A stretch of DNA of 63,195 bases, counting the filler, from Reticulomyxa filosa (lineage: Eukaryota; Protista; Foraminifera): NCBI GenBank assembly GCA_000512085.1. It is 17 parts of 17 records of this genome, joined end to end, with 100 filler letters (N's around TTAATTAATTAA, not from the genome) between each part and the next. Parts side by side here need not be neighbours in the genome. Positions count along the whole stretch, not along the records: positions 16,839 to 28,529 come from ASPP01011166.1; 16 more parts are not named here. One strand, given 5' to 3'. A program made the position numbers and the translations under genes. The notes below the pieces were generated by a model. The model did no database searches and was not told the origin of the DNA. It saw nothing but the letters and a program-made list of their open reading frames with translations. Shown here one piece after another: positions 1 to 63,195 of this stretch. Numbering within the stretch: the stretch's first letter is position 1; every line of letters begins with the position of its first letter.

Positions 1-3000
1 GTATTATCCAGACTCTTCAAACGGCCAAGTCCAACGTGATGATCCCAATTACACTCAAAAAATTTTTGAAACAAAATATTGTTTGTTATCAAAGCTGGAG
101 AAGTAATTTATGTGTCGTTGTCAGTGGAAGCTCGATATATTATTCAAATCGACACTAGATTCGAAGGAGTCAATCGCCAATGCCAATGTAAAGTCCTAGT
201 TACAATCCACACCGCCCAATCGCTATCATACGCAACCACTTACTGGAACTTCTTCACATGAATCTACTCCACATCCGATGTAATCTCTGTGTTATCCTCC
301 GACCTCGGCCCCAACTCTGTCTCCCATCCCATATCCTGCTGTAAAGTCGGCTATTGATCGAGTTTATCTATCGTACTCGAGCTTACAGTTTATTCGAATA
401 CCAGTTTTTATGGAATATGCCTTCATCGTCCCCGACCGCCTGCGTTGACAAAGCCAACTACGATTTTTCGTGGAAAATATTGTCTGTTATAACCTTCAGT
501 ATCCGTTTGTTGTGCTTTATCGTATAATCACACAAATCCTGTCAAGACATGTACGTTCATGCCATGAAAAATGGCAAATATTTTTGGATTTGGATTTTTG
601 ATTTACAGTTATTACTGCTGTTGTGCTAACTCGGTCAATCTAGCGTATGAGCTTTGGTGCAACGTGGAATTATCGGATGTTTTTCCTGAACTCGCTGCGA
701 CAGTCCGTCCTATGCTGGCACAAATTAGCCCCTCACAAATTGGTTCGACTACACCCCAGCAATCGTACCAACACCTCACCCTTCAATGCAAGACCAAACG
801 GTAACTCTCTTGGTATTATCAACAACACATCATACAATGTCTTTTCACGCCTTTGTACTATAGTTGTGAAGACGATGCCAGTCTATTGTGTACGAGTTAT
901 CTTGTTTGCGGATTAATTGTATCAACAGCAAAGAACAAGGGCATGTCTGTGGCATAAATGGCTTTAAATACTGAACACGATGGTGCAGCAACAAAGATTA
1001 CCCGTTGCAAGGCACATAGGAATATTCATCAACTGACACAACAAGCAACAAAGATGGGCCATTGCAAACTCACGGTACAGAGTTTTGCAACAATACTTGT
1101 AGTGCGAACCATCCGTTAACATTTGTGCGTAATGCAGAATTATTGTATATGAATCGAGCCGGCAGGTGGTGACAAGCTTATCAAGATAGAAGGAGAAAGA
1201 TTTTATTGCCAATACATAGGTGTGTAAGTCTTTTGTGCATTATCAATTATAGAAGTATCGAGTGTGCGTTATTCTTCGTTGATATTTATATCGAGTGCAC
1301 CAAAGGGAGTGAATTTGACCTGTGGACACAGAGAAGGATGTGGAAATGTTATTAGTGTGATCGTACTCGGATTGAGGATGCGAATATTTTTAGCTAATTA
1401 TTTTAGTTACGAATACGGAACAATGCAATTGCTGGAAACCAAACAATCAAGCGAAATCGTGTGATGAGCCGCAACAATCACTTATTCAATTCGGAATCGT
1501 CTTATGGCTCTCCTTCTTGTAAAACATGGATATATATATGTGATGCAGAGTATTGAAGATACTCCAAATGAATTGTTGAAAAAGGAGTGTGCAGTACACA
1601 GAATTTACTGCTTGCAATGCCATCATTTTCACCGTATGCATTAAATCTGACTGCTGTTCCATTGCCGCTCCACTTTTTTGTCGACACCAACGCTGGTGAA
1701 AACTGCAGCTCTATTGCGTATAAACGTATCGAGAGCACATGGATATTGGTTGATCATACTTCTGGACTCACTTTCAATGTGGTTGTCAATTATACAAAAA
1801 TGCGCAAAAGATTTGGCTTTATCCATTCTCAATCATCAGTCCGACTCGTGCGATCAAGAAACCAATATCAAAGTGTAACAGCAAATTCGAGCACGTGTTA
1901 CAAAAAATTCACAATCAATGAAAATAATACATCCATCGATATTTGCAACTCGGGATCTCAATTGTCGTATCTTCTGGATATATTTACACATTCAAGCATT
2001 GCCTCCAAAACGTTATATCAAGATAGGATTGCACAATCGTTATCATGTTTGGAAAGCAATCAATTTTATTTCAAAACAAACAATTGTCCAGCTAATTGCA
2101 CAAAGTCAAATTCCACATATCCAATATCGCAATCGAATGGAGAATGCCTAAGCGCAATCTTTACAATGTATTGCAAATATGGCTGGGATGACGACAATGG
2201 TAAGTCAATGGCTGCTATTTTTCATGTAATCCATGCAATGCGAAAAATGATTCATTCGACTCATAAAAATCGTATATATGGACTAGTTGGTCTAATCGGC
2301 GCAATGGAGGTGGTCATGGTTATCATTGACATGTACGAAAAGGCAATTGACGTGTCATTGTTTGGCTCTTCTCCTGTGACTGTATATTTGAACACATCAA
2401 GACAACAATCCAAAAGATTGTATTTCCATTGAATCCAAGGTAAAAAGCCTCAGAGATTGCAAGCAAGTCGTCCAAAGCAGCGTGTCATTGTACATAATGA
2501 AGGCTACGTCTTTTGGTTGTTGTGCAAGAATTGAAAGCCTTATCCTCGACAACAGACGGTATTGAGTGTTGTTCGCAGACACTTGAGTACCTCCGACAAT
2601 AGCGTTGCTCAAATTGCTTGCTCTCCAAATTCGTGTTGCTACAGAGAGAAAGCCACGACTACACCGACGGTCGTAAATGTAACTGCGTTACGAGCTACCA
2701 CCAAGAAGGAAGGAAGCGATGTGAATCTGTATCCATTGGTTGAATGCATTGTGACCCAACTCTGCTTTCTCTTGATATTATATCTCAAAAGTGGATAAGT
2801 CTACAAACAGATCAATACATGCAATGCACACAATTAAAGAAAGGAGCAAGAAAACCTTTACCGTGATTGTGGTGAATGTAAGTGTGATTTTACCATTGGA
2901 AAACGGTAGCATAGAATTGTAAAGATAGCCAAGTTGACGCTATGCCTCAGAAAATGTCCCTTGTGATATGCAATCCTGCATTGTGCAAGTTCAGAAAGAG

Positions 3001-4300
3001 CGTGTGAAATTGGTATCGCGAAGGATAGCAGCTCCATTTGATGAACGAAAGGTTTGTATTTCACTGTCGATGTGGATTTATACGTTCTTTATGTCATATT
3101 GTCAGTGGTTGTAATATGTATCAACCAAGGCAGTGTGAACATGGAGCCTTTCGTTGTGGAGTGACTTCTTTTAAGTTTGGATGGAGAGAAAGAAGAAGAG
3201 GAGATTTAAGGAAAGCATAGAAGAAAAAAAAAGAGGAAATGAAAGAGTGGCAATGAATCGTATAAGGGAAACAACGATGACAACGTATCAGTCAAAGAAA
3301 TATGAACCTATCGTGAGAAGCAAGGCGTGTCCAGTCCATAGAGATAATATTGATCAACACAATAATATCCTGGAGGTGTGGCACGCTTTTTACCAAGACT
3401 ATATATATGTTATCGAAATCGATCAAGAGCAAAACTTCTCAAAGTCATTGAAGTTTGAATATTAGCTATTATTGTCTTTTTTTTTTTTTAAGCAATTTAA
3501 ATTAGTTTGTTTTGTTGTTTTCTATCTAAAGCTACAAGAACTAGAATAAGGCCACAAGCAGTGGGAATAATGGTAATGGAGCCACAAGTGAAGATAAAGA
3601 AGTGCACAAAATGTCAAAGCAAATACCACTACATTGTCTGGGCAATCCAATTCAAAGAAACACGATCAAAATGGAGAACAAAAGACGTCTATTGAAACAT
3701 TGGCTCAAATACTGGAAGCTTCTGCAGAGATTACAATAGAAATGGAGTCTCAACAGACTGAAGACGTAGCCTTTTTGAAGAAATATTGCGGTATCAATGG
3801 ACAGAAATATTTGGAAGCCTTAGGTATTGCATGTCGAACACGTTTAGTGGAAAATGCAACTCAATATACATCAAGTGAAAAAGAATGCATTTTGAAAATA
3901 GTAAAAGTATTGAGATTTGATGTTAAGTAATGTATGTTAATACACTTTATTTCTCTATCTGTCTCTGATATGCTAATGTAAGAAGGTATCTCACATTTAA
4001 TTAATAAAACAAAATAGCATTAATAAGTGAATGAATCATACTCTAATCAAGTGAAACAACCTCAGATGACGATGCAGGTATTACAACCAAAAGGGCATGA
4101 TTGTGCAATCCTTTGATCAAGTGAAAAAGAAAAGGACTCAAGGAAAGATTACTTTGCGTGAAAACATCGCTCCTTGGGCTTCATGGAAAATTCAAAGTTG
4201 AATGGTGTGAAATATGATTGCAATATGCAAAGTAATTCGTTTTGGACTATGTGCGAAGGCAATCAAATTGAGATGATGCTCGAACTGTAAGTTGAAAAAA
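1..4300 (+). pseudogene. Long degenerate coding relic of a large multicopy gene
   Basis: Coding-like composition broken by stops in all frames; longest ORF is 1587-2432. Segment ~2340-2600 (AIDVSLFGSSPVTVYLN...IESLILDN) is homologous to the minus-strand relic at ~25200-25595. Confidence 0.5.
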
Positions 4301-4727
4301 AATACTCGTTCGAATTATCAAAACATTTGTCCGAGATGAATTGCTGTCGTCATCGAAGTGTTATTAATGTACTTTCATAAAAAAAAAAAAACTTGTTTGG
4401 AGAGGAAGGATGCATTGACTGCTATTCTTTTTATCATTTAGTTGAATTTTGTAAGCTCCAATTTAATGACACCTTTTCAAGAATTTTACTATTTCAATTT
4501 CTGCTTCAAATTTTTAGATAAAAATAAGTGAACTTGTTGTTTATTCCACCAAATAACTCAACAAAATTCAATTATCGACATTTGAAAAATTAAATATTCA
4601 CTCTAAAACTTTGTAGTTTTTGGGAGATTTCCAAATTGTTCGACCTATCTTCAAAAAAAAACTTTCTTCTCCACCCAAACTAGCGTCCGCTAACAACGCA
4701 AATTTTGAATTTTGAAAATTATAAGTT

Positions 4728-5946
4728 ATGGGAATGAATCTATGCAAAACTAATTCAATACCTCGAAAGAACGTTGTCAAAGAAAATGATATAGTACAAC
4801 TGGTAACACACATATACACATACATGTGTACATTATCTCCAATTAAGAAGAAATAATAAAAATACAGATATTGATAACAATAGACCACAGAAATAATAAG
4901 TTTAATTTTAGAAAACTGGGTTCGCTCTTTGTCAATTAATTTGGGATGGATTAATGAATTTGACAAGATCATTTCGAAATATGTTTAGTAGAATATAATT
5001 TACGTTTCTTGCTCCAAACACTACATATTCGATCAATTATTGAAAAAAATTGCACAAATTGAATCAGGCCAGAAGTTATAGAAAATTGAAAGAGCTGTTA
5101 GGTCATTCGCATGTTGTGACAAGTGCAAGATTTTCACCAGATGGAACTCGAATTGTTTCGTCATCAGACGATTTCACAGTCAGATTATGGGATGTTGCAT
5201 CAGGGAAAGAAATTCAAAAACTTCATGCATTCGAGTGGGTGTCTAAAGCTCAGTTTTCAGCAGATGGTTCAATGATTGCATGCCCAAGGGCTACACGAAT
5301 TTTATTGTGGATGTATGATTCCAATGAAAGATATCCTGTGATTGAAGAATTTTCCTCGGTTATAACTAGTATTCACTTTTCATCAGACAGTAAAACAATT
5401 TTATCGTGTTCATCCGATACAGCTATTCGATTATGGGATGTAAAATCAGGGAATGAAATAAAAGTGATTTATACAAAGTTAGAAAATATAACAGATGCCA
5501 AATTTTCTTTTGATGGTAAAACAATTGCAGTATGTTCGATTAACAAAATAATTGAATTGTGGGATGTTGAGTCAGGGGTAATGATAAGACAGTTAATAGG
5601 ACATTTAAATGAAGTGAAAGCAGTAGTATTTTCTCCAGATGATTCTCTCATTGCATCTTGTTCATCTGATTGTACGATTCGAATATGGGAAGTGAAATCA
5701 GGACACCAAATCAAAATATTGAATGGGCATTCAGACTGGGTAAGAGATATTACATTTTCGTGGGATGGTAAAACGATTATATCATGCTCATTTGATAAAA
5801 CTATTCGAATATGGGATGTTAAATCTGGAAGTGAATTACAAAAATTGGAAGGCCATATAGGTGATATCACAGGAGTAGATATTTCACGTGATGGTATGAC
5901 TATTGCATCATCTTCTTTTGATAAAACTATTCGAATTTGGGGATGA
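4728..5946 (+). CDS. WD40-repeat protein, 3 exons (~4728-4803, ~4884-4982, ~5068-5946)
   Basis: About 7 GH...WD repeats (GHSHVVTSARFSPDG...RLWD; GHSDWVRDITFS...RIWD). Upstream exons encode MGMNLCK... and IISLILENWVRSLSINLGWINEFDKIISKY, with GT-AG introns. Confidence 0.9.
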
Positions 5947-6873
5947 CATATATTCATTGAAACGTCTTCTTTTTTTTGTTTGGTCAACAAATAATCATTT
6001 ATTAAGTGATTTTAAATACACTGTTTATCATTTGTAATTGTACTCTGCATCATGGGACAATACCATTCGTGTTTTGGAGTGTCTGGACCAATAGACAAAT
6101 TGTACGTGGCCAAGGGAGGTAAAATGAAGATAATAAGGGTAGAGATTATGCATTATATTACGGATCAATGCATGAAAATAAAATTATTCTTTATATCTTC
6201 TCAGCATTGTCTATTTGTAAACTGCAACATGTTTCAAAGAAAATAGGAAATAAGTTTATTTGCTCAAATGAATGATTTTTTTTTTCTGTTGTTTACTATT
6301 CTTTTAAAACGATTTTTAATTTTGAAAAGTCAGTCTAAGAACAAGGAACAAATGACAGTGAACATATTTACATAAATAAACATAATTTATTTAGATCTCG
6401 TTTCCAAAAGTTGTAGTATTAATTTTAATATTAATGATTAGATACATATCAAGTTAATATTGTTAGCCATTGGAAATTTTGATACAAAAAATCATTTGCT
6501 AAAGGCTTGCCTTATACATATTAAGGCCTTCCGCTTCATTACTTTTTTTTAAGCTTTGGAAGCTATTAATTCAGTACAGTGTGCAATTTTTTGTGGGTTA
6601 AAAAATAGTACATCTCCGTACTGTAGTACAAAAAAAGTCGTAGCACTGGAATGTTGTCTTCACCAAATTTGTTATTTATTTTTTGAAAACCTAGCCGATG
6701 TTATAGTATACAGAAAAAAAGACATTGACATTTGCAAGGACTAAAATGAACCCTTGTTTTTTTCCCTTTGCTTTAATTTGAACAAATCTCGAGCAAAAAA
6801 AAAAAAAGGGAAAAAGAAGACCAATAAAAAAAATCGACTCCAAAATTTAAAAGCACAAGATTTAACACTATCT

Positions 6874-8205
6874 TTAGTTACCTTCGCGTGCTGGTCCATG
6901 TTGTTCACCAGGGTCGCGGTCTCCCCAAGTCTCAAGAAATTTCAAAGCAGCAATAATGAGAAGGACAGCAAACAAGAGATTTTGGAGCATAACAGTATAG
7001 AGCCAGAGCGAGGAAAAGCTCAAATCGGGCACAAAGTAGGCGGTGATTTGAGTTAAAAAAATGTCGGCAGCGAGCCATTTCATGCTTGTGTCTTGTTTGG
7101 AGCCGGATCGAGCATCACTCTGTTGCAGATTGATAGAAATCAATACAATGGAAGGTACGACCACAGCATACACCAATGCCAAGAACACGGTGACATTGGC
7201 ACATCGATTTGCAAACTCCCACTGGGACAAATTGCCAAATTCCTTTCGCAACTTCAAGTCATCCCCTCTTTCTGTTCGTTGCAAGAATATGATCACCAAC
7301 AACACCCACACCGCCACAGCAATCATGGACGAATACAGGACTGATACAAACGCACTGTTATAATAAGGAGTATAAACGACACTACATCCACTGAAACTTT
7401 CCGTCAATGTTCCGATGCCTCGGAGATTCCACGATGCCCAGTTTTGAACGATGAGCAAAAAGAAATAGCGTTTCCAATCCTGCGTTTTTAAAAGCAAAAG
7501 AAAAAGATTGACAGATAATACTCCCGAAACGAACCACTGAGCTTTCACAAAGATCTCTTGCTGCATTTGCACTCGATTGATAGAAAAGTGGTGGTATTCG
7601 ACACTTTGCGTGGTCGTGGGTACACTGCCATTAGTGGAGTTGCTCCACTCTTCAAATATGTTTGTCAAATACATGTCATCATTCTCATGACTGCCTTCAT
7701 AGTTCACATCTACTGCTTTGCTTGTCGAATCCGATGACGCGGACGTGTTGACTGTGATGTCGCACAGGTCGTAAAATTCACACACTGCATTCATTTTAAT
7801 GGCCCCATATGCGGAAGAACAGCCGCTCGAAATCAATAACGTTGCGTCTCTATGCGCGCTCAGGTCGTACTTATCATTGTACCGCAAATGATACATTGGA
7901 AGCGTTGAACACCAAATCAATCCTCCCAAATATACAGGAACACATAATAACATTAGTAGGCACGATAGCAAACGGCATGGGTACAGGAAACACATAGTTA
8001 TTCTGTATATTATCCCTCCCAAGTCTTGTACCTTCTTGGCCTCTAGGTTCGTGCGCACAATCTTCTGGTACCACCTTGGGGGAACACCAGGGACAGGAAC
8101 ACCAGGGGCAGGAGCAGCAACTAGGGGGACATTATCGCCCAAACGGATATGTACGTTACCCGGATCGTCGATCAATCCCTCTTCCATTTTTTTAAATTTA
8201 TGCAA
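6874..8205 (-). CDS. Uncharacterised multi-pass membrane protein, intronless (start probably at MEEGL)
   Basis: 443-aa ORF with several hydrophobic segments and a Cys/Ser/Thr-rich loop; no family recognised. Confidence 0.75.
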   Translation of the reverse strand: MHKFKKMEEGLIDDPGNVHIRLGDNVPLVAAPAPGVPVPGVPPRWYQKIVRTNLEAKKVQDLGGIIYRITMCFLYPCRLLSCLLMLLCVPVYLGGLIWCSTLPMYHLRYNDKYDLSAHRDATLLISSGCSSAYGAIKMNAVCEFYDLCDITVNTSASSDSTSKAVDVNYEGSHENDDMYLTNIFEEWSNSTNGSVPTTTQSVEYHHFSINRVQMQQEIFVKAQWFVSGVLSVNLFLLLLKTQDWKRYFFLLIVQNWASWNLRGIGTLTESFSGCSVVYTPYYNSAFVSVLYSSMIAVAVWVLLVIIFLQRTERGDDLKLRKEFGNLSQWEFANRCANVTVFLALVYAVVVPSIVLISINLQQSDARSGSKQDTSMKWLAADIFLTQITAYFVPDLSFSSLWLYTVMLQNLLFAVLLIIAALKFLETWGDRDPGEQHGPAREGN

Positions 8206-8406
8206 ATTCTAGCTGAAACAAGTGCAAGTTTTTTTTTTTTTTTTAAAGGAGTGAAACAATTTAATTGAACTTGCCAGTTCACTTGCAATAGTGATAGTCA
8301 TTTTTTTTTTTAAGTAAAAATTTCCCAAATGACAAATTTGTGATACTTAAAAGCCTCTAAAAGGGGGGGGAGGGCGCAACCTCATGGTACAAAAAAAAAC
8401 CAAAAA

Positions 8407-9153
8407 ATGTCAGACGACTCGTTAAAACAAAATAAAATCAATCAATTCAAACAGCTGACAAATGTGAAAAATGATGAAATAGCAGCTGATTATTTGAATC
8501 GGAATAATTGGGATTGCGCAGCGGCATCGGCATCATGGACAGGAAACGCTGATGTCAGAGCGCAGGACTCGTCAATTTCCCGAAATTTCGAGAGCATACA
8601 AGACTCTAACCTTTGGAATGGTTTTTGGGGGTATGATTTTGTACTGCAACTTCCAGGTGTACGACAGTTGAATTGGCTCGGAGCAAGAGTGTCAGTAGAG
8701 GTGTACCCATGGATACAAACCGTACTTGGAACAATGGCAAGTTTAAGCGCACGAATGGTCTCAATGGTGAAAAGAAGTTCGAATGGAAAGAACTATGGCA
8801 GCGTGCGTTCATATCGATTTTGCTACCGTCAGTTTTTGTCGCAATACGGAAGTGGCATCGAAGTGATATTTAGTAACAGCAAATTTCGAACAGCGCTGGA
8901 GACCGCCAAACAAAAGCAATGCTGTATCATGATCTACTTCCACACTGCTACCTATACCAACAAGGACGAACACCAACAACATTCAAGTCATCCATGCGAT
9001 CTCTTTGTAACAAACATATTAACCAATGAAAGTGTGCAAGCATATATCCTCCACAATATGGTCGCCTGGATGGCCGACTTGAGATACGTTGAATCAGCTC
9101 ACTTATTTCGACAAGTTTTCATCATATCAAATATATATTATATATGTATATAC

Positions 9154-9202
<49 letters not shown>

Positions 9203-9974
9203 ATAATAGATAGCAATTGGAATGGGACCGAATGGAAGTAGCTTGGATAGCATAGACGAACCTTTAATAGCGATTGTGGGTATCCATCCTGAGTACAATC
9301 GGCTAGTGCTGCTTGAACGGGCTCTTGTCGATCCGACGCAAGTGTCACCGATGGAGTTTGTGTGCAATGTGCTGGATCAAGGGATCCAAAAGTGGCAGGA
9401 GTTCAAGCTGAAGTTGATCCGCGAGGAGGAAGAACGGAGTGCCTCCAGATTAATCCGAGAGCAGCAAGAGAAGGAGTACGAGGAACTGCTTCGCAAAGAG
9501 TTGGAGAGACAACAGCGTGACAGTGAAGACAATGGAAATCCATTGGAAAATATGTTTGAATATGGTGCCAAACTAAAAACAGATCCAAAAAGAGGTGTCC
9601 ATGAAAGGGATGATGAAAACGAAGAGGATGAGGAAGTTAAAAAATTGACACAGTTACGATGTCAACAACGCATTGAACATGCCAAATCTAAACTAAATTC
9701 GGAGCCAGTGAACTCGAGTGATAGTGTGAAAGTACGCATTCATTTGCCCAATGGAACAAAGTTGGAGCGACAATTTCAACATGATGACGCCATTGAGCAA
9801 ATCTTTTATTTTGTTGAGTCTCATGATTTGAGGACTGCTCAAGGCGATATTGTGGAGGACTGGGAATTAATTCGCACTTTCCCACATGTCTTCAAATATG
9901 AAAAGTCACAGCTGACTTTACGACAACTTGGAATCACTTCGTCCATTAACTTATTTGTTCAACAAGTTTTTTAA
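8407..9974 (+). CDS. UBA-like + UAS + coiled-coil + UBX domain protein (FAF1/FAF2-like p97 adaptor); intron ~9115-9209
   Basis: N-terminal KINQFKQLT...AADYLNRNNWD (UBA-like), ALETAKQKQCCIMIYFH (UAS), LIREQQEKEYEE, and UBX VRIHLPNGTKLERQF...RTFP...TLRQLGI...LFVQ. Confidence 0.9.
9157..9197. repeat. (TA)n microsatellite in an intron; similar TA/TG tracts occur in many introns of the window
   Basis: Seen directly. Confidence 0.9.
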
Positions 9975-11322
9975 AACAGTTTCACCGCTTACTACTCTGT
10001 TCCGGTCGCATCACCTTGTTATTTTAATTTTACAAACTATTCTTTTTTACTTTTCTCAAGAATTCATTTTTATCCCACTTCATTGTGGTTGATTCTGCTT
10101 CTAAAAAAAACACTACTTCCATTCATCTTAATTGATTTTCAGTTTTTGTCTTAAAAAATTCTTGCTTATTTTTTTTTGCAAATAATTGAGCGGGCCACCT
10201 CAAACTTCTCGTGGGTAGCCCTTGTATAAAACTAAATGTATCATTCGCAAATTTAGTCAGCGTCTTTGGAAAGTTTGTTTTTCTTGAATATTTTTTGTCT
10301 CCACATATATTTATACCAAGGAAAATCGAAAGATTACAGAACAACTTGGTGGTTGTCGGCACTAAACTGGTATTGTATGATATACTAAGTAATACGTGAT
10401 TTAATATAATCACGAGAATGCTTTACTATATGATATAAAATTTATTTGATTTATGCGATAGCAAATATTTGTCCTTAAAATCAAAATGCTTAATAGTGTA
10501 TCAAAGCAAATTGTTATCATTCGAACGAAAGTCTGTCATATATTATTGTTTGGTATTTTGATTGATTTAATCATTTTTGTAGAAAATTTTACGTATTAAC
10601 TAATAATATTGTCATACAGATTATCGCAAAAGCATATTTATAACATTGAAATATAGTATAATGCAAAAGAAAGTTGGCACATAAAACAGCACATTATAGA
10701 GATTATAGATTTTTTCATGAAGGAACAACACTCGTCATATTTTTTTAAAAAAATTAAAACATTTCATTTTTTTAAAATGCTTAAAAGTTGGTAAATTTCA
10801 TTGTTGCAATAAGAGCACAATTGTCAACTTTTTCCCCAAAAACTTTGAAAAATCAATATTCAAACTTTTCAAACAATTAGGACAGATGCAATAAAAAATC
10901 AAACAATTTAAAAACTACACAATTAGTAGATATTTAAAAAAATTAAGTTTGAATGTTGTTTCTTCATAAAGAAAATCAATCACCTTTAATAAAGAAAATA
11001 AAATTTAACATTTTAATTTTGCGAAAAATACGATATGTGTAGGGTGCATGTACTTTTTATTTCTTAATGACTCAGGTTAACGTTAAAATATTGTAATCCA
11101 TCTACTCTGACTCAAGAATAGAAGTATCAATAATCGAATGAAATTGTCTTAAGTGAAACAATGATAGTTTGAAATATTTTTGCGCTGTGGACATGTGATC
11201 GACGCGATACTAGTTAAAAAGTAAAAGGTCAAAAGTCAGAACTTTGAGAAATTCGAATAATTTGCAATAGTGTTGCAGGTCAGTCAAGGAAGTGGAAATT
11301 AAAAGAGTTTGTTTGATAGGCA

Positions 11323-11972
11323 ATGACAACCCGTATCGAGCTTCCAGTGGATATAGGAGAGCATTCACTGTTGTATTCAGATACAGAAAGACTTCAAGAG
11401 TTGTTGAATGTGTTGATTCAATTTCTGCAAGGTGAGTGAATGAAATTCCATCTCACATGAAGTGCGCAAATATGTGAAGCACAAGCAATGGAATGTGTGT
11501 TGGGATGGAATAGAAAATCAGCACACATCAGAAGAATGGATAGACTTTTTGAAGCATAATGAGTACCACGCGTTCAACAACTTGGCCCAACCAATAGTTA
11601 ATATTAATTTTTTTTTTTTTTTAAAAAAAAAAAGAACTCAAGCAAAGACAAAAAAAAAAAAAAAAGCGACAACTATTAGAAACAGAAGAAACCTGGCTTG
11701 AGGAAAGAAAGAGCCAAGAAAAGTCGGCGGACCAGAATGAAACAAATGAAAGCGAAGAAAAAGAGAAAGAAGCGACTCCGTTGCCATTGGGACTGATTTC
11801 CCAAATATTAGTGACGTGGAGCACATTGAAGCCACGTTCTTTCGTAGGCATCCTAGTGGCTCATTCCTTTTACCCAATCTTGCAGTCATTGCAACACCAC
11901 AAAATTCTGTCCATGAAAGATACCTGCAATCGTTTGCAACTCCTGCTGTTTATCGCACTGCACAGTGCACGT
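11323..11972 (+). CDS. Hypothetical multi-exon gene, truncated at contig end
   Basis: Exon-like blocks (MTTRIELPVDIGEH...; HTSEEWIDFLKHNEY; ...PLGLISQILVTW...) bounded by GT/AG. Confidence 0.45.
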
Positions 11973-12033
11973 ACGTAATAACATATAACTTGTTTTGTTC
12001 AATTTAATCATATATGTATATATATATATATAT

Positions 12034-12133
12034 NNNNNNNNNNNNNNNNNNNNNNNNNNNNNNNNNNNNNNNNNNNNTTAATTAATTAANNNNNNNNNNN
12101 NNNNNNNNNNNNNNNNNNNNNNNNNNNNNNNNN
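12034..12133. other. Artificial contig linker N44-TTAATTAATTAA-N44; the others start at 14778, 16739, 28530, 30676, 38380, 43836, 47308, 48490, 50243, 52130, 53329, 55487, 57183, 58548 and 61928
   Basis: Identical 100-bp spacer with stops in all six frames, 16 copies. Confidence 0.99.
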
Positions 12134-12171
<38 letters not shown>

Positions 12172-12320
12172 GGGAGATAAAGAATATTGGAAAAACAATT
12201 GAATTTCGACCACTTTTAGATTTTGAAGGAATAAATAAATAAAGATTGCAAAAACTTTTTTTTAAAAAAAAAGAAAAATGAAAAAAAAGCAATTTTCGTT
12301 TTGCGTTTTATTTTTTTTAG

Positions 12321-12844
12321 GCTGAATTCTAAAGGTTTTGTTGGTCACCAAATTTGCATTGTGTTGGCGCAAAGATGAATTGCGAAACTTGAAATGACCC
12401 GTGTGAACAGAGGACACAATACAAACTTAGCATTTTAAAACAGTTTGCTGTGCATACAACACAGCACCAATCACGATAACAAAACAAAAAGTCTGTAATG
12501 CGTGTGTTTGTGTTTGTGTTTGCGGGCCAATAATGTGGCGGTATTTCGCAACTTATAGGTGCAACAAAAAAGAACAAATGTGCCCGTTTGGATGTTGGAG
12601 GTGCGTAGTTTGAAATGTTTTCCTCTTTTTATACAAATCACTATAAAGTTGGCTTTTTTATTATTGTTATAATATTTGTTATTGGCTATTGTTGTTGGCA
12701 TAGCATGGACGTGGGAGAGCATTCCGCGGTGGTTCTATCCATAGACCTCCCAGAGGCCGAGGAGGTTTCGCCTATCGAGGCTCTAGAGGAACTTTTCGTG
12801 GAGGGCGCGGACGCGGATACTGGAATCCTTATGCTGGATACTAA
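12321..12844 (+). CDS. PABPN1: Nuclear poly(A)-binding protein (PABPN1/PABP2-like), 3' exons ~12321-12360, 12559-12600, 12704-12844
   Basis: Spliced translation LNSKGFVGHQICI|VQQKRTNVPVWMLE|HGRGRAFRGG...RGRGG...RGGRGRGYWNPYAGY*. This shows the end of an RRM, the KRTNxP motif and the Arg/Gly tail with a terminal PY typical of PABPN1. Confidence 0.8.
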
Positions 12845-13534
12845 AGAGTCTTTTGACGTTGGATAATCACTACACAAATATCCTTTTCCTCACAGTCGGT
12901 GTATTTTTATTGCCTGCTTCCGTCCAAAAATAAAAAATTGTAAACTGTCCCCCCCCTTACCTCCCTTATCGCTCGTGACATTGCATATCGCAAAGGGGTC
13001 CGGTTTTCGGAGGTATTTCACGAAATGGAAGCCTTAAAATTGCGAGGAGATCATTGTAACTGATTTTATTTGAAATAAATTCAATTTAAATTCTCATTAT
13101 GTGAACTTTAAACTGGCCAAACATTCAATCTGTGTTTTTCTGTTGTCAAAGAAAATACAATTACTTCAAAAAAAAATCAATACTTCTGCAAAATGTTTCG
13201 TACACTTTTCTTTTGACAATGGACCGCTTGATACTTCCCATTATCTAGAGGAAAAAATATCCACTGAACTCGCTTAAAAAATACTGATCTAATAAAACTT
13301 TGAAGCTGGACGCGCTTACACTCTTTCGAAAGGTTTTCTCACTCTTCAAAAAAAAGTAAACTTCGTTCCCCATTTTTGGTGCTTAAAATCGAAACTCTTT
13401 TTCAATGTCTTGCAAGGCTTTGACTTATATCGATTTTGTGTTGGGTTTGATGGAAGAACATCCCGTTGTGTTTGTATTTGACGGTGTGTTGCTTTATGTT
13501 GCTAAGTTGTGTTCTCTGCTCTGTTGTTGATTAG

Positions 13535-14732
13535 GAACCCAGCAGTGCAGGAGATGAAATAGTGTTGCTGTTTGGATGTGGTCGTATTGCCCCTCCACTG
13601 ATTGAATATTTGAATGGTGAAAATTACCAAATGATAGTGGCGACATCAGTGATGTCTGAATTGGACAATGTGATGCCTCGCTTGAGCAGTCCTCGTCTGG
13701 TGTCATGTCATCACGTGGACATGAACAATCAACAGCAATCTCAGCAATTTTTGGAGAAATTCGTTCCCAAAGCGACCGTAGTTGTTTCCCTTCTGCCTCC
13801 AAATTTCCATTATACCATTGCAAAGGCCTGTATTCGGCACCGAAAGCACTTTTTCACGTGCTCTTATATTACAGATGAAATTTTGGAGTTGAACGAAATT
13901 GGTACGTACCTCTTTTTTTTTAATATTAAAAAAAAAAAACAGAGTCAGTATACGTAACTTTTGTACAATCCAAAAAAAAAAAAAATTGTAGCAAAAGCAC
14001 ACAAACTGTTGTTTCTGAATGAGTGTGGACTCGATCCTGGATTGGATCACATGATAACAATGAAGATGGTAGACGAGGTTGTGCAAAAAGGTGGAGTGGT
14101 GCGCGAGCTAGTGAGTTTATGTGGAGGACTCCCATCACCTCAAGATAACGACAATCCTTTGGGGTATAAATTGTCATGGTATCCTCTTGGAGTTTTGCAG
14201 GCAACCAAACATGGAGCCAAACAGCTCGTGGACGATGAGATATGCTACGTACAAGCGGGGCATGTATTCCACAAAGCAAATGTTCAGAGAGAGTATATGG
14301 GGGCCGATATTGGAGTCTTGGAATGGTATTTCAATCGAGACTCCACTATCTACGCTCATATCTATGGCTTGCAAGGGCAAGGTCTTGCTACTTTATTTCG
14401 GGTTACGTGTTTTCTTATCAACATGCTTTTGCATGCATTACATGCTTTACATGTATATGCACGTGTAAATGAGCTCTTTTGTTACATATATGTATATACA
14501 TATACGTATATATGTACATGTATATGTGTCTATACAATGTATAAAGGGAACGTACAGATATCCTGGTTGGTGTGAAACAATGAAAGCAATCGGTGACTTG
14601 AAATTAACTTCCGAAGATATCATTTCAAGTGAGATGCAGCACAAGTGCAAGACGTATCGCGATTTTTTCGCTTTTGTTTTAGGTATTGCGCAAGACGATT
14701 CTTTTCCATCGACCTTAAGTCAACTTTTGCAA
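13535..14732 (+). CDS. LYS9: Saccharopine dehydrogenase (glutamate-forming, Lys9/AASS-SDH type), multi-exon, 3'-truncated
   Basis: VLLFGCGRIAPPLIEYL Rossmann fold, VSLLP, NECGLDPGLDHM, SLCGGLP...NPLGYKLSW, GTYRYPGW. Confidence 0.9.
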
Positions 14733-15429
14733 GTTTATATTTTATTTGTTTTTTTTTTTTTTTTTTTTTTTTTTTTTNNNNNNNNNNNNNNNNNNNNNNN
14801 NNNNNNNNNNNNNNNNNNNNNTTAATTAATTAANNNNNNNNNNNNNNNNNNNNNNNNNNNNNNNNNNNNNNNNNNNNTTTTTAAATTAGCTTTAAATGTT
14901 TGTTTTTCATTAAGAAAATCTATCATCTTCATAAGGTGGCATTTTAGGTGTTCAGTTTTTTTTGCAACCTACTATAATAATAATATCTTTTATCACTGCT
15001 TTGTATTAAAGTTAGAAGATGGACACAAAAATAATAAAAATTATCAACTGCTGTTATTTTGTGAAAAGACAGGATTATCGATTGAATATGATGAAGATAA
15101 TGACACTTTTCAGTTTCGTCAACTACATGTTTGTGATAATATCGCATCATTACATCAATACGCATATGTATGCACAAGTGATATCATCTTGTTCTTTGGT
15201 GGAGGTAATATCTAATATTTCAAAATCAGTACAAAAATATTTAATTCAGGAAAATGTATGGATTGCATTTGAACATACTTTACTTTTTGTTTGCCATTTC
15301 GCCGTGGGAAATGTATTTGGATATGTCGTCCTTCGTTGGCACTTTTTTACCATATTTTGGCTTGTCTGCCTTTAATAATGAAGGTGATTAATTATTTATT
15401 TATTTTTTTTAAATCTTGGCATAACACAC

Positions 15430-15800
15430 TGTTGTATATCAACGACATTGCTAAATCAGTTCAAGGCCCAATCTGTGTACAATTATTATATGCAACAATT
15501 ATCAGACCATCTTTGGAATATGACTGTGCATTCTGGAATGGAGCAGCAGAATCACATAAGAAAAGGCTTGAAAGAATCCAAAGAGTGGAGTTATGAACTC
15601 CACTGCGTACGACACGGTGAATGTGATATCACAGAGTGTATTCGATTGAGTAAGAAGTTCCCGAGTCATAATTTAATAATGTGGAGAAGCAATCACGATA
15701 TTGAAAGTGATGTAAAGATAATTTGTAGAGGAAAATTATCAACTTTATCCAGAGCACATATTCATTCATGCTTCTGAAGTTGGTATTCCAAGATCCCGTC
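15430..15800 (+). mobile_element. Non-LTR retrotransposon remnant (RT thumb/connection region)
   Basis: LLYATIIRPSLEYDCAFWNG...KKRLERIQR matches the LY..IRP.LEY...W...LER.QR motif of LINE ORF2; flanks are degenerate. Confidence 0.75.
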
Positions 15801-16838
15801 GTCAAATTGTTCAAATCTATGTTTTGATCAAAATTGAGATATAAAAAATGATTCATGCCTTCTCCTATAGTAGAAGGACAAAAAAAGACAATATCCAACG
15901 CTGAATTCAATAATCGACTCTGTGTTCTTCCAAAGGCGTTGTAGTTTGTTGACTGATTTTGTGTTGCATTAAACTTTTTTTAATTCATAGTTTGTTGTAA
16001 GTATCAAGCCATGTGATTGTCCACAATGTTCAATCTTTGTAGTTTGAAAGTATTTTCTTTGTATCTTTGTCTTTGTTCCTGTTTCGTCACAATCTTGTTG
16101 AAGACGAAAATCATTGTTAATAACCACTTCGAACTTCGTTCAGATAATTTTTTTTTATAGACTGATTGCAGTGGGGGCGTGTCAAGTGTTGGACTACTAT
16201 CTCGCTTCGTCATCAACTCGCAATGCTTTTTGCCATCTATACATGCATAAACTCAGGTCTTTCTAGTTAAAAGAATACATCGTTCTAAGAAATAGAACAC
16301 AGTAATCAAAAAAAGAGACACAAAATCTTACACTAGCCAAAAGGTCCATTCAAAAAATAATAAAAAAAAACCCAATAAAGTTATTTCAATTTAAATTGAG
16401 ATCTACTTGAGAAAGCTTGACAATTGTTCAAATCCTTCTCTTGGTATCGACTACGAACTTGGCTGTTGCTTTCACAACTTTGATCATGACATCTGATTTC
16501 CACGATCGATCCCCAATAATGAATTGTTTCATTGGCAGGGACAGTGTATTGATATCTGGAAGAATTATTGGACATTTGTCCACTAATTGCAACGTAATTC
16601 AATGTACCGCGAATATTCCATCAGGGAATGCTCGACAGTTTCTTCTTTTTCACACCAAATACAATCAGGAGAATCTGATCTTTGGATATTGTACAAATAA
16701 TCATTCAATAAAAAAATAAATAAAATAAAATAAAATAANNNNNNNNNNNNNNNNNNNNNNNNNNNNNNNNNNNNNNNNNNNNTTAATTAATTAANNNNNN
16801 NNNNNNNNNNNNNNNNNNNNNNNNNNNNNNNNNNNNNN

Positions 16839-16854
16839 GGTAATAACAAATAAC

Positions 16855-16918
<64 letters not shown>

Positions 16919-17289
16919 GTAATAATGGTAATCAAGAATACTCCTCCTCTTCCTCCAATGCCAGACACACTGTTTCGTATACATTAAACCCCATTTCCAA
17001 TGATAAGGCCATCGACATGACTTATATCAAAAGTGATGCCATGTATTCACACAAACCCATTGTCTATTTACACAATGTCTCCAATATCGAAATGGAAAGA
17101 AATCTCTTGCTGAGACAAATCCCTGCCGAATTATACAAGAAAGGAATTGTTGTCTGCGGAAACAAAGGAGAAGTTCGAATCTCTCAAAGTAAACATTCCA
17201 ACACTACCTCCATTGATGCCACTCTCACTTCTGACTATTTCAATATTCAAGATGCTATCTTGTCTCAATTTGAAGTCAAGTCCATTTAA
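16839..17289 (+). CDS. CPSF2: CPSF100 (CPSF2) C-terminal fragment preceded by poly-Asn
   Basis: HKPIVYLHNV...LLLRQIPAELYKKGIVVCGN...IDATLTSDYFNIQDAILSQF aligns with the CPSF100_C pattern (L..GI.AEF.GGVLVC...LEG.L..DFY.IR.LLY.QY). Confidence 0.8.
16856..16917 (+). repeat. (AAT)n trinucleotide repeat encoding poly-Asn
   Basis: Seen directly, in frame with the CPSF100 fragment; a similar tract lies at ~61885-61927. Confidence 0.9.
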
Positions 17290-17697
17290 TTTTTTTTTTG
17301 GGTATTTTTATTATTGAGTTTTTCAATTTTCCTTACTAGTCTCTCGCATTTGTCCACACAATTCCTTCATTTCTTGTGCAAAAAAAACAACAATTTTTTA
17401 AAAAGTTCAATATCATGACGAAATCAATATTGTTGCTATTTACTTTTCTATCTTCTTTTAATGCTTATTGCTGAAGCAGTTTCACTATGCTTATTTCACT
17501 TTATACATTATTAAAAGAAAAGTAACGCAAAGTTAAATTGCATATTGCTAAAATTTATAAAGTAATTCAATAAAAAACGATATTTTTTAATTGATAGTAA
17601 AATTTATTTTCTCACATTTTGCAAGTGTCAATAATACGTTGCTGGTGTGCCGACTTAAGTTTATTTTTTTGTAATAATCAATCTTAATGATCAAGTC

Positions 17698-18671
17698 ATG
17701 AGTTCTGAAGACATCAATTCATTAAAGCGAAAAGGTGATGAAGCCTTTATAAAAGGTGGTCGAGATGAAGAAGCGATTGAGCATTATACCAGTGCATTGA
17801 ACATCGCAAAAGGCCTAAAGACGTACGACGATCGACAGCGAGCAAAAATGTATTCATCTCGTGGTGAGTGTTATCTGCGAACTCAGCAATATGAAAAGGC
17901 AGTGGCAGATTGCACAGAGTCATTAAAACTCGATCGCACGAATTTCAAATCGCAGTTTCGCAGAGCGAAGGCCTATGCGCAACTGAACCAAACAGAAGCA
18001 GCCATTGCAGATTTGAAAATCGTGATTCAAAAAGACAGTGATAATACTCAAGCCAAGGAGTTGCTGAAAGAACTGGAATCGAAGTTGAAAGGCGACCAGC
18101 CCACAGAAGAAAAGTCGGCAGCATCAAAAACAAATGAAGGAACAGCCGAAAGCACACGAAAAAGCAACAAAACCGATGATGACATGGACGTAACGAAAGA
18201 GGATCAAAATAGAATATGTGACTATAATGCATTAAATCAAAAAAGAATTGATTTGGAAGAAGAAATTTCTGTGCTTTCAGTTTTTGAACTTTTTTTCCCT
18301 TCCCTCCCCCTTCCCCTTTTGTTTTGGAAAAGAAAAATATTTTTATTACTAACGCCGTAGGGTTTTGTTTTTGTTAGAGAGACATTGGTCAATTGGAAGC
18401 AGCAGAGTCAATGATAGGGATGCTATTGGATGAGCATTCCGTGCGTCTGCAAGTGGGCTACACTTTTTTTGCAATTCCCAACGACACTGGCGACGAGCTT
18501 GTAAAACAGCAATTGAAAGCACTGAAAGCACGCCGTGTTGATTTCACATTCCAATTGGACAGCATCGTCATTGAAATGAAAAAACAGAGGGGTATTTTGA
18601 AAGCCAAATTCAAAGACAAAATTGGACTACCCAAAATTGAACACGCTGAAAACGAACAAGAAAATGAATAA
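17698..18671 (+). CDS. PFDN4: TPR co-chaperone domain fused to prefoldin subunit 4; intron 18280-18377
   Basis: Three TPRs (LKRKGDEAF...AIEHYT; YSSRGECY...AVADC; KSQFRRAKAY), then DVTKEDQNRI...EEEISVLS|RDIGQLEAA...RLQVGYTF...LKAKFKDKIGL, collinear with PFDN4. Confidence 0.85.
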
Positions 18672-19077
18672 TAAATTTGATAAATTGTAAAAAAACATAT
18701 TTATTAAAAAAATGACCAAAACAATACCATTTTTTTAAAAAGTCGTTGTCTTTCTGATTTAGACAGTTTGGGTTTTTTCCTTCCATAATTCAAATTACGT
18801 AACCGTTGTGTAGTGGTAGCACTAACGTTTTTGTTTTTTCTAGTGAGGATCACCCCGTTCTGTGGGCAAAAAACACTCGATTTTGTCAAAAAAAGAAAAA
18901 ATACGGCAAACTAAGATGTTCTTATGCAAAGAATTTTTGAATGTGGAAATATTCTGGGTTATAATGAAAGAGATACTTCATTATTAAAAATGAATATTTA
19001 GCTATACATCGGCTAGCGAAGAAAGTCACAAACTTAAAAAAAAGGAAAAAGAAGAAAGACCGACAAGAACCAACACC

Positions 19078-20355
19078 TTAGTCAAACTTAGCTCTTCGAA
19101 TATTATTTAAAAGAACTGGCAAGGACGGAATTAAAACTACTAAAGGAAATAAAAAGCAAGCAGCATACTGCTGAGAGAAGAATAACTCAAATCGACTTTT
19201 GTGATTGGGATGTAAATTGAATATTCCATCCAAAACGATTCCCAAATACACCGCGAGCATACAAGCACAATTGTGTTGAGAGGCATAAAAAGGAAGTTCA
19301 TAACGAAATGGTCTGACATGCACCAAGCGACTATAATGATAAGCAAAAGGTAGCGTTAATAACAATAATACAAAAACAGTGGTGGGAATTCCGCTCTTTC
19401 CATGTTCATTTTCGTTCCAGAATAAATACAGCACAGCCAAAATAAAATAGCTGAATGCCATCCCAACGTTATGAACTTTCGCACTTGTGTTCAGTCCTAA
19501 AAACACAGGCAGCGTTATCTTGTTTACTGCCTTGTCCGCTTGTATATCGTTCATATTCATTACCATCATCCGCACGTACTCAACAATTCCTACAATTTTT
19601 TTTTTTTTCCAATAAAAAAATAAGCAAGTACTTGCATACACACTTTACAAGCTAACATAAGTATACGTGTACATGTTAGTATACCTCTCTACCAAAAGGG
19701 GGATGAGCAAAAAAAACAAACAAACAAACTTACCAATTGGAATAAGGCATTTCCAAAAGACATGAGATGGAAAGGGTGAACCGTCACCAGAGTGTTGCAA
19801 TAAGTATGATTCCAACGGACATAAAAAGTTCAATACTAAAGTGACCCATAGTTCTCCCATGCAACGTCTTGAAGCTCGGATAGGCGGAAGAGAATATTGC
19901 CCTGCGAGTATCATTCCAGAAACGGCAACATACACGGCATAAATATGATAAGACACTGCGTGAAATGTATACATGACAAATACCCCAACACTTGCTATTA
20001 AAATCAACCCCGCGTATAATGCAATCTTCCGTGGTAACAGTCCTTTTACCAACACTTGTGATCCTCCCGTCCACGGGCTGGCTGCCGCATTTATTGTGTC
20101 CGTGTCAAAGTCCACATATTCATTAAAAAAATGGGTCATTGCGTGAAGGCCATACACCACCGCTATTCCGATAAAGTATTCTTTCACCTGAAATGGTTTT
20201 CCATCGCTCAAACACGACACCACTGCTCCTATACTATACATTATTGGGCTGTAAGCAAGAAATTTTAATCTTCCTAATTCCATCAGTGCACGTCCTTTTT
20301 CTTTCAAGCTAGACGAACTTGAGTACGCTTCATTTTCTTTGGACATTTTTGACAT
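19078..20355 (-). CDS. menA: UbiA-family prenyltransferase (MenA/UBIAD1-like), one intron ~19590-19731
   Basis: HFFNEYVDFDTD and NMNDIQADKAVNKITLPV Asp-rich motifs, TGGS, YSLPP, multiple TM segments. Confidence 0.85.
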
Positions 20356-21399
20356 TATTTTGTTGCTTTGTTTTTTTTTTTTAGCGAGCCGATATATTAA
20401 ATCAATTTCTGTTACAAACGGAAGACTGCACAAGTTTTAGTTTGTACCGGTTTGGCCCTGCTGCCGTAGTTCGGATTCTTTTTGAGCCAAAGCTACAGCA
20501 TTACTTCGTAACAAAAAGTGAAAAATGCCACATTTAAAAAGTAGGCTGCAACACCGTCACACACGTTAATTGACATGGAACAAATTTCAAGCCTTAAAAA
20601 TACGTCATAGACGCCGTGTTGCAGCAAAAGTGTAACCTGCAAAGTTTTGCTCTTTTGGGCAAGTTCCGTCAGTAAAAAAAGATAGAAGAAGGAAAGAACT
20701 GGCAAGAAAGTAAATTGAATATGTTTGTGTGAACAAGTTTCCGAGATTTCCTTGTAGGTGAGGCTTACAGGTTGTTGGCAAGATTCAAGTCTTGATTCCC
20801 CTTTTCCCCCGACAAAACTTACTTCTTACTTTCTCCTGCTTGTTCCACTTTTTTTGTTGTTTTTTTAAGTCAATTGAATTTGTAATGTCTAAAAAATGAT
20901 GCACTTAAATGAAAGATTAAAAAAGAAAAAACTGCAAAATGTTAAAGTTTTCTTTACGTTGAATTATTTTCATTAATCATTCGACATTGATTGTATATGT
21001 GTATTTTTATTATTCAGCATCAATGTAAATGCAATACATTTTGTAATGGAGATTTTACACATCAACAAGAATTATATTTTATAGCTTAAACAAAAAGGTT
21101 GAAAAAAGTTATAAGTACGAGGGCCGAGATAGTTTTTTAACATGTTATATTATTGCTGGGATATGAAGAAAAAAATTTTATTGACCAGTCAAGCACAAGA
21201 TGCAAGTTATCATTGATTTGCATCTTTTTCATAACTGTAATGTTGTCTTATACCTTGGTGATGGGAAGTATGTAGTCGAAATGGTGGAAGCAGTGACGTT
21301 GAATGCATACATTGTTTAAATGTCAAGAAATCATCTCAACAGATAGAAATTTTTTTAAAATGTGATGGACAGCGAAGTGGAGAGAATTTAACATTTAAC

Positions 21400-22024
21400 C
21401 CTACAAAAGAACAAAATAGAAAATGAAAAAATAACAATGACAAATTGATGAAACAACGAACAATTGCCATCATGAAAAAAGATCACTTTTTGAGTCGCAA
21501 CGTAAGAATTAATCTTTTGCAAAGATTTTTTCAAACACTTAGTTGCGACGTCTGCTGCTTGAATTCTGCTATTCAATGTACACACCCGTTTGTACACATG
21601 CAAAAGATATTATGGAATGGTTATTGTAACAAAAAAAATATATTTAATATGTAAATATATAATATTTTATATCCAAGAAAAAATTGAAAAATGGAGCTAC
21701 TAAACATCACAATAAAGGTTTGCACAAAGTGCAAGAGTGCGTGCAAAATGAGGTTTTTTCAATAAGCACTTAGCATGTTGGGCACATTTACTACGCAACG
21801 TGTCAAAGTTGTCTTGTTCCAAGTTTTGACCGATTGCAAACAACTGATGAACATCACAAAGACTCATATTGTCCAATACATATTCTTCGTAACAGAGAAA
21901 AGCTTGAGAAAAGAATTTGTAACTGATTTCGGAGATTGCACAACAATATGCAGCTAAAGAGTCTTGGAACAATATGCGACAACCCAACCCTGGACGATGT
22001 TCCAATTTCCCAGCAACTGTGGAT
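21400..22024 (-). pseudogene. VPS35: VPS35 (retromer) C-terminal fragment; the 5' part is absent
   Basis: SYKFFSQAFLCYEE...NFDTLRSKCAQHAKCLLKKPHFARTLALCANLY and KCLKKSLQKIN match the VPS35 C-terminus. Confidence 0.8.
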
Positions 22025-22074
22025 CTATAAATTACAACAAATATGCTATTATAATATAAAACAAAACAAAGTGT

Positions 22075-23335
22075 ATCAAAACTTTTTTTTTGTAATACGA
22101 GTCTGTGCCCGTGATTGCACGTTAGGAGTTTGGAGGCTGGTGCCCTACAAGTCAATGCAAATCGCTTTATAATTATTCAAAATAATATAAAGCGTTACTA
22201 AACTATTTTTTTTTTTGATGATGGGTTTCGAACCCATTGGACGCTCGGGGGTCCTGTCACTGGGGCCCTATGAATAACAACAATAAAATTATTATTATTA
22301 TTAAAAATAAAATAAAACAAATAAAAACTTTTATTTTTTGTTGTTGATACGGGTTGTGGACCCGTGGCCGCGTGCGGGGAGGAATTTGCAGTCCAGAGCC
22401 CTATAAAACAAGTAATCTTTTTTATTATAATAAATAAAAAAATAAAAAACAGATTAAACTTTTTTTTTTTCATTGAATGCGGGTTGCAAACCCGTTGTCG
22501 CGCAGGAGGATTGTCATGACCGTTGGAGCACTATAAATTACAACAAAGATATTATTATAATAAAAAACAAAACAAAGCATAACAAACCTTTTTTTTATCA
22601 TTATTAATATGGGTTGTGAGCCAGTGGTCGCTGGCGGGACTGTGTTTGGAGGCAGCGGACCTATTAAAAATGAAAACCCCTTTATTAAAAAAAAAAAAAA
22701 AGAAAAACAATTAAAACTTTTTTTTTGTATGCGGGTTATAAACCCGTTGGCGTGGTGGAGCGGGGTTCATGGCAATGTGGCCATATTAATAACAATAATA
22801 ATATTATTATAATAAAAACAAAATAATGCGTAGACAAACTTTTTTTTTATTGACGCGGATCTGGAGTCCGTGTTGGCGCGCTGGACGGAGTTTGGAGGCC
22901 GGGCCCTATAAATCAAACCTTTTTATAATAATTAAAAACTAGAAAACGTTACTAAACTTTTTTTTTTTTTTTGATGGCGGGTTACAAACCCGTTGAGCGG
23001 CTGGTGATTGGCCAATGGGCCTATAAACATCAATAATGTTATTATAATAAAAAATAAATAAACAAACAAGTACTAAACTTTTTTTTTTGAATGACGGGTT
23101 ATAAGCCCGTGTTGCTCATCAGAGCTAATTTTTATTATCGGTGTTTTATTAAAATAAAACCCCGATAAAAAACAATTTTTTTTTACGGGTTTGGACCACT
23201 GTTTTTGTATTTGCTGCAGTTGTGTCATGATTTTATGATTTAATGTATTGTGTGAATTTTTCATTGGTCGAGATAATCTAAACTTTTTTTGTCGTGGGTT
23301 ATGAACCCATTGTTGCTGTGGTGGGACACCAATTC
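22075..23335 (-). repeat. Tandem array of 11 units of ~90-130 bp (probable duplicated micro-exon + intron, each with a 5-bp/7-nt hairpin)
   Basis: Minus-strand unit: TATAG, GC-rich variable stretch, [AG][CT]GGG-N7-CCC[GA][TC], A-run, GTTT, AT-rich spacer. Hairpins start at + coordinates 22097, 22221, 22349, 22479, 22609, 22731, 22855, 22977, 23094, 23185 and 23294. Confidence 0.9.
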
Positions 23336-24259
23336 AAATCAAACAACCTCGCACTCCATTTTGTGGTGGTATTATCACTTTTTTGTGATTCCACAACATG
23401 TATTAGTGGAGGGGTCTGCACTGACTTTGTGTCAGTATCAATGTTGAAGGTGGGACAGGGTAAGGAATATTGTGTGTGTTAGGGTTTGAGGGTTTGTGGT
23501 GGACGGAGTTGGGAGTTGGGATATGGAGTGTTGTGTGTTGAAGGGGGGAAGAAGATGCTGTGATGGCATCTATCTGGATCGATTTGGTGTTGTGGCACCG
23601 ATTTTCGGATCAGTGCATGGCTAAGAGTGACGAGGTAGAGGAGTGTGATAGTTTGAACATGGGGTACGGTCAGGAGCATGTGATTTGTGTTTTGTATGGG
23701 AACGATTTGTGGTGATTGCGCAATGAACAAGGTTAGAAGATATTTATAGAAATGACAAATTAGCCATTTAATTTTTGTCAAGTTCAAAAAGCAACTCAAC
23801 TAACAATTGTTGTGTCAAAAACCTCCAAATTGTTTGTGCGATTACCTTTTAAAAATATGTAGATGAATCAATTGAACGTGGTATAAATAGATCTGTGCCG
23901 AGTTTTTCGCTCTCATCTGAAAAAAGAAAACTTGTCAACCTTGACCACAAGTGCTCTTAAGTACTTTGAAAAACAATTTTAGTGCCTTTGTGTTAATAAA
24001 ACAGTGTACTGGCAGTGGACGAGCTACTTCATAGTTATTTTATTTTAACATTAATTCATAAAGAAATTTTTGTTCCCAATTGTTGTATTTTATCACAAAA
24101 ATACAAGAAAAAACTAGTTTTTATTGGTCAATCTCCAAGTGTTTTGTTTGATATTAGAACAAAGCGAAACTGATCCAAAAAACAACAACAAAGAGCAGAC
24201 TTTGACAAAGGGATTTTTCCGAGTCTATTGTTTTAGAAGAGAAGAAGATGATAAAAAAG

Positions 24260-25600
24260 GACATTTAATTGAATTATGATAACAGTTTTTTAAAAAAATG
24301 ACAGCCATCATAAACATCAAACCAAACACTTTGATAAGCGCAGTGTTCTTCAATTATTTCAATAGCTCCAATGTTTTTGTTCATAACTTTGGCAGCAATG
24401 GACTGTTTCGTTTTCTTCTGTACTTCTGATTTTGTTTCATTGCAATGCAGCGACGCTTCCACCAACACACGTTGTTCAATTCTTCCATCTTGTAAGGCGA
24501 AGCGTGAGTGGCTATCAAAAATCATTAAACTCTGAACAAGATGTTTATAATGAAAACTAGTGTCCTTGCACCCTTATAATACCTATACTCCTTTGATCCA
24601 GATACTTTGTCCTTTTCATATGATCCGTTATCGCTTAGAATAGTCCATATGCTCTTAATAATATTGACACATAATTTTGCCAATACTCTTTCATTATTAT
24701 AATTTTTTTTTCCTTCTCAATCCTCCAAATCTAATGTAAATCACTTCACATTGAAAGGATTTGTTTTTGATGGAGATATATTACAACAACTAAAATATAA
24801 CACAAACAACATACATCCACACCAACTTTCAAATTAGAGCTTCTATTCTTCAGTTCTACTTGCCCATTCTAATTTTCTTGTTATTTTGTATAGACTTTAC
24901 TTTTTCCTCGATTGTTCTGATTTTGTGATTGGATAAGATATGTCCATTCCCATTTTGAATTTGAATAATGGAGTAATTGCGTGTCACAAGGAAAGTTTTC
25001 TGTACACTATATATCCACTTGAGTATTTCGGACAATTGCTGCTCAAATTGCATTTCCTCCAAATTCATATTGCCACAAAAATCAAATATTGAACGCAATC
25101 AATCAACGTATTATAACACGTCTTCCAATTCGCCAATGTCGTCGTCGTCGGATAAGTTTATCACTGGATAAAAGCACTGCCGGAAAACTGTTTACATACA
25201 ATTGCATATAATAACTTTCTGTAAACAAATGACTCGGAAATTTTGGGACTCAACAAATTGTCAATGGTGGCGGAGAATGGAGGAAATATCCAAGTGTTTG
25301 CAAACAGTATCCAATACCACCACCAAATTGTCGAGGATAAGGCGTTCAATGCCTCCACCACACTATTCAAATCTTGCATAATTCGGTGCTTGCACAATCA
25401 AAGATATGTCACTCGTGGATACAATGATGAGAGTGGGATTATATGTGCTATATGCTGATGACGCTTTGGACAAATTATTTTTAATCTCGAAATTTTTCAC
25501 CCACTTGGACAAAATATTTTGGAGTGCTATCTTCTGTCTGTTATTTAAATAGGTAACTACAGGAGAAGAGCCAAACAATGACGCGTCAATTGCTTTTTTT
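24260..25600 (-). pseudogene. Degenerate relic, same family as the 1-4300 relic
   Basis: AIDASLFGSSPVVTYLN...GIERLILDNLVVVL with stops and frameshifts; nucleotide matches to ~2345-2600. Confidence 0.6.
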
Positions 25601-26179
25601 TTTTCCTACAAAAATTTAAATACTGCTTTTAAAAAAGGTCGTTAAAAAATAAAAATTTTGAAACAACAAAATAAAATAAGTTGCTTCCAAATCAGCACAT
25701 AAATACTCAATCAAGGATAATGTATAAATGCAATTTGAACATAATCTGCAACTTGCATTGTATCGTTGTGTTGGAGTTCTGAACAGCTTTGTAAAGATAC
25801 TCAAAATTTTTTTTTTCTTTGTTGTCAAAGCATTTCTTGTTAAACGGAAATTCATTTTTCATTATATTTAAATGATATTGTTTCCGTGTGTATAAAACGC
25901 ATTACTCAACGAAATCATATTACGTATAATGTTTTTCTAACATTTCTCTTGTCGCTTCAATTTGTTTAAGTAGAAGCGATATTCAGTTAAAATCGAGACA
26001 GCATCTATCGTCAATACCATAGCTTATTACATGTAATGATTATGTTTATCTCCATTTCAAATTTGTTTATTAAAAATATTTTGGGATATGGAATTGTTTT
26101 ATAACATAACATCATTCTAAATTTCAAAAAATCGCTCTTTTTTAAAACTTTTATCAACAACCCCCTTCATTTTGAAAGA

Positions 26180-27566
26180 ATGACTACTCTTATTAATAAA
26201 AAAGGGATTTCAACGCAATTCTTACTGGTATGCTTCACGTTAATCTTTTAAAAAACTAGATTACTATTATATTTATTCTATGTGATTTATGATTGAGTAA
26301 GTCAAAAGAAGGAGAGGCGGAAATAATTATCCAACATTGGATCAGAATATTAAAAGTTAGATTAATATGGATCCGTGATCTTGAAAAACTTATTATCAAT
26401 TATGTTATGTTTCTTTTTTTTTTTTTTTTTAAATACAACGCTAATCAATGTTCATTCATAATAGCCATTTAACATAGGTTGTTACAGTCTTCATATTTAA
26501 CGCGTTTCGTTCATCGTCTAAATTTCTCAAAAATTTCTGTAGGCATAAAGATTATGTGTGGAGCATTGATTATTCAACATTTGATGACCGTCAGCTTATT
26601 TGTTCTGGATCATCAGATAAAACAGTTCGTGTATGGGATGTTGAGACTAATAAACAAATTCGATTATTCAATCAGCATTCAAGTTATGTGTATTGTGCAA
26701 AATTTTCACCATATCATTATCATAAGCATCATCGCAATGTTATTTGTTCTTCATCATGGGACAAAACGATTCGTTTGTGGGATTTCAAACGTAATCAACA
26801 ATTAAAAATATTCAATGGACACACAAGTTATGTTGTTGGAATTGATTTTTCACGATTTAATGGTGGTCGATATGTATGCTCTGGATCATTTGACAAAACT
26901 GTTTGTTTATGGGATGTTGAAACATCCAAATCGTTACATATTTTCAATGGACATACAAATACTGTTTGGTGTGTTGATTTTTCATCATTACAAAGTAATA
27001 ACAAGGATGATAATAATAAAAGTAATAGTATTGGTTTTATTGGTGGTAATGGATATACCATTTGCTCTGGATCATTGGATAAAACTATTCGTATTTGGGA
27101 TATTGAAACAACAAAACAATTGATTTTACTCAACAAGCATAAAGCTGCAGTGAGGTGTGTAAAATATGGATCAAATGAATTAGGAATAAGCGATGGTGCA
27201 AATGCAATATTATCGGGATCAGATGATAAAAGTGTTTGTTTATGGGATATTCGATCTGGTCAACAAATTCAAGTATTCAACAGACATAGACATTGGGTTA
27301 TGACTGTTGAATATTCACCATTTGTAGTAAATAATAACAAAGTTGGTGGTAGTTCAAATGTAATATGTTCCGGATCGACTGATAATATAATTCGTTTTTG
27401 GGATATTCGATCAAATAAGAAAAAATTATATGCAATCAATGGAGATAAGCAAGATTGTGGAATATATTGTCTTAAATTTTTACAATTAAAGAAGAAAAAC
27501 AAAAGTGCTTGTGATATTAGTTTATGTTATGGCTCACGAAAAGGTCGTATTAGTATTTGGGGATAG
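26180..27566 (+). CDS. WD40-repeat protein (Reticulomyxa-type expanded family), multi-exon
   Basis: Repeated ICSGSxDKT(V/I)R(V/L/I)WD units; upstream exon EIIIQHWIRILKVRLIWIRDLEKLIINY; ends ISIWG*. Confidence 0.9.
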
Positions 27567-29379
27567 TATCATTTTCCAACAAAAAAATGTTTTTACTGAG
27601 TTGATTTTTTTGGAGTGAATTAATTGAAATAAATTTTTTCTCTCAACAAATTACATAATATACATTCTGATACATCAAAATGATATCTGTTGTATTTAAG
27701 TATTCTTCTAATTGATATTATTAATGCAAAGAGAACAAAAAACTCAAAATTAACAAAGAAAAAATAATTAGCAACTATTCTGATTGGTTGCATGGCAAAT
27801 ATTTAAAAAAAAAACTGTAAACCTGCCAATATTTTCATTTATTTTTTAAGCATTAATATCTCTCCTCTTTGAAAAAAAATTCGTTTTGGGGATATTTCAC
27901 CAGCTCATTTGTTTGAGAAGCCCTAATTGTTGGAAGTTGTCCAATTTCTCTAAGAGCACAGCGTTGAGATTGCATTTGAATCTCGCTTTCTCTCAATTCA
28001 CGCAATAGATAATTGTTCTCACGTTTGCTGAGACATTAAAATAGTACAACTCACGTACGGGAAAAAGAATTAGTTCGAACAACGCTTTACAAAGTTCACT
28101 TTTGGGAGCAAACGGATCAAGAAAAATATTCTTGTGCTTGCGAGAAATGTATTTTGTATTTTTTCCCTACTTGTAAGTTGTAATCTCTTTCAATTTTTGC
28201 TTTGTTAAATTGTGTAGTAGATCTTAACTATTTTAAACAGAAAGAAATATTCTGTATTCAGTTATAATGAATACAATGGCAATAACGGTCTGGGTGTTAG
28301 AAGATATTACATTCCTGTGGCAATAATTATGTGAACCATAGCTAGAATGAAGCACATTAAATAAATCTTTTTAAGTATCCTCTGTTACATTCAAATTGTA
28401 CTAAAACCACTTGGCTATTAATTGTATTTTATCCGTTCCAAAACATAATTATTGTTAATTTATTTACTATGGATTTCATTTTTTTTAGAAAGTTCAATCT
28501 GTATGAATATGAACAGCTACAGTAGGTTGNNNNNNNNNNNNNNNNNNNNNNNNNNNNNNNNNNNNNNNNNNNNTTAATTAATTAANNNNNNNNNNNNNNN
28601 NNNNNNNNNNNNNNNNNNNNNNNNNNNNNAAGACAAATTTGAAACCTTGCATTAAAAAATATGCAAAAAAAAAAGGAATAAATCCTATTTATGAACATAT
28701 CACGTAGATTACCACCTTTCAAATTAGGCTCAGACTTGCCAACCATACATTGTCCCTCCCGTCAGCTCTTATCGTCTAACACATAAAAAAAAACATTAAT
28801 AATAAAAAAGTAATTAATTAAGTTTGAAAAAAGTATTTCATTTCCAAATTCGAATACTGCAATCAACATGGCCAGATACAATAGTATTTCGAAAAATATC
28901 AATACAAGTAACATAATCGAATTTCTTTATAATCAGAACATGACAATTGTTCAACAATCTGAAAAATATTTTGCATCGTTCACAACATCTAGATTTTCCT
29001 TAAATATTTTCATTTTCTTTCATTTAAAATAGAATATTTCAATTTTATTATATAAACATGATATAATATATTTATTAACTGACAAAGTTTTCCATATAAT
29101 TTATGATTAAAATATATTTCGCATAGTTTTAATTTTTCATTCTGAATATAATGTAGCATCAAGATCATTAAATAATAAATTTATCATTAATCACAATCAA
29201 TTATATGTAAAATATACATTACACTAGCATTGCCTATTATATGTATTTTATTATATTTATTGTATAACATAAAATATAAATATAATTTTATAGTTATATT
29301 ATGATCAAAATAATCATAAGTATTTTTTTTTATAAAATATTTAATTAATCTTTTTTATACAATATTGTTATTACTTGAC

Positions 29380-30115
29380 TACCTAATAACAATATTGTAT
29401 CATCTATGCAGATATATGATAAAAAATTGGATGTACGAATCCAATTACAAATATTCATTTTATATAATCTAAAGTTATTATATTCACCATTTTATTCGAT
29501 TAATAGTCCAGTATCTTTATAAAATAACAATATTTCATTATTTTTAATGATATTTCTTTCATTCATTTTAATTAAATATTGTGCCTTTGATACAAGGCAA
29601 TGAAAGATATATTATTTTACTTAATAAAGTATCATATTTGATAAATTTAAACAAATGTAAATCAAATAAACTTATATTGTTTGGAAAATAATTTATTAAT
29701 AATAAATTCTCCAATAACTGCGCGAGCTCCGATATAATTGTAATTATTTCGTGCGATATTAATATAATTATTTTGATTATCTTTGAAATGGACACATTTA
29801 TTGAAATTATTTGATTTATTAATTTCATTTCCATTATTATAATCCCAAATACTTTGATATTTAATAACCAATTTATGATGTTTAATTTGATCATCACCAA
29901 AAGATAAAAAAATATTTTCTCCAAGTTTTACCACGCAATATCCAAATAATTCGATATTACTTGGATATGAGCAAATAAACTTATATTTATTTTTACATTT
30001 ATGATATGAATAACAACACCCTTTAAGAGAACATCCACAAATGATCAATTCGTCATTATATGTGGCTGGAACAGTGTCACATGTAAATCTTTCAGGCTTT
30101 TAAAGGTAATCATTT
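29380..30115 (-). pseudogene. Kelch-like beta-propeller family pseudogene
   Basis: LIICGC...CYSYH.CKNKYKFICSYPS...YCVVKL...LSFG...GARAVIG typical of the expanded foraminiferan Kelch family; frameshifted and very AT-rich. Confidence 0.7.
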
Positions 30116-30860
30116 GACTATTGTTTTTTTTAAAAAAATGTGACGCAGAAAAAAAGTTCTATTGATGACAACACAGAATTTGATGTTGAATTTGTAAAAC
30201 TTGATCTTATGTATTTACAAAGTAATATAAAAAAAAGTTGATCTATTTCAAGTATAACTTTCTTTCTTAAAGTAAGCTTTAAGAAGGTCTATGTAATGTT
30301 TCGAATTAATGTTTTATTTTCAAAGTATCAAAAATTTTGGAATAAATCAACATTAAACAAACCAAATACCACGATGAGTGAGACAATTCGCTCCAAGAGA
30401 GCAAGATTTCAAGGGTTTTTGTTTGTAATGACTTTTCTATAACAGACAAATGACAAAAATTGAAATTTTTTATTAAGTAAACAAAACAATTGTATTCATT
30501 TAAACAAAAATATTTTGTTAAAGTTTAAATTCTTTTTGTCGTTTGGGGCGTTTCGGACGAAACTAAAGAGCTAAATATAACTATAATATAACATGGAGTT
30601 ACGACAATGGAGCAATGTCCTGAAAGTAGTGACCGCTCTGATCCAAAATCGGTCTCAAAAAAAAAGACATTAGCANNNNNNNNNNNNNNNNNNNNNNNNN
30701 NNNNNNNNNNNNNNNNNNNTTAATTAATTAANNNNNNNNNNNNNNNNNNNNNNNNNNNNNNNNNNNNNNNNNNNNTAAAAAAAAAAAAAGGGGGATTAAA
30801 ATAAAAAGTTTGAGATGCGTAGAGTTTGTTTTTTTTTGGTGACTGTGGGGGGGGGGGCAC

Positions 30861-33800
30861 TTGTTTTTAGAGGACGCAGAGGAATGGGCACACAACCATG
30901 AAATTGACATTGAAATCGAGCCAAAAGAGGCGGTGCGAGCGGGTAGAGAAATTCCGCAATTCACATTGGCACACCGTACGTATCACCCCGATTTGGACAC
31001 AAACCCGACCTTTGCAAGCGGAGTAGGTGAATTTTCAATGCTCAGTCTGGACCTCTGGAACCAAATTCACATCCCTTTCGAACCCGCAATCGACTCGAGA
31101 GTGTACAAAGTCAAAGGTCACGGCAAAAGTGTTTTGGACAATCGATTGTTCCTTCGTGTTTTATATGAATATATTACCGCTGATGAAGGAGTTTGTTATT
31201 TTTTTTTTTTTTTTTTTTAAACAAAAAGAAAAAAAAAAAAAAGGGGGGGGGGAGAGGATACTCATTGTATTTACATAATGCGACATATACGTATGCCTTA
31301 TGTCTTATGTCTTATGTCTATGTGTATATATGACTTGGTGAACATATGTCGATATCAAATAAATTTGTGACTGCTTTGGAAAGAGTGGCGGATGCGGGTT
31401 TAATGTACGGGAAATGCTGTCCAACAATGCTCACCCATTGGTTGGACTTTATGCAATGAACGACCCAAAGAACGCTCGTCCAAAGATAAACGTGATGAAC
31501 TTGATCAGACCCAGTCCTTCTTCGGCGAAAAAAATGGTACAGGATATTCGCAGCTACTACGGAGAAATGATCAGCTTTTACTTTGCGTTTTTGCTGCATT
31601 ATCAAAGATGCCTCTTTTATGCTGCCCCTGTCGGTGCTATCTTTTTCATTGTCCAACTTTCTTTGGGAAGGATTGATATTCCAGGATCCTTGAGTTTATA
31701 TATATATATATATATATACTATTTTTGAATGTTGTTTTTGCACTTGAACAAACAATGCACTTCATACGGGACTGACTCTTGCATGTAATATATGTGCATG
31801 CGCAATAGTATTGGTCATCTTGGCGGTGCTTTGGTCTACGGCGACCAATGAACTGTGGTTCCGTCGTGAAAATACGTTGAGATATCAATGGGGAATGACA
31901 AAATACTCCAGTACTGAAGGTTAGGAATGGAATATATACTTGCATGTGTATATATGTGTGTGTGTAAGATATCTTATCTTATTGATTTGTCTATTATTGT
32001 GCATATATGTACAAATTGTGCACACACAAAAAAAAAAAAAAAAAAAAAAAAACTTGAATGTGTTATGCTAGTACCGAGACCAGGATTTGAAGGGAGATTG
32101 GAGCTGTCGAAAGTGACGGGTGAGATTGTCGAGGTAATTTCGTCACAATTTTGGTACATTGCGAAAATAATGCTGTCGATGTCTGGCATTATTTGTTGCA
32201 TCTCCGGCGTCATTGCTGCCGTCGTTGGGGTGTGGACTTTGAAGAAACGCACGACAGATAATAAAATGTCGGTTCTCATTGGCATGCTCAATGCTGTGCA
32301 AATTACTGTTTAGTAAGAAGATGGAAAAAGAGAGAATCAACTCAAATAAACACTTTGTTTTTTTTTTAAAAAAAATAAAATAAAATAAAATATACATATA
32401 TAATAAAACATGAAATTTAGATATTTAATTACCTTTATGTATATTTAGCATTTTGGTTAAATGAGCTAGAGGGCCATCGATTGGAAGAAGAATGGTACAA
32501 TCATTTGGTCGTTAAGCGTGTGTTCTTCTTAATTGTCAATTCGTTCAATTCTTTATTTTATTTGGCATTTGTCGAAGATTTCGCAAGTAAGCACGAATGT
32601 TTGAAAGCAGTTCGGATCCAATTGGTCACTTTATTTTTGTCGATGATTTTTATTCAAAATACCATGGAAGTGTTTGTTCCGAAGATGATGATGTTACGTA
32701 TCTTTTTTTTTTTTCTCCCTTTTCCTCCCCCCTCCCCCCAAATATCGCATTACTCAAACCGAATTTTGTTTCTTTGTTTTTGCCCATTAGTTATTTGAAC
32801 ATATGGTTCGGTAAACCTCGACAGTCTGCAGACAGCCAGCTTTGTAAGTTTTTTTGGTTTGCTTTACAACTTCGTCACCTTTTTCTTGCTACATGCACTG
32901 TGCATGTTTTGGCATAATGTATCAAACATGATACAAATATTGTTCATTATTGTTCATTATTGTTCATGTTCTCAAAAAAAAAAAAAGCAGTGGGTCGTCC
33001 ACAAACGTCGTTGAGCAAAAAAGTGAAAATGAAAAACGGTGAAGAGCACAAATACTACGAAATCGAGGAAAAAAATGACAATGAGAACGAGAATGACAAT
33101 GTCAATGCAAACATAAATATAAACATAAATGAAAATAACGACGAGAAAAATCAAGGACAAAACGAGCCCGAAAAAACACAAGCCAATGAACCAATGACAC
33201 AACTATCTCCAGAAGAACTTGAACGCTTGGAAAAAGAGTGCAAGGCCGCTGATGAACATATCTTAATTCGACAATTATCTGTCAACGACAGCATTTGGGA
33301 AGATGTTTGGGCGCAATTTTCGTTGTTGGACTCGCCTGCGGTATTGGACAACACTGCTGAAATTGTCGTTCAATATGGATATATTATGTTATTTGTTGTT
33401 GTCTTCCCATTGATGTTTGTTCTGGCCATTGTCAACAATTTTGTCGAATTTCGCTTGGATTTTTATGAATTGACACAATCAAGACGAAGTGTTCCCTATG
33501 CTGCATCAGGTTTATATACGTATACATACATACATATACATATATGTATACGTATATATTCATTTTTTTATCTTTCTTATTTTTTGGGACAACAGGAATC
33601 GGTGTGTGGAAGCAAGTGTTGAGCGCATTTGGCACAGTGGCAGTGTTCTCAAATATGGCAATTATCACTTGGCGGACGAGTTTGGGAACGATCAACTTCA
33701 CCAACTCGGAAGAAACAAATAAAGTTGTTTATTTCTTTGTTATCAGTTTCATGCTATTGCTCTTTCAATTTATAATGCGCTTTTGTATCCCCGATGTCAC

Positions 33801-34026
33801 AACTGAAACGCAAGAGGCATTGGACCGTCAAGAGGTATTCTATTTGTACGTTTACAACTATATGCTCCCTTTGCTGTACTTGTTCCTGCTATATTATCAA
33901 TTTTCTGTTTGTTTCCTCTTCTTCAAGGCTTGTGAAAAATTCCTGTTTTTGGGTATTATCAAGAAAACGGCACGCCGCGCGAAAACACTAGGCGAAACAC
34001 TTACATTGGAGATGGGAAGCGTGTGA
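30861..34026 (+). CDS. Anoctamin/TMEM16 family protein, many exons, 5'-truncated
   Basis: IRSYYGEMISFYFAFL, VNSFNSLFYLAF, EIVVQYGYIMLFVVVFPL...NNFVEFRLD, GIGVW, IPDV. Confidence 0.92.
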
Positions 34027-34354
34027 TTAATTATTTTTAGATTGTTTTTTTGAACGTTACATTTTGTGAGTTTTACAAATGCAAGATAAATATGTCTTTT
34101 GTGGAAATTTATTATGTATAACTTTTTTTTTTTTGGGTTACTTTTTAATACGTAATTCATACCTTTGAAATTGGTCGGTACAAATTCAAAAAAGAAAGTT
34201 TTTTTTTTTTCTTCGTTCCCTCAAAGCTGCTGTTTTTGCAGTCGAAACTCACAAAAAATTATTTTATGTTTCCATCACGGCCTGGAATATTGCCCTACTC
34301 TTTGATAGTGGAAAAAACCATAAAAAAAAAAAAAAGTAATTGAACAAAATTGAA

Positions 34355-35149
34355 TCAATAGTCAATAATTTCATAAATTCCACTTGACCCGCGATTCCCA
34401 ACAGCAGGGTACATCGTCCCGTCATAGTTAATGGTAACTTTTTTGTGTTCATTAAAAAAAATTTCTTTGTTCAAAAGCAAATAGAACCACATTTCTTTCG
34501 AGTCCATGTCCACATAAATTGTTAAAATACATCCATCTTGCAGGTCAACACTTTCATCCTGTTGAGAGAAAATGGTTTCTAGATTCCCTCTGGTATTACA
34601 AGAAATTTGCCGAGAGAAATCACGTGCCTTATTGAAATGATAATAGTAGGCTTTCTCCACACTTGAATTCCACATGCCTCGACGGTTACTGGTTGCGACC
34701 TCAGTGTTGCTGATAATACCAAAGTCACATTCACTACCCACACGAATCATCTTTACACATAATTTGTGTTTTCCATCTTTCCATCCTTTTTCGGACGCAA
34801 ATAAAACATAATCTTCGTGGTCTGTCAAGCCCAATCGACCACCAAAAATGTGTTCGTGTCATTTTTGTTGGATTGCAATGCATACCAAAAAATAACCTTT
34901 TGTGCGAAGAAGCTTGTGGTTATGCTCTGTGAAGGCATGCGAAGAGTCAAATACATTCATTTCAATGAAGTTTTTTGGTAAAAATTTGGTTATTAAACGG
35001 ATTAGGTCTTTCGGGGCGTATTCCACGCGCGCTATTTTATTCTGCTGCCACCATCGACATATCACCTTTTCAAATTTTTCTGTCAGACGGGCATCGTCAT
35101 AATCACCGGTTAAAGGAGAGGGTTTTTCTGAGGTAGATGATTCAGACAT
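34355..35149 (-). CDS. SPRY/B30.2-like beta-sandwich protein with an N-terminal helical motif; small intron ~34840-34890
   Basis: GWKDGKHKLCVK...FGII...GCILTIYVDMDSKEMWFY...MYPAV; N-terminal VICRWW...PKDLIRLITKF. Confidence 0.7.
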
Positions 35150-35459
35150 GAAATATTATTCTCTGAAAAAATGTTACGTTCTCTTCTTCCCCTCTGAACT
35201 TGTATATATTTTTGTGGGTTTAACACTATGCATTTGTATATATAGTTGGGTTGAAATTTTTGAAACTTCAAAGAAATAAAGCATTACCTTTATTGAGCAA
35301 CTAGATTGAAAAATAGTATTAAATTGACAACAATAAGTTAACCAAAGAAAGTTAACAAATCCAAAGAGGGAGAAAAAAAAAAAAAAGCAAAAAAAGATAC
35401 TAACAAAAGTCTAAAATTCAATTTAGAAGACAAAAGGTGGAGAAAAATGGAATAACTCT

Positions 35460-36482
35460 CTATTGTCGTTCAAATTGAAAAGAAGCAATAGTCATTCCAA
35501 AGTAGCTTGGATGAGTTGGTGGTACAATCACTTTGGACTGGACGGACGATTTTCCACCATTAGTCCTTTGCCACCAATGGATAATTCCATTGAGAATTAA
35601 CATTCCACATAACCCACAACTCCATGCCTCCGGATCTAATTTGGTGGCCTTATTTAAAGCCTTGTCATCCAAAGTGCACATCCACTCGTATGCATACGCA
35701 TCAAATCTCTCGGCGGCATTGGTGTTGACCGAATACACTTGCTCTTGCCCTCTGGTGCACATATGACGATGTGACAAATCCCCACTAACAATCACGACAA
35801 TTTTTTTGTCTTTGTTGTTGTCTATCCATTCTGCAATGGATTCTCCAAACTTATAATAATTGTTCTGTGAGGCCTTGCTTATCGCAGGATGGCATTGCGT
35901 TGACCTCAAAAACATTGGACGACTCGACATTACAATTACTGGCACCGATTTTTTGGATGGCTCTACTTTTTTAGATAGATTGATGTCGACCAGGTTTCGA
36001 ATGAACCATAATGGAATCACCTCTCCCCAATGCAATTCGCTGCAATCTATCGGAGTTTTTAGTCCTGTCACTTTCGATGAATATTTGTTTTTCGAGGCAT
36101 GTAACCATTTCACCAAATCATACGCTAAGTTTCCATCACATGCTACATCCACTTCGAAACCTTTCCATTTATCTTTCCATGCGGCTGACCCTTTGGCATG
36201 GTTGTCCATGTATACGCACATTCGATCGGTTGTTGTCATAGTGTGTGGAGAAAGCAACAAAATCAGGTCTGGTTTCAATGCCTCGATTTCTTTGCCGCTT
36301 TGTTCCATTCCTTCGTGCAACGCCAATGCACCCACGTCGGGTTCCTCCGGGGTAAGTATTAGTGACCCGTGAGGGAGAAAGAAGGCTCCCACTAAACCAC
36401 CTTTCCACACTGTTGAACACATGCGAGGCGACATTGTGCCAAATCTCGCAGCTGTTTTAAAATTTCTTAAAAAACGATGCAT
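35460..36482 (-). CDS. LigB/class III extradiol dioxygenase-like protein, intronless, with a putative mitochondrial presequence
   Basis: FLPHG, PDLILLLSPH, LHWGEVIPL, VSGDLSH.H, CGLCG, SYFGM; Arg-rich, acid-free N-terminus MHRFLRNFKTAARF. Confidence 0.85.
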   Translation of the reverse strand: MHRFLRNFKTAARFGTMSPRMCSTVWKGGLVGAFFLPHGSLILTPEEPDVGALALHEGMEQSGKEIEALKPDLILLLSPHTMTTTDRMCVYMDNHAKGSAAWKDKWKGFEVDVACDGNLAYDLVKWLHASKNKYSSKVTGLKTPIDCSELHWGEVIPLWFIRNLVDINLSKKVEPSKKSVPVIVMSSRPMFLRSTQCHPAISKASQNNYYKFGESIAEWIDNNKDKKIVVIVSGDLSHRHMCTRGQEQVYSVNTNAAERFDAYAYEWMCTLDDKALNKATKLDPEAWSCGLCGMLILNGIIHWWQRTNGGKSSVQSKVIVPPTHPSYFGMTIASFQFERQ

Positions 36483-37769
36483 TTTGACAATGATCAAGGA
36501 AATTAAATTTTTGAATTGACAAACTTCTTGGTTTTTCCCCTGCAGACGGATCACTTTCAAAATACACCAAAACCGACTGTAACAGTGCGAATCACAAATT
36601 AAGATTATGTTAATCGATCAAAGCTTAAAGAACTTGGTGTTCTATATGGATGAACAAACCGGTCACACTATCAAATGGTAAAATCTCTCCAAATAAATAC
36701 AACATATTTCAAAAACAAACATTTAGTGTTGTTATTTGTTTCGATTGCACTTACATTCTTAATTGAAAGTGGAAAGAATGTTATACTTAAAGCAACTGCT
36801 ATGTGTTGAAAACGATTCTGTTGGCAAAAAAAAAAAAAAAATCTGTAGGACGTCTGCTGCTGATAAGAGACGATACTAAATGTAATACGAAATAAAAGAA
36901 ACAAAAAAAGGTTGGTTCTTATTATAGAGTTGATTATTACAGTTCTGGAGTCGTTTGTGACTCATGTATCACTACACTGCTTTCGATAAAACAAAAGTAA
37001 ATTAAGTAAATGGAAGATGAATAACACAATAAAAGAAAAAAACAAAGAGTGAAGGAAAGTTGGTGGGGAAGTTTAACCCACTGGGGACTCCTCAACTCTT
37101 TCAGAGTTCAGTAACCTATAGTAGGGACTTGACTACAAGCCAAACACTTCAAAGTGACAACGACTGCAAACATGTAATTGCTTTGACTTGTCAGTTGTAT
37201 TTATTTACAAAGTGTTAATATTCAAAACCGTGGCACTTATGTGGTTTGATTTTTCGTTTTGTATGGAAGTAGATTTTGTGTAATGCTATTGTTTTCTGTT
37301 TTTGTAGACAAAAAGTACCTCCATTAGGAAGCAAAAAAAAGATAATCAATAATATTATTAATACCTAAAAATGGTTCATCTCCAGGCATAAAAAGACAAA
37401 TTAAAAAAGAAACGCTTTTAGCAGAAAAAATTAGATATGCGTCGATGTGTGATTTAAGACAAAAGATATTGTGCACAAAACAATATTTTCTTTGAGAAAA
37501 GCATAAAAATTTGACGCGAAAGTAGAGCACCGTTACGCTTGTCTTCTTTCTTTTTTTTTTTTTTAAGTGAATGTCTAATCATTCGAAAAGTTTAGAGCTC
37601 ATTAACAATCTTATAGATTTTGTTGGATTTCGATTGAAAGAAAAAAAGTTAGCAGTAAACGCTTTGTGTTCTTATTTTTGTTGCAAGTTGTTTGTTCTTA
37701 GTTGTTTTTTTTTTCCTTCTTTTTTGGCCGTTGGGTAGAGCAAGCATAAAATGATAAAAATAAAAAAGG

Positions 37770-38347
37770 ATGACTCAAGCCGAACACAAAGAAAGTGGTC
37801 CTGCCACCATATGGTACAAAAACCCTCATGAAAAGGAATTGATTGCCACAGCAGTTAATTATGAAATGTATTTTTTGGTTGATTGATACGTATAACTAGT
37901 TGATTTTAAAAAATTGAAAACTGTTTTTTTTTTTTTTTAAATACAAAAAAACAAAAAAAAAAAAAGAAAGCAATTGCGGAACGCGGCAAAGGAATATTGG
38001 CAGCCGATGAGAGCACAGGAACAATAGGCAAAAGATTTGACACAATAAAAGTGGCGAACGAAGAGAACAACCGTCGCAAATACCGTCAATTGTTGTTCAC
38101 AACTCCCGACATTGGCAAATATATTTCCGGTGTGATTTTGTATGACGAGACTATTCGTCAAAAGACAGATGATGGCGTTCCTTTTGTGGAAGTGTTGAAG
38201 AAAGCCGGAGTAATTCCAGGCATTAAAGTGGACTTGGGAACCAAGGACATTCCTTCGCAACCAGGTGAAGTATACACCCAAGGATTAACCGACCTGGACA
38301 AACGCACCGCCGAATATTACAAAATCGGAGCACGATTTGCCAAATGG
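37770..38347 (+). CDS. FBA: Fructose-bisphosphate aldolase class I, 5' part
   Basis: ELIATA|[24 protein letters not shown]...[10 protein letters not shown]...PGIKVD...GARFAKW. Confidence 0.97.
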
Positions 38348-39453
38348 TGTGTAAAAAGGGTTTAAAAAAAAAAAAAAAANNNNNNNNNNNNNNNNNNNNN
38401 NNNNNNNNNNNNNNNNNNNNNNNTTAATTAATTAANNNNNNNNNNNNNNNNNNNNNNNNNNNNNNNNNNNNNNNNNNNNAAAAAAAAAAAAAAATGTGCA
38501 TAAGATTGTGTGATTTATATGATAACTAGAATTCAATTGGGACTTTATTGGGTATACTAAGTTGATTTGCAGTATTTGCAATACAGAGTCAAATTTGAAA
38601 TAAAAAAAGCTGTGTATATCAATATCAAATATATTTTAAAAAATTTGAACAAACACAAAAATTTCAAAATAAAAAACACAAAATCATAATTTGCATAAAT
38701 GTGTACTTATGCATATGTTAGTATTCTACAATCTGTTAACGTTTTGCTTGGACTACTACAAAGCACTAAGTGTAATACGAAACTTACTATCTTTAGTAAG
38801 TTTTCGCAAAAAATGTACTTTATTAATGAAAACAACATCTGAAACAATAATAACGTAAAACAATAAATTGGTAATTGATTAATGTTTTGTGTGGAAAAAA
38901 AGGGTTTCTGGTTCATATTGTAATTTCACTTACAGTCAGTATTGTCTGATAACACACTGAATATCTTCATTTTGCTTCGACAAAGCTATTCCTAAATTAA
39001 CAAAAATTTAAAATGAAGTCAAGTTATTAAATCTAACTAAAAATAAAAAACAATTTGTATAACAAATATTACTATTATTAAGCAATTATATCGCAGTTAT
39101 ACGTTTGTGTTTTTTGTTCATTTTCGCGCTTGTAAACATGATATTTACTTCTAGTTAATATTGCAGATGACATTATACATTCTAGAGTTTCCGTAGATAT
39201 CGTAGTAACCTATTTTAGATTTGCATTTTGAAGATTTTGAGCTGTAATTATTTTAGTAGACATTTATTACTATCTCTAATTTATTTTCCTCTTTCTGTGA
39301 CTGATGATATGACAGTGATTTTAATTTTTTTCATGAAAACTATATCTTCATCACGTGATTGATACTGGTTTGTACGGGTTAACAAAACAGGAACCAAGTT
39401 GAGGTTCATTAATCCCTTTGACAAGTGCAAGAAAGTGAAAAGTGGAAAATATT

Positions 39454-41790
39454 ATGAATTCAGCAAAATCCTCCTTTGCAGCTGTTGCTGCTCAAGTATT
39501 ACCTTGCATTGTGAGTATCAATGCAACTGTAGTAATTGATGCTGACCCAGAGCAGTTCGGTCCTTTCTTGTTTCAGTCGCCTCGTAAAATGGAAAGAGAG
39601 GTGTTGGGATCTGGAGTCATTTTGACTTCTAGTGGTCTTGTAGTAACCAATGACCATGTAATTGAACCAACCAATAAACCTGCAGAAAGGATCACAGTTT
39701 GGCATTGTGAGAAAACATGATAAAATAAAATAAAACAATATTAGAAATGAACTAACGATAAAATAAAGTATTGATACTTATGTGGTGTTGTCTTTTCTCT
39801 TGTATCAATACAAATAAAGGTGATAACATCTGACGAAGAGCAATATGATGCAGAGATTGTTATTCGAGATCCATTGCATGACTTGGCGATCATTCGAATA
39901 CGAACTAGCGACAAAGAGGACATCAACGATTTTGACGTCTCTGAATTTGAAGAAGACACAGCACCAAGGGAACGAGATCAACGTGGTGACAAAGCCAAAT
40001 CTAAAGACAGCAGTGGATTTAGTTTGGGTGCAAGAGCAGCGAAGACAAACCATTTGGGACGCTTCACTCGACGAGACAACCAAGAACAAAATAAGAAAAA
40101 AGGAGACAAAGAAAAAAAACTCAAGCCAATGCCAGACAACGGCTTTCCTTATATCCGATGTGGACGTGCCGAATTATGCAAAGTTGGTGATTTAGTATTG
40201 GCCATTGGGAACAACTTGGGTTAGATTTTTTTTTTTTTTTTTTTTTAAGCTCCTTTTAAAAAAAAATTTTTAGAAAAAGTAAGATTTTTCTTTTTAAAAA
40301 ACCCCTCTTGCTCCTTTTTTTTTTTTTAAAAAAAAATCAAGTTTTATGAGAAAACAGTACGTACACATCTTTTTATTAGTAAGAAAAAATATGTTGTGTT
40401 GACTTGTTTGTATGCATGAAAAATGGGTGAAATGGCAATGATCAGGATTTCATGGAACAGTAACGGATGGAATAATCTCGGCAATTGGTCGAACTCGAGA
40501 TAAGCGATTGCCAATTACATATCCTCAATGCCCCATTATACAAACGAATGCCAGCATAAACAGCGGTAGTTCAGGTGGAGCTTTGTTGAATATCAATGGC
40601 GAATTGATTGGAATCAATGAAAGCATTGCTACAAGCACGGGCGGAAATGTTGGTGTTGGGTTTGCCGTACCGGTCAACTTTGTTAAGCCGCTATTGCGTG
40701 GTGCAATCAAGCGTTCCTTGGAAGCTGAACGTGTTTGGGATGGCATATCCATTCTCAATGCCCTTTGATTCCTTTATCTCAGCCAGTCAAGTTTTGTTTT
40801 TTTTTAATAAAAAAAATAAAAAATAAAAATAGCGCATAACCGCATTTTTTTCTCCTCTTCTTTTAAATTAGGAATTTAAACAAACAAAATAATAATAATG
40901 ATAATAATAATAATAAAATAGAGATAGTGATATTGTTAGCACACAAACACCGACCGAAGATGGGCAAGATTACAAACGAGTTTTTCCAAGAGGTGTGATC
41001 ATAAGAAGTGTCCATAACAAATCTCCAGGGTTCACTGCGGGTTTGAAAGTGAATGATATAATCACGAAAGTCAATGATGTTCTCATTGATGATGTGAACA
41101 CCTTTTATTTGTTTGTCGCTGGAGCTGACCCGAACAAAGTCTTAACTTATCATGTGTTACGCCCAAATGCAAGCCACAAATCGATTGGCAACTTTTTTCA
41201 AAGGAAACAAACGAATGAAAAGAGATTGTTCGACAAAGAAGATTTTAAAGAGTTGTCGGATTATTTCAGAAATCGAGAAAAAACTCACACATCCCATCAG
41301 ATCAACGTCACCGTCCAGCCTATCCCAGCGCCGGAGAAACGGCCTTTGGAAATCAAAGATCGCATGAATCCTTTTTATGGTGCCACTGTCGCCGAATTAA
41401 GTCCTTCCTTGAATGCCGATTTTGGTTTGGATTTTGCTATGCAAGGTGTGGATGATGTGTGCAAAACTTGCAAATTTTTTTTTTTGACAACTTTTTCATG
41501 TACTCTTATCTCTCTTTCGTTTGCTATATGCTCACACAGGGGTAATTGTGTACGAAGTGGACACTGATTTGCAAGCTTATCGGTTGGGATTCCGTCCTGG
41601 AGATATTATTTTGGGATATGACAACGGAACCAAAAAAATGTCAGTTAGGGCATTGGAAGATGTAGAGAAAATCGGTGACACCATGCAATTCAGAAAGAGT
41701 TGTCGTATTTGGTATCAAAGAGGTAACAAAAAACAACACTTGGATGTTTATTTGAGACAAGCACGAAAGGCTTCTCATGCACGACTTTGA
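39454..41790 (+). CDS. degP: DegP/DegQ (HtrA) serine protease with two PDZ domains, multi-exon
   Basis: GSGVI, VTNDHVI (His), DLAII (Asp), INSGSSGGALLN (Ser), GGNVGVGFAVP; PDZ1 AGLKVNDII and PDZ2 GFRPGDII; ends SHARL*. Confidence 0.9.
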
Positions 41791-42598
41791 AAAAAAGTAT
41801 TTGTTGCTTCATCCATTTTACAAGCTTTGGAGCAAAGAGTTTTCTTTTTGTTCCTTCTCCTGACCCAAGAACATGTTTGTGGCTTTATTGCACATTCTTC
41901 AAAACTAAACAATTTAAAGCGTAACCAAAAAAAGAACAACTTTTTGCATTTCAGTTTTGTCTTGTGGTGTTTTGGGGAAGTCCTAGTTCACAAATTTTTA
42001 ATATATGGTGCAATGTCAAAGCTTACATTTCTTTTTGAAATTGCAAAACTCTTTTTGTTCTTAACACGCTAATTTTGCTTTCATTCATTAAAAACAAGAA
42101 ACTTTGGTGTAGTTGAAGGTGTTAACTGTCAAAAATAACGACGAGGGCTTCTACAGTGTATCTACAAGAAATTGAGACAATTTGGACTAAAGTGAACATT
42201 TGTAAGCAAGATTAAATTAGAAATAAAATATCAAACAAACGCGCATTTTAAAAAAGTTTAAAGTTCAAAACGGCACTCCCTACCATTTGGTGTCGCCCCA
42301 CAAATGTATCGCCTTGTTGCGTGTTAAATTTGAATAACTTGTATTAATAAATTAAGGGCATGGTAAATGTAATTATTATATGATTTTTTAAGTTTATAAA
42401 GTAAAATAAAAACAGGTACTAGGATATTAAAAAATAAAGAAAAGAAAACAATTTATATTTTAAAATTTTTCTGGAATTCAGAGTAGAAAAAAGAAAAAAT
42501 TAAATGAAAGGCTCGTCATCAACAATTTTTGGTTTGTGACCAGGTGGGGGGTACAAACAAGTAAAAGAGACAAAAAAACAACTTCTCCTGAGTGGTAC

Positions 42599-43835
42599 AT
42601 GGCAGCCCAATTTAAAGTCGGAGACCGAGTTTCCGCTCCTGGTATTATAATAATATACTTGTTCTCCCTATTTGCTCTAGCACTTTAAGCTTGTCTTCTT
42701 CAAAACTCTTAAAAAAAGGCGATCGTACCGGTACGGTCCAGTACGTCGGTCCAGTGGGAGGAAAAGGACCATGGGTTGGTGTAGTGTTTGATGGAAAGCC
42801 AGTAACCAACGGCACTGATGGGAAAGCAAAAGATGTTTCGCAAAAAAAAAACTATTTGAAATACTTTTCAAAAAAAGGGGAGAAAATATTTTGACAACTT
42901 GATGTTAAAAAGAAAAAAAAAAACGGGTTTAAAAAAAAAAAGGGTACATATTATTTTCGATGCAAGCCAGGCCAAGGAATGTATCAAAAGCCGTCTTATT
43001 TCACAAAACTCGAAGAAAAGAGTGCACCCGCGGCGAAAGGCAAAGCTGACGCGTAAAAAAGAAGAAAAAAAAAAAAAAGTCCCCTTTTTCCTTCTCTCTC
43101 TTACTTCCTATTGAACAATGGAACAAGATTAAAAAAAAAACAAACAAATCATCTCTACACAAAACACAAAAAAAATGGATGAGACAGGGCGAAAAAACCA
43201 GCAGCAGATCCAAAAGCAAAGCCAGCAGCGAAGGCTCCTGCAGGTAAGGCTGACAACGCAAAGGACTCAAAGAAAGAAGCGGATGATCAAGACTTTTCCA
43301 AGGCGCCAAAGCGTTCAGCAGTGCCTGATCTCGCTGCTATGATGAACATTGCCGAGACTGGCGTTCAAACAGATCCACCAACAGAAACTCTTTGTTTTGT
43401 GTTCACAACATATACATATGTATATTATATATATATATATATATATATGTATATGTATAATATAATGCATATATACATATATATACATTTATTAATTGAT
43501 TATTTTATTTTTGTAGTTGTTTTGTTTTGAGTTTTTGTGGGAATACGAGGCCCCTCTCTCATGCACACATTTCAAAATATCTGTTGTAACAATGCTTGAG
43601 GGGAGGGGAGGGGGGGCTACTTGTTTGAACTTACTCAAAGACATAAACACAAATAATACCACACCAATCAAACAGCAAACAAGAAACTTGCGCATTATAT
43701 TGTCTACCTCGAAAAAGAGAAATGTCAGAAATTGGAAAAGGAAAAGGCCAAATTGCTGGTTGACCTTCAAAACACCAACAGAGATTTGTTACGTTTGGTG
43801 ACAACAGCAAACAAACAAAAATAAATGCCATATAA
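42599..43835 (+). CDS. CAP-Gly domain plus coiled-coil protein (p150Glued/CLIP-like), 3'-truncated
   Basis: Spliced MAAQFKVGDRVSAPG|DRTGTVQYVGP...WVGVVFD...GTDGKAKD|GTYYFRCKPGQGMY. Confidence 0.85.
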
Positions 43836-46800
43836 NNNNNNNNNNNNNNNNNNNNNNNNNNNNNNNNNNNNNNNNNNNNTTAATTAATTAANNNNNNNNN
43901 NNNNNNNNNNNNNNNNNNNNNNNNNNNNNNNNNNNCCGATCACTGCGACAAAGGCTAATACTCCCTTCAACATTTTTTTCTTTTTTCTTGGAAAAGCTTT
44001 AAGCACCGATAAAAATTAACAAAGAAAGACAACCAAAAAACAAGTAAAACAAAAAAAGAAAAATCCTTTGCGGTCACCTTGTTTCTTTGCTGAACCTTTG
44101 TTTAACTTGGTGAGAGAATGCTACAATTGACAAAAAATGTGTCTTCGAGCAAAAAAAAAAATGAAACTACAATTGCTACTGCAAATAAAATTTAAATTGT
44201 GTTAACCTACTTGTACTTGACAAGTTCAGACATGAGAACGCGTTTTGCGTTGCATTTTTTGAAATCTTTATAACGCAAGGCAATACTTGCTGAAAGTGAC
44301 ACTCCAAGAAATTATTTCTTGTCCTTGCTTATTGTTAACTTTAAAAATGTGCATGTTTAAATTTATTTAATTTTATGGCAAGTTACAAAAGCTATTTGAG
44401 TATTTATGTATAGTCAAAGCAAATTAGTTTTTGCTAATTTACGAAAATATCGAACATGACCTACAGAAGAAGTCTTTGCAATGTGGTGATATGTACAATA
44501 TGTTAAAGGACAGGAGACCATTAAAAATTACAAACTTGTTGATCCTCCATCGACGCTTAGCCAGAAATTATTTGCCAATCCGGCAACGCCGACAAAAGAC
44601 TTTCGATGACCTGTTGTGGCCGCATTCTTAAAGGCGTCACAATCTTATTTTAATCAGCTGTATAATATATCCTTGCAATTGGTGTGCAATTGATTCTTCA
44701 AACTCGTTTCTTCAATCTTTATGTATATCGGTAGACTCGATGTCTCTAGTTTGGATGGATTCTTTTTGTCTGTTTATTGATATGGACAACAGGTAATAAA
44801 ATTTGTGAAATTGATTTGTGACGGATCTAACTTTCTATTTAGCAACAGTAGCGCCACCCAAATTGGAGCAAAAGGCAAAGATTGCATAGCAAATGCGAAT
44901 CCGCGTTCGGGCCATCATGAAGATATTGACTGTGTTGACGATGAAGATACTAATGATAACCAGTAAACAAAGAATCAAAACAATGACAAAAAAGCGGAAG
45001 GAAAAAAATTTTGAAGAAAATAGCAAGAATAAGACCATGAGATCAAAAATCAAATAGTACAAACATCTGAAAATGAAATATGCGTTGCATGAAAAGTAAA
45101 CATTATCTTATAACATAAATAATAATTTTAATAAATGCTACAAATGTAAAACAAAAAAAATGCACAAATGCAGTCAAAAAACAACAAAAATGGCAAACAT
45201 TTTAAAAAATAGTCAAAACAAAAGTAAGCAATTCTCTATAAAACGAAAATTCTGTCGAAAAGATTATTTGAACTTTTCAAATGATTGATTGTCTCTAATG
45301 GTAGAAACTTTTCAAAAAAAAATGATTGTGTTGTGGAATATCTGCTGAAAAGAACTACGCAAAATGTAATACGAAAGATTTATTAGCTCTTGAGCAAATT
45401 TCAACAAAAACGAAATTAGTTAAATGAATAAAAAAAAATGTTAACCAAAAACATAATACAAAAAACTGGGAAATGAAGTTAGTGTGGCTAGGATAAAGGA
45501 AGTTTACTTTAATTTTGCTTACATTTAATAAGATTTCGTAATATGCGACTGCAGATTTTATGAAAAAAGTGATAAAATGACAAATTTTCACAAATAATAA
45601 ACTAAAGAAAAAAAAATTGAATATTGCCAAGATCACATAATAAAAAAATATCTGCATAAGAATGAGTATACGTATCAACACAAAAAAAAACTCAACATTT
45701 ATCTTTTTTTTTCAATAATGGCACCTTACAAGTCTCTTTTGTAAGTAATGAAAAAATTCAATCTAACAAAAGAATAAATCAAATTTTTAAAATTTGCTTT
45801 AAGAACAAACTAACTGTTACTTTTGCGCATCCTTTAAATCTGGAAGTATTTAAAACAATATATATCGACTGTTCATAGAAAGTTTACCACGTACCATGCT
45901 TCTTTTTTCCATTTTCGTTTTTCAGCCTTCCAGCGTTTACATTTATTCGTTCCCTTTATAAATAGTTTTGATAATTCGTTGATCATAATAAAGCTTTGAA
46001 CAATACGAATGGCTCCATCTTGCGTTATCAGTTGACAGTTTTGAAAAAATAGTACTTCAAAATCAGTAAAAATAAATTATAATTTTTTTAGTTGTAGTAT
46101 ACGTAGTCTCGTTCGCATTCGATATAAGACTCACTATCACAACTTAGTTGATCATTTTCTTTGCTTTCATTGTTTTGATCTATGCGATCTTGTATTGCAT
46201 GTAGTGCTGTTTGTAACTTCTCAATCCAAACCTTATATCAGCCATATTTTCGTCATTAAAGAAACTAGCATAAGTTAATACTCATCCTTCGGTGTAGTAT
46301 TTTGCACCAATACATAAGGAATTCTAGTGTTATTCTAAATCTGTCTTCCTTTTGTATGCTTATATTAGTATTGTCAAGTGTCACGTCCATGAAATTGTAT
46401 TCTACTTTTAATTTTTCTTTTTTAATATTTCGTCATACGTTCGCTAGACCAATTCTTTTTCTTCAACGACACTTCTGAATTTATTATATGCTTCATCTTG
46501 CTGTTTACCAGGCTTACTAGTGGACCAACACTCAACCTCCACTCCACTGTACGTCGATATGTCATATCATCTTTTTCGAGATACTGCAATTTGAAATGAA
46601 CGCTTCATCCCAAAAATTTAACAAAATAACAAACAGCATCCTTTTTTTTTTGCTAAAAGTAGTTTAATATTTTCAAAATTCATATTTGCGGATAATCTCA
46701 TTTTTCCATTAAAAAAATTTGTTGTTCGTAAGCATCAATGTGAATATAATCGAAGTGAACATTAAGATATTATATTTGTCTCAAAAAATTATTTGTTTGA

Positions 46801-46992
46801 TTATTTTTTCTAAAATTAGTTTATGTGATCCAATCTTTTAAACAAGCAAAACAAAATAAATTTAAAAAGATGTTTTTTACTTTTCAAATTGGCCACTTTT
46901 AAAAGTGGTTTTTGTTAGAAAAATTCAGAGAAAAAAAACAGGAACAACAGCAGAAATCATCTCGTCAAGTGAGCATATCAAAAAAAAAAAAA

Positions 46993-47283
46993 ATGGATGG
47001 AAAGACAAGTCAAAAAGTGATGAAGATAGCCACTTTGAATAATAATGATTGCAGATGTGCAGCCAAGGATACATCAGCGTACTACTGGATTTGTTTGAAG
47101 TGTGGAGCGTTGCAAAGAGACAGGACGAATGAAACAAACGAAGCAGAAAAGACTCAAAGTGGTTGCAATAGCAGGGGACAAATGTTGGAGATACCAAACC
47201 ATTTGTTATATCAACTACAGCAATTGTGTGTTCCCGGCATGTGTTTAAATTCAGAATTGCCACCGGAACAGGCAAGCGATTAA
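46993..47283 (+). CDS. Short Cys-rich ORF, possibly a gene 5' fragment
   Basis: WICLKCG motif resembling half of a RanBP2-type zinc finger; lies at a contig end. Confidence 0.3.
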   Translation: MDGKTSQKVMKIATLNNNDCRCAAKDTSAYYWICLKCGALQRDRTNETNEAEKTQSGCNSRGQMLEIPNHLLYQLQQLCVPGMCLNSELPPEQASD

Positions 47284-47533
47284 GTACATATATATGTATA
47301 TATATATNNNNNNNNNNNNNNNNNNNNNNNNNNNNNNNNNNNNNNNNNNNNTTAATTAATTAANNNNNNNNNNNNNNNNNNNNNNNNNNNNNNNNNNNNN
47401 NNNNNNNCTGTAAATCTGTCTAAAATCTTTTTGTTCACAACAACGATATGTTGTAATTAGCACACATATATTGGAACTAGTTGTGTTAAAAAAAAAATTG
47501 TAGTCATTTTTTTTTAACATTGAATGATAGATA

Positions 47534-48489
47534 ATGTCTTCGATTTTTGAGAATATTGCGCGAAGATTGCCAAAGACCGAGCTTCATTTGCACTTAGTTT
47601 GTACTTAATTTCCTGTTTGACTTCCTTCCTTTCATTGATTTTTTTTTTGACGACACAAGTAGGATGGGTCTTTGTTGCCTGGTTTTATTTTGTCACGTGC
47701 AAAAGCAAGAAATTTGGTGGTTTCATTTAAAAATGAAAATGAAGTAAGGCTATTTTTGATGGATTTGATATTCAAAGGTACGGATTCACAGAACGCAACT
47801 AGTACAAAGTTAAATTGGCCAGTATTTGACTTTTGCAATCAGTTTTTACAGACACAACAAGAGCTATATGATGCCACTCGTGACTTGGTGACATACCTAT
47901 GTACCAATCACAATGTACGTGTTATCGAAATTCGATTTTGTCCAGAATTGCACACGTTGGAAGGACTTACGCATGACGATATTGTTCAATCTGTTGTCAA
48001 AGGCTTCCAAGCTGGACAACAGAGTATGGCTACAAACTTTAAAAAAAAAATCAGGGGCGGTACGTAACTCTGCTATATAAAATACTTGACTAAGCAATGC
48101 ACTCAAGTATAAAATAAATAAATAAAAAAAAAAGGGATAATTATATGTGCATTGCGATCATATCCTGAATCCCATTCACTGCAAATGGTGGAATTGTGTA
48201 AAAAGTACTTAGGAAAAGGGGGGATTATTGGATTTGATATTGCCGGATATGAAAGTGATTATCCTTTATCAATCCATAAAAAAGCATTGGAATTAGCAAA
48301 TGATTTGGATATTCCTATCACTGTCCATATTGGTGAATTTCCACAAACATTGAATAATTTTCCATTTTTGTTGCAAAATTGGAAAACTTGCAAGGTGCAA
48401 AGAATGTCACATTGCATTGAACTGGGAAAAGATCATCAAGTATTAACTGAATGCAGTAAGGCAATTGGAAAACATGTTGCAATTGAATG
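47534..48489 (+). CDS. ADA: Adenosine deaminase family, multi-exon, 3'-truncated
   Basis: LPKTELHLHL|DGSL, IEIRFCP, GFDIAGYE, TVHIGE, RMSH. Confidence 0.92.
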
Positions 48490-50369
48490 NNNNNNNNNNN
48501 NNNNNNNNNNNNNNNNNNNNNNNNNNNNNNNNNTTAATTAATTAANNNNNNNNNNNNNNNNNNNNNNNNNNNNNNNNNNNNNNNNNNNNCCCCCTAGTAA
48601 AAAAATAATAATAGTCGTCTTTGTGTTGCAAAGCTTTCACGTTGTCTTTGTTTGGTTAATCTCAAAGAGAACAAGAATAATGTCGAATTAACTTTGCAGT
48701 CCAATTGTACTTGAAATGCAAAATTCTTATGCACTTTTTTCTATTGTTTTGTTTGTAAGAATAAGATTAAACGAAGTTGATGATGAACAATAATCAGTGT
48801 TAGAATTACAAAAAGTCACCACAACAGTGGAGTCAATTGCTGCAATGGAGTTCTCAATGCTACTGTTTTTTTTGTAAGCACTTGTTTACGTAAAACTTTT
48901 TTTGTTGTTATTCAATCTGTTTTAGCGGATCATGTTTTTTGTGACCAATCAAGCTGAAACTCATTTTGACTATCCAGAACACTCACTATCTAATAAAATA
49001 GGGTTGAACAAAGCACAGCAAAGTTAGCATTCTGTCGTCTTATTTAAGATATCTTTTTATCGCGTACACTCCTTCTTATTTAATCATCAATCTTGTTATT
49101 ACGTTGCAATCACGAAAAATCCACATAAGTACAAGATACATCATACAATAATTTAGATGTTTGATGACATTATGACTTTCATTGTTGGACTCTTCTTCAT
49201 TTTCACTCGTATTTTTTTTAACTCTTGTTTTGTCATCTTATTGTTCCTTTCTCTTATACGTATTCTCCTTGTCAGTTACTCCTACATGATTGTAAGAAGA
49301 TAAATTTGAGGTTTTTTGCCGAATAGTAAATTTTTACGGTGGATATAATTTAATGAATGATATCAGTGGGCTGGAGGAAGATTCAAATTATAACTAAAAA
49401 TCAATTCACACGAAAAAACAAAAATTTTTCAATCAAAAAATTGAGGCAAGTGTCAAATACTTGCAATAAAATATGCCACAACTTTGGTGTTGTTTGCACT
49501 TCACTCTTGCTTGCGGCACCGCAACCACCACAGCCATTTTCCAATTTCTCGATAGACAGATATTGTATTCTTTGGAGACCTATGTTATATACGTGCGTAT
49601 TGATCATATATGTTTCAATCACACTAAGAAAACATTATAACTTGGAATATAGGCTGCACACATACTTATAATAATAACCAGCTCACCAATTTGAATTGCT
49701 AGTTTTTCTTTCAATCCATCATGAGCCACATTACACGTATGGACCTTGCATTTTCAATGAAGATATTTGGAAAAAAAATTGAAATCATGATCCATATTTC
49801 ATGCACACCGTCAATGACAGATACTTGTTCAATGACGAACAAATAAATTTATTGAAGAAATGACAGGCGCGCGTGTTGTATTGTGGCTTCCATGATTCGA
49901 CATATTGAGTTTTCATCAGCAGCAATTCGATTATAAGATTGCCACTTTTACTTTCATAATAATCGATATTGTCGCCATTGCTGTCACTGTTGCAATTATT
50001 GTCGGGAACTCACTGCAGCACCAATGACAATGTAAACAGCAAAAATGTATCCACCCGCATTCCAAAGCCTCGCTATTACACTTTTGAATATCTATTCAAA
50101 AATTTGAAGCAACACATACCACATACATACAAATAAATAATCAATATACGTATAAAGATGTGGTGTTGTTATTAGTTATTGAATATGTACATATCAATAA
50201 AAAAAAAAAATGGACATATAAAAAACATTTTCAAGCAATGGANNNNNNNNNNNNNNNNNNNNNNNNNNNNNNNNNNNNNNNNNNNNTTAATTAATTAANN
50301 NNNNNNNNNNNNNNNNNNNNNNNNNNNNNNNNNNNNNNNNNNAAAAAAAAAAAAAAAAAAAAAAAACGA

Positions 50370-51364
50370 AACTGTGAAAACAAAGTCATTTTTAAAATGC
50401 TTTGGCAAAGGACGTATATCGAGTGAATCTCTTGGAACTTCTTTGATCAAATTAGCGCCATAGCGTACCTCCAACCACTCCCCTTCCTCGTCCACAAACA
50501 CGCGTGCGATTAGGCCGCGCATCCATTGGCTTTTCCCACGCGAGTACACTTCCACGACTGTTCCGCGCGTCCATGACGCACGGATCTATATGTTTTTAAG
50601 CAATTCACACATTTTGTCTTATTGTTTGCTCGCGTTTAATTCTAAACTTTAGATATGACTTTAATTTGAATTTTAAATTTATATTATATACATATATACA
50701 TATATATATGTATATATGTATATATGTATATAATATAAATTTAAATTCAAATTAAACTTGAGCGTCCGAATTCGTTGCACTCGCGTCAGTCTTGCTCGTG
50801 GTCGACCTTGCTTGGATTGGTACATCAGGTGGGGGAGGTGTATTTTCGTCGCTTCTCGTCCATCCCATTTGGGATTGATGCGACTCTCCGCTTGCACTTT
50901 TTTCGGGTGCGTTGCTTTTCTTTTATCTTTGCTATTGCTTTCTTCTGCATCTATCTTCGGTCGAATGGCGCTTTTGTCATGTCGGGGGGTCTGTTTTAAT
51001 CTCATAAAATTACCTGTTTCATCATATATTGCAGTACTTTTCAGAGAGACCCCCTTCTTCTTCTCTCCTTCTTGTTAATAGATGCCGAAAACTTGACAAT
51101 GAAAAACATACCGACAAAATATTGCACTTCAAGCCATTCGCCCTCTGCGTCCCAAAATGTTCGAAAGATTTCTCCTGGGTACCATTGCTTCGATGAAACT
51201 GAATACACTTCTACATGAGACCCTAATGTCCAAGATTTACGTATCTTTGTCCATGTTTTTATTGTGATTTTTCTTAAGGGTAGCTCTGGAGTAGAGAACA
51301 TGGAAATTTTTATGTTTAAAGGTTATACCTCTGAATCATCCAGCTCTTTTTGCGATTGTGCCAT
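50370..51364 (-). CDS. Protein with tandem Tudor/Agenet-like (SH3-fold) repeats, 3'-truncated
   Basis: Two copies of R.SWT.G..VEVYS....QW..G.I...F.D.EGEWLEV.Y; first exon MAQSQKELDDSE. Confidence 0.7.
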
Positions 51365-51752
51365 TGAATGATCGTTTTTGCTCACTTTGTAGCAATTGAT
51401 GGTCAACAATTGTAGCCCCTTTTTCGAAGGCGAACGTCGAACACGTCGAGATAATACATTTTCAAATTTGCAAAGGCTACTAATTTTCAAATAACTTTGC
51501 AAATCTAACAAAATATTCTTCATTATAAAAATATTTTCATATTTTTTTTGCTAGGCATTCCTAATGGTAAAGAAATGATTTGCATTGAAGGTGTTCTTTG
51601 TCAAACTAAAATCTGTGGCTTTTACGCTGTAAAAGTTGTAAAAGAACTTTCTGGTTTCCCTTTCTTTGTTGTTCGCGAACAACGGTTCGGTTTGAAATTG
51701 TGGTGACCCACGCCTGGAACATAGCATTCAGTGTTAATAAGTGCATACAAAG

Positions 51753-52129
51753 ATGATGAAAGGACCGGTACCGGGAAACACTCCGGAGCTGGAAACCACA
51801 GACGAAGGAGCGTCTGGTTCGACAACAACAGCAACAGCTCAGCCCTTTTTTTCTTTTGATGTAGATACGAGCAATGAAATGAACGAATGGTGTCCACCTC
51901 TCCTTCCATTATTTACATTTTCCACGGAAAGAACGGGTGAAGAAACTGTGACATTAGCAAATGACATAGGGCCAAGCAATTATTTCCAGAGCAGCATTGA
52001 TGAGGCAATGAACAAAGTTCCGAAAGCAACGACAGAAAAGGCCGAGATAAAAGAGCAGAATCATCCAGAAAAGAGAAACTTGTCAACAATGCAATCCGAA
52101 AACATACTGGAGTTAATCGTGGCTGCAAA
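51753..52129 (+). CDS. Hypothetical protein, 5' fragment
   Basis: Open frame with coding-like composition running into the linker; divergent from the previous gene. Confidence 0.5.
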
Positions 52130-52274
52130 NNNNNNNNNNNNNNNNNNNNNNNNNNNNNNNNNNNNNNNNNNNNTTAATTAATTAANNNNNNNNNNNNNNN
52201 NNNNNNNNNNNNNNNNNNNNNNNNNNNNNTTTTTTTTTTTTTTTTTTTTATAAAAAAAAAAAAAAAAAAAAAGA

Positions 52275-52745
52275 GTGCAAGTGACAAGAGAGCAACCTGC
52301 TAATTCGGGATTGAGTGTCCACAATAAGGGGGTTGTCTATTCTGAAGAAGTCGATATTCTTCAGAGCCACACTAAAACACGAGTCTTCATCGCTTGCGAA
52401 AAAAAACAGAAATGATATACTCCACGAAAATGGCAACATTAACATGAAAATCACTACTTTCTCTATGCTTGTTTTATGTGAGCAAAATATCCCTACAAAC
52501 GCTACACAATATAACAATTGCGCTAATATCAGTATCGCTAGGCTTAGGCAAAAAAACACCATTCTTCCATTTTTGTAAAATTGCACCAACACATACAGAT
52601 CTGTCAATAGATCAACTATGTTTATCAACGCGTTCGTCAGGTCATACGCTAGGTTCCCACAGCTTCCACAGAGCTCATTGTTTTTCGCCGCCTCTAATGT
52701 CGCCAGTCGTTTAACGTTTTTTTTTAAACAGTTGTGCACAGACAA
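52275..52745 (-). CDS. XK-related (XKR)-like membrane protein fragment
   Basis: VDLLTDLYVLVQFYKNGRMVFFCLSLAIL matches the XK-family first hairpin D..TD...Y..G...F.L.L. Confidence 0.6.
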
Positions 52746-55685
52746 AATTTTAATAAATCAAAAAATGATAGCATCACCTTTTGCTGTTTTTGCTGTAATT
52801 TTCATTATTACAGATTCGAATATGTTGGATTTGATGCAATTACTCAAACTAATCACCTATAATGGAAAGTTCGGGAAAGAACTTTCGTTTTTGCTCGCTT
52901 CTCTGATCGATTTTTATTTGTTTCATTGAAATTTGCGCTGAAGCACTTCATTTCTTTAAACTTACTAATACATGGTAACGTTTCGTGTATAACACGAAAA
53001 AGCCAATTTCGATGTGTTGCATCCTGCAGTTGCATAAAAATTATTTGTAGTAATAATTTTTCAAATGGATTATGCTAAGTCCTTTTTTTAATACAACAAA
53101 ATTTTTTACAATGCACACAAACACAGTGCAGAAAGGTAAGTTTAATATTAAAAAAATACTAGTACTTTCTCATCTGAGTCAATGAAACTTCAGTTGAGTT
53201 TTTATTGTGAATCGAGTTAAAAGTGCAAATAAACTATTTCTATTATATCTTTCTAAACTATTTGAATATTTTTATTCATTGTCTTAGTAGTTAATTTCAC
53301 ATTTTATAACTTGTTCAATTTACATCATNNNNNNNNNNNNNNNNNNNNNNNNNNNNNNNNNNNNNNNNNNNNTTAATTAATTAANNNNNNNNNNNNNNNN
53401 NNNNNNNNNNNNNNNNNNNNNNNNNNNNAAATAAAACAAAGACAAGAGGCAAGGAGAATAAAAAAGCGACAAGATACATTGACAAGTTTAACCGACAATG
53501 TGATGCTAACAATACAAACAAGTCCATCGCACGAGAGAATCAATAAAAGAATAATAAAGTGTTAGTGATCGTCGATCTCATTTCTTTGCAAATCATGGCA
53601 AGGCCAAGTATGGCGACATTGGCGTTTAATCGCAGTCAGCAATAAAGAAAGTCGTGTTGATGATGAACTATATATGTCCTTTTTTTTTATTATTTAAAAA
53701 GAAACAAATTAAATAATAGTAATTTTTTTTTAAATAAGATTAAATTTAATGTGAAAATTTTTTACATAGTGAAAATTATATTTCCTTTTCGCAAAGATGT
53801 TTTTTCAAAGGGACAAATGTTTTCGTCCCTTTTTTTAAAAATATATTTCAAACTCGTCTATCATTTGCATGCTTTATGTTATATCCAAAAACGTGGACAA
53901 GAGTGGTATAAATGAATGAAAGACAAAATAAAAAAAACAATGAAATGTAGTTTTATCAAATCAGGATTGACAATTGGATATATTGCACAAGCCTATAAAT
54001 ATGAATATATGTGTATCAATGATATTGTCTCTGATAAAAATGTTAAGACACATCACACCGAATATGAGTGAATGTATTGGTAAAGAAGAAGAAAAAGGAA
54101 ACAGTTAGGTCTTGAGCCTCTGTTGTAATCATGTATGTTGTGAACGTAAATGTTACATCAATGTAAATGGAGATACTCCACAATTCAATTATTATTTTCA
54201 TTTTGTTACTCGTATGCATGATCAAATGACACACATACAAAATATAAAATAACAGATTGCAAATGAAACCTCTCTTAAAAATAGGAAGAGAATGCACAAA
54301 AATATAAATTGTTGATTCACACTGTAGAATTGGATGAAGATTTGAAAAAAGTAAAACAACTTTGAGTTGTCACGTCCACTTTAGCAATGATGATATTTTT
54401 TTTAGCTCACCAAATTCTTTTTCCATTTTGTCCATTCTACGAGCTTGTAATAATAAGGGGGTGCCCCTCTTTGTGAAAATACTTTGAACAGGCTTCGCCT
54501 ATATCACATTTTTATGGTTGATTATTTAATAACATCATTATTATAATTGTGTGAAGTATTATATATATATATATATGTATATATACGTGTATTTACATAC
54601 ATTTACAAATTTACATACGTATACACCAACACGATTTATATCGGGAGGATTTTTATAAATTAAATAACACATTTGCAATGTCAGAAGATCCTTTACAATA
54701 ACGTAGTTCCATTCTATAAATGATATGTACATAAATAGCTTTTTTTTTTTTTTAAAAAAAAGATAAAAATGTACTAACACGTAAAGTACGTTCTAAATCA
54801 TATCATTCTTCTTCTAATAAATATTTTTTACAACTTCTTTGTGCGAATTTTCAATTGCTACAAATAATGGCGTAATTTTAAATATTTCCATTGCAAGGCA
54901 CCGAATTTGAATTTTATAATAATAACTGTTTTACTGTTGCCAAATGTCCTTTTGACAGGCATAAATCAATGGTACATTTCTATTAATATCTTGGACTAGG
55001 ATTATGAATTAATTATAATTCTACTATTTTTGAATTTCCTTATTATTAATATTATTATTTATTTATTATTATTAAATTTTTTTTTGATTTGAATATCATA
55101 CCTCTTAAACAACATTCCATTAATGAAGTTCAATTAATTTGATCTGCTAGTTTTGCTACAAACAATGACTCTTCTAATTGGTATACCATACTCGATGGAC
55201 TACGCAATTGCTTGGTTTTTAAGTTATAACATTTTTCCATATCACTATTCATCATACAGGAAAACATTACTTGCTTTCTTTGCTCTTCTTCTGTTACTTC
55301 TTTTTTCAGTCCATCAAAGAGTTCTCTCATTGCCATTTTTCGAAAAGTTTTCTCGATCAGAATCAAATGAATATGTCTTAATTTGTATCCTTTTTTTAAA
55401 CTGTTTTAACCCCAGCGTATGCGTATGAAAAAGAAACACCACAAAAAAGAGTTCTGATTGTACTTATCATAATTTTGAATAATTAANNNNNNNNNNNNNN
55501 NNNNNNNNNNNNNNNNNNNNNNNNNNNNNNTTAATTAATTAANNNNNNNNNNNNNNNNNNNNNNNNNNNNNNNNNNNNNNNNNNNNTTTTGTTTGTGTGT
55601 ATATAAATTTGTTTTGCAAAAAAAAAATAAAATTATTTATATATATATATATATATGTATATGTATATATAATAATATATTGCAG

Positions 55686-56429
55686 CACAACACTTTGGCA
55701 AGAACTCGACTGAGCTGGTGCTTCCTTGTCGACAAATCAGTGAGTGCTATATGAACTTGAAACAATTCGCCATGTCAAAGATGTTCTTGGAAATGGCCTT
55801 GACAATTGTGTCTCCATCGCATTTGCAATACTCCCCCATTTGTGAGCAATTTGCCACTTTATTGAGAAAGCAAGGTGATTGGAAGGAAGTTTGGAGTCTC
55901 TTCTATTTATACATACATATATACATATATATACATATATATGTATATATGTATATATATATGTGATAATTCATACACTGCCAAAAATGTAACAATGTGT
56001 ATATAATTGGGTTGAAAGTCAATTGAATACTCGAATAAAGCCTTACAAGCAGCGAGGTCGCAGTTGGGAGACGGACACATTCAACTGGCTCATCTTTACT
56101 TGGGTCGTGCGTGCAGCGAAATGGAATTGAAGGAACACGACAAAGCCGAGCAATCGGCGCGCTTGGCATTGCAAATCGTGGAGGCCAATGGGCCGTCGCA
56201 GTCCAAACAACCACACACTTCAGCTAGTTTGGAGTGGAAAGACTTGAAATGCAGCGTCTTGTTTGTGTTGGGACAAGCCTTGATTGAACTCAACAGGTTA
56301 TCTGATGCCAAACTTGTCTTTCAAAATGCGCTGACGCTAGCTTCCCAACTCAATGACCAAAGCAAACAATTATTGATCACTGACCAACTTAGAGACATTG
56401 AACTTCTCCAAACTACCAATTCAGTATAA
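55686..56429 (+). CDS. TPR-repeat protein, 3' fragment
   Basis: AHLYLGRACSEM...AEQSARLAL and LFVLGQALIELNRLSDAKLVFQNAL. Confidence 0.7.
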
Positions 56430-56807
56430 ATTTTTTTCTCTTTTCGTTGTCTCACTTACGACCTTTTGGAACTTGTCTCTTTACTTCCCTTATAATGAGA
56501 CCACTCTTATCTTGTCATCTTTTTTTTTTTTGTCCTGTCAGATCCTCTTACTAAATCCAATCGCAGAAAATTCCTCTGCCATACGGTGGGCTGAGGCTTA
56601 TATAAAATCTTGTATAGCTTAACTTTTTGGAATAGTTGAATCAATATATTTAAAAGGTTAGAAGAATATCAAAATTTGAAAAGATAAGACCAATTATCTT
56701 TAAGATGGCAGTAAAACTAACACCTTACATGTTTTCAAAAAATTTCACAACTAAAAAAAAAAAAAGTCATTTGCAAAAAAAAAAAATAAAATAAAATTAA
56801 ATTTGCA

Positions 56808-57133
56808 ATGTTGAGGATTGCCGCACAATCTCGTGCACCAACACCAAATACTTCGTATGTTTCTGTACTGAAAATGACCATAAGAACGAAAAGTGGACAT
56901 GTTGATACTCGTCTCAGTCTCAGCGTGTTGTGTACCACATATACACAAAACAAACCACAGAAACCTCATCTATCAGTCAGTGAGAACAGTTCACTGGTAC
57001 CACAACTATCGTCCCGCAGGTGGTGTGCGTGACGCATATGAGGTGTATCGCAAAACTTCAGAGTTTGGCCAAGATGAAATAACAGACAAAGACAGATATC
57101 CGCATTTGTATTGGAATTTGTGGAAAGGAAGAG
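56808..57133 (+). CDS. Probable mitochondrial protein, 5' fragment (intron ~56901-56975)
   Basis: MLRIAAQSRAPT... presequence-like exon spliced in frame to SVRTVHWYHNYRPAGG... Confidence 0.5.
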
Positions 57134-57139
57134 GTTTAC

Positions 57140-57170
<31 letters not shown>

Positions 57171-58150
57171 GGGGGGGGGGGGNNNNNNNNNNNNNNNNNN
57201 NNNNNNNNNNNNNNNNNNNNNNNNNNTTAATTAATTAANNNNNNNNNNNNNNNNNNNNNNNNNNNNNNNNNNNNNNNNNNNNCCAGTTTCATGTAATGAT
57301 CTTGCAATGAGCTGATATTAAATTGTGTTCATCGTAGAAGAATTCTGATTACAGATTTGGATTCCCCACGATCTCTAGTATATATAAATGAAAAAATCAT
57401 GATTGAATTTTGATTATTCAATTTTTTTTTGTTTCATGTTCGGATTTTCCATGAAAAGTTGAGTAAGTTTAACATACTGGAGATTCCTCCGTTTTTTGAC
57501 GTTTGGATACTTACAATAAGGACTTGCCCTGCATATTGTTTCTTAGTTTTAGCAGTTAGTACATTATCGATATTTTTTTTTTGCATTATGTTTTCAATAG
57601 AAATAATTGTAATAAGAAAAAAAAGAAAAGATTGTAATTTTGCACCAACACCAGTTTAACTATGAATCCGCAATGAATTTGATATGCAACATTTACAACG
57701 CTGCCAATCAAGTATTCAAAGCAGTCTGTCTTTTGGCTCTTTCAATAAAGTACATATTTTGTGCAACATCTCCTTCCAATCTGCGTCATATGCATTTCAG
57801 TAGCTGTATATCTTTGTTGACACATTTTTCATTTACATGTGCCGTAATACAAAATGATATCCTTTGCACGTTCACTTTTTTTTTGTCACAAAATTTTTGA
57901 CTTGTCTTTAGCATCACAAAAAACAAATTAGTTTGTTATGTACCAAAGATGAAAATTTTGTTTTTAATAGAAAATTATTATAATTTTGCAATAAATAAGC
58001 TTTGTCATTAATTTATTGTATTTTGTGTTGTCTAAGGAAGAAGGGCACCTTGAGAATAACAAATTTAGCTTGTTGAATGGTCTTGATTATATTTGAATTT
58101 TTCTTTGGTCAATGAGTTAATTCGTAGAATTTTATAAAGCGACTTGCAAG

Positions 58151-58419
58151 ATGCCAAGCAGTCATCCGTGTGATCAAAATGACGACGTTCCTCCAAGTCT
58201 GAAATATCATTTAGTGCATGCCCCTCCAGTATACTACTACCTGTGGGCATTCGCTGTGGTAGCCTTGCTTGTGGTATATTTGAGTATTTTGCCCCACGTT
58301 TCACGCATTCGTGCAGTGGCAGACAAAGAGCGAATAATCAAGCGTCGGGTTTTTCGTCCGAGAATCTACCTTTACATGATTATACTGAACGTGCTCCCAC
58401 TTATAATCCTATCTTCCAA
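58151..58419 (+). CDS. Membrane protein 5' exon, possibly OST-alpha/TMEM184-like
   Basis: Two TM segments; ...YMIILNVLPLIILSS resembles the second TM of Solute_trans_a proteins. Confidence 0.4.
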
Positions 58420-58513
58420 GTGAAAGAGCAAACCGTCTATTGTCACTCACACATGAAAAATTGACAATTTTTTTTTTTTTTTTTTTTTTTTTGGAAGGGG
58501 GGGGGGAAAAAAA

Positions 58514-58547
<34 letters not shown>

Positions 58548-58647
58548 NNNNNNNNNNNNNNNNNNNNNNNNNNNNNNNNNNNNNNNNNNNNTTAATTAAT
58601 TAANNNNNNNNNNNNNNNNNNNNNNNNNNNNNNNNNNNNNNNNNNNN

Positions 58648-59320
58648 CAAGATGTGTTCATCGAGGGACTGAAAGGACTTAAAGAAGATATGAACATGCA
58701 ATGCTCAGACTCGATTTCACATACATCAATTGATAATTGTTTTACTCGCTCTTCACTTCGCTCATCTAATTCCTCAATTCTTTTTTGATTGTTTTCGTCG
58801 TGTTCTTTCACCTTGTGTTTGTCATAGATCGGTTCATTCACATTCTATATATATATATATATACATATATATATAATATGTATATATATGTATATAATAT
58901 ATTATTATATTATCCTTTTTCTCTCTCTCTCTCTCCTTTTCGATGCTATCCTACCAATTCCACTGTCTGTTGTACGTGCGTCTCCACCTTAGCAATCACT
59001 TCATTGATTGCTCCATCCGTTAGATAGTATGAATATGCTATAAATATCCCCAATGCCACTGCTGAACCTAGGGCTATTTTTTGCCACATTAGTGCTCTAT
59101 TCTTTTCGGTGTTGGCCATCTCTACCAACTTTGCTACCAACTTTGCTTTCTCTTCTGCTATAAGTGGATTCACTTCTACTTGGCGTACTAGCACTTCACT
59201 TGGTTCACTTGGCTTACTTGAACTTGTAGAATCTTGTTTGTTCAGTGTCCAACCTAAATAGCCGACACTTCCAATAAAAATTGTGCCCAACAATAAAGGA
59301 TTCACTGTAAAAATTGCCAT
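58648..59320 (-). CDS. Hypothetical membrane-anchored coiled-coil protein, truncated
   Basis: Two TM segments in 58946-59320 and a downstream exon at 58648-58841. Confidence 0.55.
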
Positions 59321-60429
59321 TCGTGTTTTTTGATCAGATAATTTTTTCCCATAGAAAATTCAAAGTAAAAAAAAGACAGGCAAAAAAAAAGAATTCCCTT
59401 AATAAAATGTGCTCCGCGAAAAATTAAAATAAACACATTGGATTGATCAACTTATTGAAATAATTAGATACTTTTATACTTGTATGAGGAACAAACTTTT
59501 CCGCTAATTTCGTGCGTACTGGTCAGAAATCATATGTGCTGTCAATCTTTTAATTGCTCGGTAAATGAGAAAATGTGCAATTGATTTTAAGCTTTGTACT
59601 TTATTCACAAATAAACGTTTACAATACTTTTACAAGAATTTTGATTCATTTGCTTTTCGTTAAAGTTTGGATGGAGAAGAGGAAAAGAAGCAAGCAACGC
59701 AATTGATACGCTCGTTTTGCTCTCGATTAAACCCAGTAGTGGAAAATGTTGATCGTTGCTAACGTGAATTTTACATGTGCTTTGGATAACCTTGTCTGGG
59801 GGTTAGAAAAACTCTAAAAACAAAAAAAACCCCTGGTAAGAGAGAACCACCCGAAGCTTGTTTCCTTCTTCCTTGTTCTTTTATAAACAAAGGCAAAGAA
59901 AAGCGATTTTGAATTGCACTCCAAATTTGTGCATCAATACGCAAAGACTGCTCGCTCGTCACCTACAAAAGACAACGTCCCAGGCAAGTTTTTAGTTTTT
60001 TTTCTCCCTCTCTCTTTTTCTAACCTAGTCAGTACAAGAAGGGACCAGAGAGTGTTGTTCGGCTGCAGTTTTTTCAAACACTAAGTAACAAAAGTTTATG
60101 CTGCAACAAAAATTTGGGGGTTTTTATTTATTTTAAAATTTTATTGCTATTGAGATGGGTTTGTTGTTCCAATTGCTGTGATTTAATATTTGCAAAATAT
60201 GTTTTTGTGCAAAAAAAAAAAAAAAAAGCAAACAATAAAATTCAAATAAAACAATTAAAAAGTATAAGTTGCTAAAAATTTTGTTTTGTTTGTATAGGTT
60301 AAGGTAGTGTATGTTTTTTTTTGTTGTCGTTATGGATTGATCTGTTTGCTGGTTTTCTTGCACCACCAGCAATGAATTTTTTTTTAAGATGGGGCTGTTG
60401 TTTTTTTTTTTTTTTTTTGGAAAAAAAGA

Positions 60430-61927
60430 AAGCACTGAGGACAGAAATGCAATCAAAGTTAGAGGAAAAAAGCAAAGAATGTAATGAAAGTTTGCAAATT
60501 CCCAAATGGGATTGTGGTTTTGAACATAGCGAGACGCCAGCAACAACAAACGACAGTTGTTTTGCAAATGTCGAAAGTAAGTATGAAGAAGGGGCTCTAA
60601 GTGAAAAGGAAGAAAAGACTATTGAAGAAGAAGAAGAAGAAAAATATAACGATGAAAATGAAGAAGGAGAAGAAAAAGAGAATGACAATGATGATAATGA
60701 CAATGATGATGACAATGAAGATGAAGACGCAACATCATGGAACACAGAAGAGCATTGTTCCGAATCGACAGAAACAGAATCAAGTAAAGAATTGAAGATA
60801 TGTGATATATTAAAAAGACCATTGTTAATGAATGAAAAGTATCATTCGATGGCAATGGATTTGTTTTTTCAAGATCTGACCAATGCAAGCTGTTGCACAG
60901 AAGAGACATGGGAATCCCTGCCCTCTCCGCTTTTGTCGGTGTCGTATGGACCGCCTCCGTTGCAAGTGCATCCCAATGTGACCACAAGAACAGCGTTACA
61001 ACAAGACAGCAAAGAGAAAAGACATGTTACGAACACGTGTCCAAGCATGAATGGACATCATCCCTCTTCCTTGCTCCCTCTTCACACCACTGACAAAAGT
61101 GGTGCAAGTCCTTTGGAGCTGCTGTATCCTCCCAGTTATTCAGACAAAGCCGGACAAAAGGCTTTGAAAAACTGCTACGAAAGATGGGAGATATTTGACC
61201 CTAATGCTGGTCTCTGTCATCACAATGACGTTACTTTGGAGTCGGAAGTACGTACATTGGAGCATTTTGGTATTTGTGTATGTATGTATGTTCGATTACT
61301 TCAAGGAGTAATGCAATATCTTATTCATCAATTGCTTTCCAAAATATAATCCATTTGTCCCATATACATGTATATTTTTTTTTTTTATTTTTTTTTTTTG
61401 TTGTAAAAATCGAATTGCGAAAAGTGGCAGAACACAAAATGCAGTCCTGCGCAACCATACACAATGCAATAACCCATGTTGACATTGACACGCCCACTCC
61501 TGCAGTCCCGTACTCGCTCCATTCGTTGAAACGACCGTCCATACTGTCCACCATGGCCGGCTATGTCGTCAAACCACAGGTCAGGTCTCTTTCAATTCAC
61601 TTTGTACACGCTTTGCTAGTCTCATCTGTTGCATCATTCACATGACATCGTCCAAACAAACAATCACAACTAACGAAAGAATGTCAATCTCCATTCGGCT
61701 GTCGTCGATTTGCTAACCAATTGTAACAATTACACTCGCGTTGATCCGTGCAGCACTCCATTAACAATGGAGAACTCCGCCAACACAAACCAGTTTTCAA
61801 ATGGCACAATCCATGACAAAGAGAGCGAAAACGAAAATACACTGCGAAATGAATTACAAGATAACCTAATCAATATTAATAGTCATAATAATAATAACAA
61901 TAATAATAATAATAATAATAATAATAA
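60430..61927 (+). CDS. Hypothetical protein with an acidic low-complexity region, multi-exon, truncated
   Basis: Long ORF with E/D/N tracts; further exons and poly-Asn before the linker. Confidence 0.6.
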
Positions 61928-63195
61928 NNNNNNNNNNNNNNNNNNNNNNNNNNNNNNNNNNNNNNNNNNNNTTAATTAATTAANNNNNNNNNNNNNNNNN
62001 NNNNNNNNNNNNNNNNNNNNNNNNNNNAATCCAACTATAAAAAATTTTTTAATCACTATAAAAATTAATTTACTAGTAAAAAAAATAAATTTTGGACTTT
62101 GACTTGATGATTCTTGTTGTGTTGAAACGACTCGATTTTTCGACGATTTTGAGATATATCGATATATCTACTTGTTCTAAGTTTACTTGAAGTGATCTCG
62201 AGATAATCTTGACGATTTTTCACGACGATCGTTAATGATGATAATATAGATTATTTTTATTTTATTTTTTTTGCCAAAGGCTTCCAAATTACCAAACAAA
62301 TGCTGTTTTTGTGTGCTCCAACTCCTGGGATCCCAAACGTGGATTACAGTTTTCTGGCAACAGTCTTCATTGAGACTTTAATTAATTGATTGCCTTTTGG
62401 TGCTTTTACAAACCATCTGATATTTTATTTTTGATCTTAGTGATTTGATTTTTGTCATTTATTTGTTTAAATTTGTGATTTCATTGAACAATTTTTATTC
62501 AGCACATTTTAAAGTTTTTGAAAGTACAGCCAGTTGGAACAAAATCCACGCTGTTCTCCCTTTCTTAAAATTGTGAGCTGCTGGGTTTTTATGGAACTTG
62601 GAGTCTTTGCGATATCAACCGGTTTGATCAAAATCTATGTTGGTATTTAAACCTGTTCCAACGAGTTTTCACTTAGAACGTGTCAGATCGTCACGATGAT
62701 CTGAAATATGATTTATTTTTATTTTTTTTTATTGACGTCATCTTGTATTGTCGTTGTTTATTTCTGGTTTCAGTCATATCAACCGATTAGGATAAAAACA
62801 CCTTGTCTCGGCCGTTTGGATCGCATTCGCAAGCCTTGTTATCAGCGATTGGGTTTCGGTTTTGCCAAACACAAAAGACTCTTTTTTTCTATTGGTCTTC
62901 TTCTTGATTTTCGATATCCATTCTTATTTTCATTTCCATTAATCCTTTGGCTGCATCAGTATAAGAATAATTCTTTGCTTGTTGCTGCGCATATATTTAA
63001 TTGTAATGAATTGATTTTTTTTTTTTTTTTGTAATGAATTGATATGCCTTCAGAAATGGATCTTTGTTCCTTGTCAATTTAATACCAATCTTTTCTCTTG
63101 TTTTGCGAATCGCATCACATTACAATGAATAGACTGTATGTTTATTACGACATAAAACACATTTGGGTTTGCTTGTGTCATTTTTTTCTGCATTT

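What the first reader, a model, noticed from the sequence alone, without database searches (positions are those of the whole stretch)
17698..18671. TPR co-chaperone domain fused to prefoldin subunit 4
Seen: the TPRs, a linker and the start of PFDN4 (DVTKEDQNRI) are in one exon, so the fusion is not a splicing artefact. Splicing 18280-18377 restores the PFDN4 register (EEISVLSRDIGQLEAA versus human-type EEIEVKKKQLQNLEDA). Established: PFDN4 is normally a small stand-alone subunit of prefoldin, which delivers actin and tubulin to CCT, and 3-TPR clamps bind the Hsp70/Hsp90 EEVD tail. The clamp keeps K and K...R but the two Asn positions read D and S. Inference: a physical link between prefoldin and Hsp90/70, perhaps relevant to the divergent foraminiferan tubulins. 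I do not know of this architecture elsewhere.
Basis: partly seen in the sequence, partly recalled or inferred. Interest (0 to 1): 0.75.

Follow-up and report, generated by a model that had tools for sequence, protein, structure and literature searches.

The report
Prefoldin subunit with chaperone-docking TPR arm
This foraminiferan gene joins a three-repeat TPR domain, the kind that normally grips the tails of Hsp70/Hsp90, to subunit 4 of the prefoldin chaperone; the join recurs in other Rhizaria and likely tethers a partner chaperone to prefoldin, although here two of the five gripping residues are changed.

Summary
Confirmed. Two exons (17698-18279, 18378-18671; 98-nt GT-AG intron) give a 291-aa protein, identical to Reticulomyxa filosa RFI_15255. 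It has a 3-TPR domain (1-130), a disordered linker and a beta-prefoldin domain (Pfam 28.6 bits, cut-off 27.6; best PDB hit human PFDN4). Contigs of two public runs skip this intron. The fusion is not unique to this genome: 12 clusters carry it, including a second R. filosa paralog, an Ammonia transcriptome protein and Cercozoa sp. M6MM; one origin is not rejected (AU p 0.43, 0.83). The clamp is canonical (K-N-N-K-R) in 8 of 12 and altered (K-D-x-K-R) in 4, including this one, yet the TPR is more conserved than the prefoldin half between paralogs (77% vs 63%). Cafeteria has a parallel fusion on PFDN1, and other PFDN4s carry MYND, FKBP or helical extensions. A link to foraminiferan tubulins is unsupported. 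Binding and complex membership are untested. Ten paper searches showed no description. The scan noted the same fusion before on other DNA (e1-9822576). New variant of a known kind.

The parts
17698..18087 (+). Three-TPR domain with capping helix (aa 1-130); clamp positions K10, D14, S54, K84, R88
   Evidence: Pfam TPR_1 E 1e-15; seven helices, pLDDT about 90; Z 21.0, rmsd 1.8 over 128 aa to TOM70 and Z 18-20 to other clamp TPRs; clamp mapped on HOP TPR1
18088..18189 (+). Disordered linker, aa 131-164 (6-43 aa in relatives, 0-26% identity)
   Evidence: pLDDT under 50 for 133-162; lengths and identity
18190..18279 (+). Start of the PFDN4 domain, first helix (aa 165-194), still in exon 1
   Evidence: Prefoldin_2 from aa 170; aligns to the N-terminal motif of human PFDN4
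18280..18377 (+). 98-nt GT-AG intron, phase 0, with TACTAAC motif and T-rich 3' end
   Evidence: skipped in contigs of X2 and X3, no depth inside
18378..18671 (+). Exon 2: rest of helix 1, beta-hairpin, helix 2 and acidic tail of PFDN4 (aa 195-291), stop TAA

Best explanation
The gene encodes a prefoldin subunit 4 with a three-TPR domain on a flexible N-terminal linker, which likely sits in the canonical prefoldin hexamer and would hold a partner chaperone, most likely Hsp70 or Hsp90 by its acidic tail, at the open end of prefoldin. Shown: gene structure, the two domains, PFDN4 identity among solved subunits, conservation in Rhizaria, clamp residues. Inferred: (1) the PFDN4 half assembles through its hairpin in the PFDN4 slot; (2) because both ends of a prefoldin subunit lie at the tentacle tip (established knowledge), the TPR hangs next to the substrate opening and the PFD4-PFD6 contact with CCT4; (3) the ancestral K-N-N-K-R clamp binds an EEVD tail and so shortens hand-over of clients between Hsp70/Hsp90 and prefoldin-CCT; (4) in Reticulomyxa the K-D-S/A-K-R groove binds more weakly or prefers another acidic tail, but is still used.
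For: Profile of the fused halves hits human PFDN4 best (7wu7_4, E 8e-7; no other prefoldin chain listed to E 10). 146 of its 150 listed library hits carry a PFDN4-type end motif, and three of the other four differ by one motif letter. Helix-hairpin-helix model; Atlas model TM 0.95 to a PFDN4 cluster over 117 aa. Fusion in 12 clusters, with a transcriptome-derived Ammonia protein. Canonical clamp in 8 of 12 clusters and 10 of 14 rows. TPR identity exceeds prefoldin identity in R. filosa paralogs (77 vs 63%) and P0002/P0003 (83 vs 64%). In the foraminiferan-type clade 5 rows are whole fusions and 8 are fragments, none a whole stand-alone subunit. PFD4-PFD6 coils make the first contact with CCT4 (bioRxiv 10.1101/2022.03.25.483853, passages).
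Against: No binding or assembly was tested. D14 and S54 replace the two asparagines that contact the terminal Asp of EEVD (PMC5480384 Table 1, passages); an acidic residue there may repel it. The prefoldin half is divergent: 18 of 30 conserved PFDN4 columns kept, against a mean of 24.4 in 98 stand-alone-sized hits, and Pfam is only 1 bit over the cut-off. The fold search of the monomer gave no hit at E 0.001; the top 11 rows are prefoldins but at rmsd 6-9. A stand-alone PFDN4 in R. filosa is not excluded, since no genome was held.
Confidence: 0.6

Rival explanations
1. The protein is a prefoldin subunit, but in Reticulomyxa the TPR no longer binds Hsp70/Hsp90; it binds another partner (a CCT subunit tail, an acidic tubulin tail or a lineage-specific adaptor).
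For: N-to-D plus N-to-S/A/I in 4 of the 5 whole fusions of the foraminiferan-type clade; groove stays basic (K10, R11, K50, K84, R88, K91) and the domain is strongly conserved; PFDN4 N-termini elsewhere carry MYND, FKBP or helical modules, so the slot accepts adaptors of several kinds.
Against: All three basic clamp residues are kept; a clamp TPR with a changed N12 position (yeast Swa2, T382) still depends on its clamp lysines (PMC5480384, passages); Ammonia keeps the full clamp.
Confidence: 0.22
2. The fusion is an accessory paralog: a stand-alone PFDN4 serves the ordinary hexamer, and the fused form builds a minor variant prefoldin or a PAQosome-type module in the PFDN4/PDRG1 slot, supplying an RPAP3-like Hsp90 link.
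For: R. filosa has two fused paralogs; the prefoldin half is divergent; in human cells PDRG1 can replace PFDN4 in a minor complex (PMC11009110, passages); closest TPR structures include RPAP3 and SPAG1.
Against: No whole stand-alone subunit in the foraminiferan-type clade (0 of 13 rows); library hits are PFDN4-type; the TPR is about equally similar to many clamp TPRs, not specifically RPAP3.
Confidence: 0.14
3. The fusion is an annotation or assembly artefact, or a neutral read-through of two neighbouring genes.
For: No single laid contig spans the whole gene; runs are only guessed to be RNA.
Against: The domain junction is inside one exon in a gap-free contig; X2 and X1 contigs cross TPR3 to linker end, an X3 contig crosses linker to exon 2; 12 clusters at 24-64% identity keep the same order.
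Confidence: 0.02

Closest known systems
PFDN4 / Gim3, beta subunit of canonical eukaryotic prefoldin (human 7wu7_4, 6nr8_4)
   Same: Helix-hairpin-helix domain, both end motifs, hairpin glycine; best PDB sequence hit.
   Different: 160-aa N-terminal addition with a TPR domain; more divergent core (18 of 30 conserved columns); C-terminal motif ends IGL plus a 13-aa tail.
Carboxylate-clamp TPR co-chaperones (HOP/Sti1, TOM70, RPAP3/SPAG1, FKBP51/52, PP5, CHIP)
   Same: Seven-helix 3-TPR fold, Z 18-21, rmsd about 2; K, K, R clamp residues kept.
   Different: Both Asn positions changed in this protein; effector domain is a prefoldin subunit, which none of these has.
PAQosome (R2TP plus URI prefoldin-like module)
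   Same: Brings a prefoldin-type module and an Hsp70/Hsp90-binding TPR together (PMC8567396, PMC13153604, passages).
   Different: There the link is between separate proteins (RPAP3, WDR92, URI module); here it is covalent and on a PFDN4-type subunit.
Stramenopile TPR-PFDN1 fusion (Cafeteria KAA0150975.1; oomycete and diatom Atlas clusters); not found in print, noted earlier by this scan
   Same: Same order: clamp TPR, linker, beta-prefoldin; canonical clamp.
   Different: Prefoldin half is PFDN1 (E 1e-4 to 7wu7_1); the Atlas clusters score 0.96-0.97 to it against 0.91 to this protein.

Membership tests
Beta-prefoldin (Pfam Prefoldin_2) | Score above the gathering cut-off over the whole model | tested here: met
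   28.6 bits vs 27.6, model 1-105/106; homologs 32-70 bits; P0002, with a 16-aa insert, is not listed
Beta-prefoldin | Two long helices joined by one beta-hairpin | tested here: met
   H8-53, E56-61, E64-69, H73-113, pLDDT 79
PFDN4 orthogroup | Closer to PFDN4 than to PFDN1, 2, 6 | tested here: met
   PFDN4 E 8e-7, no other prefoldin chain to E 10; end motifs present
PFDN4 orthogroup | Distinct from PDRG1 (PFDN4-related) | tested here: inconclusive
   No PDRG1 sequence was held to compare; indirect support only: listed hits carry PFDN4-type motifs and the nearest Atlas model is named PFDN4
Canonical prefoldin hexamer | Assembles with PFDN1, 2, 3, 5, 6 and delivers clients to CCT | not testable with these tools
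   No R. filosa partner sequences were held; needs pull-down
Carboxylate-clamp TPR | Three TPRs plus capping helix | tested here: met
Carboxylate-clamp TPR | Five clamp residues K-N-N-K-R (HOP K8, N12, N43, K73, R77) | tested here: not met
   K10, D14, S54, K84, R88: 3 of 5 in this protein; 5 of 5 in 8 of 12 fusion clusters
Carboxylate-clamp TPR | Binds the EEVD tail of Hsp70/Hsp90 | not testable with these tools

The most novel reading that the evidence does not exclude
SAR protists have repeatedly hard-wired Hsp70/Hsp90 docking onto prefoldin: a clamp TPR on PFDN4 in Rhizaria, on PFDN1 in stramenopiles, with MYND, FKBP and helical modules in the same PFDN4 slot elsewhere. The fused PFDN4 is the only PFDN4 in foraminifera, giving a direct Hsp70/90-to-prefoldin-to-CCT relay that is unknown in animals and yeast, and the Reticulomyxa line has retuned the clamp to a new ligand.
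Probability: 0.35. Interest if true: 0.72.

Novelty: new variant of a known kind. Interest (0 to 1): 0.52.

Why it matters
How Hsp70/Hsp90 and prefoldin-CCT pass clients between them is poorly defined, and prefoldin is usually drawn as a small six-subunit holdase without its own Hsp dock. A conserved natural fusion points to a physical link and supplies ready constructs: a canonical (Ammonia, M6MM) and an altered (Reticulomyxa) clamp on the same scaffold. It also marks the PFDN4 N-terminus as a slot for add-on adaptors. The parts are well known, and the scan has already flagged this architecture, which limits the surprise.

Tried and rejected
No whole genome was held, so the gene count of PFDN4 in R. 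filosa could not be taken. A search for stand-alone PFDN4 with a 23-sequence profile returned 14 proteins from 7,992 scored candidates, none named Reticulomyxa; it is too weak to show absence, and the same tool missed three of its own query members. No listed run is on record as RNA; X4 and X5 gave no useful cover. The metagenome contig scan gave 2 loci with generic TPR matches of 25-26%. Exon 2 alone has no PDB hit and scores under the Pfam cut-off. The fold search of the prefoldin monomer had no hit at E 0.001. The first domain extraction ran into the TPR for five rows and was redone. The synonymous/non-synonymous count on listed differences (11/10 and 19/10 codons) mixes ortholog- and paralog-type contigs and covers only the 40 rows shown, so it is not used. 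No complex prediction was sent: no Hsp70/Hsp90 or partner prefoldin sequence of a eukaryote was held. No EEVD-ending frame lies in the window. The CC-TPR review PMC12066812 is not held. Rejected: foraminiferan-tubulin adaptation as the cause of the fusion (it occurs outside Foraminifera); SAR-wide TPR-PFDN4 (the stramenopile form tested is PFDN1; chlorarachniophyte PFDN4 has a non-TPR extension).

Full report
Observation. The ATG at 17698 opens a frame that runs through three TPRs, a linker and the start of a prefoldin helix before a GT at 18280. Removing 18280-18377 (98 nt, GT-AG, 47% T, TACTAAC motif) gives 291 aa ending at 18671; unspliced, the frame stops at 18360. Fourteen GT-AG pairs keep the frame open, so the choice needed outside support. 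The protein database holds a 291-aa protein, P0001, named RFI_15255 of Reticulomyxa filosa, a monothalamid foraminiferan, which matches both exons at 100%. Contigs from two public runs of different studies, X2 and X3, skip the intron at this cut and show no depth inside it; these runs are only guessed to be RNA, the X2 contig has just 25 letters on one side, and some of their contigs look like the paralog or a relative (90-96% alike). The gene lies inside one gap-free contig of 11,691 nt.

Domains. Residues 1-130 match TPR_1 (E 1e-15), are modelled as seven helices at pLDDT about 90 and align to TOM70, OM64, Cns1, FKBP38, SPAG1, PP5 and HOP at Z 18-21. Residues 133-162 have pLDDT under 50. Residues 170-274 match Prefoldin_2 at 28.6 bits, 1 bit over the cut-off. 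A three-sequence profile of the C-terminal halves finds human PFDN4 as the only prefoldin chain in the PDB to E 10 (7wu7_4, E 8e-7). The same profile found 187 library representatives at E 0.001; of the 150 listed, 146 carry a PFDN4-type end motif, three differ by one motif letter and one is a spurious repeat protein. The half folds as helix-hairpin-helix. Its fold search gave no hit at E 0.001, though the top 11 rows are prefoldin chains, at rmsd 6-9; the Atlas model aligns to a PFDN4 cluster at TM 0.95 by the target. The half is divergent: 18 of 30 conserved columns against a mean of 24.4. PDRG1 could not be compared directly.

Distribution. TPR plus PFDN4 in the same order was found in 12 clusters: P0001, the R. 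filosa paralog RFI_28305 (P0002, whose record has a 16-aa insert at the intron position, probably a retained intron), unnamed P0003 and P0008, Ammonia sp. from an MMETSP transcriptome (P0006), Cercozoa sp. M6MM (P0079; that it is an ascetosporean is recalled) and six unnamed proteins forming their own clade (P0107, P0153-P0157). Five of the 150 listed representatives have the TPR. In the prefoldin tree (61 rows: 12 fusions, 8 fragments, 17 with other extensions, 24 stand-alone-sized rows drawn at random) a foraminiferan-type clade has SH-aLRT 98 and holds 5 whole fusions and 8 fragments, none a whole stand-alone subunit; one fragment begins in the TPR capping helix. One origin of all fusions is not rejected by either domain (TPR tree p-AU 0.425; prefoldin tree p-AU 0.833), which does not show it; M6MM falls apart from the others in both free trees. 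Chlorarachniophytes (Bigelowiella, Partenskyella) have PFDN4 with a non-TPR extension of about 75 aa, so the fusion is not in all Rhizaria.

Parallel fusions. The Atlas returns TPR+Prefoldin_2 clusters of oomycetes (83 members) and diatoms (61) at 0.91. A Cafeteria protein of this architecture has a PFDN1 half (E 1e-4 to 7wu7_1, no PFDN4 listed), and those clusters score 0.97 and 0.96 against it, so they are probably PFDN1 fusions; their sequences were not seen. The Cafeteria TPR sits next to 11 of the 12 PFDN4-fused TPRs with weak support (82/77) in a tree whose other rows were picked by similarity. Of 31 proteins chosen for a Pfam scan, 10 unnamed PFDN4s carry an N-terminal zf-MYND and one an FKBP. 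An oomycete TPR + alpha-prefoldin cluster also appeared.

Clamp. HOP TPR1 uses K8, N12, N43, K73, R77, and both asparagines contact the terminal Asp of EEVD (PMC5480384, passages with Table 1; Tah1 equivalents in PMC13153604, passages). This protein has K10, D14, S54, K84, R88. P0002, P0003 and P0008 share the D and have A, S or I at the third site; Ammonia, M6MM and the unnamed clade have the full set: 8 of 12 clusters, 10 of 14 rows. The altered TPR is not decaying: it is 77% identical between the two R. filosa paralogs against 63% for the prefoldin half and 26% for the linker, and its groove stays basic.

Mechanism. Most likely the PFDN4 half takes the PFDN4 slot of the hexamer and the TPR hangs from the tentacle tip on a 34-aa tether. 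Substrate cross-links map to the tentacles and their disordered tails, and the PFD4-PFD6 coils make the first contact with CCT4 (bioRxiv 10.1101/2022.03.25.483853, passages). A clamp there would hold Hsp70 or Hsp90 beside the opening and ease hand-over of clients. All of this is inferred; no binding or assembly was tested. Rivals are a retuned ligand in Reticulomyxa and an accessory or PAQosome-type complex, for which the human PDRG1-for-PFDN4 swap is a precedent (PMC11009110 and PMC8567396, passages).

Novelty. Ten full-text searches were run. The seven aimed at the fusion (17, 24, 25, 31, 32, 71, 81) listed 0 to 5 papers each; by title and abstract start none describes a TPR-prefoldin fusion, and of those I read passages of one (PMC13153604: 0 occurrences of 'fusion'). 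Subscription papers and supplementary domain tables were not seen and may list the architecture, which is visible in precomputed Pfam annotation. The scan's own notes report the same PFDN4 fusion in another genome, the PFDN1 fusion in a diatom and a TPR-bearing URI in oomycetes; I tested the first two claims independently in part. Verdict: real, conserved, apparently unstudied variant of known parts; interest 0.52.

Noticed in passing
Proteins P0023, P0027, P0033, P0039, P0042, P0043, P0081, P0100, P0122, P0190: PFDN4 with an N-terminal zf-MYND finger in 10 unnamed eukaryote proteins, several in the same tree region as chlorarachniophyte PFDN4; no earlier scan note found.
   Followed up: partly
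Protein P0010 (318 aa); P0013, P0045, P0186-P0189: FKBP + helical segment + PFDN4 in one unnamed protein; a helical extension without FKBP precedes PFDN4 in Bigelowiella, Partenskyella and unnamed relatives.
   Followed up: partly
Proteins P0165/P0179 (Cafeteria): Clamp TPR fused to PFDN1, canonical K-N-N-K-R; probably the form in oomycete and diatom Atlas clusters.
   Followed up: partly
Protein P0002 (RFI_28305): The annotated paralog has a 16-aa hydrophobic insert exactly at this gene's intron position, probably an unspliced intron; it loses the Prefoldin_2 hit for that reason.
   Followed up: partly
window 16839-17289 (+): 3' end of a CPSF100-like gene (Pfam CPSF100_C, E 1e-5) with a poly-Asn run, cut by the contig start.
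   Followed up: no
window 19078-20355 (-): UbiA-family prenyltransferase-like gene (E 2e-7, under the cut-off), convergent with the fusion gene; likely spliced.
   Followed up: no
window 26478-27566 (+): 362-aa open frame with WD40-like repeats by eye.
   Followed up: no
window, 16 places such as 16739-16838 and 28530-28629: The window is a string of contigs joined by spacers of two 44-N runs around 12 bases; neighbours across them are not real neighbours.
   Followed up: yes
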